Assembly (NCBI GenBank): GCA_965232515.1
Contig: CBDDPY010000002.1
Span: 2,080,001 to 2,144,000, forward strand
Length of the DNA: 64,000 nucleotides
DNA from: Alphaproteobacteria bacterium
GTDB taxonomy: Bacteria; Pseudomonadota; Alphaproteobacteria; GCA-2731375
Reading direction: 5' to 3'
Shown piece after piece: positions 1 through 64,000 of this stretch (positions are counted from its first letter, which is position 1; the number at the start of each line of letters is the position of its first letter). The notes below the pieces were generated by a model. It was not told where the DNA came from and did not search any database. It saw nothing but the letters and a program-made list of their open reading frames with translations. The position numbers and the translations under genes are program-made.

Positions 1-1
1 G

Positions 2-148
2 CCACCCGACATCCACATCTTCACCTCGACCAAACAGCCCTGGGTCGCGCTCCCCGACGACGTGCCGGCCGTGCCGGAATACTACCAGCGCTCCGCCCAC
101 TGGCCCGCCGAGTGCGTCGCACGCTATAAAGCCGCGACGGCGGACTGA
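2..148 (+). CDS. GFA-family (CENP-V/GFA) protein, C-terminal part truncated by window edge
   Basis: Frame 2 reads PPDIHIFTSTKQPWVALPDDVPAVPEYY...AD*, the typical GFA C-terminal PxxHIFxxxKxPW motif. Confidence 0.75.
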   Translation, partial: PPDIHIFTSTKQPWVALPDDVPAVPEYYQRSAHWPAECVARYKAATAD

Positions 149-163
149 TGCGGCGGCACTGAG

Positions 164-655
164 ATGAATGCTTCGCGCGCGCTTGCGCTGATGGTTCTGT
201 TGCTCGTGGTCGGCGCCTTGCCGTCGGCCGCACAAGACTCGGATGAGGCGGCACGCCTTGAGATCGCTCGGAGCTATATCGAGAGCACGATCGGCAGCAT
301 GGAACTCGAAAAGGTCGCGGCCGTCGGTGTCGAACAGATTCTCGATGCGGTCAAGGCAAGGCAGCCAGCGCTCTATGCCGAGAAGGCAGAAAAGCTGCGC
401 GCGGTCGGACAACCAATCATGATGGACGCCATTCTAGAATCGTTGAACGGTCTGGACCGGACTCTGGCCGCGACGTTCACACTGGAAGAACTGAGAGCGC
501 TGAACGAGTTCATGACATCCGATATCGGCCGCGAAATCATGAGGAAGATGCCGAACTACCTCGCGGCCATACAGCCCGCCATGCAGCGCGGCATCCAAGC
601 ATCCCTACCCCGACTGCTTCAGAGCTTTCGCGCCGAGGGTGTCATTCTGCAATAA
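164..655 (+). CDS. exported DUF2059-domain protein
   Basis: Signal peptide; motif LAATFTLEELRALNEFMTSDIGREIMRKMP matches the DUF2059 pattern. Confidence 0.75.
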   Translation: MNASRALALMVLLLVVGALPSAAQDSDEAARLEIARSYIESTIGSMELEKVAAVGVEQILDAVKARQPALYAEKAEKLRAVGQPIMMDAILESLNGLDRTLAATFTLEELRALNEFMTSDIGREIMRKMPNYLAAIQPAMQRGIQASLPRLLQSFRAEGVILQ

Positions 656-713
656 ACACTGCCGAAGTGAGCCGACTGCCCATCCGACCGACACCGCCCT
701 TACCATCGGCTCC

Positions 714-764
714 TTGACCATCGTGATGTCGATCAATAGAGTTACTTCAAATTTTGAAGTAACT
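714..764 (+). promoter_or_regulatory. sigma70-like promoter with perfect 25-bp operator palindrome (likely HxlR autoregulation)
   Basis: TTGACC(714)-N17-TAGAGT(737); AGTTACTTCAAA-T-TTTGAAGTAACT at 740-764, 4 bp before the HxlR ATG. Confidence 0.75.
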
Positions 765-768
765 GAAC

Positions 769-1248
769 ATGAGCCGCTCAGATCTTGCTGACAAAGTCTG
801 TGGCGTCTCGCGCACCATCGAGATCGTCGGCGATGCGTGGACGTTGATGATCCTGCGCGACATGTTTCTGGGCGCGCGGCGCTTCGACGACCTGCAGCGC
901 CAGACCGGCTGCTCGCCGCACCTGCTGAGCCGGCGCCTGAAGCGCCTGGAGGCCGAGCAGATCGTCGAACGCCGGGCCTATTCCGAGCGGCCGCCGCGCC
1001 ACGAATACCGCCTCACCGAGCGCGGGCGCGATCTCTGGCCGGTGGTCGTCGCGCTCAAGAGCTGGGGCGACCGCTGGCTCGGCGGGTCGGGCGGCGCGCC
1101 GATCGTACTGACGCACCGGGGCTGCGGGCAGGTGACCGAGCCGCGCATGTGTTGTTCCGAATGCGGCGAGCCCATGGATGCGCGCGCCTCCATTCCAAGC
1201 CTGTCGCCGGCCATGGCGCGGGAACGCGACGCCGCCGGCCACAAGTAA
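769..1248 (+). CDS. HxlR-family winged-helix transcriptional regulator
   Basis: CGVSRTIEIVGDAWTLMILRD...RRFDDLQ...YSERPPRHEYRLTERG, C-terminal H-x2-C/C-x2-C extension. Confidence 0.93.
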   Translation: MSRSDLADKVCGVSRTIEIVGDAWTLMILRDMFLGARRFDDLQRQTGCSPHLLSRRLKRLEAEQIVERRAYSERPPRHEYRLTERGRDLWPVVVALKSWGDRWLGGSGGAPIVLTHRGCGQVTEPRMCCSECGEPMDARASIPSLSPAMARERDAAGHK

Positions 1249-1296
1249 CACCTGGGCCGGCATTCGCCGCGCCCGTCAACGGGAGAGATCATCCTC

Positions 1297-2292
1297 ATGA
1301 AAACGCGTATCACCGAGATGTTCGGCATCGAGCATCCGATCATCCAGGGCGGCATGCATTACGTCGGCTTCGCCGAGCTCGCCGCCGCGGTCTCGAACGC
1401 GGGCGGGCTCGGCATCATCACCGGCCTCACGCAGAAGAGCGCGCCCGACCTCGCGAACGAGATCGCCAAGTGCCGCGACATGACCGACAAGCCGTTCGGC
1501 GTGAACCTGACCTTCCTGCCGACGCTGAACCCGCCGGACTACCCGGCCTACATCAAGGCCATCGTCGACGGCGGCGTGAAGATCGTCGAGACCGCCGGCC
1601 GCAATCCCGAGCCTTATCTGCCGTACCTGAAAGACGCCGGCATCAAGGTCATCCACAAATGCACGTCCGTGCGCCATTCGCTCAAAGCCGAGGCCATCGG
1701 CTGCGACGCGGTCTCGGTCGACGGCTTCGAGTGCGGCGGCCATCCGGGCGAGGACGACATCCCCAACATGATCCTGCTGCCGCGCGCGGCCGACGAGTTG
1801 AAGATCCCGTTCGTTTCGTCCGGCGGCATGGCCGACGCCCGCAGCCTCGTCGCCTCGCTCGCCATGGGCGCCGACGGCATGAACATGGGCACCCGTTTCA
1901 TCGCCACGGCCGAGGCGCCGGTGCATGAGAAGGTCAAGCAGGCCATCGTCGCCGCGAGCGAGCTCGACACGCGTCTCGTCATGCGCCCCTTGCGCAACAC
2001 CGAGCGCGTGCTCAACAACGCCGCCGTCGAGCGTCTGCTCGAAAAGGAGGCGGCGCTCGGCAAGGACCTCAAGTTCGAGGACATCATCGAGGAGGTCGCC
2101 GGCGTCTATCCCCGCATCATGCTCGACGGCGACATGGACGCCGGCGCCTGGTCCTGCGGCATGGTCGCCGGCCTGATCCACGACATCCCCACCTGCAAGG
2201 AACTGATCGACCGCATCATGAGCGAGGCCGACGCCCTCATCCGCGACCGCCTCGAATCCCTCCGCGCCGGCACCGCCGCCGCGGCGGCGTGA
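1297..2292 (+). CDS. nitronate monooxygenase / FabK-like flavin oxidoreductase
   Basis: PIIQGGM, AVSNAGGLG, DGFECGGH, GGMAD, NMGTRF motifs. Confidence 0.92.
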   Translation: MKTRITEMFGIEHPIIQGGMHYVGFAELAAAVSNAGGLGIITGLTQKSAPDLANEIAKCRDMTDKPFGVNLTFLPTLNPPDYPAYIKAIVDGGVKIVETAGRNPEPYLPYLKDAGIKVIHKCTSVRHSLKAEAIGCDAVSVDGFECGGHPGEDDIPNMILLPRAADELKIPFVSSGGMADARSLVASLAMGADGMNMGTRFIATAEAPVHEKVKQAIVAASELDTRLVMRPLRNTERVLNNAAVERLLEKEAALGKDLKFEDIIEEVAGVYPRIMLDGDMDAGAWSCGMVAGLIHDIPTCKELIDRIMSEADALIRDRLESLRAGTAAAAA

Positions 2293-2317
2293 GGAAAAGG
2301 AGCGCCGTCGGCACACA

Positions 2318-2394
2318 GCCCTCACCCCAACCCTCTCCCGCAAGCGGGAGAGGGAGGGACCCGCGCGCTGCTAAGCGCGTGGGAGGGTGAGGGC
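2318..2394. repeat. palindromic REP-like element (CCCTCACCC...CCCTCTCCC class)
   Basis: Outer IR GCCCTCACCC/GGGTGAGGGC enclosing hairpin CCCTCTCCCGC-AA-GCGGGAGAGGG; lies between convergent genes. Confidence 0.8.
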
Positions 2395-2452
2395 CGGACT
2401 CCAGGCTGGTGGTTGTGGCGATGGCCATGCAGTTAGCGCCTTCCACTTCCCG

Positions 2453-3283
2453 CTAATCCTTGAAATCAGACCCGGCGTCGTCCGCCCATTCCCGCAGCAG
2501 GTCGGCCGTGCCTTCGTCGCTCGGGAAGAAGGTTTCGATGCGGATCTCCTGGGCGGTGACGTCCTGGGGCGTGCCTAGGGTGGTGATGGCGGTGAAGAAC
2601 TTCAGCGACACGCCGTCCTTGACGAAGTCCATGGACAGCACCGGCTCCTGCGCCGCCTCGATCGCCGGGATCTCCGTGGGCTTTGGCACGTCGGGATAGC
2701 TTAGCAGCCGCCGCAGCAGGGCCGCCGTCTCCGCCGAGCCGTCGGCCTGCGCGTCCGCCTGCACGACACGAACGAAGGACCGGGCGACCTCGGACCAGTT
2801 GACAATCAGCGGCCGCAGGCCGTCCGGCGCCAGCAGCATGTCGGCGAGATTGACCGGCGCCGCCGGATCCGGCGGCCGCGGCGGCGTATCGGTCAGGAAG
2901 CCCGTCACCCGCTGCGAGGCCAGGTTCTGCCGCAACAGGTTCCAGCGCCGGTCGATCACCACGGTCGGCACCGGCTCCTGCTGCGCCAACAGATGGTCGA
3001 GCGCCCGCGTCACCGTCGCCAGCTCCGGGCCGTCCAGCGCGCTCTCGCGCCAGATCGGCGCGAAGCCGGCCGCCAGCAGCAGCACGTTCTGCTGCCGGAG
3101 CGGCAGGTCCAGCGCGTCGGCCAGCCGCACCACCATCTCGCGGCTCGGCCGCGTCCGGTCGATCTCCAGAAAGCTGACATGCCGCTGCGAGACCTCGGCC
3201 CTGAGCGCCAGATCGAGCTGCGACAGCTTGCGATGGTTCCGCCACCACCGCAGTTGCTCGGCGAAGTCGCCGCGTTCCGTCAT
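2453..3283 (-). CDS. XRE-family HTH regulator with MmyB-like C-terminal domain
   Basis: LRWWRNHRKLSQLDLALRAEVSQRHVSFLE; TTLGTPQDVTAQEIRIETFFP; start chosen at MTERG. Confidence 0.9.
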   Translation of the reverse strand: MTERGDFAEQLRWWRNHRKLSQLDLALRAEVSQRHVSFLEIDRTRPSREMVVRLADALDLPLRQQNVLLLAAGFAPIWRESALDGPELATVTRALDHLLAQQEPVPTVVIDRRWNLLRQNLASQRVTGFLTDTPPRPPDPAAPVNLADMLLAPDGLRPLIVNWSEVARSFVRVVQADAQADGSAETAALLRRLLSYPDVPKPTEIPAIEAAQEPVLSMDFVKDGVSLKFFTAITTLGTPQDVTAQEIRIETFFPSDEGTADLLREWADDAGSDFKD

Positions 3284-3362
3284 AACGACCTGCCAGGTAG
3301 TTGCCGTCATTCCCTCCCTCGACACTATCAGAGGCCGGTTCACAGGGCATGGAGTAGTGCAC

Positions 3363-4241
3363 ATGGGGGAATGGCTGGGCGTTATCCTGGCGGTGCTGTC
3401 CAGCGCGGTCGGTGGCTCGGCGGCGGCGGTGACGCGCTATCTCGTCGGCGGCGCCGATCCGTTCGCGCTCGGCATCATCCGCTTCGGCCTCGGCTTCCTC
3501 TGCGTGCTGCCGGTGGCGCTCGTGATGCGCGCGCGCTGGCCGTCGCGCCGCGACTGGCCCGGCGTCGTCGGCCTCGGCCTGCTGTTCTACGGCTTCGCCA
3601 TGATCGTCTACAACATCGCCATCGGCTACACGACGGCGGCGCGCGCCTCGCTCGCGCTCTCGACCCTGCCGCTGCAGACCATGCTCGTCGGCGCGCTGCT
3701 CGGCATCGAGCCGCTGACCCGGCGCAAGACGACAGGCGTCGTCGTCGCCATGGGCGGCGTCGCCGCCGCGCTGTCCACCGGTCTGGCGCACGCGCCGCAC
3801 GGCGCCTGGCGGGGCGAGCTGCTGATGCTCGGCACCGCGCTCTGCATGGCCTTCTACAACGTCTGGTCGCGCCCCTTCATCGAGCGCTCGAGCGCCTTCG
3901 GCTTCCTCGCCGTCGGCATGGGCGCGGGCGCTGTCGCCCTGGTCGCCGCCGGCGCCGTCGCCGGCTCTCTCAGCGAGCTGCCCGCCATTATCGCCCGAGA
4001 CTGGTTCGCGACGCTTTATCTCGGCATGGGCGGCGGCGCCGTCGCCTTCATCCTTTGGATCCTGGCCTTGCAGCGCACCAGCCCGACCCGCGTCGCCATC
4101 ACCATGACCGTCAACCCGCTGGCCGCCGCCCTGCTCGCCGCCGCGCTGGTCGCCGAGCCCGTCACCCTCAATTTCCTCGCCGGCCTCGCCGTCGTCGGCC
4201 TCGGCATCTGGCTCGCCGCGACGACAAAATCGAACTCATAA
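3363..4241 (+). CDS. DMT/EamA-family transporter
   Basis: About 10 hydrophobic segments with duplicated EamA pattern; divergent from the XRE regulator. Confidence 0.88.
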   Translation: MGEWLGVILAVLSSAVGGSAAAVTRYLVGGADPFALGIIRFGLGFLCVLPVALVMRARWPSRRDWPGVVGLGLLFYGFAMIVYNIAIGYTTAARASLALSTLPLQTMLVGALLGIEPLTRRKTTGVVVAMGGVAAALSTGLAHAPHGAWRGELLMLGTALCMAFYNVWSRPFIERSSAFGFLAVGMGAGAVALVAAGAVAGSLSELPAIIARDWFATLYLGMGGGAVAFILWILALQRTSPTRVAITMTVNPLAAALLAAALVAEPVTLNFLAGLAVVGLGIWLAATTKSNS

Positions 4242-4256
4242 GTTGACACCGTCAAC
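4242..4256. promoter_or_regulatory. operator-like palindrome
   Basis: GTTGAC-ACC-GTCAAC, 9 bp upstream of the CDS at 4266. Confidence 0.5.
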
Positions 4257-4265
4257 CTTTGACCT

Positions 4266-4646
4266 ATGTCCTGGATGACGCCAACCGGGACGAGGCCGCC
4301 CGTGCCCCAGGACCAGATCTACGTCTCCATCACCGGCCTGCGCCTGAACGGCCCCTGGCACATGCCGACATTCTGGTGGCACGCGATGCGCGCCATGACT
4401 CAGGCGCGCCAGGCCGATGGCAACCTCTATGCCGACGCGCGCAGCATCGACGGCGTGCACCACACGCTCAGCCTCTGGCGCGACCGCGCCGCCATGCAGG
4501 CCTACCTCACCTCGGGCCCGCACCGCCGGGCCATGCGGATCTACCCGCGCATCGCCATCGGCAAGGTCGTCGGCTACACGGCAGAGCGCGCGCCCGACTG
4601 GTCCGAGGTGCATGAGATCTGGCAAACCCGCGGCCGCGAAGTCTGA
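4266..4646 (+). CDS. DUF3291/ABM-like dimeric alpha-beta barrel protein
   Basis: HHTLSLWRDRAAMQAYLTSGPHRRAM resembles the ABM/CrtA-like motif. Confidence 0.65.
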   Translation: MSWMTPTGTRPPVPQDQIYVSITGLRLNGPWHMPTFWWHAMRAMTQARQADGNLYADARSIDGVHHTLSLWRDRAAMQAYLTSGPHRRAMRIYPRIAIGKVVGYTAERAPDWSEVHEIWQTRGREV

Positions 4647-4654
4647 GCCCGGCC

Positions 4655-5335
4655 ATGCCGTTCTCACCCATCTCCGAAGCCGTCGTGCTGTTCTCCGTGC
4701 CGGCTGTGTTCTGGCACATGCTGATGATCCAGACCGCCGCCAGGGTCTCGATCCGCCAGCTCGTCACCGTGGGCGCCATCATGCTGGTTTGGACGGCCTA
4801 TGCCTACAGCGCCGTCCGCTACGGTCTCGACACCGTCATCTTCGGCGACCTGCCGGCCGGGCCGCTGCTTTATGTCACGCTCGCCGCCGTGCTTACCTGG
4901 CTGTTTCGCCGACAATTGCTGGGCGACGGCGTGCCGCAGCAGCTGCTGATCGCGCTGCAGCTCTTCCGTCCCATCGGCATGGTCTTCGTGCTCGAGAACT
5001 GGCGCGGCACGCTGCCGGCCGTCTTCGCGCAGCCCGCCGGCTGGGGCGATCTCGTCGCCGGCCTCGTCGCGCTGGCCGTGCTGATCCGCTATCCCACCGG
5101 ACCGATGCCGGCGCGCGCCGTGATCCTGGTGGCCGTCGTCGGCCTGACCGACTTCGCCTCGGCCTTTTTCTTCGGCTTTACCAGCTCGGCGACGCCGGTC
5201 CAGCTCTTTGCCTTCGATAATCCGAACCGGGTGAACGAATACCCGCTCGGCCTGATCCCGGTGTTCCTGGTGCCGTATGCGATCATGGCGCACCTGCTGT
5301 CGCTCGCGCAGCTGCAACATCGGCGGGGCCGCTGA
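4655..5335 (+). CDS. conserved integral membrane protein
   Basis: About 6 TM segments; LQLFRPIG, FAQPAGWGD, PLGLIPVFLVP motifs. Confidence 0.7.
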   Translation: MPFSPISEAVVLFSVPAVFWHMLMIQTAARVSIRQLVTVGAIMLVWTAYAYSAVRYGLDTVIFGDLPAGPLLYVTLAAVLTWLFRRQLLGDGVPQQLLIALQLFRPIGMVFVLENWRGTLPAVFAQPAGWGDLVAGLVALAVLIRYPTGPMPARAVILVAVVGLTDFASAFFFGFTSSATPVQLFAFDNPNRVNEYPLGLIPVFLVPYAIMAHLLSLAQLQHRRGR

Positions 5336-6417
5336 TGCGCGCGCGGCGCGTCGGCATCGCGGTACTCACGACGACCGCGCTCCTGGCCTTCGGAACCCAG
5401 CTCTTCGGCTGCGCGTCTCCGCCGCGCTATGCGATCAGCGACCACTACGACGGCGAGCGGTTCTTCAACGCCCGGCCGGTCCAGGACCTCAACGTCCTGC
5501 AGCTCGCCCATCACATCGCCTTCGGGCGCAACGGCGACTGGCCCGACGGCCTGGTCGCCAACGACCCCGCGCCGCGCCTCGACCTGCCGCTCGCCGAACG
5601 CCAGGCGGCCGTCACCTTCGTCAATCATTCGACCGTGCTCATCCAGCTCGCCGGCATCAACATCCTGACCGATCCGGCCTGGTCGGACCGCGTCGGCCCC
5701 TGGTCCTGGGCCGGCCCCAAGCGGGCCCGGCCGCCCGGTATCCCCTTCGACGCGCTGCCGCCCATCGACGTCGTGCTGATCAGCCACAACCACTACGACC
5801 ATCTCGACCTGCCGACGCTGCGGCGGCTGCACGAACGCGACCGGCCGCGCATGTTCGTGCCGCTCGGCGATCGGGACTTGCTGTTGGCGAACGGCATCGA
5901 CCGCGTCGACGAGCTGGACTGGTGGCAAGGCGTGACGCTCGACGGCGGACTGGAGATCGTCTTCGCGCCCGCGCAGCACAATTCCGGCCGCTCGCCCTTC
6001 ACCGCCGCCCGGAGCCTGTGGGGCAGCTACCTCCTGCGCCGCGACGGCGTGTCGATCTACTTCGCCGGCGACACCGCCTACGAAGCGCACTTCCGCGCGA
6101 TCCGCGAGCGCTTCGGCCCGGTCGATCTCGCCTTCCTGCCCATCGGCGGCTACGCGCCCCGCGAACGCCACCGCGCCTTCCACCTGGACCCCGCCGACGC
6201 CGTACAGGCGCAGAAGGACCTCGGCGCGAAAGCCGCCGTCGCCATTCACTTCGGCACATTTCAGCTCACCGGCGAAGACTTCGACCAACCCGTCGCCGAT
6301 CTGCGTGCGGCGCTGTCAGGCACCGCCGGCCTGCCCGGCCCGTTTCTCGTCCTGCCGGAAGGCCGAACGCGCCTGTTCGCGTTTCCCGAACGCGCCGTGC
6401 GCCAGGCCGCGGACTAA
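5335..6417 (+). CDS. MBL-fold metallo-hydrolase (NAPE-PLD/RomA-like), probable lipoprotein
   Basis: LTDP, SHNHYDHLD, PAQH, FAGDT, LPIGGY, IHFGTF; lipobox-like LFGC. Confidence 0.9.
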   Translation: MRARRVGIAVLTTTALLAFGTQLFGCASPPRYAISDHYDGERFFNARPVQDLNVLQLAHHIAFGRNGDWPDGLVANDPAPRLDLPLAERQAAVTFVNHSTVLIQLAGINILTDPAWSDRVGPWSWAGPKRARPPGIPFDALPPIDVVLISHNHYDHLDLPTLRRLHERDRPRMFVPLGDRDLLLANGIDRVDELDWWQGVTLDGGLEIVFAPAQHNSGRSPFTAARSLWGSYLLRRDGVSIYFAGDTAYEAHFRAIRERFGPVDLAFLPIGGYAPRERHRAFHLDPADAVQAQKDLGAKAAVAIHFGTFQLTGEDFDQPVADLRAALSGTAGLPGPFLVLPEGRTRLFAFPERAVRQAAD

Positions 6418-7238
6418 TCCCAGTCCGGCGCGACGCCGGCCGGGTTGACGAGGCGCTGATTGTGCGACGTCAGCGCGCCGATAGCGGCGGCGTCCGCGTC
6501 GCTAAGCGCGATCTCCAGGGCGGCGAGGTTGCTGTCGAGTCGTTCCGGCTTCGAGGACCGCGGAATGGCGATCACGCCGTCCTGCCGCACGAGCCAGGCG
6601 AGCGCGATCTGCGCCGGGCTGGCGTCGTGCCTGTCGGCGATCTCCCGCACCACGGCATGCTCGGCCACCGCGTTGCGCGCAATCGGGCAATAGGCCGTGA
6701 CCGCGATGCCGTGCCGGGCGCAGGCCGCCAGCACCGCGTCCTGCCCCAGCAGCGGGTGGTACTCGACCTGATTGCAGGCGATGGGTTCGTCGGCCAGCGC
6801 CACCGCTTCCGCGATCAGCGCCGTGGTGAAGTTCGAAATGCCGATATGCTTCGTCAGGCCGTCCCGCTTCGCCTTCACCAGCGCGGCCATGGTCTCGGCC
6901 AGCGGCACCTCGCGCGACGGCCAGTGCAGCAGCAGCAGATCGACCGGTCCGCAATCCAGCAGCCGCAACCGCTCCTCGGCCGCGCGCGCGAAGTCGTCGG
7001 CGCGAAAATTGTCCGGCCAGACCTTGGTGGTCAGAAAGAACGCGTCGCGCGCCACGCCGGATGCGGCGATGCCCTGCCCCACCTCGCGCTCGTTCGCGTA
7101 CATCTGCGCCGTATCGATATGCCGGTAGCCGTGCGTCAGCGCATGCGCCACCAGTTCGGCGCAGGCCGCGCCCCGCAGATCCCAGGTCCCCAGCCCCAGC
7201 GCCGGAATCCGCGCGCCGTTCGCTTCGACAATCTTCAT
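6414..7238 (-). CDS. aldo/keto reductase
   Basis: GLGTW, GYRHIDTAQMY, TTKVW, LLHWP, IGISNF, NQVEYHP. Confidence 0.95.
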   Translation of the reverse strand: MKIVEANGARIPALGLGTWDLRGAACAELVAHALTHGYRHIDTAQMYANEREVGQGIAASGVARDAFFLTTKVWPDNFRADDFARAAEERLRLLDCGPVDLLLLHWPSREVPLAETMAALVKAKRDGLTKHIGISNFTTALIAEAVALADEPIACNQVEYHPLLGQDAVLAACARHGIAVTAYCPIARNAVAEHAVVREIADRHDASPAQIALAWLVRQDGVIAIPRSSKPERLDSNLAALEIALSDADAAAIGALTSHNQRLVNPAGVAPDWD

Positions 7239-7326
7239 GCCCTTCAACCCCTCCAACCGTCCGCACCTGCACGATAGGCCGCATACGTTACCTGCTCGCG
7301 GTCGCCGTCGCGAATGTCAAATGCGG

Positions 7327-8262
7327 CTAGGCGACGGCCTGCAGCTGGGCGTTGGTCGCCAGCAGGGTCTGCGCGACATCGGCCAGTTCGGCTTTCGAGT
7401 CGCCGGCCACGACGTCGCTCAGCATCGGCGTCAGCGGGCCGGTGTCGGCGATCCCGGCGAGATCGACGGCGCGGTGCAGCACGCAGAGCGGGCTGCGCGC
7501 GTCGCGGATGTCTTCCAGCGGCAGGAAGGCCTCCCGCAGGCGCGCCGCCGGCTCGATATCGCCGGCCTGCAGCGCGCGCAGGATCTGGGTCGCGGCGAAG
7601 GGCGCGACGCAGACCGAGCCCGACGTGAATGATCGCAGGCCGAACTCAGTCCAATGCACGATCACCGGGCGTTCGCCGATGCCGCTGATGATGCGGTCCG
7701 TGTCGACCAGCCGGCATAGTTCTTCCAGGTAGGGATCGTCCGCCGGATCGTCCCGCACGCGGGCGTATTTGATGGCGCAAACGTCGCCGTCGTCGACCAG
7801 GCGCGCGATCTGATCCGGCGCCAGATAGCCGTCGAACTTGACGTAGGCGATGGCCGGCTTGCCCAGCGCATCGACGAAGCGGCGAATGCCGTCTTCCACG
7901 CCCGCCGGCGACGCCGGGAACTGCAGCGGCAGCACCATCGCGGTCGGAAACTCGTATCGGCGCAGGATATAGGCCTGGTCCATCAGCTTGCCGTAATCGG
8001 CGCCGCAGGATGGAATGATCCACGTCGCCGCGTCGGCCAGTTCGATCAGCATGTCCAGGATCGCCGGGAACTCGCCGACCCCGACATTGTAGAAATTCGC
8101 GTTGCCGCCATACATCAGCGTGGTGACCTCGCCCGCTTCCAGATGGCGGATCAGGCGCGCGTTCGCCGAAACGTTCAGCGACAGGTCGTCGTTGCGGCAG
8201 AGCGGCGGCACCGACAGGACGGACCGCTGCAGATCCTCGACGCGGAACGGAGATGTCTTCAT
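7327..8262 (-). CDS. dihydrodipicolinate synthase-family lyase/aldolase
   Basis: VLSVPP, YGGNANFY, Schiff-base Lys in AIKYA; divergent from the TRAP operon. Confidence 0.8.
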   Translation of the reverse strand: MKTSPFRVEDLQRSVLSVPPLCRNDDLSLNVSANARLIRHLEAGEVTTLMYGGNANFYNVGVGEFPAILDMLIELADAATWIIPSCGADYGKLMDQAYILRRYEFPTAMVLPLQFPASPAGVEDGIRRFVDALGKPAIAYVKFDGYLAPDQIARLVDDGDVCAIKYARVRDDPADDPYLEELCRLVDTDRIISGIGERPVIVHWTEFGLRSFTSGSVCVAPFAATQILRALQAGDIEPAARLREAFLPLEDIRDARSPLCVLHRAVDLAGIADTGPLTPMLSDVVAGDSKAELADVAQTLLATNAQLQAVA

Positions 8263-8286
8263 GTTGGCCTCCCGGCGCCACACCCA

Positions 8287-8489
8287 AGTTGTCAGACAAC
8301 TGACCTTGCATGGCCTGGAGCTGTATTACAAGTTGAATCGTACGGACACCGCCCGATCCGCCTCGTCGCTTGGCGTCTCCAGCATGACGGCCGCCCAACG
8401 ACGGAAAAACCGACCGGCCAGCCTGGCCCGGCGAACGGGCGACGAATGGCGTTGACATTCCGGACGGAATTTATCAATTTGTCTTACAA
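8287..8489. promoter_or_regulatory. three GntR/FadR-type operator boxes in the divergent promoter region
   Basis: AGTTGTCAGACAACT (8287-8301), CTGTATTACAA (8321-8331), TTGTCTTACAA (8479-8489) share TGT-N3-ACAA; TTGACA at 8452. Confidence 0.65.
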
Positions 8490-8580
8490 GTAGCGGCCGC
8501 AGAAGAAAGCCGCACGCAGGCGCGATAAACCGAACACCATCACCCGCATGCAGACGCATGCCGCAACAGGGAGCGAAACG

Positions 8581-9570
8581 ATGACACCCATCAAGAAACT
8601 GGGCGCCGCCACGGCCGCAATCGCCCTTCTCTCCAGCATCGCCATGACCGCCGCCGCGGCGACCGAGTGGCGCGGCTGGAACATCCACAAGCCCGGCTAT
8701 CCGAACACGGTGGCGATGGACAAGTTCGCCGAGCTCCTGGAACAGAAGTCCGGCGGCGAGATCACGCTGAAGATGTTCCATTCGGGCACGCTCGGCACCC
8801 AGCCCGACGCCATCGAGCAGGTGCGCATCGGCGGGCTCGAGATCGGCAACTTCAATCTCGGCCCGATCGGTCCGGTCGCGCCCGAGGCCAACGTCGTCTC
8901 CCTGCCCTTCATCTTCAAGGACATGGGCCATATGCACCGCGCGCTCGACGGCAAGGCCGGCGACATGATCAGCGACGGCATGGCCAAGAAGGGCCTGATC
9001 GCGCTGGCCTGGTACGATTCCGGCGCGCGCTCGTTCTATAACTCGAAAAAGCCGATCATGAAGCCGGCCGACGTCGCCGGCATGAAGGTGCGGGTCATGA
9101 ACAACGACCTCTATTCCGGCATGATCGCGGCGCTCGGCGGCAATCCGTCGCCGATGGCGTTCTCGGAAGTCTATCAGTCGCTGAAGACGGGCGTCGTCGA
9201 CGGGGCCGAGAACAACTGGCCGTCCTACGAATCGACCGGCCACTTCGAGGTCGCCGGCTACTATTCGCTGTCGCAGCATCTGATCATCCCGGAATGCGTC
9301 TGCGTCAACGCCAACGTCTACAACGCGCTCTCGGCCGACCAGCAGAAGATGGTCAAGGACGCGGCCCGCGAGTCCGCCGAGCTGCAGCGCCAGCTCTGGG
9401 CCGAACGCGCCGAGTCCAGCCGCGAAAAGGTCATGGCCGCCGGCGTCCAGTTCAACGACATCCCGGACAAGAGCGCCTTCCAGGACGCGATGCAGCCGGT
9501 CTACGACAACTACCTCTCGGCCAATCCGGACCTGAAGCCGCTGGTCGAATTGATCAAGAACACAGATTGA
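8581..9570 (+). CDS. dctP: TRAP transporter substrate-binding protein
   Basis: Signal peptide; GMKVRV, PMAFSEVYQSLKTGVVDGAEN. Confidence 0.95.
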   Translation: MTPIKKLGAATAAIALLSSIAMTAAAATEWRGWNIHKPGYPNTVAMDKFAELLEQKSGGEITLKMFHSGTLGTQPDAIEQVRIGGLEIGNFNLGPIGPVAPEANVVSLPFIFKDMGHMHRALDGKAGDMISDGMAKKGLIALAWYDSGARSFYNSKKPIMKPADVAGMKVRVMNNDLYSGMIAALGGNPSPMAFSEVYQSLKTGVVDGAENNWPSYESTGHFEVAGYYSLSQHLIIPECVCVNANVYNALSADQQKMVKDAARESAELQRQLWAERAESSREKVMAAGVQFNDIPDKSAFQDAMQPVYDNYLSANPDLKPLVELIKNTD

Positions 9571-9640
9571 TCGCCATGCGTCGCGACCGCCGGCCGGCCT
9601 TCGCCGTGCCGGCCGGTGGTCCCGGCGCCCGGATCGCCTG

Positions 9641-10165
9641 ATGTCGGAACCGGCCCCTCCCGATCACCGGTCGCGCTACGACCGGCTGCTCGACGCCATC
9701 AGCGACGTCAGCACCGTCGTCACCGGGACCGCGCTCGTCGTGCTCACCGTGATATTCGGCTGGCTGGTCTTCGGCCGCTACGTGCTGAACGCGACGCCGA
9801 CCTGGGTCGAGCAGGTCTCGCTGCTGCTGGTCATGCTGATCGGCTTTCTCGGCGCCTCGGTCGGCATCCACAAGAACACCCATCTCGGCGTCTCCTTCTT
9901 CCGCGAGATCAGCCCGCGCCCGGTGCGCCGCGCCTTCGAGCTGGTCTCGCATATCGTGCTCATGATCTTCGGCGCGGTCATGCTGGTGAACAGCTACGAG
10001 CTCGTACTGTTCAAGTGGAGCACGGACATCCCGCTGATCCACATCCCCGAGGGCGTGCGCGCCATCCCGATCATGCTCTGCGGCGGCTTCACGACGCTCT
10101 ATTCGATCGGACACCTGATCCACTTCTTCAAGGGCATCGAAGAAGTCTCCGACATCACCGAGTAG
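9641..10165 (+). CDS. dctQ: TRAP transporter small permease
   Basis: 4 TM; VFGRYVLNATPTWVEQ; between dctP and dctM. Confidence 0.93.
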   Translation: MSEPAPPDHRSRYDRLLDAISDVSTVVTGTALVVLTVIFGWLVFGRYVLNATPTWVEQVSLLLVMLIGFLGASVGIHKNTHLGVSFFREISPRPVRRAFELVSHIVLMIFGAVMLVNSYELVLFKWSTDIPLIHIPEGVRAIPIMLCGGFTTLYSIGHLIHFFKGIEEVSDITE

Positions 10166-10183
10166 CGGCGGGGACCGCACGCC

Positions 10184-11467
10184 ATGGGGCTGTTCATCCT
10201 GCTCAGCGTTTTCGCGGTCTGCGTCGTCATCGGCATTCCGGTCGCCTTCGCGCTCGGCATCGCCGCCGTCTCGGCCTTCTTCTACGAGGGCCTGCCGCTG
10301 GTCATCGCCTTCCAGCGCATCGTCTCCGGCATCAACGTGTTCTCGCTGATGGCGATCCCGTTCTTCATCTTCGCCGGCGAATTGATGTTCCACGGCGGTA
10401 TCGCCATCCGCCTGGTGCGCTTCGCGTCCGCCGCGGTCGGCGCGGTGCGCGGCGGGCTCGGCATCGTCAACGTGTTTTCGTCCATGCTGTTCGGCGGCAT
10501 CTCCGGCTCGGCCGTCGCCGACATCTCGGCGCTCGGCTCGATCCTGATCCCGGTGATGAAGGAGAAGGGCTACGACGACGATTATGCCGTCAACGTGACC
10601 GTCACCTCGTCCATCGCCGGCATCATGATCCCGCCCAGCCACAACATGATCCTGTTCGCCGTGGCGGCCGGCGGCGGCATCTCCATCTCCAAGCTGTTTC
10701 TGGCCGGCGTCGTGCCGGGCGTGGTGATGTGCGTCTGCCTCGCCGTCGCCGCCTACGCCATCGCCGTGCGCCGCGGCTACCGCTCGGAAGCCTTCCCCGG
10801 CGTCACCGCCCTGCTGCTGCATTTCGTCTCGGCCGTGCCGGGGCTGTTTACCGCCGTCATCATCGTCGGCGGCGTCTTGAGCGGCATCTTCACCGTCACC
10901 GAGTCCGGCGCCTTCGGCGCGATCTATGCGTTCGTCGTCACCATCGTCGTTTACCGCGCGCTGACCTGGGACAAGTTCAAGACCGCCGTCGTCAGCGCCG
11001 TGCGCACGACCTCGATGGTGATGATCCTGGTCGCATCCGCCGCCGCCTTCGCCTACATGCTGACCTTCTTCCAGGTGCCGTCGCGGATGATCGATTTCAT
11101 GACCGGCATCTCGGAAAACCCGATCGTCATCCTGCTGATGATCAACCTGATGCTGCTGGTCCTCGGCATGATCATGGACATGGCGGCGCTGATCCTGATC
11201 TGCACGCCGATCTTCCTGCCCGTCGCCATGTCGATCGGCGTCGATCCGCTGCAGTTCGGCATGATCCTGATGATGAATCTGGGCCTGGGCCTGTGCACGC
11301 CGCCGGTCGGCGCCTGCCTGTTCGTCGGCTGCGCCGTCGGCAAGGTGCCGATCGAGCGCGCCGTCCGGTCGATCTGGCCGTTCTACGCCGCGATCCTGAT
11401 CGCACTCATTCTGACGACCTTCGTCCCGGCGATCTCGCTCACCCTGCCGAACCTGCTGTCGGATTAG
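10184..11467 (+). CDS. dctM: TRAP transporter large permease
   Basis: AIPFFIFAG, FGGISGSAVAD, IPPS, TPPVG. Confidence 0.96.
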   Translation: MGLFILLSVFAVCVVIGIPVAFALGIAAVSAFFYEGLPLVIAFQRIVSGINVFSLMAIPFFIFAGELMFHGGIAIRLVRFASAAVGAVRGGLGIVNVFSSMLFGGISGSAVADISALGSILIPVMKEKGYDDDYAVNVTVTSSIAGIMIPPSHNMILFAVAAGGGISISKLFLAGVVPGVVMCVCLAVAAYAIAVRRGYRSEAFPGVTALLLHFVSAVPGLFTAVIIVGGVLSGIFTVTESGAFGAIYAFVVTIVVYRALTWDKFKTAVVSAVRTTSMVMILVASAAAFAYMLTFFQVPSRMIDFMTGISENPIVILLMINLMLLVLGMIMDMAALILICTPIFLPVAMSIGVDPLQFGMILMMNLGLGLCTPPVGACLFVGCAVGKVPIERAVRSIWPFYAAILIALILTTFVPAISLTLPNLLSD

Positions 11468-11471
11468 CGCT

Positions 11472-12188
11472 ATGATCGACCTGAACCTGGAGATCAAAAA
11501 GGGCGAGCGGCTGTCGGACCAGCTCTACGGCCAGCTCTTGGAAAAGATCGTCGCCGGCGAGCTCAAGGAGGGCGACAAGCTGCCGTCCGAGAACGAGATC
11601 TCGCGCGCCTTCAACGTCTCCCGGCCGGTGATCCGCGAGGCCCTGTTGCGGCTGCAGGCCGACGGCCTGGTCTATTCCCGCCAGGGCTCGGGCTCGTTCG
11701 TCAAGTCGCGACCGCCCGAGGGCCTGATCAAGTTCGCCCAGCCGTCCGACGTCGCCGGCTATCTCCGCTGCTTCGAGGCCCGGCTGCCGATCGAAGGCGC
11801 TGCCGCGGCGCTCGCGGCCCAGCGCGCCACGGCCCGCGACGTCAAGGACATCGAGCGCAGCCTGGTCGAGCTGAAGGCATGCCTCAACAGCGACGATCCC
11901 GCCGACAAGGCCGACTTCGCCTTTCACCTGGCGATCGCCCGGGCGTCCGGGAACGACTTCTTCGTCGCCATCCTCTCGTCGCTGAACACCGCCATCACGT
12001 CGGGCATCCGGGTCAATCTGAAGATCACGCAAGCCGGCTCGCGGGAACGCCTGCGCAAGGTCCTGGAAGAACACCAGGCCATCTTCGACGCGATTTCGAG
12101 CGGCGACGCCACCAGCGCCGACCTCGCCATGCGCTACCACATCAACCGCGCCCGCCTCCGCGTCACCAACCGCCTGCGCGACCAGTAG
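11472..12188 (+). CDS. FadR/GntR-family regulator
   Basis: GDKLPSENEISRAFNVSRPVIREAL; FCD domain (DFAFH, EHQAI). Confidence 0.94.
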   Translation: MIDLNLEIKKGERLSDQLYGQLLEKIVAGELKEGDKLPSENEISRAFNVSRPVIREALLRLQADGLVYSRQGSGSFVKSRPPEGLIKFAQPSDVAGYLRCFEARLPIEGAAAALAAQRATARDVKDIERSLVELKACLNSDDPADKADFAFHLAIARASGNDFFVAILSSLNTAITSGIRVNLKITQAGSRERLRKVLEEHQAIFDAISSGDATSADLAMRYHINRARLRVTNRLRDQ

Positions 12189-12226
12189 AGCGGACCGCTT
12201 TAAGGCCGGATCGCCGACATCGCTCG

Positions 12227-12416
12227 GTCATGCCGGCGCAGGAGCGTGTGAAGGAATTACCCGGCTGTCATCTCAGCCGTCATCCTGGCGAAGGCCAGGA
12301 TCCAGGTTTGTTGTTTTTCAACAGATTGCGATTCCGCTGGATGCTGGCCTGCGCCAGCATGACGTGTGTTGCCGGGTCACACGCAATTCCCTCACAGCCT
12401 CCTGCGTCGGTATGAC
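12227..12416. repeat. nested (composite) palindromic repeat / MITE-like element
   Basis: Imperfect outer IR 12227-12258 / 12385-12416 encloses an inner GTCAT..ATGAC double-hairpin element (12271-12364) that recurs at 63290-63383. Confidence 0.75.
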
Positions 12417-12613
12417 GCGCGTTAGGAGGCTGTCGCCCGGGCGAGAGGTCTGAAAATCGGCATCGTCGCGTCATCTGCTCGATGCCGCCAAATGCCATCG
12501 CGCTCCAGCCCGCCGCGGCGAACGTGCCGCGAAAAACTTCCGTTGATCTGCATCCAAGCGCCGCCCGGCCGCATCTTTAAGAGTATCAGCGACTCTTAAT
12601 ATTGGAGGGCGAC

Positions 12614-13024
12614 GTGGAAACGTTGGGTATCGGCGCGGGCCTGGGCGCCATCGCATTCTGGGGCTTTCTGGCCGCCGTTGTCGGGATCGGCGTCTGGCAC
12701 GACATCCGCCGGCGCGAGGCGCAACACGAAACGCTGCGCCGCCTGGTCGAGAGCGGCCAGCCCATCGACCCCTTGTTGATGACGAAGGTCTTGGGCGGCG
12801 ACAAGCGGCTGGACCGCAACCTGAAAGCCGGTGGGCTGATCCTGCTGTTCGCCGCGCCCGGCCTGGCCGTGCTGGGCTGGTTCCTCGGCCAACTCGCCGC
12901 CTGGGCGCTGCCGCCGCTGCTCGGGACCGCCGCGTTCGCGGCCTGTACGGGCATCGGCCTGCTCGTGGCGTCCAAGGCCATCGAGCGCTCCTATCGCGAG
13001 GACGATACCGGCGCGGCGGGCTAA
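12614..13024 (+). CDS. DUF6249-like membrane protein (ECF-associated)
   Basis: TM-RRREAQHETLRRLVESGQPI-TM-TM pattern, directly upstream of the ECF sigma factor. Confidence 0.7.
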   Translation: METLGIGAGLGAIAFWGFLAAVVGIGVWHDIRRREAQHETLRRLVESGQPIDPLLMTKVLGGDKRLDRNLKAGGLILLFAAPGLAVLGWFLGQLAAWALPPLLGTAAFAACTGIGLLVASKAIERSYREDDTGAAG

Positions 13025-13028
13025 CGAC

Positions 13029-13598
13029 TTGCCCCGGCCGCCGATCCCCTATGGCGACAGCCCGGAAGCCTTGCTCGTCGGTCTGGCGCGGACCGGCGAC
13101 CGCGACGCCTTCGCGGAACTGGTCCGCCGCCGCCAATCCTGGATCCGCAACCTGATGCGGCGGTGCTGCGGCGATCTCAGCCTGGCCGACGACCTGGCCC
13201 AGCAGGTCTTCCTGCAGGCCTGGCGTAAGATCCCCTCTTTGCGGCAACCCGACCGTTTCGCCGCCTGGCTCCGGCGCCTCGCCGTCAACACCTGGCTGCA
13301 GCACCTGCGGGCGAACGATGCGCTGTACAACGCCGACACGATCGACGACACGGAACCGGCGCCCTGCGAGACACCCGGCGTCGCCATGGATCTTGACCGC
13401 GCGCTGGCGTCGCTGCCCGACATCGTTCGGCTCTGTGTCGTCCTGTCCCATCGCGACGGCATGACCCACGGCGAAATCGCCGACCTCACCGACCTGCCGC
13501 TGGGCACGGTCAAGTCCCATATCCGCCGCGGCACGCTGCGCCTGCGGCAATTGCTGACCGCCTACCGAGAAACGACGCGCCCCGAGGAACCCGTATGA
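13029..13598 (+). CDS. ECF RNA polymerase sigma factor
   Basis: GDRDAFAELVRR, ADDLAQQVFLQAW, FAAWLRRLAVN, EIADLTDLPLGTVKSHIRRG. Confidence 0.95.
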   Translation: MPRPPIPYGDSPEALLVGLARTGDRDAFAELVRRRQSWIRNLMRRCCGDLSLADDLAQQVFLQAWRKIPSLRQPDRFAAWLRRLAVNTWLQHLRANDALYNADTIDDTEPAPCETPGVAMDLDRALASLPDIVRLCVVLSHRDGMTHGEIADLTDLPLGTVKSHIRRGTLRLRQLLTAYRETTRPEEPV

Positions 13599-13942
13599 CC
13601 GACGATCGAGATCCGGACCTGCAAGCCCTGTTCGCCGACGCCGAACGGCCCTTGGCGGACGAAACCTTTACTGTTGCCGTGATGTCGCGGATCGACCGGC
13701 GGTGGCGATGGGCCTTGTTCGGCCGGATCGGCTTCGGCCTGGCGCTGGCCTTGTGCGCCTGGCTCATCGCGCCAACGCTGCAGGCCGTCGCCAACCTGCT
13801 GACGCAGGCCGCCGCCTCGCCGCTGGTCGCCCTCGACGATCCGCTGCTCGCCCAGACGCTGGCGCCCGTCAACAGCATTGCGGGCGCTTGCGGCCTGGGC
13901 CTCGTCGGTCTCTGGCAACTCTACCGATCGATCTTCGCCTAG
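13595..13942 (+). CDS. small membrane protein, putative anti-sigma factor
   Basis: ATGA overlap with the ECF gene; DETFTVAVMSRI then two TMs. Confidence 0.65.
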   Translation: MTDDRDPDLQALFADAERPLADETFTVAVMSRIDRRWRWALFGRIGFGLALALCAWLIAPTLQAVANLLTQAAASPLVALDDPLLAQTLAPVNSIAGACGLGLVGLWQLYRSIFA

Positions 13943-13964
13943 CCCGACTGTCCATACCCGGTCA

Positions 13965-14498
13965 TTACAGGACCCGATATTCCGAGCGCACCAACCCGGA
14001 GGGATAGGCGCGGGTGCCGATATGTTCGAGGTCGATGTCGCCTTCAAGCCCGCCGAACAGCGGTCGTCCGTCGCCAATCAGGATGGGAATGCGGGTCAGC
14101 AGGATGTCGGCGATCAGTCCCGCGCGCAGGAAGGATTGCACGACCTTGCCGCCATCCACATAAACACGCTCCCAGCCCTCCCCCTCGAGCTGCCGCATCA
14201 GGTCCGCCGGCGACAGGTCGGACAGGCGGACGCGTGCCTTCAGCGCATCGGGAACATCGTCGTCGGTCAGGCGCTGGCTCATGACCACGACCGGCTTCTC
14301 GTAGGGCCATTCGTCGAAGCTCAGGACCGTCTCGAACGATCCCCGCCCCATGACCAGCCCATCGACCGAGGCCATGAACGCGTCATAGCCGTGGTCCTCG
14401 CCTTCGGTGTTCTGCTTCATCAGCCAATCCAGGCCGCCGTCGCGCCGGGCGACATAGCCGTCGAGGCTCGCGGCGATAAACACGTGACCCGTGATCAC
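13965..14498 (-). CDS. dihydrofolate reductase/RibD C-terminal family protein
   Basis: FIAASLDGYVA, MGRGSFE, YVDGG, IPILIGDG; GTG start after AAGGGAG. Confidence 0.92.
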   Translation of the reverse strand: MITGHVFIAASLDGYVARRDGGLDWLMKQNTEGEDHGYDAFMASVDGLVMGRGSFETVLSFDEWPYEKPVVVMSQRLTDDDVPDALKARVRLSDLSPADLMRQLEGEGWERVYVDGGKVVQSFLRAGLIADILLTRIPILIGDGRPLFGGLEGDIDLEHIGTRAYPSGLVRSEYRVL

Positions 14499-14529
14499 GG
14501 CATAAACACTCCCTTCGAAATCCGGGCGT

Positions 14530-15495
14530 CTAGTCCGCCACCGAACGCAGAAATTTATCCACGTCTGCCAGCAGCGCGTCGGCGGCATGGTATCCGCCCA
14601 TCTTCACGGCGCCTTTGCGGGCGCACGACCGGAACGCCTTCGGCCGCTCGGCCCGGGTCAGCAGGTGGCCCGACCCCGTCTCGTATTCATAACCGTCGGC
14701 GCGGAGCGCGACGTTGCAACCGACCATGCTGTAGGCGTGCGGCATGTTGCGAATCCCGTCGATCGGCGCGTCGAAGCCGTGATAGGCGCCCTCGTAGAGC
14801 GTGATCGCCCAGTCCCTTCCCTGCGCCTTCATCCGCTCGACTTGGGCGATGCAGGGCGCGGCCGGCGTCCAGTTGTCGAGTTCGCCGATGAAGACATGCA
14901 CGGGCGCCGCCGTCACCTGGCCGTCCTCGATCTCGGCGCAGAGCGGATAGAGCAAGAGATAGCCGGCATAGTCGAGCTCGCCGGCGACCTTCCGGCGAAT
15001 GGGCGTCCAGGCCGCGAACATCGCCGCGATCGCGCCCTTGCTGCTGCCCATGATCACGATGCGGTCCGGATCGATGTCGGGTCGCTCGGCCAGAAACCGA
15101 AGCGCCCGCAGCACGTCCGTTGTCATCATCGCCGCGGTCACGTTGGTCTGGTTGCCCACCGTCGAGGTGACGCCGCGCGGCCCGAAGCTGTCGATCTGCA
15201 GGGTTGCGAAACCCAGATCGCGCGCCAGTTCGAGGTAACGCTGATGGCGCAGCAGTCGGCCCCCCGACCCGTGCATGAAGACGAACGCCGGCATGACGTC
15301 CCTGGTCTCGTCGGGATAGACGAGATCGGCGTCGATCTCGACATCGTAGACCGGCGCCGCCAACTTCAGCAGATCGCCGAGCTGATAAGGGCTCGCCGAT
15401 CTAATGGTGACCTCGCCGGCTCTGGCCGCCGCCGTCAACAGCACGCCCAGGGTCAGCAAACAACCCAGGCCGTGGGCTTTCCAGGCGCATCGCAT
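14530..15495 (-). CDS. exported dienelactone hydrolase-family protein
   Basis: Signal peptide; MHGSGG, GSSKG nucleophile elbow, GELDNW, YEGAYHGFD. Confidence 0.88.
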   Translation of the reverse strand: MRCAWKAHGLGCLLTLGVLLTAAARAGEVTIRSASPYQLGDLLKLAAPVYDVEIDADLVYPDETRDVMPAFVFMHGSGGRLLRHQRYLELARDLGFATLQIDSFGPRGVTSTVGNQTNVTAAMMTTDVLRALRFLAERPDIDPDRIVIMGSSKGAIAAMFAAWTPIRRKVAGELDYAGYLLLYPLCAEIEDGQVTAAPVHVFIGELDNWTPAAPCIAQVERMKAQGRDWAITLYEGAYHGFDAPIDGIRNMPHAYSMVGCNVALRADGYEYETGSGHLLTRAERPKAFRSCARKGAVKMGGYHAADALLADVDKFLRSVAD

Positions 15496-15594
15496 CGTGA
15501 AACCTCCGCCAAACGGCCACAACTGTCCCGGAAGTCGCGGCGTCATTCAATCGTTTCGCGGCTGTTCCTGCCTGGCTGGCGTCCCGAACCGTCG

Positions 15595-16230
15595 CTACGC
15601 GGCCTTCTTCGCGACAATGAACACCGATTCGAACATCGACTTGCCCTTGCCCGGCTGCCATTCATAGTCGATCTCGAAACCGGCGCTGGTCAGACTGTCG
15701 ACCAGTTCCGTCGTGGTGAAGACCTTGACCAGCGGCATCAAGCCCAAAACCTTTCCGATCGGCGCGACGATCTTGAAAAACTTCATGTTGTTGCCGAGGC
15801 AGACCGTGCTGGTGACGAAAACGCCGCCCGGTTTCAACAGCTTGCGCACCTTGGCGATGGCCGCGTCCCTGTCCGCCAGCAGGTGCAGGACGTTGAGGCC
15901 CAGCACGGCATCGAAGGATTGATCCGGCGCGCTGAAGTCCTCGATACCGGATACGTCAAACGTCACGCCGTCGACGTTCTGCGCATCGGCCTTGGTTCGC
16001 GCGATCTCGATCATCTTCGCCGAGATATCGATCGCCTGGATGTGTTTCACAAAGGACGCATGGGCGATGGCGGTCGACCCCGTCCCGCAACCGAATTCCA
16101 GGACCGCCATGTCCGGCCGGAAGTAGTCGCGCGTGACCTGAAGCTTCTTCTGATACGCCGCTTCGTTGGCGACGGGCCGTTGCGAATAGCGTACGGCCGT
16201 TCTGTCCCAGAACTTGGCTGACTGAACCAT
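15595..16230 (-). CDS. class I SAM-dependent methyltransferase
   Basis: VLEFGCGTG, AIDIS, FDAV, LLKPGG. Confidence 0.93.
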   Translation of the reverse strand: MVQSAKFWDRTAVRYSQRPVANEAAYQKKLQVTRDYFRPDMAVLEFGCGTGSTAIAHASFVKHIQAIDISAKMIEIARTKADAQNVDGVTFDVSGIEDFSAPDQSFDAVLGLNVLHLLADRDAAIAKVRKLLKPGGVFVTSTVCLGNNMKFFKIVAPIGKVLGLMPLVKVFTTTELVDSLTSAGFEIDYEWQPGKGKSMFESVFIVAKKAA

Positions 16231-16398
16231 CCTATCCCCGGTGTATCTGATTGAGAGCACTGCAATGCGGGATGTAGGAATCGGAAAACCGCCGTGAAGG
16301 CGGCGAATGGACCCGAAAAAACGCCTTCATTTCGACCGCCGTCCGGGCTAGCCGATTCAGACCCTCCAAACAGCGATCGATGATGTCCGTTGGCGACC

Positions 16399-16944
16399 CT
16401 AAACGCCGCCGGCCGACGCGCGGAACAACAGCAGGGCCGGCTCGTCGCGGTAGCTCGCCGTCACGTCGTCGCCGTAGCCCGCCTTGCGGCCGACCTTGAT
16501 CGAGGCGGCATGCGCGGGATCGAACATGCAGAACGTCCTGTCGCTGTCGATATACCGGTCGGCCCAGGCAACGATGCAGGTCACCGCTTCCGTCGCATAG
16601 CCCTTGCCGTGCTCGGATGTCTTCAGCACCCAGCCCGCTTCCGGCAGGTCCGGCTGCGGCGGCGCGATGGCGCGCTGGTGGTCGGCGAACCCGATCTCGC
16701 CGACGAAGCGGCCGTCGTCCTTGCTCTCGGCCACCCAATAGCCGAAGCCCAGCAGCCGCCAATGCCCGACATGGCGCAACAGCCGCGACCAGGATTCCTC
16801 CGTCGAGTACGGCCGCCCGGAGATATGCCGGACGACGTCCATGTCGGCCCACATGGCCGCGCTCTCGGCGAAATCCGCGCGCCGGTGCGGCCGGAGGATC
16901 AGGCGTGGTGTCTCCAGTATTGGCGCCGTCTCGAACACAGACAT
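16399..16944 (-). CDS. GNAT acetyltransferase (RimJ/RimL type)
   Basis: LETPRLILRP, PEAGW, HGKGYATEA. Confidence 0.9.
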   Translation of the reverse strand: MSVFETAPILETPRLILRPHRRADFAESAAMWADMDVVRHISGRPYSTEESWSRLLRHVGHWRLLGFGYWVAESKDDGRFVGEIGFADHQRAIAPPQPDLPEAGWVLKTSEHGKGYATEAVTCIVAWADRYIDSDRTFCMFDPAHAASIKVGRKAGYGDDVTASYRDEPALLLFRASAGGV

Positions 16945-17049
16945 CCCGCCCTCCAGCACAGGTCAGTCCAGGGAATGCCGACGGGCCAGGCGCCCGGCCG
17001 GAAGGGAATCCAAGGACAACAGAAACATTGAGAAAGTCACCACCACGTC

Positions 17050-17133
17050 GTCATTGCCGGACTTGATCCGGCAATCCAGGCAACGCTCGCCCCCGGCACC
17101 ACGCTGGATCACCGGGTCAAGCCCGGTGATGAC
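17050..17133. repeat. REP-like GTCAT..ATGAC double-hairpin element
   Basis: GTCATTGCCGGACTTGATCCGGCAATCCA ... TGGATCACCGGGTCAAGCCCGGTGATGAC. Confidence 0.85.
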
Positions 17134-17167
17134 CAGGAAGAGGTGTCGAATTCATCGCGTGAGCTTA

Positions 17168-17896
17168 TCAGGCCGTGGCGGCGGCCGCCTGCGCCTCCAG
17201 ATGCTGGACCAGCTCGGCCGGCAGCGACAGGCGACCGGCCAGCGCCTCCAGATAGGCCTGCTCGGCCGGGTGGTCGGGATCGATGGCGAGCCGCGACGCG
17301 AGATACAGCTCCGCCGCCTGCTCCGGCCCGTCGGCGAGGCCGGCGATGTCCTGCAGGCTCGGCGGCTTGCCCAGCACGTCGAAGACGAAGGCCTTGTCCT
17401 CGGCGTCGAGCGGCAGTTCGCCGACCCGGTCGAAGATCTGGCGCTGCTCCTCCGCATCGATATGGCCGTCGGCATTGGCCGCGCCGATCATCGCCATCAC
17501 CAGCGCCAGCTCGAACGGCCTGCCGTCGCTCGCCGGCGCCGCGGCGGGCAGGAACTTCGAATCGGCCGGCGGCGATTCGGGCACGCCGCCGGCGGCCGGC
17601 GCCGCGGTCTGCGGCGCCTGCTGCCCGCCCTGCCAGTTGTTGTAGGCGCGATAGGCGAGCGCGCCCAACGCCGCGGCGCCGCCATAGCCGACCACGCCGC
17701 CGGCGACCTTGCCGACCGTCTTGCGCGCCTTCTTGTTGCCCAGCAGCAGTCCCAGCAACCCGCCGGCCGCGACGCCGCCGGCGATGCCGCCCACGCCGCT
17801 GTTGGCGAGCCCGGACTTGGCGCTCTGCAACGCGCCGCCGGCTTTTTGGCCCGCGTCGGGGCCCAGAAACTGCTCCAAAAGACCTTGGGGGTTCAT
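17168..17896 (-). CDS. DUF533/YebE (TerB-like) membrane protein
   Basis: Gly-rich TM segment, AMIGAANADGHID, ELYLASRLAIDPDHPAEQAYL. Confidence 0.88.
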   Translation of the reverse strand: MNPQGLLEQFLGPDAGQKAGGALQSAKSGLANSGVGGIAGGVAAGGLLGLLLGNKKARKTVGKVAGGVVGYGGAAALGALAYRAYNNWQGGQQAPQTAAPAAGGVPESPPADSKFLPAAAPASDGRPFELALVMAMIGAANADGHIDAEEQRQIFDRVGELPLDAEDKAFVFDVLGKPPSLQDIAGLADGPEQAAELYLASRLAIDPDHPAEQAYLEALAGRLSLPAELVQHLEAQAAAATA

Positions 17897-18014
17897 AAGC
17901 GACCTCTCGTTAATGCCGAAAGGTAGATAGGCACGGACACCCCCGATGGCAATCGGACGGCATCGTCCGACACGACGCCGCCAATACCGCGCCTGGCGAA
18001 CGAACGCTTACGCG

Positions 18015-18461
18015 CTAGAGCACAACCAGCTCGGTGTGGCCGAAGCCCTTTTTGTAGTCGAGAAGCGATATCGCCACGGGCTCCAAACGAAAGAAGGCAA
18101 GTTCGGCGGCGCCTTCGGTCTCGTACGTCGCGGCCTTGGGGAACTTCTTCAGAAGCAGGTTGCCGATCCGCTCCTGCTCGGCCGGATCGGTCACCGAAAT
18201 CGCCAAAGCCCCCATCGACAGCGACTCGATATCGTCCCAGCTGTCATAGGCGCGGTCGATGGTCAGCGAGACCTTGTTGTTGCGCGCAATGTTCCGCGCC
18301 TTCTGGGTGTCGGCGGTGGTGATGAAATAGATCGCCAGACCGTCGTTCACGTAGCTCACCGTCGTCGCCTGCGGAAAGCCGTCCTCGCGGACGGTGGCGA
18401 TGGTCATGTCGTCGACGTCATCGACAATGGAGATAATCTGTTCGTGCAGCTTTTCGTCCAT
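18015..18461 (-). CDS. pyridoxamine 5'-phosphate oxidase-like FMN-binding protein
   Basis: MTIATVREDGFPQATTV, QKARNIARNNKVSL. Confidence 0.88.
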   Translation of the reverse strand: MDEKLHEQIISIVDDVDDMTIATVREDGFPQATTVSYVNDGLAIYFITTADTQKARNIARNNKVSLTIDRAYDSWDDIESLSMGALAISVTDPAEQERIGNLLLKKFPKAATYETEGAAELAFFRLEPVAISLLDYKKGFGHTELVVL

Positions 18462-18647
18462 GTCCCGCTCCCGCCCTATCCCGGCGATCGATATGAACAG
18501 AAATCCGGGCCAGGTGTGTTGATGTGCCTCAACGAGCGACCGTGCTCTGCGCCGCATGCGACGAATGAAGCCGCGGCCATGGAACGGTCGGGGGCCTGCG
18601 GGCTATGATGCCTTTTTTGGGCGAACGGACGCCGGGGAGGAAGCGCG

Positions 18648-19412
18648 ATGCCGATTGTCATGGACGCGGCCGAGGCCGCCAAGGGCCGGCAGGCGGTCGA
18701 GGTCAAGGGCTTCACCACCAAGGCCCACGACGCCGACAGTTATTATGCGACGCTCTATATGGGCGCGGCGCCCGACAACGCGGCGGCCACAATGGGCCGG
18801 GCGGGCGACGACAAGTCGCTGCCGCAGGCCTATCTGGTCGAGCAGCCCGCCGACGCCACCGTGCCGCCGCACTTCCACGACACCGATCAGTTCCAGGTCT
18901 TCGTGGCCGGCGCCGCCAGCTTCGGCAAGCAGCCGGTGCGACCGCTGTCGCTTCACTATGCCGGCGGCCACACGCCCTACGGCCCGATCGTCACGACGGA
19001 GCAGGGCGCGCATTACTTCACGCTGCGCGCCAAATGGGATTCCGGCGGCAAGCCGATGCCGCAATCTCGCGATCGGCTGAAACCGGTCCGCCGCTGCCAC
19101 CGGCTGGCCGAGGACATCGCGGCCAAGGCCGGCCCGACCGGGCGCGCCGACGTGCTGCCGGTCGAGGACGACGGCCTGGGCGCGGCGTTGTTCACGCTCG
19201 CCCCCGACCAGACCGGGACGCTCGATCTGGATGTGGCGGGCGGCGGCCAGTACGCGCTCGTCACCGCCGGCACGGTCCGGCATGACGGCGCCGACCTCGC
19301 CGAACATTCCTGCCTCTACCGCTTCGCCGAGGAAGCGCCGCTGACGCTCACCGCCGGCCCGGCCGGCGCCGCTGTTCTGCTGATGCAGTTCCCGGTCCAC
19401 GCGGACGGCTAG
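18648..19412 (+). CDS. hypothetical bicupin-like protein
   Basis: PPHFHDTDQFQVFV and HYAGGHTPYGPI cupin-like His motifs. Confidence 0.6.
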   Translation: MPIVMDAAEAAKGRQAVEVKGFTTKAHDADSYYATLYMGAAPDNAAATMGRAGDDKSLPQAYLVEQPADATVPPHFHDTDQFQVFVAGAASFGKQPVRPLSLHYAGGHTPYGPIVTTEQGAHYFTLRAKWDSGGKPMPQSRDRLKPVRRCHRLAEDIAAKAGPTGRADVLPVEDDGLGAALFTLAPDQTGTLDLDVAGGGQYALVTAGTVRHDGADLAEHSCLYRFAEEAPLTLTAGPAGAAVLLMQFPVHADG

Positions 19413-19420
19413 AGGCGTCC

Positions 19421-20092
19421 ATGCATATCGGTCTTATCGGCGGTATCGGCCCCGCGGCGACGGACTATTACTACCGGCGCCTGATCGCGGCGGCGGCCGC
19501 GCGTGAGATGCCACTGGACCTGACCATCGCGCACGCCGACGCGCCGACGCTGCTGCAAAATCAGGAGCGCGGCGACGCCGCGGCCCAGGTCGAGATCTTC
19601 ACCCGGCTGACGCACCGATTGCAGGCCGCCGGCGCCGGGACGGTCGCCGTCACCTCGATTGCCGGGCACTTCTGCATCGACGCGTTCAAGGCCGCGTCGC
19701 CACTGCCGGTGGTCGATCTGCTGCGCGAAACCGATCTGGCGCTGCAACGCGCCGGTATCGGCCGGGCCGGCGTGCTCGGCACCCGGATCGCCATGGAAAC
19801 CCGGCTCTACGGCGCGGTCCGCGCGGCCGAGGTCGTCCCGCCCGCCGGCCGGGACCTGACCGACGTGCACGACGCCTATGTGACAATGGCCATGGCCGGC
19901 GCGGCGACCGAGGCCCAGCGCGACGTCTTCCTCGCCGCCAGCCGCCGCCTGATCGCCGAGCAGAACGTCGAGGCCATCATGCTGGGCGGCACCGACCTGG
20001 CGCTGGTGTTCGACGGCGGCGACACCGGCTTCGCCGTCATCGACTGCGCCCAGATCCACATCGACGCCCTGGCCGAGATCGCAACCGCTTGA
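19421..20092 (+). CDS. aspartate/glutamate racemase-family protein
   Basis: IGLIGGIGPAATDYYYR, GVLGT, LGGTDL. Confidence 0.85.
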   Translation: MHIGLIGGIGPAATDYYYRRLIAAAAAREMPLDLTIAHADAPTLLQNQERGDAAAQVEIFTRLTHRLQAAGAGTVAVTSIAGHFCIDAFKAASPLPVVDLLRETDLALQRAGIGRAGVLGTRIAMETRLYGAVRAAEVVPPAGRDLTDVHDAYVTMAMAGAATEAQRDVFLAASRRLIAEQNVEAIMLGGTDLALVFDGGDTGFAVIDCAQIHIDALAEIATA

Positions 20093-20774
20093 TTGGCGAC
20101 GCGCGGCGGCGGCGCCAGGCCAGGCCAGCCAGGCCCATGCCGAACAGCGCGATGCCGGCCGGCTCCGGCACGGCGGTGGCGTCCGACGCCTTGGCGAAGG
20201 ACAGGTTGTCCGCGCTGAAAGCCTCGGGGACAAAGGTCAAGCCTTCGCCTTCGAAGGCGATCGTGCTGAACGCGGCGTCGCCTACCACGCCCAGGAAGCC
20301 CGTGCCCGGATCGCCCAATTCGTCAAAAAAGCTGACGGTGGCGTCGCCATTGCCGTCGAAATCGCCGGTCACGGTCAGCCCGCTGCCCGACGCGGTGCTG
20401 AACCAGTCGGCGCCAAAGGCGAAAATCGGCATCGGAAAGCCCCAGGCGATGGTGCCGAAAACGTCGGCTTCGCCAGAGGTCCCCCTGACCCGTCCGATGT
20501 ATCCGACGCCAAGGACTACATTAGAAAAACTGGCCGATGCCGGCGTCCCGCTGCTGACGACGCCGCTGTCGAAGGTAATGCTGGCGGCGTTGGTGATGGG
20601 GTTGTCGAACGGATCGTCGACAATGGGCCCGCCCAGCGGCGAGGCCGCCACGGCGTTCTCCCAGGCCGTGCGGTCGGTGAAGATCTGAAAGGCGTGCGCG
20701 CTCGCCGTCACGGCGAACATGGCGAGGCCGGCCAGGCCAGCGACGAACATCCTGCTCAAGTTTGCTCTGATCAT
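20037..20774 (-). CDS. PEP-CTERM sorting-domain protein (pair, copy 2)
   Basis: Signal peptide ...TASAHA; C-terminal VPEPAGIALFGMGLAGLAWRRRR. Confidence 0.9.
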   Translation of the reverse strand: MIRANLSRMFVAGLAGLAMFAVTASAHAFQIFTDRTAWENAVAASPLGGPIVDDPFDNPITNAASITFDSGVVSSGTPASASFSNVVLGVGYIGRVRGTSGEADVFGTIAWGFPMPIFAFGADWFSTASGSGLTVTGDFDGNGDATVSFFDELGDPGTGFLGVVGDAAFSTIAFEGEGLTFVPEAFSADNLSFAKASDATAVPEPAGIALFGMGLAGLAWRRRRASPIKRLRSRPGRRCGSGRSR

Positions 20775-20845
20775 CGACATCTCCTTGGCGTTGTTGCTCC
20801 GGCGCCGCCGGGACCGGTCGTGCGGAACTGCGGAACGGAAGCGCG

Positions 20846-21535
20846 CTAACCCCGCCGCCGGGCGCGGCGGCGGCGCCAGGCCATGCCGGCGAGGCCCATG
20901 CCGAACAGCGCGAGGCCGGCCGGCTCCGGCACGGCAGCCACCTTGGCGAAGGACAAGTTGTCCGCGACGAAACCCTCGGAGATGTCGATCAGGTCTTCGC
21001 CTTCGAAAGTGATCGTGCCGAACACGGCGTCGCCCACCACGCCCAGGAAGCCGGTGCCCGGATCGCCCAATTCGTCAAAAAAGCTGACGGTCGCATCGCC
21101 ATTGCCGTCGAAATCGCCGGTCACGGTCAGCCCACTGCCCGACGTCGTGCTAATCCAGTCGGCGCCGAAGGCGAATATCGGCATCGGAAAGCCCCAGGTG
21201 ATGGTGTCGAATAAATCAGCACTGTTCGTACCGGAAAAGTTTCCGCGCACCTGTCCGCTGTATCCGCCGCCAATGACCCGGTTATTGACGTTGGCCGATG
21301 CCGGCGCCCCGGTACTGACGACGCCGCTGTCGAAGGTGATGCTGTCGGCAGTGGCGATGGGGTTGTCGAACGGATCGTCGACAATGGGCCCGCCCAGCGG
21401 CGAGGCCGCCACGGCGTTCTCCCAGGCCGTGCGGTCGGTGAAGATCTGAAAGGCGTGCGCGCTCGCCGTCACGGCGAACACGGCGAGGCCGGTTACGCCG
21501 GCAATAAACGTCCTGCTCAGGCGTGTCCTGATCAT
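20846..21535 (-). CDS. PEP-CTERM sorting-domain protein (pair, copy 1)
   Basis: Paralog of 20037-20774; VPEPAGLALFGMGLAGMAWRRRR. Confidence 0.9.
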   Translation of the reverse strand: MIRTRLSRTFIAGVTGLAVFAVTASAHAFQIFTDRTAWENAVAASPLGGPIVDDPFDNPIATADSITFDSGVVSTGAPASANVNNRVIGGGYSGQVRGNFSGTNSADLFDTITWGFPMPIFAFGADWISTTSGSGLTVTGDFDGNGDATVSFFDELGDPGTGFLGVVGDAVFGTITFEGEDLIDISEGFVADNLSFAKVAAVPEPAGLALFGMGLAGMAWRRRRARRRG

Positions 21536-21773
21536 CGAAGTCTCCATTTTTCGTTATCGACGGATCCGGCCCGGCGGCGTGCAATGCCGAGGCACGCGAC
21601 GCCACGCGCCGTCACGACGCCCGTCCGCGTCGAAACCACGCCATCGTCAACAGCCGGCTTGTGCATACTCACTCTCGCTCACCCGTCGAACGCACGGGAC
21701 GTGGCCGGACATGCGGCCGGTGCCGATCCGGCATAAGGCCCATCGGGGTGGCGGATTTAAAGGGACGGCGGCG

Positions 21774-21812
21774 ATTTTGTCCGATATGTGCTCAATTTTG
21801 TCCGATATGTGC
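21774..21812. repeat. perfect 18-bp direct repeat, 21-bp period
   Basis: ATTTTGTCCGATATGTGC at 21774-21791 and 21795-21812. Confidence 0.9.
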
Positions 21813-21895
21813 GCATGCCCGTCCGCCACGGGCGCGCCGATACCGGCGAGCTCGGCGCGCATGCGACGGCCGAAGCTACAACCCGGCGTCCGCCG

Positions 21896-22258
21896 TCAGG
21901 CCTGGTTCAGGCCCAGTTCGCGCTGCTTTTTCTTCGACAGGCCGAGCGAGACGATGCGGTGCGATTCCTGCAGGTAGGCGCGCAGGTCGTCGTCCGAGAG
22001 GCCCGGCCGGGCATGGTGCTGGATCCAGGTCATGCCGCGCGAGGCGAGATACGGCGCCGGCCGCAGGCCCGGCTGCTCTTTCAGGATCTCGTAGGACAGA
22101 TCGCTCACCTTGAAGGTATAGGCGGGTTCGTCGTCACCCCAGCCGCCGATGGCGAAGACCTTGCCGCCGACCTTCCAGACATGCGAGCCGCCCCACTGCA
22201 CCACATGGCTGGTCGCCGGCAGGCCGCCGCAAAACGCGTTGAACTCGTCGTAGGTCAA
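21896..22258 (-). CDS. MmcQ/YjbR-family protein
   Basis: VWKVGGKVFA, PGLRPAPYLA...W, L...SH..V..GLSKK; TTG start inferred. Confidence 0.9.
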   Translation of the reverse strand: MTYDEFNAFCGGLPATSHVVQWGGSHVWKVGGKVFAIGGWGDDEPAYTFKVSDLSYEILKEQPGLRPAPYLASRGMTWIQHHARPGLSDDDLRAYLQESHRIVSLGLSKKKQRELGLNQA

Positions 22259-22400
22259 TGCTACATGCCCAATCCGCCGCACCGAACGTCAGGATGTACC
22301 ACAGCGCGCGCCGTCCGCGAGTCCGGATGTCGCGACGTTTCGATGTGGCCGGCGGCAAAGCTTCACAACCGCCGCCGGCACGAACAGTCGAGGTTCGGGC

Positions 22401-23549
22401 ATGGCGCGTGGAGAGGCCGCGGTAAGGGATGTCGTCGTCATCGGCGCCGGCGCGTCCGGCCTCGCCGTCACCCACGCCCTGCACGCCGCCGGGATCGGCG
22501 TGCGCGTACTCGAAAAAATGCCGCACGTCGCCGAGCCCTGGCGCCGACGTCACCCACAACTCCGCCTGAACACCCATCGCCGGCTGTCGGGCCTGCCCGG
22601 CATGCCCATGCCGAAGGCGTTCGGCGGCTTCCCGACGCGCGACGACATGATCGGCTATCTCGAAGACTACGCCGCCGGCACGCCGGCGCCGATTGCGTTC
22701 AATGTCGAGGTTCGGAAGGTTGATAAGGCGGATGCGAGCTGGCGGCTCGAGACATCGGCCGAAACGTTCGTCGCCGCGCATGTCGTCGTCGCCACCGGTC
22801 TCGACCGTGTGCCGATTCTGCCGGCCTGGCCGGGCATGGCCGGCTTCGGCGGCGAGATCCTGCACGCCGCCGACGTCGGCGACGTCGAGCGCTACCGCGA
22901 CAAGCGCATCCTGGTCGTCGGCGCCGGCAATTCCGGCACCGACCTGCTCAACCACCTGGTTCGAGCCGGCCCTCGCGACGTCTGGGTGTCGGTCCGGCAC
23001 GGACCGGTCGTCGTGCCGCGCCATCTGTTCGCCCTGCCGACCCAACTTCTGTCACCCCTGCTCGATGCCCTGCCGCTCGCGGCCGCCGACCGGCTCCTGG
23101 ACCTGACGTCCTGGCTCGCTTTCGGCGACTTGCGCAAGCGCGGCCTGCCCCGACATCCAACCGGCGCCGCGACCCGCCTCGCGCATGACGGCATCGCGCC
23201 CGCCATCGACCATGGCTTCGTCGCCGCCCTGAAGCGCGGCGCGGTCGAGATCGTGGCCGAGATCGACCGCTTCGACGACACCGGCGTGCGCCTGACCGAC
23301 GGCCGCCGCCTCGCCCCTGACATCGTCATCGCCGCCACCGGCTACCGCACCGGCCTCGAACCGATGCTGGGCCATCTCGGCATCCTCGACGAAACCGGCG
23401 CCCCGAAGATTCACGGGCCCCAACAGGACCCGCGCTTCCCTGGCCTCTGGTTCACCGGCATGCGCCCCCCGCTTCAGGGTACGCTCAATGCCGCCGGCAA
23501 GACCGCGCGCCAGATTGCCGCCGCCATCAAGCGCCAAACGGCCAGCTAG
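22401..23549 (+). CDS. flavin-containing monooxygenase (FMO-like, NAD(P)/FAD-dependent)
   Basis: GAGASG, FGGEILHAADV (FxGxxxHxxx variant), VVGAGNSG, ATGY. Confidence 0.9.
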   Translation: MARGEAAVRDVVVIGAGASGLAVTHALHAAGIGVRVLEKMPHVAEPWRRRHPQLRLNTHRRLSGLPGMPMPKAFGGFPTRDDMIGYLEDYAAGTPAPIAFNVEVRKVDKADASWRLETSAETFVAAHVVVATGLDRVPILPAWPGMAGFGGEILHAADVGDVERYRDKRILVVGAGNSGTDLLNHLVRAGPRDVWVSVRHGPVVVPRHLFALPTQLLSPLLDALPLAAADRLLDLTSWLAFGDLRKRGLPRHPTGAATRLAHDGIAPAIDHGFVAALKRGAVEIVAEIDRFDDTGVRLTDGRRLAPDIVIAATGYRTGLEPMLGHLGILDETGAPKIHGPQQDPRFPGLWFTGMRPPLQGTLNAAGKTARQIAAAIKRQTAS

Positions 23550-23612
23550 TCTTGTCAGACCGCCGTCTGCCATCCACGATCGGCCGAAGGCCAACGTCAC
23601 GGGAGGCAAGAA

Positions 23613-24413
23613 ATGGAAACGGGGCATCGGCTGGCGGGGAAGGTAGCGATCGTGACCGGCGGCGCGTCCGGCATCGGCGCCGAGACGGCGCGGGTGTTCG
23701 CGGCTGAGGGTGCTGCCGTCGTCGTCTGCGATGTCAACGAGGCGCTGGGCCGCGCCGTTGTTGACGAGATCGGTGGGAACGGCGGCGCGGCCGCGTTTCG
23801 GCTGCTGCAGGTCACAGACGAGGAGCAATGGGCCGCGCTGGTTGCCGAGACGGAGGAGACCTACGGCAAGCTGAACGTGCTGACGAACATCGCCGGCATT
23901 TCCGGCCGCGATCCGCAACAGAACATCCAGCCGACCCTGACCGCCGGCGGCGTGCTGGAGGATCAGTCGTTGGCGAAATGGAACGAGGTCATGGCCGTGA
24001 ACGCAACCGGCACGTTTCTCGGCACCAAGGCCGTGATCGCGCCGATGCGGCGGGCCGGCGGTGGTTCGATCGTCAATATCTCCTCGATCTGCGGCATCGT
24101 CGGCTCGTTCGCCAATCCCGCCTATCACGCCTCAAAGGGCGCCGTGCGCATCTTCTCGAAGTCGGCCGCCATCCAGTATGCCGCCGACAAGATCCGCGTG
24201 AACTCGATCCATCCCGGCTTCGTCGACACGCCGATGACGCAACCGGGCCACGCCAATCCCGAGATCGCGCAAAAACGCCTCGACGCGACTCCGCTCGGCC
24301 GCTTCGGCACGCCGCACGACATCGCCATGGGCTGCCTCTACCTGGCGTCCGACGAGGCTGCCTGGGTGACCGGCTCCGAACTCGTCATCGACGGCGGCAT
24401 GACCGCGAGCTGA
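23613..24413 (+). CDS. short-chain dehydrogenase/reductase
   Basis: TGGASGIG, NISS, YHASK, IHPG. Confidence 0.95.
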   Translation: METGHRLAGKVAIVTGGASGIGAETARVFAAEGAAVVVCDVNEALGRAVVDEIGGNGGAAAFRLLQVTDEEQWAALVAETEETYGKLNVLTNIAGISGRDPQQNIQPTLTAGGVLEDQSLAKWNEVMAVNATGTFLGTKAVIAPMRRAGGGSIVNISSICGIVGSFANPAYHASKGAVRIFSKSAAIQYAADKIRVNSIHPGFVDTPMTQPGHANPEIAQKRLDATPLGRFGTPHDIAMGCLYLASDEAAWVTGSELVIDGGMTAS

Positions 24414-24420
24414 CCGCCCG

Positions 24421-25782
24421 TCACACTGCCGTCGACCACGTCGCCGACGCCGTGCGCAGCTTGGACGCCGGATGCGGCCATCGCGCTTCCAGGCCATCGA
24501 TCGTCAGCGGAAAGCGCGTCCGCTTCGCCGGGCCCCAGTCCGTTTCCTCGATTTCCGGCGCGACGTCGGCAACGTCTTCCTTTAACGGTTCCGGCGTCGG
24601 CGTGACCGTGCCGGCCGAGGTCAGCAGGTGCGCCGTGCGCGCGAGCGACAGGCGGGCCGAGCACACGCGGCCCCGGCGCCGCTCGGCCAGCGCCGACAAC
24701 ACGGCGGCTGCCAGCAGATATCCGGTCGCGTGGTCGAGCGCCTGCACCGGCAGCGGCGTCGGCCGGTCGGCGCCCGACGCCGCCATGCCGTGCTGCGCGA
24801 TGCCGCTGCTCATCTGCACCAGGCTGTCGAAGCCGCGCCGGCCAGCCCAGGGTCCGGTCCAGCCATAGGCGTCGAGCGACACGTCCACCAATCCCGGATT
24901 GCGTTGCCGCCGCGCATCTGGATCGAAGCCGAGCCCCGGCAGCGCGCCGGGACGATAGCCGTGCAGCAGCACGTCGGCCGAGGCCAGCAGCCGCTCGAAC
25001 ACCGCGCGGTCGTCGGGTTCCTTCAGGTTCAGCCCGGCACAACGCTTGCCCAGCGTCACCTCCGGCACGACGCCGGGCTCGTCCCAGTCCGGCGGATCGA
25101 TGCGCAGCACGTCGGCCCCGAACGCGGCCAGGAACCGGCTCGCCACCGGCCCCGCCAGCACCCGCGTCAGGTCGAGCACGCGCAAGCCCGCGAGCGGCCG
25201 GGCGCGGTCGATTGGTTCGGATCGCGCCTCGACCGGGTCGTGCTCGGCCCAGGCGACCAGCGGTTCGGCCGCCACCGCCTTGCCCTGCGGATGCGCCGCC
25301 CAGTCGTCAAGGCCGCGCATCTCGGCGGCGCAGCCGCCGGCCTCGACCACCGCCGTCTCCAGGTCGGTCGCGTCCCAGCCCGCGACCGCGCGCGCCACAT
25401 CGTCCCGTTCCGCCGCCGTGCCGAGCACCGACAGCGCCGCCGCCCGGTGCGCCGGCGCGTTGGTGTGCAGCCGGATCCAGCCGTCCTTCGCCGGATAGTC
25501 GCCGGCCACCGGATCCCATGTCGGCGGCATCTGCCAGCCGTCCGGATGCAGCGTCCAGCCGAACCACAACGAGGCCAGCCGCCGGTCGACGGTCACCGCC
25601 GGCGCCGCGTCACCGTCCACCGCATAGCGCGCCAACATCCGCCCGGCCGCGCCGACCGACGCGGCGGCGAGATCCGTGACGCCAAACCAGGACGGCAGCT
25701 CCCCCTCGCCCACAACCGCGAGCGGCGCATCGTCCTCGGCGTCAAAGGCAGTGGCGATCTCGGCCAGGAACCGAAGGGTCAT
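24421..25782 (-). CDS. CaiB/BaiF family III CoA-transferase
   Basis: PLAGLRVLDLTRVLAGP, GADVLRID, GKR, RRGFDSLVQ. Confidence 0.92.
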   Translation of the reverse strand: MTLRFLAEIATAFDAEDDAPLAVVGEGELPSWFGVTDLAAASVGAAGRMLARYAVDGDAAPAVTVDRRLASLWFGWTLHPDGWQMPPTWDPVAGDYPAKDGWIRLHTNAPAHRAAALSVLGTAAERDDVARAVAGWDATDLETAVVEAGGCAAEMRGLDDWAAHPQGKAVAAEPLVAWAEHDPVEARSEPIDRARPLAGLRVLDLTRVLAGPVASRFLAAFGADVLRIDPPDWDEPGVVPEVTLGKRCAGLNLKEPDDRAVFERLLASADVLLHGYRPGALPGLGFDPDARRQRNPGLVDVSLDAYGWTGPWAGRRGFDSLVQMSSGIAQHGMAASGADRPTPLPVQALDHATGYLLAAAVLSALAERRRGRVCSARLSLARTAHLLTSAGTVTPTPEPLKEDVADVAPEIEETDWGPAKRTRFPLTIDGLEARWPHPASKLRTASATWSTAV

Positions 25783-25964
25783 GACATCTCCTCCAAAACG
25801 GCGGGGTCACTGCAGGAAGCCGCCGATCCGATCCGCGGTCAACGCTGATTGATGGAATCAACATATCGGCCGTCCGTGACGGCACGAACGCACGGCGTTA
25901 CGCTTGCCCGAAACGGCGCGGAAAGACATGTCGACCACCTGCCGGAGCAGAGGGATCTGAGCCA

Positions 25965-26762
25965 ATGACGAATTCGCTCCTGTTCGAGTCCGACGACTTC
26001 ACCTGCGAGCTGAAGGATCGCGTCGCCGTCCTTCGCCTGAAACAGGGCGCCTTCGGGCTCCTGACCAACCTCGACACCCGGGCGGACTATTTCTCCGTTG
26101 CGTCGCGGATCGAGGAGTCCCGGGACATCCTCGGTCTGGTGATGCTCAATACCAGCGAATATCCGGGCGATACTGAATACCGGGACTTTATCGGCCAGAT
26201 CACGGCCATCGATGAAGCCAGCGTCAAGGGACGGCGTCTGCTGCTCTCGATCAAGGAGAATTCGCTGGCCCTGGTCACGCTACAGGCTGCCGCCTTCAAG
26301 AAACCGCTTGTCGCCGGCTTTCAGGGCACCATCACCGCCGCGTTCCTGGGCCTCAGCCTGGGATTCGATTTCCGGCTTGCGGCGCCCGACACGGTGTTTG
26401 ACTTCCCGATGGCCAGCCTGGGCTTTCCGCTCGGCGGCGCCATCTGCTTCTATCTGCCGCTCTATGTCGGCCAGCAGCGCGCGACCGAGCTGCTTCTCTC
26501 CGGAGAGCCGGTCGAGGCGCGTCAGGCCGTCGCGGATGGCTTCGTCAACGAGGTGGTGTCCGACGGCGAGCTGGAAGACCGTTGCCGCGCGATCGTCGAG
26601 CGCACCGCGACACTGCCGTCGCACGCCGTCGCCGCGACACGGGCGCTGCTGCATCCCGATCCGGCGGATCTGCGGCGCCATCTCGATCGGGCGTTCGACA
26701 CCACGCATGGCGCGTTGGCGCAGATGAACCGCGAATACGCCCGACGTACAGGGGCCTCGTAG
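25965..26762 (+). CDS. crotonase/enoyl-CoA hydratase-fold protein (degenerate catalytic motifs)
   Basis: KPLVAGFQG...DFRLAA...LG..., RATELLLSGEPVEA...GFVNEVV. Confidence 0.8.
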   Translation: MTNSLLFESDDFTCELKDRVAVLRLKQGAFGLLTNLDTRADYFSVASRIEESRDILGLVMLNTSEYPGDTEYRDFIGQITAIDEASVKGRRLLLSIKENSLALVTLQAAAFKKPLVAGFQGTITAAFLGLSLGFDFRLAAPDTVFDFPMASLGFPLGGAICFYLPLYVGQQRATELLLSGEPVEARQAVADGFVNEVVSDGELEDRCRAIVERTATLPSHAVAATRALLHPDPADLRRHLDRAFDTTHGALAQMNREYARRTGAS

Positions 26763-26852
26763 CGCCAGGCTGTATCCGACCGCGTTTGCACCCGCGCCTT
26801 TGTCGGCAGGAACGGGCGCGCTAGGCTTTGCCGAAACGATGTGGAGGACGCG

Positions 26853-28178
26853 ATGCTGACGGCGGAAGAAAACGATCTCCTCACACGCACCGGTCCGGAA
26901 ACGGCAATGGGCCAGTACTTCCGGCGCTTCTGGCAGCCGGTGGCGCTGTCCGAAGAGCTCGCCGAGCCCGACGGCGCGCCGGTGCGGGTCAACATCCTGG
27001 GCGAGGCGCTGGTCGGCTTCCGCGACAGCGAGGGCCGCATCGGCCTGATCGACTCCCATTGCCCGCACCGCGGCGCCAACCTGTTCTACGGCCGCAACGA
27101 GGATTGCGGCCTGCGCTGCGTCTATCACGGCTGGAAGTTCGACGTGACGGGCAAGGCCGTCGACCTGCCGAACGTGCCGCCGGGCGCGCGGCACCACGAC
27201 TCCATTCGCGTCAAGGCCTATCCGACGCGCGAATACGGCGGTTTCGTCTGGGCTTATCTCGGCCCCGCCGCCGACGCGTTGCCGGGCGGCGCGCTGCCGC
27301 AAGTCCCGCAACTCGAGTTCGGCCTGGTGCCGCCCGAGAACCGCTACGTCACCAAGCAGCTCATGGAGTGCAACTGGGCGCAGATCATGGAGGGCGACCT
27401 CGACACCTCGCACTTCTCGTTCCTACACATGCCGGCGCCCAGCGTGCCGTCGAACGAGAACCCCGACGCGCCGGCCGACGCCCGCAGGTTGCGCTGGATC
27501 CGCAGCGATCCCATGCCGCAATTCTCGATCCAAGAACACGAGGTCGGCTTCGTCGTCGGCGGCGCCCGGGATGCCGACGGCGAGCGCTACTGGCGCATGA
27601 CCCAGTTCATGCTGCCCTCGCACGGCACCGGCCCGTCCGCCATGCCGGGCGAGACCTATTTCGGCTTCACCATCGTGCCGATCACCGACGAGGCGGCCTG
27701 GGTCTTCACCTATGGCTGGAATCCGGAGCGCGTGATCGACGCCGACGAGCGGGCCAAGTTCCGCGGCGGCCACGGCGTCATCGCCGAGCTCGGGCCGGAC
27801 TACATGCCGCTCAGGAATCGTTCGAACGATTTCATGATCGACCGCGACGACCAGAAGCACCGCAGCTTCACCGGCGTCAAGGGCCTGGCCGAGCAGGACG
27901 CCATGATCCAGCAGAGCCAGGGCTACATCGTCGACCGCACGCGCGAGAACCTGACGGCGACCGATGCCGCCGTCGTCCGCTTCCGCCGCACGCTCTTGGC
28001 CGCCGCGACGTCACTCGCCGCCGGCGCCGAGCCCGAGGCGCCCTATCAACACAACCTCTACACCGCCCGCCCCGGCAGCTGGTTCGCCACAGAGGGCGTC
28101 TCCTTCGAAGACGTCATGCGCGACAGGTTCGGCCACCCGCTGGGGCGGGTGGCGGCGGGTTCCGAAGCTGCCGAATAG
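26853..28178 (+). CDS. Rieske non-heme iron oxygenase alpha subunit (phthalate 4,5-dioxygenase/LigX-like)
   Basis: CPHR...CVYHGW Rieske motif; EGDLDTSHFSFLH iron motif; EQD. Confidence 0.93.
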   Translation: MLTAEENDLLTRTGPETAMGQYFRRFWQPVALSEELAEPDGAPVRVNILGEALVGFRDSEGRIGLIDSHCPHRGANLFYGRNEDCGLRCVYHGWKFDVTGKAVDLPNVPPGARHHDSIRVKAYPTREYGGFVWAYLGPAADALPGGALPQVPQLEFGLVPPENRYVTKQLMECNWAQIMEGDLDTSHFSFLHMPAPSVPSNENPDAPADARRLRWIRSDPMPQFSIQEHEVGFVVGGARDADGERYWRMTQFMLPSHGTGPSAMPGETYFGFTIVPITDEAAWVFTYGWNPERVIDADERAKFRGGHGVIAELGPDYMPLRNRSNDFMIDRDDQKHRSFTGVKGLAEQDAMIQQSQGYIVDRTRENLTATDAAVVRFRRTLLAAATSLAAGAEPEAPYQHNLYTARPGSWFATEGVSFEDVMRDRFGHPLGRVAAGSEAAE

Positions 28179-28181
28179 CAA

Positions 28182-28213
28182 TCCCTCTCCCCCAGCCATA
28201 TGGGGGAGAGGGA
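28182..28213. terminator. strong hairpin between convergent genes (bidirectional terminator / REP half-unit)
   Basis: TCCCTCTCCCCCA-GCCATA-TGGGGGAGAGGGA, 13-bp perfect stem. Confidence 0.7.
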
Positions 28214-28226
28214 AAATGGAACACCC

Positions 28227-29084
28227 CTACTCCAAAACCACCAGCGTGCGGATCTCGATGCTCTCGCGCGGCGGGGCATCGGCGCGGACGTCGGTCGGGT
28301 CGAAGGCACCGTGCGGGGTGAAGCGCGCGCGGCCGTCATCCAGGCTGTCCCAGCCCTTGATCAGCAGCACTTCGTCCTTGGTCATCTCGGGCGCGTAGTA
28401 CCAGCGCTGCGCCGGTCCGTGTGCGACGTTGTAGATCTCGCCGACCCGGTGGGGGAAGATCTGGTCGGTGGCGATCAGTTCGTCGTCTTTCACGCTCGCC
28501 GCGTCGGCCAGCGCCAGCGGCGAGCGTTCGACCGGGCCGCGGATCGGCCGCCAGACATTGACCTGCACGATGCGCGCGCCGGCCTTCTCCAGCCGCGCCG
28601 CCTCGACCTCGCCCAGGATGTCCTTCACCCGTTGCGGGCCGCTGGCGACGGTATAGTCCACGTGCACGCGCGTCGCCGGCCCGCGCAGGCCATCCGGATT
28701 GGCCGCGCCTTCGGGGCTGTCCGACCGGCGTGTCGCGTCGAAGATCACAACCCGGCCGCCGCCGAACCGTTCGCGCAGCATCGCCTCGATCTCGGGGTAG
28801 TAGACCTGTTCGATGGCCGCGTCGTCATAGAGGTCATCGACCGCGGTCGGCGAGGTCAGCAGCTCGAAACCCTCGCGTTCCAGCGACAAATCATCGGCGA
28901 TCGGCCGCATGTCGGCGATATCAACGGTCTGCGCGTCGGTCGAAAAGAAGATTTCCGGATCGCCGCCGGTCAGCGCCGAGCTATGAAAGAACGGCTTGCT
29001 GTCCTGGCGTTCGATGAAGTTCAGAGTGGCGCTGACATCGGCGGCGGCGTCCGTCGACAAAGCGGAAGAAGCGGTGGCGGTCAT
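28227..29084 (-). CDS. CmcJ/NvfI/AsaB-family oxidoreductase
   Basis: LSLEREGF, VHVDYT, VNVWRPI, PLALAD, WYYAP, PHGAF, RESIEIR. Confidence 0.85.
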   Translation of the reverse strand: MTATASSALSTDAAADVSATLNFIERQDSKPFFHSSALTGGDPEIFFSTDAQTVDIADMRPIADDLSLEREGFELLTSPTAVDDLYDDAAIEQVYYPEIEAMLRERFGGGRVVIFDATRRSDSPEGAANPDGLRGPATRVHVDYTVASGPQRVKDILGEVEAARLEKAGARIVQVNVWRPIRGPVERSPLALADAASVKDDELIATDQIFPHRVGEIYNVAHGPAQRWYYAPEMTKDEVLLIKGWDSLDDGRARFTPHGAFDPTDVRADAPPRESIEIRTLVVLE

Positions 29085-29188
29085 GGTACGAATTCCTTGC
29101 CTGGTCGGCCGCACGGGGCCGGTGTTGTCCGATGCTCCCAGACTTGGTCAGGACGACCGGTCCGTTCCAGCGAGTTCGCTTCATTTCG

Positions 29189-29207
29189 ACTTGAATTTCA
29201 TTCAAGT
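29189..29207. promoter_or_regulatory. palindromic operator upstream of the CmcJ-like gene (likely site for the adjacent LysR)
   Basis: ACTTGAAT-TTC-ATTCAAGT. Confidence 0.55.
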
Positions 29208-30121
29208 TAAGCGTTGGTGTTTACCCATTCCTCCGCGGTCTCGTTCAGCCAGCGCTCGACGCGACGGCCGGCCGCCGTCGGCGTCACATCGGCGGTGCGG
29301 CAGAGATAGTAGGCGGCGCCGGTCGGATCGGCCGCGCCGAAGGGCGCCACCAGACGGCCGCGGGCCAGCCAGTCGTCCACCACCGGCCGGCGTCCCATGG
29401 CGAGGCCGTGGCCGCTCTCGGCCACCTGCAGCGCCTGCTCGATAGCATCGAACACAATCAAGTCGCCGGGCGGCGGCGGCTTCAGCCCATGCGCCCGCGT
29501 CCATTCCTCCCAGTCGTCGGGAAAGTTGACCGTGGTGATGAACCGCACGCCTCGAAGGCTGGCCGCCGAGGGCGGCTTGCCGTCGAGGTCCAGATACCCC
29601 GGCGCGCAGACCGGCATGGCCGTTTCCGGCAGCAGAAACGTGGCCGCGATATCCGGCCAGTCGCCCTTGCCGTGGCGGATCGCCAGCTCGACCTGATCGC
29701 GCCGCAGGTCGACGACGCGCGTCGTCGTTACCAGCTGCAGGTCGATCTCGGCCTGCGTCCGCTCGAAGGCGCCGAGCCGCGGGATCAGCCAGGTCGCGGC
29801 CAGCGACGGCGGCAGCGTCAGGCGCACGATGGCTCGCCCGCTCGCCGGCAACAGGGCCTCGGTCGCCGCGTGGATCTGCTGCATCGCCGGCTCGATCTGC
29901 GCCAGATAGCGCCGGCCGGCATCCGTCAGCGTCGGCCGCCGTCCCGTCCGGTCGATCAGCGCGGTTTGGAGGAATTCCTCCAGCCGCCGCACCTGATGAC
30001 TGATCGCCGATTCCGTCAAGCCTAAGCTCTCCGCCGCGTCGCGATAGCGCTCATGTGTCGCCGCCGCATGAAATGCCCGCAAGGCCGCGAACGGCGGCAA
30101 GGTCAGCTTCCCTTTCGCCAT
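29207..30121 (-). CDS. LysR-family regulator (GcvA-like)
   Basis: LPPFAALRAFHAAA, AAESLGLTESAISHQVRRLEE, WLIPRL. Confidence 0.94.
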   Translation of the reverse strand: MAKGKLTLPPFAALRAFHAAATHERYRDAAESLGLTESAISHQVRRLEEFLQTALIDRTGRRPTLTDAGRRYLAQIEPAMQQIHAATEALLPASGRAIVRLTLPPSLAATWLIPRLGAFERTQAEIDLQLVTTTRVVDLRRDQVELAIRHGKGDWPDIAATFLLPETAMPVCAPGYLDLDGKPPSAASLRGVRFITTVNFPDDWEEWTRAHGLKPPPPGDLIVFDAIEQALQVAESGHGLAMGRRPVVDDWLARGRLVAPFGAADPTGAAYYLCRTADVTPTAAGRRVERWLNETAEEWVNTNA

Positions 30122-30168
30122 CCTCCGACCCTGCGGCAAAGGTGAAGGAAATTCAAGTCACTGGCATG

Positions 30169-31146
30169 TCAGGTCAGCACGACGATCTTGCCGCCGGCGA
30201 TGTTCGCTTCCATGGCGCGATGCGCCGCGACGATGTCGTCGAGTTCGTAGACGCGGCCGATCGGTGGACGGATCTCGCCAGCTTCGACTTGGTCGACGAA
30301 GGCCTGCAGCGGCGTTTGCAGGAACTCATCGACGCCGCCGGCATAGGTCGTCAGACCGACCGCGGTCGGGATCGCCGCCATGGGGCTGAAGTTTGCGATC
30401 TCCCACGCCCCGCCGACCATGCCGGTCATGCAGACCCGGCCCCCGGCGGCGGCGCAACGCAGCGAGTCCGCAAGCGTCGTCGTGCCGACCAGCTCCAGCA
30501 CCTTGTCGACGCCGCCAGGCGCCAGGTCACGAACGGCATCGGCGATCGCGCCATCGTCGATCACCACGTCATGGGCGCCGTTGGCCAGCAGTCGGTCGCC
30601 GCGGTCTTCATTCCGGGTCGTGGCCAAAACCCGGACGCCCTGTCGCCTCGCGATGTTTGCCGCCGCCAGGCCGACAGACGTGGTGCCGCCCCGGATCAAC
30701 AACGTCTCGCCATCGGCAATGCCGAGCGCATTGTTGAGCGAGCCCCACGCCGTCTGGACCATCTCGGGCAACGCGCCCAGAACCTCCCAGCCGAGCGACG
30801 ACCGCAGCCGGACCACCTGCCGCGCCGGCACCGCGACATATTCGGCATAGCCGCCGTCGAAGGCCCGGCCCATGCCGCCCATGGCCGTGGCCACGGTGTC
30901 GCCGGGCGCGAAGCCGCCGCCGGGGTCGCTGGCGACGCTGCCGACGGCTTCGATGCCGAGGATGCGCGGGAACCGCACATCGGGCGAGTGGCCCTGCCGG
31001 GTGAACAGCTCGGACCGGTTCAGGCCGAAGGCGCGCACCCGGATCAGGACCCAGCCCGGCCGCGGCGTCGGGATCGGGCGCTCTTCGATCGTCAGCACCT
31101 CGGGCCCGCCCGCCGAATGGATCACGACGGCCTTCATCGTGGACAT
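30169..31146 (-). CDS. MDR-family NADPH:quinone oxidoreductase-like protein
   Basis: AFGLNRSE, GIEAVG, DGGYAEY, RGGTTSVG, GKIVV. Confidence 0.92.
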   Translation of the reverse strand: MSTMKAVVIHSAGGPEVLTIEERPIPTPRPGWVLIRVRAFGLNRSELFTRQGHSPDVRFPRILGIEAVGSVASDPGGGFAPGDTVATAMGGMGRAFDGGYAEYVAVPARQVVRLRSSLGWEVLGALPEMVQTAWGSLNNALGIADGETLLIRGGTTSVGLAAANIARRQGVRVLATTRNEDRGDRLLANGAHDVVIDDGAIADAVRDLAPGGVDKVLELVGTTTLADSLRCAAAGGRVCMTGMVGGAWEIANFSPMAAIPTAVGLTTYAGGVDEFLQTPLQAFVDQVEAGEIRPPIGRVYELDDIVAAHRAMEANIAGGKIVVLT

Positions 31147-31178
31147 GGTTCGCGCCCTCTCCCAGACCGTCGACGACG

Positions 31179-31670
31179 TTATGGCCGGGCGGGCTCCGTC
31201 GTCGAGAAGGCATAACGCGCGATCTTCCAGGCGCCGTCCGCCCCCTTTGTCAGCACGAACAATTCCTGATTGGCGGCCGGGCTCGCGGCGCCGTTCGCCA
31301 GCACGGTGACGGTGCCCGCGGAGTTGGTCCGGGCAAACGCCCAGGTGTCGGAGATGGACACGATCTCGGCGATCTCGAAGTCGATGTCCAGGTCGATCGC
31401 GCCGAAGACCGCCGCGTAGGCTTGCCGCACCGCCTCGGCGCCGACGGCGGACGGATTGTTTTGCGGCATGAAGACGCCATCCACGGCGTAGAGCCGCATC
31501 ACGCCGCCAACGTCACCGGCGTTCAGCGCCGTCTCATAACGCTGCAAGAGATCCGCGATGGCGGCGCCATCGCCGTCGGCCACGGCTTGAATGGCCGGCG
31601 TCAACGAAGCGGCAAATAGGACAGCGGCAAGGCCGTGTTTCACCCGGGTCAGCATGATCCGATCCTCCAT
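31179..31670 (-). CDS. exported SnoaL/DUF4440 (NTF2-like) protein
   Basis: Signal peptide; YETALNAGD..LYA.DGVFMP; WKIARY. Confidence 0.85.
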   Translation of the reverse strand: MEDRIMLTRVKHGLAAVLFAASLTPAIQAVADGDGAAIADLLQRYETALNAGDVGGVMRLYAVDGVFMPQNNPSAVGAEAVRQAYAAVFGAIDLDIDFEIAEIVSISDTWAFARTNSAGTVTVLANGAASPAANQELFVLTKGADGAWKIARYAFSTTEPARP

Positions 31671-31763
31671 GTGTGCGGGTTTGATCGGATCGGATATGGC
31701 ATTATCCGGTGATTGGGATTAGTCATTAAAAATTGAATTTATTATCCCAAAATTGGAATTGTT

Positions 31764-32669
31764 ATGCAGGACCTGACGGCGATGGCGTTGTTCGTTCACG
31801 TCGTGGAGCAAGGCAGCTTCACGGCGGCGGCCAGTCATCTCGGCGCGCCGCTCTCGACCGTCAGCCGGCGCATCGCCGCGCTGGAGGCATCGCTCGGCGT
31901 CCGGCTGCTCGAACGCACCACGCGGTCGCTGCGGCTCACCGAGATCGGCGAGAGCTATTACGCGCACTGCCGGCGCGGTCTGCAGGAATTCGACAGCGCG
32001 AACCTGCTGGTGCGGAACCGGCAAAACGACGTCGCCGGCCTGTTGCGGATCTCGATCCCGCCCAACCTCGCCGAAGACCTGTTCGTCCCCGTCGTGAATG
32101 CCTTCCAGGCGGACTTCCCGAAGGCCCGCGTCTCGGTCTTCGTCACCGAGCGTCACGTCGATCTCATCGCCGACGGCATCGATCTGGCATTCCGCGTCGG
32201 CGAGCTCCGCGATAGCGGCCTGACGGCGCGACGGGTCGCCGAATTTCGACCGCGTCTCGTGGCCGCGCCCGCCTATCTGGCGACGCACGGCGCGCCGGCA
32301 TCACCGCAACAGCTTTCGCAGCACCGCATCGTCGCCTTCGGTGATGGACGCGCCGCCACGACCTGGCGCCTGACCGGCAGCCGGTCATCGGACACCGATG
32401 CCGCCGTCACCGTAAAGCTCGAGCCGGACCTGACGATGAACGACTACCGCGGCATTCTGCACGCCGTCCGGGCCGGCGCGGGCATCGCGGAGATCCCCGA
32501 TGTGATCTGCGCCGGATCTATCGACGCCGGCGATCTGATGCCGGTCCTCGACGGCTGGACCTTCGCGCCCGTCGACCTCACGGCGCTGCATGCCGGCAAC
32601 AGACACGCCTCCCGCCTGGTTCGCCTGTTCCTCGACGCCTGTATCACGGCCTTCAAACAACTGCCTTAG
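31764..32669 (+). CDS. LysR-family regulator (CrgA-like)
   Basis: GSFTAAA...STVSRRIAALEASLGVRLLERTTRSLRLT; divergent from the SnoaL-MDR pair. Confidence 0.95.
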   Translation: MQDLTAMALFVHVVEQGSFTAAASHLGAPLSTVSRRIAALEASLGVRLLERTTRSLRLTEIGESYYAHCRRGLQEFDSANLLVRNRQNDVAGLLRISIPPNLAEDLFVPVVNAFQADFPKARVSVFVTERHVDLIADGIDLAFRVGELRDSGLTARRVAEFRPRLVAAPAYLATHGAPASPQQLSQHRIVAFGDGRAATTWRLTGSRSSDTDAAVTVKLEPDLTMNDYRGILHAVRAGAGIAEIPDVICAGSIDAGDLMPVLDGWTFAPVDLTALHAGNRHASRLVRLFLDACITAFKQLP

Positions 32670-32681
32670 CCCCAAGCTTAC

Positions 32682-32727
32682 AGTTGTGTCATGAAACTCC
32701 ATCGACTAGCGTTTCAACATGAAACTC
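32682..32727. promoter_or_regulatory. HxlR-type operator repeats
   Basis: CATGAAACTC at 32690 and 32718; palindrome GTTTCA-ACA-TGAAAC overlaps the start codon. Confidence 0.6.
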
Positions 32728-33168
32728 ACGTCTTTCGAGGATTGGAACTGCTCGCTCGCCCAGACCATGAACGTGATCGGCGAGCGCTGGACCGTGCTGA
32801 TCCTGCGCGACGCCTTTTTCGGCGTGACGCGGTTCGACGACTTCCAGCAACGGCTCGGCATCGCCCGCAACATCCTGACGACGCGCCTCAAGCAGCTCAC
32901 CGATGAGGGCGTGTTGGCGCGCACGATCGGTGACCACGGCCGGCCGGAATACCGCCTGACCGACAAGGGCTACGAGCTGGTGCCGATCCTGCTCGCCATC
33001 GCGCAGTGGGGCGACAAGCACAAGCCGAACCCGAAAGGCGCGCGGGCGATCTTCGTCGACCGCAAGACCGGCAAGCGCATCCGGCGCATCGACATCCGCG
33101 CCACCGACGGCAGCAAGCTTCACCCGAGGGACATCACTTTCAAACGCGGCCCCGGCCTTTCCGCTTAG
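32719..33168 (+). CDS. HxlR-family regulator
   Basis: CSLAQTMNVIGERWTVLILRDAF.GVTRFDDFQ..LGIARNIL. Confidence 0.94.
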   Translation: MKLTSFEDWNCSLAQTMNVIGERWTVLILRDAFFGVTRFDDFQQRLGIARNILTTRLKQLTDEGVLARTIGDHGRPEYRLTDKGYELVPILLAIAQWGDKHKPNPKGARAIFVDRKTGKRIRRIDIRATDGSKLHPRDITFKRGPGLSA

Positions 33169-33180
33169 GGGACCCCCGAG

Positions 33181-34971
33181 ATGACCGCGGCTTACCCGAT
33201 CACCGATCACGACTACGACGTCGTCATCGTCGGGGCCGGCGGCGCGGGCTTGCGCGCGGCGGTCGGCATGGTCGAGGCCGGGCTGAAGACCGCTGTTGTC
33301 AGCAAGGTGTTCCCGACGCGCAGCCATACCGTCGCCGCCCAGGGCGGCATCTCGGCCGCGCTCGGCAATATGAGCGCGGACGACTGGCGCTGGCACATGT
33401 ACGACACCGTCAAGGGCTCGGACTGGCTCGGCGACCAGGACGCCATCGAGATCATGTGCCGTGACGCCATCCCCGCCGTGCTCGAGCTCGAGCATTTGGG
33501 CGTGCCCTTCTCCCGCACCGCGGCCGGCACGATCTATCAGCGCGCCTTCGGCGGCATGACCACGCGCTTCGGCGAGGGCATGGCGCAACGCACCTGCGCC
33601 GCGGCCGACCGCACCGGCCACGCCATCCTGCACACGCTCTATCAGGCGCTGCAGCAGCGGGCCGAATTCTTCATCGAATTCATCGCCCTCGATCTGCTCA
33701 TGGACCGCGACGCCAACGCCTGCCGCGGCGTCGTCGCCTGGAACCTGGACGACGGCGGCATCCATCGTTTCAACGCGCCGATGACGGTGCTGGCGACCGG
33801 CGGCTGCGGCCGGGTCTATTTCTCGACGACCCAGGCGCACACCTGCACCGGCGACGGCAACGCCATGGCGCTGCGCGCCGGCCTGCCGCTGCAGGACATG
33901 GAGTTCGTCCAGTTCCACCCCACAGGGATCTACGGCGCCGGCATGCTGATCACCGAGGGCGCGCGCGGCGAAGGCGGCTATCTCACCAACGCCGACGGCG
34001 AGCGCTTCATGGAACGCTACGCGCCGTCGGCCAGGGACCTCGCCAGCCGCGACGTGGTCAGCCGGGCGATGACCGTCGAGATCCGCGAGGGCCGCGGCCT
34101 CGGGCCCGAGCGCGATCACATCCACCTGCATCTCGAACACCTGGATCCGGCAATCGTCCGCGAGCGTTTGCCCGGCATCGCCGAGTCGGCCCGGATCTTC
34201 GCCGGCGTCGACGTAACGAAGGCGCCGATCCCGGTGCTGCCGACGTCGCACTACAACATGGGCGGCATCCCGACCAACCACCTGACCGAGGTGATCGATC
34301 CGACCGACGCAAACAAAGACCGGACGCTCGGCGGCCTGCTGGCGATCGGCGAAGCGGCCTGCGTCTCCGTGCACGGCGCCAACCGCTTGGGCTCCAATTC
34401 GCTTCTGGACCTGGTCGTGTTCGGCCGGGCCGCCGGCCGCCGGGCGGCCGAGCTGGTGCGGCCCGGCGCGGCGGTAAGGCGGGCGCCCGCGCATGAGACC
34501 GAGCGCGCGCTTACCCGCCTCGACCGATTCCGCCATGCGGGCGGCCCGTTGCCGGCCGCCGAGCTGCGGTTGGAGATGCAGCGCATCATGCAGACGGACT
34601 GCGGCATCTTCCGCGGCGGCGAATGGCTGCGGCAAGGCATCGCGCGCATGCGCCAGGTCTGGGCCAAGCGCGCCGACATCGGGCTCGGCGACCGCTCGCT
34701 GGTCTGGAACTCGGATCTGGTCGAGACGTTGGAGCTCGACAACCTGATGGCGCAAGCCGTCGCGATCCTGAGCGCGGCCGAGCACCGCACCGAAAGCCGC
34801 GGCGCGCACGCCCGCGAGGACTTCCCCGACCGCGACGACACCCAATGGCTGACGCACACCACCGTCCGGGTCGACGAATGGGGCGAATCCACCCTCGGCG
34901 ACCGGCCGGTGCGTCTCCACACCATGAGCAACGACGTCGAGCCCTTCCCGCCCAAGGCGCGGGTGTATTGA
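33181..34971 (+). CDS. sdhA: succinate dehydrogenase flavoprotein subunit-like (stand-alone copy)
   Basis: [16 protein letters not shown] (FAD-His), [45 protein letters not shown]-terminal PPKARVY. Confidence 0.92.
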
Positions 34972-34986
34972 TCTGCGCCTACGCCG

Positions 34987-36363
34987 TCATTCCCGTTCAA
35001 GCGCCTCCGCAAACGCAGGATCGAGCGTCGCCGGGTCGATGCGCTCGGCCCAGGAGGTGACGGGGATCAGTTGACGCGTTGCGTCGTCGGGGTCGTTGGC
35101 GCGGACCGGGTTGACGAATTCCCAGACAATGTCGCCGTCGGCCGTCACCTCGAACAGCCGGCCGCCCACCGCCTCGGTGATCAGCGTGTTGCCGTTCGAC
35201 AGCCGTTGCTGCGCCGCCCGCACCTCGGAATCGAACGGCCTCTCGCGCGTGCCCCGGTACTGCCAGGTGATCTCCGACGTCATCGGATCGAAGGCGATCA
35301 CGCGCGAGCGACCGCCGGGCCCGAAATGGCCCAGATTGTCGAACAGCATGATCTCGCCGTTCGGCAGCACATCGGCGTCGTGCTGCGACATCCAGGGTCC
35401 GCGCAGGGCCCAGACGATCTGCTGCCGCTCCAGGTCCAGCACGGCGATCGTGTCCATGTCGCGGAACGAGAGCAGCACCTGGCCGGCTTTCGCGAACGGC
35501 AGCTTCGCCGCGGCCTCGGTGTCGATCACGTCGATCGAGTTGGTGTGCAGGAAGTCGTCGTCGTTGTACCACGAGCCCTTGTTGAGCAGCCGCGCATAGG
35601 GCGAGTTCACGAAGGCATCGATGATCGGCACGCGCTGCAGTTCCGCGCCGTCGGGCGACAGGACGACGACGGAATCGTCGATGCGCGGCATCGTCAGGTG
35701 CGGAAAGCCGTCATAGAGCTTGCGGCTGAATTCGTGCGTCAGCGCGTAGATCCGCCCGTCCGCGCCCACATCGACGTCATGGTGCGTGTGCTGCAGATAG
35801 GTCCAGAGCGGCTCGGACTCGGCGTTCAGCTTGACCAGGCCATAGCCCCAGGGCGAGTCGCCGGCGGCCACGTAGATCGCCAACAGGTCGCCGTTCGGAA
35901 ACAGATGCGCCTTGCGCCAGTACATGAAGTTGTCGGGCTGCGGGTCTTCGACGGCCGCGCTCTCGTTCCAGACCGCGCTGAACGGCAATCGCCATTCGTG
36001 CGCCACCTCGCCCGCCATCGTCACCAGCCGCGCATGCGTGCCGTCGCCGGACGTATAGAGCGTCAGGCCGGCCTGCGCCCGGGCCGGGTCGTGAATGGTG
36101 ACGCCGCGTTGGTCGCCGCGCGCCGGCACCCACAGATCGGTGCGGAACTCGTTCGGATAGTGGGTCTGCTTGGCGATCAGCGCCTGGCCGCCGCGATAGG
36201 CGTCGCCCAGATAGCGCGACGGAAACGACTCGTTCAGGATCACGAAAGCGCCGGCGACAAAGCTCAGGAACATCGCCGACAGCAGGAAGACGCCGAAGCC
36301 GATCCGCCCCGCGACCGATCCGGACGCTTCGGCATGCGCTGTCACCACCGCCTGACTGCTCAA
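34987..36363 (-). CDS. arylsulfotransferase (ASST)-family beta-propeller protein
   Basis: THHDV, FLHTNSI, QHDA, MLFDN, QRLSNGNTLITE; N-terminal TM; TTG start after AAGGAG. Confidence 0.88.
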   Translation of the reverse strand: MSSQAVVTAHAEASGSVAGRIGFGVFLLSAMFLSFVAGAFVILNESFPSRYLGDAYRGGQALIAKQTHYPNEFRTDLWVPARGDQRGVTIHDPARAQAGLTLYTSGDGTHARLVTMAGEVAHEWRLPFSAVWNESAAVEDPQPDNFMYWRKAHLFPNGDLLAIYVAAGDSPWGYGLVKLNAESEPLWTYLQHTHHDVDVGADGRIYALTHEFSRKLYDGFPHLTMPRIDDSVVVLSPDGAELQRVPIIDAFVNSPYARLLNKGSWYNDDDFLHTNSIDVIDTEAAAKLPFAKAGQVLLSFRDMDTIAVLDLERQQIVWALRGPWMSQHDADVLPNGEIMLFDNLGHFGPGGRSRVIAFDPMTSEITWQYRGTRERPFDSEVRAAQQRLSNGNTLITEAVGGRLFEVTADGDIVWEFVNPVRANDPDDATRQLIPVTSWAERIDPATLDPAFAEALERE

Positions 36364-36517
36364 GGGCTCGGCTCCTTCTCTCTTGGATTCGGCACGCCAT
36401 ACGGACCGTCGTCTCGAATACGTGCGCGCGTGTCGGCGGATGTAAAGCGGTCGATGTGAAGGAAAATCGTGACCGAAAAGGGAACGGGCAAATGACCGGC
36501 CGCCCGGCGGCCGGCGT

Positions 36518-37006
36518 TCAGGCGGACCGGTCGGCAGCTTCCGGCGGCCAGACGATCTCGAACCGCTCGAACACGGTCTCGATACTGTCGGACATCTCGA
36601 AGCCCTCGCGCGCGGCCTGCGCGGCGAAATAGGTGCGGTGGTTCGCCAGCCAGTCGGCGCGCGTCCGGTCCCCCTCGCCCTCGTCCCAGGCAAAGGCGTC
36701 GTCGACCTCGACCAACGGCTTCACCGTGATCTCGGTCGTGCGCCAGATACATCGCGGCTCGCCAAGGCTGTCGACAACGACCACGAAATCGCCCACCCGC
36801 GGCATCGGCTCGCGTCCCGGCCCATAGTCCCGCGCCAGCGACGCGGTCGCCCGCTTACGCCCCGCCAGCACGAGGTGGAGCAGCTCGTCCATCATTTCAG
36901 CCGTATCCCCGAACACCACCACCACATAGTCCGCGGTGTCCTCGCCACTGGCCGCGACGAACGCCTGCCAGAACCGATCCGTCGCCGGTGTCTTTGTCGG
37001 GCTCAA
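36518..37006 (-). CDS. ASCH-domain protein
   Basis: FGD...LVLAGRKRATAS, FAWDEGEGDRT...W...H..YF; TTG start after GGAGG. Confidence 0.9.
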   Translation of the reverse strand: MSPTKTPATDRFWQAFVAASGEDTADYVVVVFGDTAEMMDELLHLVLAGRKRATASLARDYGPGREPMPRVGDFVVVVDSLGEPRCIWRTTEITVKPLVEVDDAFAWDEGEGDRTRADWLANHRTYFAAQAAREGFEMSDSIETVFERFEIVWPPEAADRSA

Positions 37007-37104
37007 TTTCGGGTACCTCCCGCGGATAAGCATACGGACGCAATAGATTGTCCCCACACAGGGGCGGCGACAAGGGCTGCATTTCCGGTCGTCGCGACGG
37101 TTAA

Positions 37105-37153
37105 TGCAGCGCTGCATGGCGCTTATGCGGGCCCTCGGGTTCACGCCCGGCGG
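37105..37153 (+). promoter_or_regulatory. globin-upstream conserved motif, copy A
   Basis: 38/49 ungapped identity (hand count) to 49577-49625; overlaps palindrome ATGCAGCGCTGCAT. Confidence 0.7.
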
Positions 37154-37289
37154 ACGGAGCGGTATTGGAGCGCCCGTGGGGTGATGCCACGGGCCTGACA
37201 GGCGCACGGGCCGAGCGGCGAAACAACAGCAGTATCGCGTTTGGACTGAACCGCAGATCGAACTGCCAAGAAACCAAAGGACACCCGCT

Positions 37290-37700
37290 ATGACGCCCAA
37301 GCAAATCACACTCATTCAGGAGAGCCTCCGGAAGGTGCCGCCCGAGGCCGCCGCCGAGCTGTTCTACGACCGCCTGTTCACCCTGGACCCGGATCTGAAA
37401 CGCTTGTTCGTCGGCGACATGCGGGAGCAGGGCAGCAAGCTGATGTCGATGATCACCATCGTCGTTAACGGGCTGATGGATCTCGAACCGTTGCTGCCGA
37501 CGGTGCGGGCGCTGGGCGCGCGTCACGCCGGCTATGGCGTGAAGCCCGAGCACTACGACACCGTCGGCGACGCCCTGCTGTGGACGCTGGCCCAGGGCCT
37601 GGGCGACGACTTCACCGACGACGTCAAGCAGGCCTGGGCCGACGCCTACGGCCTCTTGTCCTCGACCATGATCCAGGCCTCGATGTCGAAGGCGGCCTGA
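37290..37700 (+). CDS. single-domain globin (flavohemoglobin/Vitreoscilla-type fold)
   Basis: FYDRLFTLDPDLKRLF, QGSKL, LGARHAGYGVKPEHY..VGDALL. Confidence 0.93.
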   Translation: MTPKQITLIQESLRKVPPEAAAELFYDRLFTLDPDLKRLFVGDMREQGSKLMSMITIVVNGLMDLEPLLPTVRALGARHAGYGVKPEHYDTVGDALLWTLAQGLGDDFTDDVKQAWADAYGLLSSTMIQASMSKAA

Positions 37701-37843
37701 CCGAAAATACCGGTCGCCGGTCGGGGCGCCGCCATGCGCGACCGCCCCGGCTCGGCCGCCGCCTTGGCTGATGGCGGCTGACCGGCGGCGTTGGCTTGCG
37801 CATACGAAACCGACGCCTCATCTTGCAGGATCCGGTTCTGTGC

Positions 37844-38638
37844 ATGGCGCCGGGGCAACTGGGCGAGGCGTTCGTGCAGTCCGGAAAGGACGTCATCGAG
37901 GTCGAAGGCCGCAAGACCGCCGTTGTCGTTAAGGGCGGCGGCGCGCCCGCCGTGGTGTTCATATCCGGCCTCGGCGACGGCATGTCATCCTGGACGCCGA
38001 TCCTTGGCCGGATCGCGGCGCGCACGACCGCCTTCGCCTACGACAGGCCGGGCTACGGTGAGAGCGCGCCGTGCAGGCATGGGCGCGCCGGCCGGGACGG
38101 CATCTTCGTCGCGCGTCATCTCAAGGCCAGCCTGACCGGCGCGGGCATCGCGCCGCCCTATGTCGTGGTCGGGCACTCGCTCGGCGGCCTCTATGCGCTC
38201 GGCTTCGCGAAGGCCTTCCCGAATGACATCGCGGGCCTGGTCCTGCTCGACATGCGCGCGCCGACTTATTCGCAAGCCTGCGCGGCCCACAGGTCCGTCC
38301 GCGCCGAAGCACCCTGGTACGCGACCCTGTTTCTGCCCGCGCACATGAAGGCCGAGATACACGGCGCCGCGATGGCCGAACAGCAGGCCCAGACGTTGGA
38401 AGAACTTGACGACATACCGGTCACGGTCGTCGCCGCCGCGAAACCCGATCCCGGCATCGACCGGGCCGTCTACGATCTCTGGCGGGACGAGCAGAAGAAG
38501 TTCGCCGACCGGCTCGCGGCCGGCAGGTTCGTCATCGCCGACGACTGCGCCCACGACATCCACAAGGACAATCCGGACCTCGTCGCGAACGAGATTCTGA
38601 CGGTCGTCGATATCGTCGCGGCCGCCCGGACGGCCTGA
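37844..38638 (+). CDS. alpha/beta hydrolase
   Basis: YDRPGYGES, VGHSLGG, HDIH; start uncertain. Confidence 0.88.
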   Translation: MAPGQLGEAFVQSGKDVIEVEGRKTAVVVKGGGAPAVVFISGLGDGMSSWTPILGRIAARTTAFAYDRPGYGESAPCRHGRAGRDGIFVARHLKASLTGAGIAPPYVVVGHSLGGLYALGFAKAFPNDIAGLVLLDMRAPTYSQACAAHRSVRAEAPWYATLFLPAHMKAEIHGAAMAEQQAQTLEELDDIPVTVVAAAKPDPGIDRAVYDLWRDEQKKFADRLAAGRFVIADDCAHDIHKDNPDLVANEILTVVDIVAAARTA

Positions 38639-38694
38639 GCGACGATCGCCCGGAAAGGCGACGCCGCCGTGCGCGGCGCGTATAGTGCTCGACC

Positions 38695-39141
38695 ATGACA
38701 GACTTCGAGGTGACCGGCCGGTGCCTGTGCGGCGCGGTCGTCTACCGCGTCACGGCGCCGGCGAAGCGCCTTGAGCATTGCCACTGCACCTATTGCCGGC
38801 ATGCGCACGGCGCGCTCTACGCGTCCGGCGCGCTGGTCGATGCGGCGCACTTCCATATCGATCGGGGCTCAGAGCACCTGAAGGCCTTCACCAGCACGCC
38901 CGGCAATCACCGCTGGTTCTGCGGCGGCTGCGGTTGTCACATCTACATGTCGGTCGACGACATACCCTCGGAAATCTATTACTGGGCCGCCTCGCTCGAC
39001 GCCGACATGCATCCCGGCCACCCGGAGAATTGCGAATGGCATCTCTTCGTTGGCTCCAAGGCGAGCTGGGACCGCTTCGACCAGTCACTGCCGACACACG
39101 ACGCCTACGCCGATCGGCCCCGCCCGGACGACGACGGCTGA
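38695..39141 (+). CDS. GFA-family protein
   Basis: GRCLCGAV, CHCTYCR, FCGGCG, HLFVGSKASW. Confidence 0.92.
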   Translation: MTDFEVTGRCLCGAVVYRVTAPAKRLEHCHCTYCRHAHGALYASGALVDAAHFHIDRGSEHLKAFTSTPGNHRWFCGGCGCHIYMSVDDIPSEIYYWAASLDADMHPGHPENCEWHLFVGSKASWDRFDQSLPTHDAYADRPRPDDDG

Positions 39142-39316
39142 CAGGTCCGCGACCTGCCAATGCGTACGCCATGTGCGCCGGCTCGGGCTTGCCGCCCGTC
39201 ACGCGGACCGGGCGGCGACCCATGTGAATGTCGGCCCTCGGCATAAACCCGCGCTTGGGGGCGTTCCGATGGCCGGCGCCTGTCGCGTCCGTCGCGGAGC
39301 TCGACAAGGCCATCAC

Positions 39317-39370
39317 TATGTACGGCGCGCACGATTTTCAACTTGACTATATGTGCGCAGCGCACATAAT
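39317..39370. promoter_or_regulatory. double GTGCG-N3-CGCAC operator/promoter cassette, copy 1
   Basis: Perfect palindrome TATGTGCGC-A-GCGCACATA (39350-39368) between TTGACT and CATAAT; inverted homolog of 42896-42946. Confidence 0.75.
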
Positions 39371-39378
39371 TATGGCCG

Positions 39379-39960
39379 ATGTCGAGAAAGCCCGCGACAA
39401 AGTACAAAACCAAAGCCCTCGATGCGGATACTTGGCCGGACTTCGCGCGTCTGGTCGAGGCGAACAACGGTGTCTGGGGCGGCTGTTGGTGCATGTGGTA
39501 TCACGGAAAGGGCGAAGGCTCGGACGACTCCCCGGCGAGAAAACGCGAGGCGAAGGAATGCCGCGTTCGGGAAGGACGGGCGCATGCCTCCCTGGTCTTT
39601 CATGGTACGGACTGCGTCGGCTGGTGCCAGTTCGGGTCGCCGGACGAGCTTCCGCGAATCCATAATCAGCGTGCCTATCTGGCGACCGATCCGATGCTGC
39701 CCGACTGGCGGATCACCTGCTTCTTTTCCGGCAAGGGCCATCGCGGCGCCGGCGTGGCGTCCGTCGCGCTCGAGGGGGCGATCGGGCAGATCAGGAAGAT
39801 GGGCGGCGGACGCATCGAGGGATACCCGGAAGACATCGAGGGCCGAAAGGCTTCGCCGGCATTCCTGTTCAACGGAGCGCTGCACATGTTCGAGCGCCTG
39901 GGCTTCGAGCGATCACGGAAGATCGGTAAGCACAAGTGGGTGGTGACGCTGAACGTGTAG
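39379..39960 (+). CDS. GNAT-family acetyltransferase
   Basis: GGCWCMWY, VGWCQFG, ITCFF..KGHRGAGVA, IEGYP. Confidence 0.88.
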   Translation: MSRKPATKYKTKALDADTWPDFARLVEANNGVWGGCWCMWYHGKGEGSDDSPARKREAKECRVREGRAHASLVFHGTDCVGWCQFGSPDELPRIHNQRAYLATDPMLPDWRITCFFSGKGHRGAGVASVALEGAIGQIRKMGGGRIEGYPEDIEGRKASPAFLFNGALHMFERLGFERSRKIGKHKWVVTLNV

Positions 39961-40046
39961 TCTTCTTCGTCCCGGTCTGGACGATATGCTGCCCCGAAAT
40001 AGAGAAGCCTGGCGCACTCTGACAAGGCTGCGGTGACCGAGACCCG

Positions 40047-40610
40047 TCACCTTCTCGGCTTCGCCGCAAGCGGAAGATCATCGAATAGCCCGGGCGCTTC
40101 GCCAATTTGCGCGCCTTCGATCGCGAGCATCCTGAGCTTCGTCGCAATACCACCAGCCGCCGAAAAGCCGGTGAGCCTGCCGCCCGCGCCGATGACACGA
40201 TGGCACGGCACGATGATCGGCAACGGGTTGTGGCCGAGGGCCTGTCCGACATCGCGGGCAAGCCGCTTGTCGCCGAGTTGCGACGCGATGGCGCCATAGG
40301 TCGATGTCTCGCCGGCCGGGATCGCGCGCGTTGCGGCATAGACCTGTGCTGCAAACGGATCGATCCCGCCGAAGTCGCAGACGATGGAGGTAAGATCCGT
40401 CCCTTCCCCCTCGAGCAGAGCGGTCATCGACTCGATGGCGCGACGAATAGCGGTCGGCGGCTCGCCCTTTGTGGCGCCCGTTCGCGCGGCCAGACGGCGG
40501 CCGGTGTCAGCAGAGCTTTTGTCCGGAAGGCGCGTTGCGACGACCGCGTCATTGCACCAGGCAATGCCGCAGTCACCGAGCGGAGTCGGAAAGAGCGAGA
40601 AGTGCACCAT
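40047..40610 (-). CDS. ogt: methylated-DNA--protein-cysteine methyltransferase
   Basis: IPAGETSTYG, VGQALGHNP.PIIVPCHRV active site. Confidence 0.93.
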   Translation of the reverse strand: MVHFSLFPTPLGDCGIAWCNDAVVATRLPDKSSADTGRRLAARTGATKGEPPTAIRRAIESMTALLEGEGTDLTSIVCDFGGIDPFAAQVYAATRAIPAGETSTYGAIASQLGDKRLARDVGQALGHNPLPIIVPCHRVIGAGGRLTGFSAAGGIATKLRMLAIEGAQIGEAPGLFDDLPLAAKPRR

Positions 40611-40764
40611 GGGTCGAGCGTTATGCACGCTTGTACACCAACTGAAGTCCTGTTTCCGAACGCTCTTCAGATGAACGAGATGCAGCCTGCCCGGCTGCAC
40701 AGAGCTTCGCGACTTTAACCTTCGGGCGATTTCGATGCATATCAGTCCTCGATCTTGCCGCCGA

Positions 40765-42018
40765 CTACGCCTTCGTGCGAGCCATTTTGGGCGGTCGGGG
40801 CAGGCGCCAGAACGCGAGCGTGCCGAGCGCGACCAATGCGCAGACCGTCAGCAGCGCGGCGCTCAGCGGGTCGATGACTTGCCCCGGCGCAAGCGATGCC
40901 GCCACGCCGCTGAGCCACTGCACCGCGGCGACGCCGGAGAACATCGCCATCGTGAACACGCTGAGCGCGCGCCCCGTCATCCTGGCGGGATATGCGGATC
41001 GCAAGTCGGCGTACTGCAGGACGATGTAGCCCGCGAAGAAGCCGTTGAAGATCGCAAGGGCAACATCGAAGAACGCTCCCACGCCGACTGCGAGCGCCGC
41101 GAACTGCGCCGCATAGGCTGCACTGCAGCCGATAATGATGGCGCGTCGCGCGCGGCCGCCAGGGTCGAAGCGCCCCAAGACGAGAGGCCCTAGCAGCGCG
41201 GCGAGCGAGACCGCGAACGCGACGTGGCCGACCTCGACAAGCGAGAGGCCGTGGCGCTGCGCGAGCAGCGGGCCCAGCCACAGCCCGCGCAGCGCGAGGA
41301 ACGCCGCGTAGGTGACTGCGGCCAGGCAGCAGATGCCGGCGGTGTAGGGCCTTAAGAGGATCGAGCCGAGATCGCGCAGCGCCGCGCCGAGGGTCTGGCC
41401 TTGAGCCCGCGACGGCATGGGCTCGTCGCGGACGCACCAGAGCACGGCGATCCAGCTCGCGGCGGCGAGCAAGGTCAGCGCAACGAAGCCCGCACGCCAC
41501 GACCAGGTTGCGATCACCCACGCAAGCGGCGTGCTAGTGATCAGCATGCCAACCCCGCCGACCCCCATCACGACGCCGGACACGGCCGCGAAGCGATCGG
41601 CCGGGTAGCGCCGGGAAATGAAAACCATCGCCGCGAGCAGCGCCGGCGCGCAGCCGAAACCGATCAGCCATTGGCCGGCGACGAGCATGGCTAAACTGTT
41701 CGCGCTGGCTGACACCGCGCTGCCGGCCATCGCGAGCACGAACGCGACGACGATGGTGCGTCGTGGCCCATGCCGGTCGAGCGCGACCCCAACCGCCGGC
41801 TGTGCGAGCGCGAAGGCGAGGTGAAACGCGCCCGCCACTGCGCCGAGTGCCTGTGCTGAGGCCCCGAACTCGGCCGCGAGCGGGTCGGCAGTGATCGTCA
41901 CGACGGTGCGAAAGGCGTGGCTGAGGATGAAGACCGCGATCAGCGCTGCGAGCATCAGCGACGTGCGGCGGCGCTCGCGTGCGGCCGTAGCCTCGGTGGC
42001 CAACACAGTCGTCCTCAC
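40765..42018 (-). CDS. MFS transporter
   Basis: About 12 TM; G.ALDRHGPRR motif A; WR.GF. Confidence 0.92.
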   Translation of the reverse strand: MRTTVLATEATAARERRRTSLMLAALIAVFILSHAFRTVVTITADPLAAEFGASAQALGAVAGAFHLAFALAQPAVGVALDRHGPRRTIVVAFVLAMAGSAVSASANSLAMLVAGQWLIGFGCAPALLAAMVFISRRYPADRFAAVSGVVMGVGGVGMLITSTPLAWVIATWSWRAGFVALTLLAAASWIAVLWCVRDEPMPSRAQGQTLGAALRDLGSILLRPYTAGICCLAAVTYAAFLALRGLWLGPLLAQRHGLSLVEVGHVAFAVSLAALLGPLVLGRFDPGGRARRAIIIGCSAAYAAQFAALAVGVGAFFDVALAIFNGFFAGYIVLQYADLRSAYPARMTGRALSVFTMAMFSGVAAVQWLSGVAASLAPGQVIDPLSAALLTVCALVALGTLAFWRLPRPPKMARTKA

Positions 42019-42187
42019 GACGGCAACGGTTCCAAGGTTGAAGCCGGCGTCGGGGTACGGCCTGCTGGGGCGCGGGAGCCCCCGCTCCAGCCTTCCGCCA
42101 TGCGAGCGTCCGGACGCGGGCTAGCTGGAGCATTCGCTCCACAACGTCGGCGATCAGGCGCGAGGCTCATGAGGCGTGGGCCATGGG

Positions 42188-42802
42188 TCACTTCACGGCA
42201 AAGACGCGGTGGATGGGGCCGCCATCGCCCGTTCGGGATTTGGTCACGGCTATGACGTTGTTAAGCCATGTATAGCGGCGATCGCCGGTCTCGAATTGCG
42301 GCGCCGCACGGAAGTAGTAGCGCCATGCGCCTGCGGGGTCGTCCGGTTTTTCGAGATCGGTCGCATACTCGGCGTCTTCCGGCGCCGACCAGAACCGCCC
42401 TTGCCAATAGACGTAGAGCATTGCTTTGTCGTGTGTCTCCAGGCAGAAGCGCACATCAAGGACGCCCGTCCCATCTGGTCGAATGCGTACCCAGTCCGCG
42501 CCTGCGTCCGGCACAACACGCCCGCGCAGGTGGGGCCCTTCGAACGCGCCGCCCTTTACGAGATAGATGAGGCGCCTGCCTTCGGATATCGGCCCCACGT
42601 CCAGCGGTGGAAGATGAAGCTGGACACGCGCTTCGAACAGGAACTCCAACTCGGGAGGGCTGTGCGCGTCCCAGCCGGCGGCGCTGAGTGTCAGGCCGCC
42701 GGCGCTCGGTTCCAGGGTATGCGCGTTGCCACGCCCAACAAGCGCGGTTGCGGCATAAAGTCCCGCGCCGACAAACATATTTCTACGTATCGTATCTGGC
42801 AT
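42188..42802 (-). CDS. DUF3237-family protein with Tat-like leader
   Basis: GGAFEGPHLRGRV.P..GADW, YYFRAAPQFETGD..Y.WLN; N-terminal IRRNMF plus hydrophobic stretch. Confidence 0.85.
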   Translation of the reverse strand: MPDTIRRNMFVGAGLYAATALVGRGNAHTLEPSAGGLTLSAAGWDAHSPPELEFLFEARVQLHLPPLDVGPISEGRRLIYLVKGGAFEGPHLRGRVVPDAGADWVRIRPDGTGVLDVRFCLETHDKAMLYVYWQGRFWSAPEDAEYATDLEKPDDPAGAWRYYFRAAPQFETGDRRYTWLNNVIAVTKSRTGDGGPIHRVFAVK

Positions 42803-42895
42803 CTGTTGCCCTCCGCCCGGGTCACACTCAATTCGGGTTGGCGCCCGCCGACCTTGGCGGCGCCATGCGGCCACTGCTAAGCCACGGCGCCAATC

Positions 42896-42946
42896 ATGTG
42901 CGCCACGCACATATTGTCAAGTTGAAATTCGTGCGCGCCGCACATA
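42896..42946. promoter_or_regulatory. double GTGCG-N3-CGCAC operator/promoter cassette, copy 2
   Basis: ATGTGCG-CCA-CGCACAT, GTCAAGTTGAAA, GTGCG-CGC-CGCACATAAT; between divergent DUF3237 and MarR genes. Confidence 0.75.
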
Positions 42947-42957
42947 ATCTACGACGG

Positions 42958-43464
42958 ATGATCGACCGCAACGCCAATCTGCTCGGTGTCGTCGGGCTTG
43001 CCGTCGCCGACCGCATCGGAGACGTGGCGCGCGACGTCCTTCGTCACGGCGGTGAAACCCCCGCAGCACTGGTTGTCATCGGATACGGCTCCGGCCCCTC
43101 CAACGATCAGCTGCGACGCATTCTCGGCTTGTCCCACCCGGGTACCGTGCGCCTCGTCGATCGGCTCGTCGCCGATGGCCTCGTTGAGCGTCGCAAGGGG
43201 CGAGACAAACGGGCGATCGCGCTCTACCTCAGCGAGCGGGGCATGGCATTGCGCGAGGAACTCCTGAAGGGACGCCTCGCCGCCATCCGGCCACTGCTGG
43301 CCCCGCTGACCGGCGTGGAGCAGGAGATTCTTGCGGCGCTGCTGCATAAGATGTTGTCTTCGATGGAGACGACGGCGACCGAACGCCGCACGCTCTGTCG
43401 CCTTTGCGATAAGCGCATCTGCACCAACTGCCCCATTCCGGCCGACGCGCGGCCGGAGACATGA
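42958..43464 (+). CDS. MarR-family regulator with C-terminal Cys cluster
   Basis: LGLSHPGTVRLVDRL...GLVERR..DKR; ends CRLCDKRICTNCP. Confidence 0.92.
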   Translation: MIDRNANLLGVVGLAVADRIGDVARDVLRHGGETPAALVVIGYGSGPSNDQLRRILGLSHPGTVRLVDRLVADGLVERRKGRDKRAIALYLSERGMALREELLKGRLAAIRPLLAPLTGVEQEILAALLHKMLSSMETTATERRTLCRLCDKRICTNCPIPADARPET

Positions 43465-43618
43465 ACACTAGACGCGGACATGCATCCCGCCTGGCGACCG
43501 GCCGGATGACGCACGCGTCACCCGACGCTTCGCAGACCCGGTGGATCGTCGCCACGGGCAAGGCCCACCCGCGGCCCAGGCGAACCTTGGCTGCGGCGGC
43601 AACGGCGAGCGCGCCGCA

Positions 43619-44185
43619 TCACGGGACGAGATGCCCGATCAGAAGCTTCATGAACAGCGCCGGCACAAACCACTCGAGTCCGGGCGTCGCGCCCAGCACG
43701 CCAAGCACCAGCCCGATTGCGACCAGAGAACACGTCACGGCGATCGGCAGCTTCAGATAGCGCGGCGCGGCAAGCACCGCGAATAGTGCGATGACGAGGC
43801 ATGCGGACACCGCCGCCGCATAGGTCGCGTCAAACCCTTCGCCCCGGAACGCCCACGCGACAACGCCGATGTGCAACAGGTGAAGGCAGGTGAAGGACAC
43901 ATGCCGGCCGGCGGTCACATCGAGCCGGTGATACCAACGCTTCGTCGTTTCTGTTGCGAAGCAGACCGCGCCGCCGATGACATCGAGCGCGATGACGGCG
44001 CCCAGAAGAATGAGCCAGATGTTTGCGCCCTGCGCGGCGAGCGCCCAAGCCGCGAGGATCGCGCCTGCGGTGCCCGAACCGATCACCAGGAAGTTTTCCT
44101 GCCAACGCATGCCCGGACCGACAAGACGGTCCCACGATCCTGGCAGACCCGTACGGGGCGCGGGAATAGCAACAGACGTCTCCAT
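43619..44185 (-). CDS. hypothetical membrane protein
   Basis: Several TMs; WDRLVGPG, TTKRWYH; good RBS (GAGAGGA). Confidence 0.7.
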   Translation of the reverse strand: METSVAIPAPRTGLPGSWDRLVGPGMRWQENFLVIGSGTAGAILAAWALAAQGANIWLILLGAVIALDVIGGAVCFATETTKRWYHRLDVTAGRHVSFTCLHLLHIGVVAWAFRGEGFDATYAAAVSACLVIALFAVLAAPRYLKLPIAVTCSLVAIGLVLGVLGATPGLEWFVPALFMKLLIGHLVP

Positions 44186-44590
44186 ATGTATCCTCTCAAA
44201 CGGGGAACCGGTCCGTTGGCCCCGAAGGCCAATCCCCGACCCATCCCAATGACCATTGGCATGACGCGGCGCGCGTTAACCTGCTCAAGACGTCTGTCAT
44301 CACTGGCACGGCTTCAAGACAAACGCCGCCAACATGCGGCGACCGGTCGCACTGTTTCTGGCGTCTCTCAGGCAGACACATTCGGCAACGGATCGCCATC
44401 TGGCCGCGGCGCGTCCGCACCGTGCCGGCGTGGACGTGCAGATGCCGGGCGCGGACGAGGTCGGGCGCGCCGTCATGCACCCGGGCCAGGCGCGTGGCGG
44501 CCGATGTTCTCATAGACGGGACGCTGCGGTTCTCCGTATTTTCCAGGGCAATCTTCCGTCGGAGCAAGACGAACGGCCGAGAGGTGCCGC

Positions 44591-46663
44591 ATGCGAGATC
44601 CGCGATATGACGTCCTGTTCGAACCGGTCAGAATCGGCCCGCTGACGACCCGCAACCGGTTCTATCAGGTGCCGCACTGCACGGGCATGGGCCATCGCTA
44701 TTCCCGCGGCGAGGCGCGATTGCGCGGCATCAAGGCCGAGGGCGGCTGGGGCGTGGTGTCCACCCAGGAAACCGAAATCCACCCGAGCTCCGACCTGACC
44801 CCGGCCAACGAGGGACGCCTGTGGGACGACGGCGACGCGCCCGCGTTGCGCGCCGTCGCCGATGCCGTGCATGAGCATGGCAGCCTCGCGGCCATTCAGC
44901 TGGTCCACAACGGCCTGCATTCGGCGAACCGTTACAGCCGGACGCCGCCGCTTGCCCCATCGCACTGTGTTGTCGATTGCGACGATCCCGTTCAGGCGCG
45001 CGCCATGGACAAAGCCGACATCCAGGCGTTTCGCCGCTGGCACCGCGACGCCGCGCGACGCGCCAGGGAAATGGGCTTCGACATTATCTATGTCTATGCC
45101 GGCCATGACATGACGCTGCTACAGCATTTCCTGCTGGCCCGACACAACCACCGGACCGACGAATATGGCGGGTCCTTCGAAAACCGGCTGCGTCTTTTCC
45201 GTGAAGTGATCGCGGAGACGAAAGAAGCGGCAGGCGACCGTTGCGCCGTCGCGGTGCGTCTCGCGGTCGACGAGTTCATGGACGGCGAAGGATTTCGCCA
45301 CGACCATGAAGGCCGGGACATCATCGCGGCGCTGGCCGAAGAACCCGATCTTTGGGACGTGAACCTCTCGGACTGGGCAAATGACAGCCAGACCTCCCGG
45401 TTTTCCGACGAGGGCTTTCAGGAGCCCTACACGGCGTTCGTCAAATCGCTGACGACAAAGCCGGTGGTCGGTGTCGGCCGCTACACGTCGCCGGACTCGA
45501 TGGTGCGCGTCGTCAGGCAAGGCCGGCTCGATCTCATTGGCGCGGCGCGTCCGTCGATATCCGATCCGTTCCTGCCGAAGAAGATCGAAGAAGGCCGCAT
45601 CGACGACATCCGCGAGTGCATCGGCTGCAACATCTGCACCGCCAGCGACAACGTCTCGATGCCGATCCGCTGCACGCAGAACCCGACCATGGGCCAGGAA
45701 TGGCGGCGCGGCTGGCACCCGGAAATCATCCCGCCGCTGAAGGCGCCCGAAGCGCATCTGATCGTCGGCGGCGGCCCCGCCGGCCTGGAGGCCGCGCGGG
45801 CGCTCGGACAGCGCGGCGCGACCGTGATCCTTGCCGAGAGCGGCCGCGAATGGGGCGGGCGCGTCGCCCGCGAGGCCCGCCTCCCGGGGCTCGCGGGCTG
45901 GGCGCGCGTGCGCGATTGGCGTCTTTCGCAGCTTCAACAAATGCCGAATGTCGAGATGTATCTGGAGAGCGACTTGAGCGCGGCCGACATTCTCGACTAC
46001 GGCATTCGAAACGTCGCCCTTGCCACGGGCGCCAGGTGGCGTCGCGATGGCGTCGGACGCCACCACCGCAAGCCGTTGACCTTCCTGAACCCCGAACGGG
46101 TGTTAACGCCGGACGATCTGATGCAGCCGCAGGCGACCGAACGGCTCGCATCCGGACCGCTGGTGATCTTCGATGACGACCGGTTCTACATGGCGAGCGT
46201 TCTGGCCGAACGGTTGGCGGCATCGGGCCACGATGTTCATTTCGTCACGCCGGCAGCGGTGGTCGCGCCGTGGTCGGTCAATACGCTGGAGCAGGATCGG
46301 ATTCAGACGCGCCTCATTGACCTCGGCGTGAATATCGTCCCGCTGCACGGGTTGCACGGCATGCGGGACGACCGCATCCAACTGTCCTGTGTCTACTCCG
46401 GACGCGTGCGGGAACTGGACTGCGCGACGCTTGTCTCGGTGACGTCGCGCCTGCCCGACGACACGCTCTGGCACGAGCTCACGGGCGCGCGCCGTCACTG
46501 GCCGGATGCCGGCATCGCCTCGGTGGAACGCATCGGCGATTGCCTTGCGCCCGCCCTGATTTCCGATGCCTGTTATTCGGGCCACGCCTATGCGCGTGGC
46601 GTCGAAGATCCGTCATCCGACGTCGTCAACCGGGACGACAGAGTGCAAGGACTGACCGGATGA
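44591..46663 (+). CDS. trimethylamine/histamine dehydrogenase-family iron-sulfur flavoprotein
   Basis: NRFYQVPHC (FMN-linked Cys), YVYAGH, RTDEYGGSFENR, CIGCNIC...C 4Fe-4S, GGGPAG. Confidence 0.92.
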   Translation: MRDPRYDVLFEPVRIGPLTTRNRFYQVPHCTGMGHRYSRGEARLRGIKAEGGWGVVSTQETEIHPSSDLTPANEGRLWDDGDAPALRAVADAVHEHGSLAAIQLVHNGLHSANRYSRTPPLAPSHCVVDCDDPVQARAMDKADIQAFRRWHRDAARRAREMGFDIIYVYAGHDMTLLQHFLLARHNHRTDEYGGSFENRLRLFREVIAETKEAAGDRCAVAVRLAVDEFMDGEGFRHDHEGRDIIAALAEEPDLWDVNLSDWANDSQTSRFSDEGFQEPYTAFVKSLTTKPVVGVGRYTSPDSMVRVVRQGRLDLIGAARPSISDPFLPKKIEEGRIDDIRECIGCNICTASDNVSMPIRCTQNPTMGQEWRRGWHPEIIPPLKAPEAHLIVGGGPAGLEAARALGQRGATVILAESGREWGGRVAREARLPGLAGWARVRDWRLSQLQQMPNVEMYLESDLSAADILDYGIRNVALATGARWRRDGVGRHHRKPLTFLNPERVLTPDDLMQPQATERLASGPLVIFDDDRFYMASVLAERLAASGHDVHFVTPAAVVAPWSVNTLEQDRIQTRLIDLGVNIVPLHGLHGMRDDRIQLSCVYSGRVRELDCATLVSVTSRLPDDTLWHELTGARRHWPDAGIASVERIGDCLAPALISDACYSGHAYARGVEDPSSDVVNRDDRVQGLTG

Positions 46664-46686
46664 CATACCGATAACGGCGCCTGGCC

Positions 46687-47559
46687 TCACGCCGCGCGCC
46701 GGCGCTCCCGATACATGGCGTAGAGGCCGCCGGCCACGATGGCGACGACGCCGATCACCGTCCAGTGCTCGGGCCGTTCATTGAAAACAAGCCAGCCAAT
46801 CAACAAGGCAAACGCCACCGCCGAGTAGGTAAAGGGCTGCAAGGCCGATGCCTGTCCACGACGCAGCGCCGCGATCAGCCCGAAATGACCGGCGGTATTG
46901 AAAACCCCCGCCAGCAGCATCCACGTCCAGGTTTCGGCGTCTTCGGGGTGCCGCCAATCCCACGGCGCGATCAGCCCCGTCACCGCGAACATGGCGCAGC
47001 CCGTCCATAACAGCGTCGTTGCTTCACTGTCGTGGCGGCTCAACGCGCGCAGCAGAACCTGATAGACGCCCCACAGCAAGACACCCGATATCGGCAACAG
47101 GGTAAGCCACCCGAAGGTACCGAATCCGGGGCGCGACACCGCCAGCATGCCGGCGCAACCGACCAACACCGCGATCCATCGATGCACGCCGACCTTCTCG
47201 CCGAGAAATGCCGATGCAAACACCAGCACGACCAACGGCGTTGCGGCGCTGATCCCCGTGACATCGCCCAGCGGCAGGCTGCGGAACGCGAAAATGAATA
47301 CGGCGACTTCGGCCACAAGGATAAGAGAGCGAATTGCCTGAAGCACCTTGCGCTCGCTCCTGAAGGCGCGCTTCAGCCCACCGTGACGGGATATCCAAAT
47401 GAGCGCGATCGCCAGCCAGACCCACGACCGCACCCAAAGCACCTGCCAAACCGAATAGGTCTGCGTCAGGTGCTTTCCGATGGCGTCGCCGACGGTGATG
47501 CAGAACATCGCCATAAGCGTGAGCAGTATTGCGACAAAAGGCGTTCGATCGCCGTCCAT
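46687..47559 (-). CDS. DMT/EamA-family transporter
   Basis: FLGEKVG..RW.AV.VG..G....RPG; QPFTYS; FNERP. Confidence 0.9.
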   Translation of the reverse strand: MDGDRTPFVAILLTLMAMFCITVGDAIGKHLTQTYSVWQVLWVRSWVWLAIALIWISRHGGLKRAFRSERKVLQAIRSLILVAEVAVFIFAFRSLPLGDVTGISAATPLVVLVFASAFLGEKVGVHRWIAVLVGCAGMLAVSRPGFGTFGWLTLLPISGVLLWGVYQVLLRALSRHDSEATTLLWTGCAMFAVTGLIAPWDWRHPEDAETWTWMLLAGVFNTAGHFGLIAALRRGQASALQPFTYSAVAFALLIGWLVFNERPEHWTVIGVVAIVAGGLYAMYRERRRAA

Positions 47560-47745
47560 TATTCTACTTTCGATTGAATTCACTGAAGGCAGGCGGCGCT
47601 GCCCCTTCGCGGTCGGAGAGGTCCCCTTCGTTCGGGAAACGAGGATAGTGGCGGGTTCGGCGTGGCAATGGGTAACCGCGATGACGGTCCCGTCGCAAAC
47701 GAGTATATAGACGACCTAGGCATACATTTTTTAGGTCTCGTCGCG

Positions 47746-48636
47746 ATGGCCGCGCCACGCCGTCAACAGGTCCCGCCGCTGAACGCGCTCCGCGCCTTTG
47801 AAGCCGCCGCGCGCCATTCGAGCTTCACCGAAGCGGCGCGGGAGCTGTTCGTCACCCCGGCGGCGGTCGCGCGACATGTGAAGGGGCTTGAAGCCTGGGC
47901 CGGTGCGCCGCTGTTCACGCGCCGCGCCCAGGGCGTCGAGCTGACGGCGCTCGGCACAAGCGTGCTGCCCGAGTTCGTTTCCGCCTTCGACAGCCTCGGC
48001 GGGGTCGTGCAATCGCTTCGGGCGCAGGTCGAACCCAACGTTGTCCGGATCGCCGCGCTGCCGTGCATCGCGCAGCTCTGGCTCGCGCCGCGAATGCCGG
48101 TCATTCGGGCTGCGGTGAACGACATCGTGCTGTCGGTCACCACGTCCGAACATCCGCCCAACCTGAAGCGCGAACCGTTCGATATGAGCATCTATTTCGT
48201 CGCCAACCCGCTCCGGGACACGCACATCGAACTGTGTCGCAACGTCACCTTCCCGGTGTGTTCGCCCGCGCTTGCCGCCGAACTGCGTGAGCCGGCCGAC
48301 CTCGCCGGCGCGACGTTTCTTCACGATGCCTGCTGGCTGCACGAGTGGGACGCCTGGCTGGCGCACGCGTGTCCGGACGCGTCCATCGACACCCGGGGGT
48401 CGGTGTTCACGCTCTACAGCTTCGCCGTCGCCGAGGCGAAGAACGGCGCCGGCGTCCTGATCGGCCACGAACCGCTCGTTCGCGGCGACCTCGATCGGGG
48501 CGACCTGATCGCGCCGTTCGAGACAAGCATCGAAGGCGACGTGAGCCTGGCCATCGAGGTCGCGCGGCCGAACTACGAAGAGCGCCCCCTCGGCAGGGTC
48601 ATCGAAGCCCTCCGGAACGCCTCGCCTCCAGCCTAG
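47746..48636 (+). CDS. LysR-family regulator (GcvA-like)
   Basis: PPLNALRAFEAAARHSSFTEAARELFVTPAAV. Confidence 0.94.
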   Translation: MAAPRRQQVPPLNALRAFEAAARHSSFTEAARELFVTPAAVARHVKGLEAWAGAPLFTRRAQGVELTALGTSVLPEFVSAFDSLGGVVQSLRAQVEPNVVRIAALPCIAQLWLAPRMPVIRAAVNDIVLSVTTSEHPPNLKREPFDMSIYFVANPLRDTHIELCRNVTFPVCSPALAAELREPADLAGATFLHDACWLHEWDAWLAHACPDASIDTRGSVFTLYSFAVAEAKNGAGVLIGHEPLVRGDLDRGDLIAPFETSIEGDVSLAIEVARPNYEERPLGRVIEALRNASPPA

Positions 48637-49487
48637 CCCGCCGGATGAAACACCCGCTCGAACGACTCCCTGAGCCAGCGGATCGTCGCCTGGATGCGGA
48701 GCGTCTGCACCGTGTCGGGATGGGCATGCAAATGCAGCGCGCGGATCAGGTCCGGCTCGCCGTCGTTCACGCGGACCAGGCGCGGGTCCGCCTCGCCGAG
48801 GCACATCGGTAACAGCCCCTTGCCGACGCCCTCGCCGACGGCGGCGCGCATGATGCCGGCATCCGTCGCGGTCAGGCGCATGCGCTCGCCGCGCCGGCGC
48901 AGGCCCTTGTGCGCGCGGGTGATGTTGGGCCGCACCGCGTCCTCGTCGTAGAACGAGACCCAGCCGTCGGGCTCTTCGGCCATGTCGCGGGCCTTGTAGA
49001 CGGCGTACGGCACGTCGCCCAGCTTGATCGCGAACTCGCCCTCGCCCGGCTCGACCTCGAACCAGATCGACAGCGAGGCCTCGCCCCGCACCCGGTTGCG
49101 CGGGATCAGCGAGATCACGCGCAGGTCGAGCCGCGGATGCGCGGCCAGGAACGGCCCCATCGCCATCCCGGCCAGCCGCTCCAGCGTCCAGGGGTTGCCC
49201 AGCAGGCGGACGGTGCCGACCGGCCCGTCGTCCGACGCCGTCACCTCGTCGATCATCCGGTCGACCCGGCGCTCGACCTCCAGCACCTGCTTGATCGCGG
49301 CCTCACCGGCATCGGTGAGCGCGAAGCCCGTCTTCGAACGCACGAACAGGATCACGCCCAGATTGGCCTCCAGCGCCGACAGCCGCCGGCCGGCCGTCGA
49401 CTGGTCGATGCCCAGCGTCTGCGCGGCCTGCGTCAGCGAGCCCGTGCGGCTGACCGCAAGCGCGACTTTCAGATTGTCCCAATCCAT
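48633..49487 (-). CDS. LysR-family regulator divergent from globin
   Basis: MDWDNLKVALAVSRTGSLTQAAQTLGIDQSTAGRRL. Confidence 0.92.
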   Translation of the reverse strand: MDWDNLKVALAVSRTGSLTQAAQTLGIDQSTAGRRLSALEANLGVILFVRSKTGFALTDAGEAAIKQVLEVERRVDRMIDEVTASDDGPVGTVRLLGNPWTLERLAGMAMGPFLAAHPRLDLRVISLIPRNRVRGEASLSIWFEVEPGEGEFAIKLGDVPYAVYKARDMAEEPDGWVSFYDEDAVRPNITRAHKGLRRRGERMRLTATDAGIMRAAVGEGVGKGLLPMCLGEADPRLVRVNDGEPDLIRALHLHAHPDTVQTLRIQATIRWLRESFERVFHPAG

Positions 49488-49576
49488 CGGTTGACCCCCG
49501 ATCTCGGTGTTTCGCATGGCGCCGCATGCTTATCAAAGCGCCCGGCCGCGGGTGTGACATAGCCCACAACCGACAC

Positions 49577-49625
49577 TGCAGGGCTGCATAGTCCTTATGC
49601 GGTTTCTCGGGTTCCGGTCCAGCGG
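49577..49625 (+). promoter_or_regulatory. globin-upstream conserved motif, copy B
   Basis: Homologous to 37105-37153; lies in the LysR/globin divergent region. Confidence 0.7.
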
Positions 49626-49716
49626 CCCTGCCGGTAATTGATTATGCAATCGTCGCGACGCGCTGGGCGACCCCGGTGGCGGCGCGCGGAATCTCAAATG
49701 ACGGAGGCGTCATCCG

Positions 49717-50133
49717 ATGGCGCTCAGCAACGACGAAATCGCACTGATCCGCAGCAGCTTCCGCGCGGTTACGCTGAACACGGAACAGGCCGCGGACCGC
49801 CTCTACCGCATCCTGTTCGAGATCGCGCCCGATGTCCGCGACATGTTCCTGCGCGACATGCAGCCCCAGGGCGCCATGCTGATGAGCAAGCTCGGGCTCG
49901 TCGTCTCGGAGCTGCAGAACCTGGAGGCGCTGGCGCCGATGCTGGAGGACCTGGCGCTGCGCCATGTCGCCTATGGCGTCAAGCCCGAGCACTATCCGGC
50001 CCTCGGCGAGGCGCTGTTGCGCATGCTCGCCGACACGCTCGGCGACGACTTCACGGACGAAACCCGTGCCGCCTGGGCCAAGGCCTACGACGAGCTCGCG
50101 ACGCTGATGATCGGCAGCGCCTACCGCGATTGA
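49717..50133 (+). CDS. single-domain globin
   Basis: LYRILFEIAPDVRDMF, LALRHVAYGVKPEHY..LGEALL. Confidence 0.92.
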   Translation: MALSNDEIALIRSSFRAVTLNTEQAADRLYRILFEIAPDVRDMFLRDMQPQGAMLMSKLGLVVSELQNLEALAPMLEDLALRHVAYGVKPEHYPALGEALLRMLADTLGDDFTDETRAAWAKAYDELATLMIGSAYRD

Positions 50134-50697
50134 GCGACATGTTGCCCGAGCTCGCCCCATCCCACTCCCCCGCCGAAGAACTCGGCTTGACGAAGAAACG
50201 TCTGCGACTTCCGCCGTTTGTCATCGACCCGGAAACCTCGGACTGAAGGAACCTGTAATGAAAGTACCCGCGTTTCCGGCCGCCACCTCGGCGGCCGGCC
50301 CGTTACACGGCATCGAAGGCGCGACCGACAAGTTCTCGGTCTCGGTCGAGATCACATTCGGCGCTGCCGTCCGCAGCGACGCCGGCGATCTCGACATCTT
50401 CCCGGCCCGCCAGCGCGGCCCCGCGTAGACACGGCACGGACGAAATCGGGTTAGGCAGGCCACCCCCACCTCGACCTGGTCTGCCGATACCCGGGGGAAG
50501 GGCCGGCGTCTGGGGCCCTTCCCCATCCACCGCCCATCAATCCGAACGGCGGCGTGAACGCAATCGCCGAATTCTCAAAGCGCCGTCGAGGATTCCTCGC
50601 TGCCGTCGAGGTCGCCGGCATGCCACGTAGTGAACCGCAACCCGGCGCCATCGGCCGGCGCCAGGCACGCGCAATCCGGATCAGGAGGATCCGAATA

Positions 50698-51351
50698 ATG
50701 TCTTTTCCAGAACGCCCAGGGCATCTCGCGGCTGCCGTCATCGCCGTCTGTGTCGGCGTGATGTCCGGCACGGCGTCGGCGGCGGCAGTTCTGAACGTCG
50801 TCGGCGGACAGCTGACGGGCGCCCAGAACGTCCAGATCGGCAACGCGCTCTACGATGTGCAGTTCGTCGACGACAGCTGCATCAACATCTTCAACGGCTG
50901 CGACGACGTCTCGGACTTCGACTTCGACAATGCCGTGGACGCCGTCGCCGCCGGCCAGGCCCTGTTGGACCAGGTACTGCTCGACGGGCCCGAGGGCCCG
51001 TTCGACTCGGACCCGACGGCGACGTCGGGCTGCGCCGATGCCTTCAATTGCTTCGTCTTTATTCCCTACGACATCGACAACTCGGAACCGCTCTTCAGCA
51101 TCCCGTCCGCCTTCGCCCGCAACTTCGCCGACGGCGGCCCGAATGTCGATGACGCCGGTACCGTCCTGGGCGCGATCCCGTCTCAGAACCAGGCCGGCAG
51201 CCCGCTGATCGTCTGGGGCGTGTTCACGAAAACATCCGAGATCCCGACCCCGGGCGCGTTCTGGCTCTTCGTCGCCGCGCTGACGGCGCTCGCCATCGGC
51301 CGCCGCCGGTCGGCATTTACCACCCGACAAACCGTATCCATGAGGACCTAA
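50698..51351 (+). CDS. PEP-CTERM-like exported protein (triplet copy 1, IPTPG)
   Basis: Signal peptide; IPTPGAFWLFVAALTALAIGRRR; RBS AGGAGG. Confidence 0.82.
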   Translation: MSFPERPGHLAAAVIAVCVGVMSGTASAAAVLNVVGGQLTGAQNVQIGNALYDVQFVDDSCINIFNGCDDVSDFDFDNAVDAVAAGQALLDQVLLDGPEGPFDSDPTATSGCADAFNCFVFIPYDIDNSEPLFSIPSAFARNFADGGPNVDDAGTVLGAIPSQNQAGSPLIVWGVFTKTSEIPTPGAFWLFVAALTALAIGRRRSAFTTRQTVSMRT

Positions 51352-51355
51352 CGCC

Positions 51356-52006
51356 ATGCGTATGCCAAATCCCCCATCGCTTCTTGCCGCCGCCGTCATT
51401 GCCGCGTCTGTTGGCATGTCGTCTGTCTCGGCATCTGCCGCCGCCATCCTGGACGTCATCGGCGGCCAGCTCGTCGGCGCCCGGGACGTTCTGGTCGGCG
51501 ACACGCTCTACAACGTCCAGTTCACCGAGGGCAGCTGCGTCAGTGCCTTCGACGGCTGCGACGCGGTATCGGACTTTCCGTTCGAAAATGCCGACGGTGC
51601 CCTCGAAGCCGCGCAGGCGCTGCTCGATCAGGTGTTCCTTGACGGACCACTGGGTCTGTTCGACACCGAAACGTTCACGATAGCGGGCTGCAGCAGCGAT
51701 TTCCTCTGCGATGCGTACATTCCCTTTGAGGTCGGCGACGGCGGCGCCTTCAGCGTGCGGTCCGCGTTCGCCCGGAACCATTTGCTGGAAACGGACGACA
51801 GCACGTTCACCATCATCGGCGTCACGCCTTGGGGACCATTCACGGAATTCGACACCGCCGTCCTCGCCGTCTTCTCGCCCGCCCGCACCGCCGACGTCCC
51901 GGCCCCGGGCGCGTTCTGGCTGTTCTGCGTCGGGCTCGCCGGCCTCGCCATCGCCCGCCGCCGGCCGGCATTTGCTACCCGACAAACCGTATTGAAGAGG
52001 ACCTGA
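51356..52006 (+). CDS. PEP-CTERM-like exported protein (triplet copy 2, VPAPG)
   Basis: Paralog of neighbours; VPAPGAFWLFCVGLAGLAIARRR. Confidence 0.85.
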   Translation: MRMPNPPSLLAAAVIAASVGMSSVSASAAAILDVIGGQLVGARDVLVGDTLYNVQFTEGSCVSAFDGCDAVSDFPFENADGALEAAQALLDQVFLDGPLGLFDTETFTIAGCSSDFLCDAYIPFEVGDGGAFSVRSAFARNHLLETDDSTFTIIGVTPWGPFTEFDTAVLAVFSPARTADVPAPGAFWLFCVGLAGLAIARRRPAFATRQTVLKRT

Positions 52007-52010
52007 CGCC

Positions 52011-52643
52011 ATGCGTATGCCAATTCCCCCATCGCTTCTTGCCGCCACCGTCGTTGCCGCGTCTGTTGGCATGTCGGCTGTCTCGGCATCTGCCGCCGCC
52101 ATCCTGGACGTCATCGGCGGTCAGCTCGTCGGCGCCCGGGACGTCCTGGTCGGCGACACGCTCTACAACGTCCAGTTCAACGACGGCAGTTGCGTCGACG
52201 TCTTCGACGGCTGCGACGCGGTGTCGGACTTCGCGTTCGACAATAGCGACGATGCCGTCGACGCCGCGCAGGCGCTGCTCGATCAGGTCTTCATCGACGG
52301 ACCCGCCGGTCTGTTCGACACGGAGCCGTTCGCGATAACGGGATGCAGCAGTGGTTTCCTCTGCCGGGCCTTCATTCCCTATGAGGTCGACGGCGGCGGC
52401 CTCTTCAGCGTGCCGTCCGCCTTCGCCCAGAACCACATCGACGAAGCTATGGACGGCCCCTTCACCATCAGCGGCATCGTGCCTTTGCAACCATTCACGG
52501 ATTTCGACAACGCCGTCCTCGCCGTGTTCTCGCCCGCCCGAACCGTCGACGTTGCGGCGCCGGGCGCGCTCTGGCTGTTCGGCGTCGGCCTTGCCGGGCT
52601 TGCCGTTGTCCGCCGGCGTCCCTCGACATCGCGCGGAGCGTGA
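52011..52643 (+). CDS. PEP-CTERM-like exported protein (triplet copy 3, VAAPG)
   Basis: Paralog; VAAPGALWLFGVGLAGLAVVRRR. Confidence 0.82.
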   Translation: MRMPIPPSLLAATVVAASVGMSAVSASAAAILDVIGGQLVGARDVLVGDTLYNVQFNDGSCVDVFDGCDAVSDFAFDNSDDAVDAAQALLDQVFIDGPAGLFDTEPFAITGCSSGFLCRAFIPYEVDGGGLFSVPSAFAQNHIDEAMDGPFTISGIVPLQPFTDFDNAVLAVFSPARTVDVAAPGALWLFGVGLAGLAVVRRRPSTSRGA

Positions 52644-52759
52644 CTTCGTCACATACATCCGGCCGCTCTCATCTGAAAAAGCAACGCAACGACGGCCGGA
52701 CGGCGCCGGACAGGCGCCGTCCCGTCGGAACCTGTTACCCGCGTTTGCCAGAGGAGAGC

Positions 52760-53425
52760 ATGCAGATGGACACCGCCCAATCGACCGCCGCGCCGGCGAT
52801 GCCGCAACTGAACCGGCCCGCGCCGGCCTTCGACGCCAACACCACGGACGGCCGCAGAACGCTTGCCGACTACAAGGGCCGTTGGTTGGTCCTGTTCTCG
52901 CACCCCGCCGATTTCACGCCGGTCTGCACGACCGAGTTCATCGCCTTCGCCCAGGCCCATGATAAGTTCCAGGCCCTGAACTGCGATCTGCTCGGCCTGT
53001 CCATCGACAGCACCTTCGCCCACGTCGCCTGGATCCGGAACATCAAGGAGAAGTTCGGCGTCGCCATCCCCTTCCCGATCATCGAGGATCTGTCGATGAA
53101 GGTGGCAAGCGCCTACGGCATGATCCAGCCCGGCGCCAGCGATACCTCGGCGGTACGCGCGACCTTCGTCATCGATCCCGAGGGCGTGCTGCGCGCCATG
53201 GTCTACTACCCCATGAGCAACGGCCGCTCGGTCGACGAATTCCTGCGGCTGCTGACCGCGCTGCAGACCGCCGACGCGCACGGCGTCGCCACGCCGGAGA
53301 GCTGGCGGCCGGGCGAGAAAGTGATCGTGCCGCCGCCGCAGACGGCCGACGCGGCCGAGGCGCGGCAGGGCGAAGGCTACGACTACACCGACTGGTACTT
53401 CTGCAAAAAAGACATCGCCGCCTAG
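52760..53425 (+). CDS. peroxiredoxin (Prx6 class)
   Basis: LFSHPADFTPVCTTE, YYP..NGR, ATPE.W.PG, C-terminal WYFC. Confidence 0.93.
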   Translation: MQMDTAQSTAAPAMPQLNRPAPAFDANTTDGRRTLADYKGRWLVLFSHPADFTPVCTTEFIAFAQAHDKFQALNCDLLGLSIDSTFAHVAWIRNIKEKFGVAIPFPIIEDLSMKVASAYGMIQPGASDTSAVRATFVIDPEGVLRAMVYYPMSNGRSVDEFLRLLTALQTADAHGVATPESWRPGEKVIVPPPQTADAAEARQGEGYDYTDWYFCKKDIAA

Positions 53426-53437
53426 GGGCCGCGCGAC

Positions 53438-54025
53438 ATGCGCCGAATTTCCCTTGCGCTCGCCGCGGCGCTCGCGCTCGCGCTGGCGACATCCGCCGGC
53501 GCGGCGCCCGAGCCGGCGGACCCAAAACGACAGACCACCTGGCGCCTCTATCTCGACGCCAGGGAGGCCTACGACATGAAGATGGCGCGCGGCGACGAGG
53601 TGCTGTTCGTCGACGTTCGCGATCCCATCGAGATCATGTTCACCGGCTTCACGCACGTCGTCGACGTCAACGTGCCGTTCCTCATCGCCGATCGCGACAG
53701 CTGGCATCCGACGAAGCCGAACTTCGCGATGCGGCAGAACCCCGATTTCGAGTCCGGCATCGCCCAGGCGCTGGCGGCCCGCGGCCTGACCAAGGACGCG
53801 CCCGTCATCCTCATGTGCCGATCCGGCGGCGCCCGCGGCGCGCCCTCGGCGATGGCGCTCGCGGGCAAGGATTACGCCCAGGTCTACGTCGTCGTCGACG
53901 GCTTCGAAGGCGGCGCCGTGAAGGACGGCCCGCGAAAGAACTGGCGGCTGAAGGAGGGCTGGAAGAACGCCGGCCTGCCGTGGAGCTACAAGCTCGATCG
54001 CCGGAAAATGTACTTCGCCAACTAA
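53438..54025 (+). CDS. exported rhodanese-domain sulfurtransferase
   Basis: Signal peptide; FVDVRDP.E, MCRSG active loop, DGFEG, GWKNAGLPW. Confidence 0.9.
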   Translation: MRRISLALAAALALALATSAGAAPEPADPKRQTTWRLYLDAREAYDMKMARGDEVLFVDVRDPIEIMFTGFTHVVDVNVPFLIADRDSWHPTKPNFAMRQNPDFESGIAQALAARGLTKDAPVILMCRSGGARGAPSAMALAGKDYAQVYVVVDGFEGGAVKDGPRKNWRLKEGWKNAGLPWSYKLDRRKMYFAN

Positions 54026-54069
54026 TCGGCGTGTCCCACCCGCCGATCGTCGTCAGGAGAGTTCACGCA

Positions 54070-54504
54070 ATGAAACATCTGTTGTTGGCCATCGTGCTGG
54101 CCGCCATCACCGCCGCCGGCCTCGGCCCCGCCATCGCCAGCGACGACGATGACGATCTCTTTGTCGTCGTGACCTCGCCCGACCCGCAAACCCAGGCCAT
54201 GGCCATGGTGCTGTCGATACAGGCCCGCAAGCGGGGCGCCGGCGTGAACATGCTGCTGTGCGGTCCGGGCGGCGACATCGCCCTGAAGGACGCGCCGCAG
54301 ACAGTGCTGAAACCGCGCGGCGCGACGCCGCAGGGCCTGCTGAAGACATTGATCGACACAGGCGTGCAACCGCAGGTCTGCGCGCTCTACCTGCCCAACA
54401 AGGGCAAGTCGCCCGCCGACCTCATCGACGGCATCAGCGTCGCCAAGCCGCCGGCCATCGCCGCCGCCCTGCTGGCCGACGACGTCAGGCTGTTCACCTT
54501 CTAA
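54070..54504 (+). CDS. exported DsrE/DsrF-like protein
   Basis: Signal peptide; LLCGPGG.IA and VCALYLPN. Confidence 0.72.
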   Translation: MKHLLLAIVLAAITAAGLGPAIASDDDDDLFVVVTSPDPQTQAMAMVLSIQARKRGAGVNMLLCGPGGDIALKDAPQTVLKPRGATPQGLLKTLIDTGVQPQVCALYLPNKGKSPADLIDGISVAKPPAIAAALLADDVRLFTF

Positions 54505-54625
54505 ACGTCGCCGTGGCCGGCCGGCGCGTCCGGTCGTCCGCGGCGGCTCGCCGCCCTGCCGGTTAAAGAAATCTTTGCCGGCGGGCGGCTAGGCTCGGCC
54601 GCCCGACCGGAGTGCCGACGCGCCG

Positions 54626-55927
54626 ATGCAAACGCTTCACCATGTGCTGCGCCTCAGACGGCTGATGTTCCGCCTCGCGCTGACCATCAGCCTGTTGACG
54701 GCCTTGGCGATTCCGACCGGGTTCTTCCTGGTCACCTATCTCGCCAAGCAATCGGCGCTCTATTTCAAGGCGCGGCTGAACGCCGACCGGTTGGCCCGGC
54801 ATGCCGTGGTCGCCGGTCCGCCCTGGCACCAGGACCCGGACCGGCTGATCGAGCTGATCAGCTTTACCAGCGACCCGCGGGACCGAGCGCTGCAGACCGT
54901 GCGCCGGGCCTCGGGCGCCGTCGCGCTGCTGACCGGGCCGCAGCTCGACGCGCCGACCATGACCGGCACCGCCGACATCGTCGCCGCCGGCGAGCGCATC
55001 GGCGAGCTCGAGATCATGGTCAGCCTGCGGCCGATCCTGATGCAGACCTCGGTCGTGGCGATTTTCGCCCTGCTCCTCGCCGCCGCCATTCACGCCGTCC
55101 TGCACCTGGTGCCGGTGCGTGTCCTGAACGACACGCTCGCCCGCCTGCAGCAGGCGCTGACCGAGGCCAAGACCGCGAGCCGGACCAAGTCCGAGTTCCT
55201 CGCCAACATCAGCCACGAGCTGCGCACGCCGCTGAACGCCATCATCGGCTTCTCCGAGATTCTGGAGGGCCAGATGCTGGGCCAGCTCGGCCACCCGAAG
55301 TATCGGGATTACGTGCGCGACATCAACGAGAGCGGCACCCACCTGCTCGCCATCATCAACGACATCCTCGATTTGTCGAAGGTCGAGGCCGGCAAGCTGA
55401 CGCTCAACCGCGAGCCCACCGAAGCCGAGCCGCTGATGGACGCCTGCCTGCGGCTGGTCGAGCCGCGCGCCCGCGACGCCGGCGTCGATCTCGAGATGAC
55501 GTCGCCGCCCGACGGGCCGCTGCCGCCGCTCGATGTCGACCCGATCCGCACCAAGCAGATCCTGCTCAACCTGCTGTCGAACGCCGTCAAGTTCACCCCC
55601 CGTGGCGGCACGGTCCAGCTGACCGTCGAGCATCGCGCCGCCGACATGCTGGCGCTCAGCATCCGCGACACCGGCATTGGCATGACGCCGGCCGAGGCCG
55701 AACAGGCGTTGCTGCCGTTTGCCCAGGTCGACGGCACCCACACCCGTCAGTACGAGGGCACCGGCCTCGGCCTGCCGCTGGCGAAGGCGCTAACCGAGAT
55801 GCATGGCGGCGCGCTCCGCATCGACAGCGTGCCCGATCGCGGCACCACCGTGACGGTCCTGCTGCCGGTCCACCAGGTCGACGCCGTGGCGCCATCAGCG
55901 CCGGCCGCCGCCGACCGCGCCGCCTGA
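54626..55927 (+). CDS. membrane sensor histidine kinase (PleC/DivJ-like H-box)
   Basis: Two TMs; [45 protein letters not shown]. Confidence 0.94.
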
Positions 55928-55988
55928 TTTTTTCGCCCAAAATCTCGAATTAGGAAATTTTCGTCACAGGGCGGTGGCGTCATTGAGC

Positions 55989-56033
55989 AATATGCGACAT
56001 ATTTCTTGCTGACGTCAGAATATGCACTATAAT
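55989..56033 (+). promoter_or_regulatory. box operon promoter with candidate operator
   Basis: AATATG-CGA-CATATT palindrome, TTGCTG-N16-TATAAT, TGCAC abutting the -10. Confidence 0.55.
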
Positions 56034-56064
56034 TCCGGTCATGGGGATGCGAATGGGGCGCGAC

Positions 56065-57696
56065 ATGATCGATTTTCAGACCGAACCGGGGCGTTACAAG
56101 CACTGGAAGTTTCACATCGACGGCCGCGTGGCGACGCTCGCCATGGACGTGGCCGAGGATGGCGGGCTGCGCGACGACTACGAGATGAAGCTGAACTCCT
56201 ACGATCTCGGCGTCGATATCGAGCTCTACGACGCCGTGCAGCGGCTGCGTTTCGAGCATCCCGAGGTCGGCTGCGTCGTCCTCACCTCGGCCAAGGACCG
56301 CGTCTTCTGCGCCGGCGCCAACATCCGCATGCTGGCCGGCGCGACGCACGACCACAAAGTCAATTTCTGCAAGTTCACCAACGAAACCCGCGCCAGCATT
56401 GAGGATGCGACGGCCCATTCCGGCCAGCGCTATATCTGCGCCGTCAACGGCCCGTGCGCCGGCGGCGGCTACGAGCTGGCGCTCGCCTGCGACCACATCA
56501 TCCTCGCCGACGACGGCTCAACCTCGGTGGCGCTGCCGGAAGTGCCGCTGCTCGCCGTGCTGCCCGGCACCGGCGGCCTCACCCGCCTCACCGACAAGCG
56601 TCGCGTGCGCCGCGACCGCTGCGACTTCTTCTGCACGTTGGAGGAAGGCATCCGCGGCAAGCGCGCCGTCGACTGGCGCCTCGTCGACGAGCTGATCCCC
56701 CGCTCGAAATGGGGCGATGGCGTACGCGCCCGGGCCGAGGAGATCGCCGCGACAAGCCCTCGCCCCGCCGACGCCGAAGGCGTGCAACTGACGCCGCTCA
56801 CGCGCGAGATCGCCGGCGACCGCATTAGCTACGATACACTCAGCGTCGAGATCGATCGCGCGCTGCGCACCGCCGAGATCACCGTGCGCGCGCCGACGAC
56901 GGCGCCGGATGTCGCGCAAGGCGCGGCGTTCTGGCCGCTGAAGCTTGCGCGCGAGCTCGACGACGCCATCCTGCACTTGCGCCTGAACGAGACCGAAATC
57001 GGCACCTGGCTGTTGAAGACCGAGGGCGATCCAGCGTCGGTGCTCGCCTACGACGAAGTGCTCGCCGGCAACGCCGACGACTGGTTCGTCGCCGAAGTCA
57101 CCCACTATCTGAAGCGCGTGCTGAAGCGCCTCGACGTCAGCGCGCGCACGATCTTCGCGCTGATCGAACCCGGCAGCTGCTTCGTCGGTACGCTGTTCGA
57201 ACTGGCGCTTGCCGCCGACCGCAGCTACATGCTTGACGGCCAGTTCGAGGGCGACAACCGGCCGCCGGCCAAGGTCGTGCTCTCGGCCATGAACGACGGC
57301 CCCTACCCCATGCCGAACGGCCTGACGCGCATCGCCAGCCGTTTCCTCGACGACGATGGTGCGCAGGCCGCTGCCCGCGAAGCCATTGGCGCGGAACTGG
57401 AAGCGCCCGACGCCGAGGCGCTCGGCCTGATTACGTTTGCGCCCGACGACATCGACTGGGAAGACGAGGTCCGCATCGCCATCGAGGAGCGCGCGGCCTT
57501 CTCGCCCGACGCGCTCACCGGCATGGAGGCGAGCCTGCGTTTCGGCGGGCCCGAGACCATGGAAACCAAGATCTTCGCCCGGCTCTCGGCCTGGCAGAAC
57601 TGGATCTTCCAGCGACCCAACGCCGTCGGCGAGGCGGGCGCGCTCAGCGTCTACGGCACCGGCAAACGTCACGACTTCGACTTGAAAAGGGCTTGA
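56065..57696 (+). CDS. boxC: 2,3-epoxybenzoyl-CoA dihydrolase (benzoyl-CoA-dihydrodiol lyase)
   Basis: YEMKLNSYDLGVDIEL, HKVNFCKFTNETR, ETMETKIFARLSAWQNWIF. Confidence 0.96.
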   Translation: MIDFQTEPGRYKHWKFHIDGRVATLAMDVAEDGGLRDDYEMKLNSYDLGVDIELYDAVQRLRFEHPEVGCVVLTSAKDRVFCAGANIRMLAGATHDHKVNFCKFTNETRASIEDATAHSGQRYICAVNGPCAGGGYELALACDHIILADDGSTSVALPEVPLLAVLPGTGGLTRLTDKRRVRRDRCDFFCTLEEGIRGKRAVDWRLVDELIPRSKWGDGVRARAEEIAATSPRPADAEGVQLTPLTREIAGDRISYDTLSVEIDRALRTAEITVRAPTTAPDVAQGAAFWPLKLARELDDAILHLRLNETEIGTWLLKTEGDPASVLAYDEVLAGNADDWFVAEVTHYLKRVLKRLDVSARTIFALIEPGSCFVGTLFELALAADRSYMLDGQFEGDNRPPAKVVLSAMNDGPYPMPNGLTRIASRFLDDDGAQAAAREAIGAELEAPDAEALGLITFAPDDIDWEDEVRIAIEERAAFSPDALTGMEASLRFGGPETMETKIFARLSAWQNWIFQRPNAVGEAGALSVYGTGKRHDFDLKRA

Positions 57697-57701
57697 AGCC
57701 A

Positions 57702-59114
57702 ATGGCCATCGACTATCAGGACCGCATCCCCAACAACGTCGACCTCTCGGACAACCGCCGCCTGCAGCGCGCGCTGGAAGGCTGGCAGCCGGCCTATCTC
57801 GACTGGTGGGGCGACCGCGGGCCGACCGAGTTCCAGGGCTATGACGTCTACCTGCGCACGGCCGTCAGCGTCGAGCCCGGCGGCTGGGCCAACTACGGCT
57901 ACGTGAAGATGCCGGACTACCGTTGGGGCATCTTCCTCGCCGACCCCGAGGAAGACCGCCGCATCGGCTTCGGCGACCATATGGGCGAGCCGGCCTGGCA
58001 GGACGTGCCGGGCGAGTATCGTGGCGTACTGCGCCGGTTGATCGTGACGCAGGGCGACACCGAGCCGGCGTCCGTCGAGCAGCAGCGTCACCTCGGCGCC
58101 ACCTGCCCCTCGCTCTACGACCTGCGGAACCTGTTCCAGGTCAACGTCGAGGAAGGCCGCCACCTCTGGGCCATGGTCTACCTGCTGCAGGCCTATTTCG
58201 GCCGCGACGGCCGCGAGGAGGCCGACATGCTGCTTGAGCGCTCGTCCGGCGACGAGGACAAGCCGCGAATCTTGGGGGCCTTCAACGAGAAGACGCCGGA
58301 CTGGCTGTCCTTCTACATGTTCACCTTCTTCACCGACCGCGACGGCAAGTTCCAGCTCGCGAGCCTGGCCGAATCCGGCTTCGATCCGCTGTCGCGCACC
58401 TGCCGCTTCATGCTGACCGAAGAGGCCCACCACATGTTCGTCGGCGAGACCGGCGTCGGCCGCGTTGTCCAGCGCACCTGCGAGCTGATGCGCGAGCACG
58501 ACACCGAGGACGTGCGCCCGCACGGCGGCGTGCCGCTGTCGCTGCTGCAGAAGTATCTCAACTTCCACTTCTCGGTCTCGCTCGACCTGTTCGGCTCCGA
58601 GCTGTCGACCAACGCCGCCAATTACTACACCATGGGCATCAAGGGCCGGTTCCAGGAGGACAAGCGGAAAGACGACCACAAGCTGGTGCACGCCACTTAC
58701 CCGATCCTCGAATGCCGTGACGGCCGCTTCGAATCCGTCGACGAGCCAGCGCTGACAACCGTCAACGAGGCGCTGCGCGACGACTACATCGCCGACTGCC
58801 AGCGCGGCGTGAACCGCTGGAACAAGGTGATTGCCGATGCCGGTATCGACGTGACGCTGACCCTGCCGCACCGCGCCTTCCACCGCGCCATCGGCAGCTT
58901 CGCCGACATCACCGTCACCCCCGACGGCAAGCTGATCGCCCGCGAGGATTGGGAAGCCAACCGCGACAACTGGCTGCCCACCGCCGAAGACGAAGCCTTC
59001 GTCGCCAGCCTCATGCACCAAGTCGTCGAGCCCGGCAAATACGCCGCCTGGATCGCCCCACCCGCCCGCGGCATCAACAACCAACCGATCGACTTCGAGT
59101 ATGTGAGGATGTGA
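57702..59114 (+). CDS. boxB: benzoyl-CoA 2,3-epoxidase oxygenase subunit
   Basis: IPNNVDL, TQGDTEPASVEQQ, diiron EEGRH and EEAHH. Confidence 0.96.
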   Translation: MAIDYQDRIPNNVDLSDNRRLQRALEGWQPAYLDWWGDRGPTEFQGYDVYLRTAVSVEPGGWANYGYVKMPDYRWGIFLADPEEDRRIGFGDHMGEPAWQDVPGEYRGVLRRLIVTQGDTEPASVEQQRHLGATCPSLYDLRNLFQVNVEEGRHLWAMVYLLQAYFGRDGREEADMLLERSSGDEDKPRILGAFNEKTPDWLSFYMFTFFTDRDGKFQLASLAESGFDPLSRTCRFMLTEEAHHMFVGETGVGRVVQRTCELMREHDTEDVRPHGGVPLSLLQKYLNFHFSVSLDLFGSELSTNAANYYTMGIKGRFQEDKRKDDHKLVHATYPILECRDGRFESVDEPALTTVNEALRDDYIADCQRGVNRWNKVIADAGIDVTLTLPHRAFHRAIGSFADITVTPDGKLIAREDWEANRDNWLPTAEDEAFVASLMHQVVEPGKYAAWIAPPARGINNQPIDFEYVRM

Positions 59115-59154
59115 CAGCACACGGCGAAGGCAGCAACTATCGACGGCCATTCAA

Positions 59155-61992
59155 TCAAACTGTTTCCACTTCGGAAAAACCTGCGGCGGCACGGATGTCC
59201 TGCGGCGTCAGCTCGCCAATGACCTTCTGGAGCTCCCTGCCGCTAAGGATGCGCTCCAGGTCCTTGTCAATATCCCCTCGACCGTCCGGCTCTATCGCGT
59301 TCGGGTGATTTTTCAGGTAGTCAGCCACCGCCGGCCAGCGCAACTGCACGATCAGCCAACGTGCCAGCGCGTTCCTGTGCGGCGTGAAGCCCTCCATCGT
59401 CCGGGCGGCGCGTGTAAAGTTGTAGGCCATGACGAACCGCTTGATAAAGCGTGGGTTCGCATCCAACAGCGTCGCGTACGGCGTCAGAATATGAGCGGTC
59501 GCTTGGCTTAGCTCCGCATCTTGAAACCGCGCCATCGCGTCCACGACCAGATCCGCGTGTTGTGACTCGTCCTCTCGCAAAATATCGAGCACCTCTTCCT
59601 CCGAAGTGCTTCTCGCGATCCGTGCCCTGCGTTCCGCCAGAACCGTACCATCATTCGACTGCGCGTCGGCGCCGGACGCGACGGCCGCCGTCAGCGCCGG
59701 AGTCGGTTCGGTCTCATCTCTCAGCAGCTTTCGTAAGAAACTGTCCTTCTGCGCATTGCTCATCGCCGGCACCGGCACTGTGACTTGAAACAGCTTTTCG
59801 AGGAACTGATAGCCCAACGGCCGGCCGGGTTCGCCGACAGCCTGCTTGTATGGACCATGCGCGACTTCGTAGCTGCGTCGGAGCCAGCGGCCGTCCGCCG
59901 CCACGATGAAGTAAATCGGCCGATGTGCCACGAATTGCTCGTTATTCGGCGACAGTTGCGGCCGATCGGCATCCAACGGAGCAGAAATCTGTCGACTATC
60001 TAGAGATGGACTGCGCATCAACGTTTGTACGGCGTCGAGCAGATCGACGACGTATTGCTGGTGGCAACGGTCCAGATCGTCGATCACGAACAACACCGGT
60101 CCCGGCGATTGCTTCCGCAACCAGTCGAAATGACCTGCCAGATCGCCCATCGGATTTGCGCGGGTGTCCCCGAACAGCTTCGCGCCACCCGGCGATCCCC
60201 ATGAGAGATACCTCAATATGGTCACCCCCAGAGCACCGACTGTTGCGATAACACTAATCGCCGCTGCCAGTAGCTTGAGAATACTCAAGGAAGAAGTCAG
60301 CCAGTTTTCGCTGCCGCCGGTCGTGATCGAGCCAACCCCAACCGATTTGTAGGCGCTCAGGCCCCCTCCACCAAATCCGCCGAACGGGTCGCCGAAGCCG
60401 ATCCAAGCGAGCACAGTGACGATCACGGCACCGAATAGCCAACCCAATCCGTAGATCGGCACGACAATCCGCGATGTTTCCCGTAACCGCAGCCAGATTC
60501 TGTCGTACCACCGCCGTTGCTGCCGCATGGCGTCTCTCATACTCTCCAACAATCCCCACCACGCCGGCCCGACATGAGCCTGGCGCCATGCGTCGAACTC
60601 GACAATCACCCACGGCGGAAGTTGAGACGTCGTACCGTTCCTAGGCTCGCCTCGTCCGTTGCCGGTTCCGGCGCGCGCCGACGGATCGTTGAACGCGTCG
60701 ACAATGAACTTCGCGATGGTTGATTTACCAGCACCCCAACGGCCCTCGAGCAGAAGCATGAAGGTCTCGGTGTCCGTATCGCAACGCAGCTCATCCAGCT
60801 TCCGCGCGACTGCCTTGGCCAGCTCTCGACGCTGCAAGAGATCGGTCTCGGCCCGCTGATCGTCGACAAGTCGCGTATCATGCCGGGCCCCAGCAATCCT
60901 ATTTCGCGGAAGGTGGGACTTTTCTGCCGATGGCGGCATTTTGGTTGACTGAAATCGCCCTTGCTCGGACAGATTGATAACGTCAGCGATCTTGCCGAGG
61001 CCTCGCCTCTGGAGATCTTCCCGCAAAGTCCCAGGCAACGAGTTGCCGCCAATCCAAAGCATTTCCAACGCAGTTAGCTGGCCGATGGCGTCCGGCAGGG
61101 CGTTCAGCTTGTTGTTGGTGAGGTCAAGAAGTTGCAGCGCCGCGAGCTCGCCGATGGCGTTCGGCAGTTCGTCCACCAGATTGTTGTGGAGGAAAAGCTG
61201 TTGCAGCGCCGTGAGTTGGCCGATGGCCTTCGGCAGTTTGTCCAGTTGGTTGTTGTTGAGGTAAAGCCGTTGCAGCGCTGTGAGTTGGCCGATGGCGTTC
61301 GGCAGTTCGCCCAGCTGGTTGTTGTCGAGATCGAGCATTTCCAACGCCGTTAGCTGGCCGATGGCGTTCGGCAGCGCGTTCAGCTGGTTGTTGGTGAGGT
61401 AAAGCCGTTGCAGCGCCGTGAGCTGGCCGATGGCGTTCGGCAGTTCGTCCAGCTGGTTGTTGTTGAGCCAAAGTATTTCCAGCGCGGTGAGCTGGTCGAT
61501 GACGTCCGGCAGTTCGTCCAACTGGTTGTTGTTGAGGTAAAGCCATCGCAGCGCCGTGAGTTGGCCGATGGCCTTCGGCAGTTTGTCCAGTTGGTTGTTG
61601 TCGAGGTCGAGCTGTTGCAGCGCCGTGAGCTGGCCGATGGCGTCCGGCAGAGCGTTAAGCTGATTGTTGTTGAGGTCAAGATGTTCGAGATGCGGGAAAG
61701 AGTTCAAAAACCGGGTGGGCAGCTTTCTTAACGCGTTGCACAGCTTCTTGTCCTCTTCGCTAAGCGCAAAATATGGCTTTTCTCTGACAGGTTCCGCCGG
61801 CCCGAGATATAGGACGCAGACGTTCGGCAGGGACGGAAGATCGGGGAGCAGACGATAAAAGTCGACCAGACCAAGGCCGCCGAGGTCGAGGGTGTCGGCG
61901 CCGGAGTCGGCGGCCTCGGCGATGCGCCGGAGGGCTTCGACCAAGCCCTCGTCCGAATCGGGCTCGTATATCGTCGCGGTCTCGTCTGCCAT
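59155..61992 (-). CDS. LRR-array plus KAP-family P-loop NTPase fusion protein with two TM segments
   Basis: Nine full 23-aa LRRs; Walker A LEGRWGAGKST, FDAW, Walker B FVIDDLDRC, FLEKLFQV..PVP, NPRFIKR; two hydrophobic segments between Walker A and B. Confidence 0.9.
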   Translation of the reverse strand: MADETATIYEPDSDEGLVEALRRIAEAADSGADTLDLGGLGLVDFYRLLPDLPSLPNVCVLYLGPAEPVREKPYFALSEEDKKLCNALRKLPTRFLNSFPHLEHLDLNNNQLNALPDAIGQLTALQQLDLDNNQLDKLPKAIGQLTALRWLYLNNNQLDELPDVIDQLTALEILWLNNNQLDELPNAIGQLTALQRLYLTNNQLNALPNAIGQLTALEMLDLDNNQLGELPNAIGQLTALQRLYLNNNQLDKLPKAIGQLTALQQLFLHNNLVDELPNAIGELAALQLLDLTNNKLNALPDAIGQLTALEMLWIGGNSLPGTLREDLQRRGLGKIADVINLSEQGRFQSTKMPPSAEKSHLPRNRIAGARHDTRLVDDQRAETDLLQRRELAKAVARKLDELRCDTDTETFMLLLEGRWGAGKSTIAKFIVDAFNDPSARAGTGNGRGEPRNGTTSQLPPWVIVEFDAWRQAHVGPAWWGLLESMRDAMRQQRRWYDRIWLRLRETSRIVVPIYGLGWLFGAVIVTVLAWIGFGDPFGGFGGGGLSAYKSVGVGSITTGGSENWLTSSLSILKLLAAAISVIATVGALGVTILRYLSWGSPGGAKLFGDTRANPMGDLAGHFDWLRKQSPGPVLFVIDDLDRCHQQYVVDLLDAVQTLMRSPSLDSRQISAPLDADRPQLSPNNEQFVAHRPIYFIVAADGRWLRRSYEVAHGPYKQAVGEPGRPLGYQFLEKLFQVTVPVPAMSNAQKDSFLRKLLRDETEPTPALTAAVASGADAQSNDGTVLAERRARIARSTSEEEVLDILREDESQHADLVVDAMARFQDAELSQATAHILTPYATLLDANPRFIKRFVMAYNFTRAARTMEGFTPHRNALARWLIVQLRWPAVADYLKNHPNAIEPDGRGDIDKDLERILSGRELQKVIGELTPQDIRAAAGFSEVETV
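61036..61689 (-). repeat. 69-bp tandem repeat array encoding LRRs (9 full + 1 partial)
   Basis: Unit LxxLxLxNNQLxxLPxAIGQLTA; recurring GCCGATGGC and GTTGTTG every 69 bp. Confidence 0.93.
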
Positions 61993-62198
61993 GTTTCAAA
62001 TTCAGTGGTGGCAGCTTGGGTTTGCAATTTAATGTTGCAAATAGAAGACAACAATTCCGTAATACTATGCAATGCGCACAAGATAAGCGCCCGTCTGCAA
62101 TGAGATGGTGGCCCGCGCCTCCTCGTCATGGAAGTGATGCGTTGATCGGGTGCTTGTAAGCGGAAGCGGAGAGGTTGACGACTACGTGCGCGGGCCGT

Positions 62199-63281
62199 AT
62201 GGCTCGGGTCATGGGTGTGTTGGATGATGGGTGGCACGGGGATCGGCCGGTGTCGGATGTGCCGTTTGTGCTGCGGCGGCGGGTGCATTGGGGGGATGGG
62301 GATGCGGCGCGGATTGTTTATACGGGCCGGTTTGTCGACTTTGCCTTGGAAGCCGCCGATTGCTGGTGGGAGGCGGTGCTGGGGGTGAACTGGTATCAGC
62401 TCAATGTCGAGCATGATCGCGGCACGCCGTTGGTGGCGATGCGGTTCGATTTTGAGCGGCCGTTGCGGCCGGGGGATCGGGTCGATCTGACGGTTGCTGT
62501 CGAGAAGCTGGGGCGGTCGTCGCTGGCGCTTCGGGTCGATGGCGCGAAGGTGGGGGGTGAGCACTGTTTTTCGGCCGTGCTGACCGAGGCGCTGACGGTG
62601 CCGTCGCGGATGAAGGCGACGGCGTTTCCGGACGACTTTCGGCGGCGGATCGAGGGCTATGCGCGGGAATGCGCGCTGCGCGAGACCGGCGTCAGGAGCA
62701 AACGCGAGGTGCTGGATTTCTGGTTCGCGCCACCCGGCTCGCCGGCGCGCGGCACGGTGCGCGATGTCTGGTTCAAGCCGGAGGATCCGGACACGGCCGC
62801 GGCCTTCGATCAAGCGATCCGCGACACGTTCACGGCGACCTACGAGGCGGCGGCGCGGGGCGACCTCGACCATTGGATGGCGACGGCCGACGGCTCGCTG
62901 GCGCTGATCATCGTGCTGGACCAGTTCCCGCGCAACATGTTCCGGAATTCACCCAAAGCCTTCGCGACGGACGCCAAGGCACTGAACGTGCTGGAACATG
63001 TTCTGGAACAGGGCTTCGACCGGGGCACCGGCTATGTCGACGGCATGTTCTTCTACCTGCCGCTGGAGCACAGCGAGGATCTGGAGCATCAGCGGCGCAG
63101 TGTCGCCATGTTCGACCGGTTCAAGGATGATCCGGCCGCCGAGATGGGGTTGTGGGCGGTGCAGCGGCATTTCGAGATCATCGAGCGGTTCGGGCGCTTT
63201 CCGCACCGGAATGATTGCCTCGGCCGGGAGAGCACGGCCGAGGAACTGGCGTTCCTGACGGAGCCGCATTCGTCGTTTTAG
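62199..63281 (+). CDS. 4HBT-type acyl-CoA thioesterase fused to DUF924 domain
   Basis: N-half RVHWGDGDAARIVY...F..PLR.GD (hotdog); C-half VLDFWF, LDQFPRN.FR, FYLPLEHSE, IIERFGRFPHRN; start uncertain. Confidence 0.85.
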   Translation: MARVMGVLDDGWHGDRPVSDVPFVLRRRVHWGDGDAARIVYTGRFVDFALEAADCWWEAVLGVNWYQLNVEHDRGTPLVAMRFDFERPLRPGDRVDLTVAVEKLGRSSLALRVDGAKVGGEHCFSAVLTEALTVPSRMKATAFPDDFRRRIEGYARECALRETGVRSKREVLDFWFAPPGSPARGTVRDVWFKPEDPDTAAAFDQAIRDTFTATYEAAARGDLDHWMATADGSLALIIVLDQFPRNMFRNSPKAFATDAKALNVLEHVLEQGFDRGTGYVDGMFFYLPLEHSEDLEHQRRSVAMFDRFKDDPAAEMGLWAVQRHFEIIERFGRFPHRNDCLGRESTAEELAFLTEPHSSF

Positions 63282-63289
63282 GCTCACCT

Positions 63290-63383
63290 TCTCAGTTGGC
63301 ATCCTGGCGGAGGCCAGGATCCATGTTCGTTGTTTCTCAACATGTTGCGATGCACATGGATGCTGGCCTGCGCCAGCATGACG
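63290..63383. repeat. second copy of the 94-bp double-hairpin element at 12271-12364
   Basis: CATCCTGGCG.AGGCCAGGATCCA...TGGATGCTGGCCTGCGCCAGCATGACG, loop sequence also similar. Confidence 0.88.
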
Positions 63384-63485
63384 GTTGGGGGCGTAGCGTC
63401 AGAGTGGGAGGACGCATTGCGACACGTTCAGACACCCCTACATCAGGGCTCGACAAACGCGTCATGTTCCCCACGTAATCCGTTG

Positions 63486-63935
63486 ATGTCCGAAATCGAG
63501 CAGCCGGAGGCTTCGCGCGGCACCAGACGCCTGATCCTGCTGGCGGTCGGCTGGATCTGCGTGGCGTTGGGCGCGGTCGGCGTGTTTTTGCCGCTGCTGC
63601 CGACGACGCCGTTCCTGCTGATCGCGGTGTGGGCATTTTCGCGCAGCTCGAAACGGTTGGCGGCATGGCTGTATGGCCATCCCAGGTTCGGGCCGTTGCT
63701 GGCCAACTGGGACGCCTATCGGATCATTCCGCTGTGGGCGAAATGCCTCGCCACCACGATGATGGGCGCGAGCCTGACCTATATGTGGTTCGTCGCCGAG
63801 ATGCCGTGGCCGGTGCGGATCATTGCCGCGTCCGTCTGCCTGTTCGCAGTGATCTATATCTGGAGCAAGCCGCACCGGCGGCCGGCGCCGGTTCACGTGG
63901 CGCACCGTGACGCCCGCGCGTTGCAGAACGACTGA
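63486..63935 (+). CDS. ybaN: YbaN/DUF454-family membrane protein
   Basis: LG.VGVFLPLLPTTPFLL.A...FSRSS.RL..WL..HP.FG. Confidence 0.9.
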   Translation: MSEIEQPEASRGTRRLILLAVGWICVALGAVGVFLPLLPTTPFLLIAVWAFSRSSKRLAAWLYGHPRFGPLLANWDAYRIIPLWAKCLATTMMGASLTYMWFVAEMPWPVRIIAASVCLFAVIYIWSKPHRRPAPVHVAHRDARALQND

Positions 63936-63952
63936 CGCTGTACCGGTTACGC

Positions 63953-63982
63953 TCGATGCCCGTGTCAAGCACGGGCATGACG
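63953..63982. repeat. REP-like half element
   Basis: ATGCCCGTG-TCAAG-CACGGGCATGAC resembles the right arm of the 17050 element. Confidence 0.65.
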
Positions 63983-64000
63983 AAATAGGCATCGATTGAG

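What the first reader, a model, noticed from the sequence alone, without database searches (positions are those of the whole stretch)
59155..61992. LRR-KAP NTPase fusion: candidate bacterial NLR-like, membrane-anchored immune receptor
Seen: one 945-aa ORF joins an N-cap (EALRRIAEAADSGADTLDLGGLGL), nine full 23-aa LRRs and a KAP P-loop NTPase with intact Walker A/B and two TM helices inside the NTPase. It is antisense to its neighbours, has visibly more A/T-ending codons than boxB, and has an AT-rich upstream region. Known: KAP NTPases include the phage-exclusion protein PifA; LRRs are the sensors of NLRs and of bacterial Roco (LRR-Roc-COR) proteins, whose N-caps this one resembles. Inference: a Roco-type LRR sensor grafted onto a KAP NTPase, giving a one-gene sensor-switch-membrane effector, possibly for abortive infection. 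I do not know of a characterised system with this architecture.
Basis: partly seen in the sequence, partly recalled or inferred. Interest (0 to 1): 0.85.

Follow-up and report, generated by a model that had tools for sequence, protein, structure and literature searches.

The report
Rare LRR–KAP membrane NTPase gene insert
A single horizontally acquired gene joins a leucine-rich-repeat binding domain, of the kind found in bacterial Roco proteins, to a membrane-inserted KAP ATPase; it is a rare variant of an ATPase family linked to phage defence, and its function is still untested.

Summary
ORF 59155-61992(-) encodes 945 aa: an N-cap, ten 23-aa LRRs (nine full plus a capping repeat), a linker, and a KAP P-loop NTPase (PF07693, 76.6 bits) with Walker A, two hydrophobic helices, then Walker B.

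- **Not a chimera:** two independent assemblies hold the same architecture with a conserved junction (P0002 58%, P0003 46% identity).
- **Acquired, not inherited:** it is a 3.06-kb, low-GC3 single-gene insert between boxB and a thioesterase-DUF924 gene, which are adjacent in five related genomes. The KAP part was found in 0 of 40 relatives.
- **LRR origin:** the LRR module is closest to Roco proteins; the N-cap is 61% identical to an LRR-Roc-COR protein.
- **KAP subfamily:** the KAP module is C-terminal in all 63 relatives examined and N-terminal modules vary (WD40, TIR, TPR, caspase, CHAT). LRR is rare: 2 of the 150 nearest cluster representatives.
- **Independent fusion:** a distant KAP clade made LRR fusions separately.

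A defence or conflict role is inferred only. There is no defence island, no conserved partner gene and no full-length PADLOC match.

Verdict: new variant of a known kind.

The parts
59155..61992 (-). Whole LRR-KAP ORF, 945 aa plus stop codon
   Evidence: ORF list; Pfam LRR families plus KAP_NTPase
61699..61992 (-). N-terminal cap of the LRR module (residues 1-98), no signal peptide-like stretch
   Evidence: sequence.: 73%, 65% and 61% identical to the N-termini of P0002, P0003 and the Roco protein P0065.: no hydrophobic segment here
61009..61698 (-). Ten 23-aa leucine-rich repeats (residues 99-328; nine full plus one capping repeat), encoded by a 69-nt tandem DNA array
   Evidence: register; the most variable positions are 6, 10 and 8 of the repeat; 69-nt spacing, copies 68-87% identical
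60883..61008 (-). Linker between the LRR C-cap and the KAP module (residues 329-370)
   Evidence: the junction aligns in all three LRR-KAP proteins; the linker itself is variable in length
59158..60882 (-). KAP-family P-loop NTPase module (residues 371-945), the constant C-terminal chassis of the subfamily
   Evidence: PF07693, 76.6 bits; KAP module C-terminal in all 63 relatives; 76 of 82 columns conserved at 85% or more among 149 relatives are kept
60721..60744 (-). Walker A (P-loop), residues 417-424
   Evidence: motif at 417; W419, G422 and K423 invariant in 54 sequences
60388..60468 (-). Hydrophobic helix 1 (about residues 509-535), preceded by an Arg-rich stretch
   Evidence: Kyte-Doolittle 19-residue window up to 2.16; flanking sequence
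60301..60387 (-). Gly-rich loop between the two helices (about residues 536-564), inferred periplasmic
   Evidence: sequence; the topology is inferred from the positive-inside rule
60208..60300 (-). Hydrophobic helix 2 (about residues 565-595)
   Evidence: hydropathy up to 2.29.: of 126 relatives with both Walker motifs, 83 have exactly two hydrophobic segments between them
60067..60096 (-). Walker B block, residues 633-642
   Evidence: invariant in the three LRR-KAP proteins; D641 and R642 invariant, D638 and D639 at 90% or more
61993..62174 (.). 182-nt upstream intergenic region, 49% GC, shared with the divergent thioesterase-DUF924 gene; holds a 7-nt inverted repeat at 62021-62041
   Evidence: one search found no sigma-70 consensus promoter in 58900-62400
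59115..62209 (.). Stretch with no counterpart in the same-genus genome G001: the inserted segment that carries the gene
   Evidence: homology to G001 ends at 59114 and resumes at 62210; boxB and the thioesterase-DUF924 gene lie 40-58 nt apart in five related genomes

Best explanation
The gene is a stand-alone, horizontally acquired member of a KAP-family NTPase subfamily. In that subfamily a constant C-terminal, membrane-inserted ATPase module carries interchangeable N-terminal modules.

Shown:
- The architecture, and its conservation in two independent relatives.
- The Roco-type origin of the LRR module.
- Its position as a single-gene insert.
- Retention of the family's conserved residues.

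Inferred topology:
- The N-terminus has no signal peptide-like stretch.
- Basic residues flank the cytoplasmic ends of the two helices.
- So the LRR and both halves of the P-loop domain face the cytoplasm, and only a Gly-rich loop of about 28 residues is outside.

Inferred mechanism:
- The LRR folds back on the NTPase, as it does in bacterial Roco, and holds it off.
- A ligand binds the variable concave face of the LRR. The ligand is most likely a protein of a phage or other invader.
- This releases the KAP module, which binds or hydrolyses NTP and changes its assembly state.
- The output is at the membrane through the helical hairpin (permeability or ion flux, as for PifA or Tmn), because no enzymatic effector domain is present.
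- The outcome would be growth arrest or death of the infected cell, or a block of phage replication.
For: - Architecture and motifs.
- Not chimeric: P0002 (982 aa, 58% identity over 99% of the query) and P0003 (747 aa) come from other sources and share the N-cap, C-cap, junction and KAP module. They differ mainly in repeat number: 10, 11 and 3.
- Both halves have the same atypical GC3, 0.75 and 0.70.
- Acquired: the KAP part was found in 0 of 40 related genomes; four of them match the LRR only. boxB and the thioesterase-DUF924 gene lie 40-58 nt apart in G010, G004, G008, G013 and G012. Homology to the same-genus genome stops at 59114 and resumes at 62210.
- Module swapping: all 63 relatives have the KAP module at the C-terminus, and 62 of 63 have an N-terminal extension of 98-491 aa. 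Domain positions were confirmed for CHAT-KAP, TIR-WD40-KAP, caspase-KAP and TPR-KAP. Of the 58 nearest cluster representatives, 19 carry WD40.
- Tree: the three LRR forms are one clade (SH-aLRT 99), sister to a pair that includes the CHAT form.
- LRR origin: the module is 57% identical over 342 aa to the Roco protein P0065. By my hand count 76 of the 120 listed full-length hits carry COR-A.
- Ligand-face variation: repeat positions 6, 10 and 8 are the most variable.
- Likely functional: 76 of 82 strongly conserved family columns are kept.
- TM hairpin is a family trait: 83 of 126 relatives have exactly two hydrophobic segments between the Walker motifs.
- Literature (passages read): KAP NTPases give Walker-B-dependent phage defence as single genes (PMC13552941). 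PifA is described there as a T7-restricting KAP protein, and as acting by membrane depolarisation and nucleotide leakage in the Tmn preprint (PMC13001434). KAP can replace STAND NTPases in counter-invader systems (PMC8195603). CtRoco LRRs fold back on Roc-COR and swing away on GTP binding (PMC11052575).
Against: - No experiment or expression data bears on this gene.
- No PADLOC model matches beyond the P-loop or Walker B stretches: QatA 2.5e-10 over residues 375-436, PifA 2.8e-4 over 381-436.
- The window holds no defence island: 1 of the 68 other ORFs matches a PADLOC model at 1e-10.
- Relatives have no conserved partner gene. In 44 loci only the KAP gene recurs, in 43, apart from a 14-locus cluster that I read as antisense shadow ORFs of the KAP gene itself; the next cluster is in 8 loci.
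- Of 113 ORFs flanking the KAP gene in 20 relatives' loci, each of 22 PADLOC families matched one ORF at most. Most neighbours look metabolic or regulatory. No control set was run.
- No mobile-element hallmark (integrase, tRNA, flanking direct repeat) marks the insert.
- The EF_KAP study reports that its KAP system does not act by abortive infection, so the outcome is open.
- The role of the LRR in bacterial Roco proteins is regulatory and not known to be immune.
- Topology and oligomerisation could not be modelled.
Confidence: 0.55

Rival explanations
1. It is a membrane-associated signalling or scaffolding NTPase with no immune role. The LRR would bind a host-cell partner, and the KAP module would regulate assembly of a membrane complex, as proposed for KAP proteins in general and for Kidins220 in animals.
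For: - Neighbours of relatives are mostly metabolic or regulatory: P450, hydrolases, HTH regulators.
- Each of the 22 PADLOC families that hit among the 113 flanking ORFs matched one ORF at most.
- There is no defence island in the window.
- There is no full-length defence-model match.
- Bacterial Roco LRRs have a regulatory, intramolecular role.
Against: - Sporadic distribution: the KAP part was found in 0 of 40 relatives.
- A single-gene insert with foreign codon usage.
- The same KAP chassis is fused in relatives to TIR, caspase and CHAT domains, which are typical of conflict systems.
- Repeat number changes between close relatives: 3, 10 and 11.
Confidence: 0.2
2. It is a passenger gene without current function in this host: a recently landed, possibly silent or decaying fragment of foreign DNA.
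For: - A lone gene in a variable slot. Other genomes hold unrelated inserts at the same junction.
- GC3 is 0.72 against 0.88-0.92 for boxB, boxC, the histidine kinase and the rhodanese-like gene.
- No consensus promoter was found.
Against: - An intact 945-codon frame.
- 76 of 82 strongly conserved family columns are kept, including Walker A and B.
- The start codon aligns with homologues.
Confidence: 0.12
3. It is a secreted or injected LRR effector that acts on a eukaryotic host, as the sub-threshold NCBIfam LRR matches to type III effector families might suggest.
For: NCBIfam LRR matches to XopAC, XopAE and XopL at E of 1e-30 to 1e-38.
Against: - All these matches cover only the repeats and lie far below the curated cut-offs (for example 130 bits against 450).
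- The protein has two internal hydrophobic helices and a P-loop domain.
- The nearest LRR relatives are Roco proteins.
- The immediate neighbours identified are aromatic-degradation genes, a histidine kinase, a thioesterase-DUF924 gene and a DUF454 protein. I did not search the window or genome for secretion-system genes.
Confidence: 0.03
4. The LRR-KAP junction is an assembly artefact that joins two unrelated genes.
For: The 69-nt tandem repeats are the kind of sequence on which assemblers err.
Against: - P0002 and P0003, from other sources, have the same order of parts and a conserved junction.
- The LRR and KAP halves have matching GC3.
- The frame is uninterrupted.
- Copy number of the repeats could still be mis-assembled.
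Confidence: 0.01

Closest known systems
KAP family P-loop NTPases (Pfam PF07693; founding description by Aravind et al. 2004, recalled, paper not held)
   Same: Pfam match above the cut-off. Walker A and B are present, with two hydrophobic helices between them. The family has a sporadic distribution and variable accessory modules. [quoted passage not shown]
   Different: This subfamily is distant from the characterised members, and an LRR as the accessory module is rare. I found no paper that describes it.
PifA of the F plasmid (KAP NTPase that excludes phage T7)
   Same: A single-gene KAP protein with a membrane-level outcome: depolarisation and nucleotide leakage, as described in passages of PMC13001434.
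   Different: The PADLOC PifA model matches only residues 381-436 at E=2.8e-4. PifA is said to lack transmembrane helices and has no LRR.
EF_KAP and three other metagenomic KAP proteins (PLoS Biol 2026, PMC13552941; passages read)
   Same: Single-gene KAP NTPases with a helix inside the NTPase domain. Defence needs Walker B and the fused region.
   Different: In those proteins the fused regions of unknown function are C-terminal. Here the variable module is N-terminal and is a recognisable LRR. EF_KAP is reported not to act by abortive infection.
[quoted passage not shown]
   Same: Two helices inserted in the P-loop domain; a cytosolic repeat or solenoid arm senses a phage protein; ATP turnover is coupled to a membrane ion effect. 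This is the best working model for how an LRR-KAP could act.
   Different: It belongs to a different NTPase family: no Tmn model appears among the PADLOC matches at E up to 0.01. Its sensor is an alpha-helical solenoid, not an LRR.
Bacterial Roco proteins (LRR-Roc-COR, for example CtRoco)
   Same: The LRR module with its N-cap is homologous (57-61% identity to P0065) and lies N-terminal to the nucleotide switch. In CtRoco the LRR folds back on the switch and opens with the nucleotide state.
   Different: There is no Roc GTPase and no COR domain. The switch here is a membrane-inserted KAP ATPase.
NLR/STAND immune NTPases (animal and plant NLRs; bacterial Avs and NACHT proteins)
   Same: The logic is a repeat sensor plus an NTP switch plus an output, in one polypeptide.
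   Different: The NTPase is not STAND. The sensor is N-terminal. There is no separate effector domain. LRR sensors are, from my recollection of the literature, rare or absent in bacterial STAND proteins.
QatA of the QatABCD system
   Same: A KAP-type ATPase; it is the best PADLOC and NCBIfam defence hit.
   Different: The match covers only residues 375-437 (37.6 bits in PADLOC; 47.3 bits against a cut-off of 600 in NCBIfam). No PADLOC model other than one mad2 family match was found among the window's other 68 ORFs.
EACC1-caspase two-gene conflict system (Kaur et al. 2020, PMC7159879; passages read)
   Same: A relative of this KAP subfamily (P0039) is named by NCBI 'caspase, EACC1-associated type' and has caspase(12-204)-KAP(300-691). 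This ties the chassis to that network of conflict systems.
   Different: There is no caspase here, and no ORF of 80 aa or more fits in the 182-nt upstream region, so no 5' EACC1-type gene. The main text of that paper does not name KAP.

Membership tests
KAP family P-loop NTPase (PF07693) | Profile match above the curated threshold | tested here: met
   76.6 bits against a cut-off of 20, E=2.5e-21. All 58 nearest relatives scanned also match.
KAP family P-loop NTPase (PF07693) | Intact Walker A and Walker B | tested here: met
   Walker A at 417-424 and Walker B at 633-642. K423, D641 and R642 are invariant in 54 sequences; D638 and D639 are at 90% or more.
KAP family P-loop NTPase (PF07693) | Transmembrane helices inserted within the NTPase domain (feature as recalled from the title of Aravind et al. 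2004) | tested here: met
   Two hydrophobic segments at 509-535 and 565-595, between the Walker motifs. The same pattern occurs in 83 of 126 relatives. This rests on hydropathy only; no topology predictor or structure model was available.
Roco proteins | Roc GTPase domain followed by a COR domain | tested here: not met
   No Roc, Ras or COR family appears among the Pfam matches at E up to 0.01. These domains are found in P0065.
Roco proteins | N-terminal LRR module of the Roco type | tested here: met
   57% identity over 342 aa, and 61% over the first 100 aa, to the LRR-Roc-COR protein P0065. By hand count 76 of the 120 listed hits carry COR-A.
NLR / STAND NTPases | NACHT, NB-ARC or other STAND NTPase domain | tested here: not met
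   NPHP3_N scores 24.7 bits against 24.8 over residues 407-436 only; nSTAND_NTPase5 scores 21.6 against 34.
NLR / STAND NTPases | Sensor repeats C-terminal to the NTPase | tested here: not met
   The LRR is at residues 99-328 and the NTPase runs from residue 371.
PifA | Full-length match to the PifA model | tested here: not met
   PADLOC PifA E=2.8e-4, 17.6 bits, residues 381-436 of 945.
Qat system (QatA) | QatA equivalog score and neighbouring qatB, qatC and qatD genes | tested here: not met
   47.3 bits against a cut-off of 600. The only PADLOC model matched among the 68 other window ORFs is one mad2 family hit.
Tmn / YobI family | Match to a Tmn model | tested here: not met
   No Tmn model is among the six PADLOC families at E up to 0.01.
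Anti-phage defence system (functional class) | Protection against phage that depends on the NTPase | not testable with these tools
   Needs the bench test described under next steps.
Anti-phage defence system (functional class) | Co-location with known defence genes | tested here: not met
   Window: 1 of 68 other ORFs matches PADLOC at 1e-10. Relatives: each of 22 PADLOC families matches at most 1 of 113 flanking ORFs, with no control set.

The most novel reading that the evidence does not exclude
LRR-KAP proteins are membrane-inserted pattern-recognition receptors of bacteria. A cytosolic LRR binds an invader protein and directly gates a KAP ATPase, whose own helical hairpin is the death or arrest effector. 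This would be a one-protein counterpart of the plant resistosome, reached by a different NTPase. Because the same LRR cassette (N-cap included) is shared at about 60% identity with LRR-Roc-COR proteins, it would also imply that bacterial Roco proteins belong to the same pool of exchangeable immune sensors. That would give Roco, whose bacterial function is unknown, an immune role.
Probability: 0.25. Interest if true: 0.8.

Novelty: new variant of a known kind. Interest (0 to 1): 0.5.

Why it matters
LRRs are the classic innate-immune sensors of animals and plants. From my recollection of the literature, they are nearly absent from the NTPase-centred immune proteins described in bacteria, which use TPR, WD40 or unknown sensors.

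This gene carries a clean, intact LRR cassette swapped between two unrelated nucleotide switches: the Roc GTPase and the KAP ATPase. In this case the switch is inserted in the membrane and has no other effector domain.

If it defends against phage, it offers three things:
- a compact single-gene system for asking how a KAP ATPase converts ligand binding into a membrane event;
- a system for asking what bacterial LRRs recognise;
- a system for asking whether bacterial Roco proteins are immune proteins.

If it does not defend, it remains a clear example of domain shuffling on a KAP chassis and of a variable insertion slot beside the box genes.

Tried and rejected
- **Assembly chimera: rejected.** Two independent homologues have a conserved junction.
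- **Vertical inheritance: rejected**.
- **Membership of PifA, QatA, Tmn, Roco or STAND: rejected** on profile scores and missing domains.
- **Type III effector reading: rejected**, because the matches are LRR-only and sub-threshold.
- **Conserved partner gene: none.** Clustering of ORFs of at least 100 aa from 44 related loci gave only the KAP gene (43 loci) and a 14-locus cluster that I read as its antisense shadow ORFs; the next cluster is in 8 loci.
- **Mobile-element boundaries: none.** No convincing flanking direct or inverted repeats.
- **Solved structures:** no significant relative of the KAP part in the PDB by sequence (best E=0.009, cytochrome b5, taken as chance). The profile of A1 matched only WD40 and LRR chains through its N-terminal columns.
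- **PHROGs:** only LRR-type families and one Walker-B-sized match.
- **Metagenome scans:** both scans for close LRR-KAP relatives found nothing.
- **Species-representative genomes:** the scan gave 119 relatives, of which the best 80 were kept. None of the 80 kept matched both the LRR and the KAP part, and the best identity was 35%.
- **Tree:** the tree is the quick version (SH-aLRT only, midpoint root). The careful search did not finish. P0101 sits on a very long branch, so its placement is unsure. Its independence rests also on its separate set of relatives and on its N-cap not matching the query's.
- **Self-association of the KAP module:** no result.
- **Papers:** supplements were not opened. 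The source data of Kaur et al. 2020 may list KAP fusions that I could not see. Aravind et al. 2004 was not held, and what I say of it is recalled or taken from citing passages.

Full report
**Observation.**
The window holds one ATG-started ORF of 945 aa at 59155-61992 on the minus strand.
- Pfam finds LRR families (LRR_14 E=2.1e-48, LRR_4 4e-34, LRR_8 1.6e-33) and KAP_NTPase PF07693 (E=2.5e-21, 76.6 bits against a cut-off of 20).
- Residues 1-98 form an N-terminal cap.
- Residues 99-328 are ten in-register 23-aa repeats, nine full and one capping repeat. Most variation is at repeat positions 6, 10 and 8.
- Walker A lies at 417-424. Two hydrophobic segments lie at about 509-535 and 565-595. The Walker B block lies at 633-642.
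- The gene is antisense to boxB (TIGR03225, 860.7 bits) and boxC (TIGR03222, 915.8 bits) on one side, and to a thioesterase-DUF924 gene on the other.
- Its GC3 is 0.72. That compares with 0.88-0.92 for boxB, boxC, the histidine kinase and the rhodanese-like gene, and 0.82 for the thioesterase-DUF924 gene.
- The LRR half (0.75) and the KAP half (0.70) are alike. The 182-nt upstream region is 49% GC.
- Among the 69 ORFs picked in the window, no other ORF of 300 aa or more has GC3 below 0.77.

**Is the fusion real?**
A search of the 5.8-billion-protein collection with the whole protein returned two proteins from other sources with the same order of parts. P0002 is 982 aa, 58% identical over 99% of the query. 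P0003 is 747 aa, 46% identical over 73%. Their three-way alignment shows an invariant N-cap, C-cap, junction and KAP core. The large differences are in repeat number (10, 11 and 3), the loop between the two helices and two low-complexity loops. An assembly chimera is therefore excluded in practice. The 69-nt tandem array leaves the exact copy number open.

**Is it inherited or acquired?**
- The window's genome has a single KAP locus.
- Of 40 related genomes (completeness 71-100%), none has a match to the KAP part. Four have matches confined to query residues 100-318, the LRR.
- boxB was found in 14 of the 15 same-family genomes searched.
- In five of them (G010, G004, G008, G013, G012) the thioesterase-DUF924 match follows the boxB match after 40-58 nt on the same strand.
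- In the window the two genes are 3.06 kb apart. Homology to the same-genus genome G001 ends at 59114 and resumes at 62210.
- G001 holds a different insert of about 1 kb there, and G002 a different insert of about 3 kb.

The gene is thus a single-gene insert in a variable slot, with foreign codon usage. I found no integrase, tRNA or flanking repeats.

**What is the KAP part related to?**
- A search with residues 360-945 gave 63 clusters.
- In all 63 the KAP module is at the C-terminus, and in 62 it is preceded by 98-491 residues.
- The precomputed domains include LRR, WD40 (often with TIR), TPR, caspase, CHAT, DUF2278, DUF2235 and peptidoglycan-binding domains.
- Positions were confirmed for CHAT(70-310)-KAP, TIR(10-106)-WD40(276-466)-KAP, caspase(12-204)-KAP and TPR(33-183)-KAP.
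- An exhaustive HMMER search of 1.84 billion 50%-cluster representatives with the KAP part found 2237 clusters at E up to 0.001, and 761 at 1e-30.
- Of the best 150, only the query showed two or more LRR motif matches. P0003, with three repeats, is the second LRR form.
- Of the 58 best, all match PF07693 and 19 carry WD40. No LRR family is among the 25 commonest families.
- In a quick maximum-likelihood tree of 54 KAP modules, the three LRR forms are one clade (SH-aLRT 99). That clade is sister (99) to a pair that includes the CHAT form, and the N-terminal modules are scattered over the tree.
- The closest relatives among species-representative genomes are mostly actinomycetes, at 35% identity or less.
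- The query keeps 76 of the 82 columns that are at least 85% conserved among 149 relatives.
- Of 126 relatives in which both Walker motifs were found, 83 have exactly two hydrophobic segments between them.

**What is the LRR part related to?**
- Of the 120 best full-length hits listed, I counted 76 by hand that carry the COR-A domain of Roco proteins. Four carry KAP.
- The first 100 residues are 61% identical to the start of P0065.
- P0065 aligns to the query at 57% identity over 342 aa. Pfam confirms it as LRR-Roc(559-672)-COR-A(738-884)-COR-B(925-1055).

So both halves have close relatives in other architectures, which is the signature of recent module exchange.

A fourth LRR-KAP protein, P0101, has a very divergent KAP module (a long branch). 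Its own 27 relatives include two more LRR-KAP forms (P0310, P0311) beside GUN4-, TIR-, FGE-sulfatase-, pentapeptide- and WD40-KAP forms. The LRR-KAP combination therefore arose at least twice. It remains rare: six 90%-identity clusters were seen here.

**Function.**
Nothing here tests function.

For a conflict or defence role:
- The gene has a sporadic, horizontally acquired, single-gene distribution.
- The same chassis is fused to TIR, caspase and CHAT domains.
- A relative is named 'caspase, EACC1-associated type'. This links it to the conflict systems of Kaur et al. 2020 (passages).
- KAP is stated to replace STAND NTPases in counter-invader systems (PMC8195603, passage).
- DGR-diversified sensor proteins sometimes carry KAP NTPases (bioRxiv 2023.09.22.558884, passage).
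- Experiments show single-gene KAP proteins protecting Enterococcus faecalis in a Walker-B-dependent way (PMC13552941, passages).
- PifA is the classical case.

Against it:
- No PADLOC model matches more than the P-loop or Walker B stretch.
- Only 1 of 68 other ORFs in the window matches PADLOC at 1e-10.
- Relatives share no partner gene.
- Among 113 ORFs flanking 20 relatives, each of 22 PADLOC families matched one ORF at most. Most neighbours look metabolic or regulatory, and I ran no control set.

**Mechanism (inferred).**
- No hydrophobic segment or signal-like stretch lies in the N-terminal 500 residues.
- Arginine-rich stretches precede helix 1, and basic residues follow helix 2. The loop between the helices is Gly-rich and nearly uncharged.
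- By the positive-inside rule, the LRR and both halves of the P-loop domain are cytoplasmic.
- In CtRoco the N-terminal LRR folds back on Roc-COR and swings away with the nucleotide state (PMC11052575, passages).
- By analogy, I propose that the LRR holds the KAP module off until a ligand binds its variable concave face.
- With no enzymatic effector domain present, the output is most likely at the membrane through the hairpin. PifA does this by depolarisation and leakage. The unrelated YobI-family protein Tmn couples ATP turnover to Mg2+ export after sensing a phage protein with a cytosolic solenoid arm (PMC13001434, abstract and passages).
- Whether the result is abortive infection is open. 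EF_KAP is reported not to act that way.

**Comparison and novelty.**
- The protein is a member of the KAP family by every feature I could test.
- It is not a Roco protein (no Roc-COR) and not a STAND/NLR protein. It is not a member of the PifA, QatA or Tmn families.
- It works, on my reading, like an NLR or like Tmn, but that is analogy.
- I found no paper that describes an LRR-KAP protein. Full-text searches: 'KAP NTPase' with 'leucine-rich repeat' gave 0 papers. 'KAP', 'P-loop', 'LRR' and 'anti-phage' gave 5 papers, of which 4 were listed; I checked the passages of two, and in neither is an LRR tied to KAP. I also ran a search on KAP terms alone and one on Roco terms.
- The founding KAP paper was not held, and supplements were closed, so an earlier mention cannot be excluded.
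- I rate it a new variant of a known kind, of moderate interest.

**Limits.**
- The tree is the quick version.
- Hydropathy is my only evidence for the membrane helices.

Noticed in passing
window 59115-62209; L010 (G002), L011 (G001), L014 (G015): The junction between boxB and the thioesterase-DUF924 gene is a variable slot. The two genes are adjacent (40-58 nt between matches) in five related genomes. The slot holds unrelated inserts in others: about 1 kb with an 82-aa ORF and REP-like repeats in G001, about 3 kb with three unrelated ORFs in G002, and about 12 kb in G015.
   Followed up: partly
window 62021-62041: A perfect 7-nt inverted repeat with a 7-nt spacer lies 29-50 nt upstream of the ATG, in the 49% GC intergenic region. 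It could be an operator, or chance in AT-rich DNA. No sigma-70 consensus promoter and no obvious Shine-Dalgarno sequence were seen.
   Followed up: no
window 60989-61747: The LRR coding DNA is a 69-nt tandem array, with copies 68-87% identical to the reference copy. Close homologues have 3, 10 and 11 repeats, so copy number changes quickly and could also be mis-assembled.
   Followed up: partly
window about 39379-47583: This is a second stretch of ORFs with lowered GC3 (0.49-0.86, most of them 0.80 or below, against about 0.85-0.95 for most of the window). It may be another acquired segment.
   Followed up: no
window, one ORF not identified by the tally: One of the 68 other window ORFs matches the PADLOC mad2 family (E=2.1e-22). 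The tally does not say which ORF it is.
   Followed up: no
P0101, P0310, P0311 and relatives: A distant KAP clade carries its own LRR fusions. The clade also has GUN4-KAP forms named from Nostoc and Aulosira, and TIR-, FGE-sulfatase- and pentapeptide-repeat-KAP forms.
   Followed up: partly
window 62175-62209: Similarity of the thioesterase-DUF924 gene to its G001 orthologue starts 35 nt inside the listed ORF, and the protein match starts at residue 10. The true start codon may therefore lie downstream of 62175.
   Followed up: no
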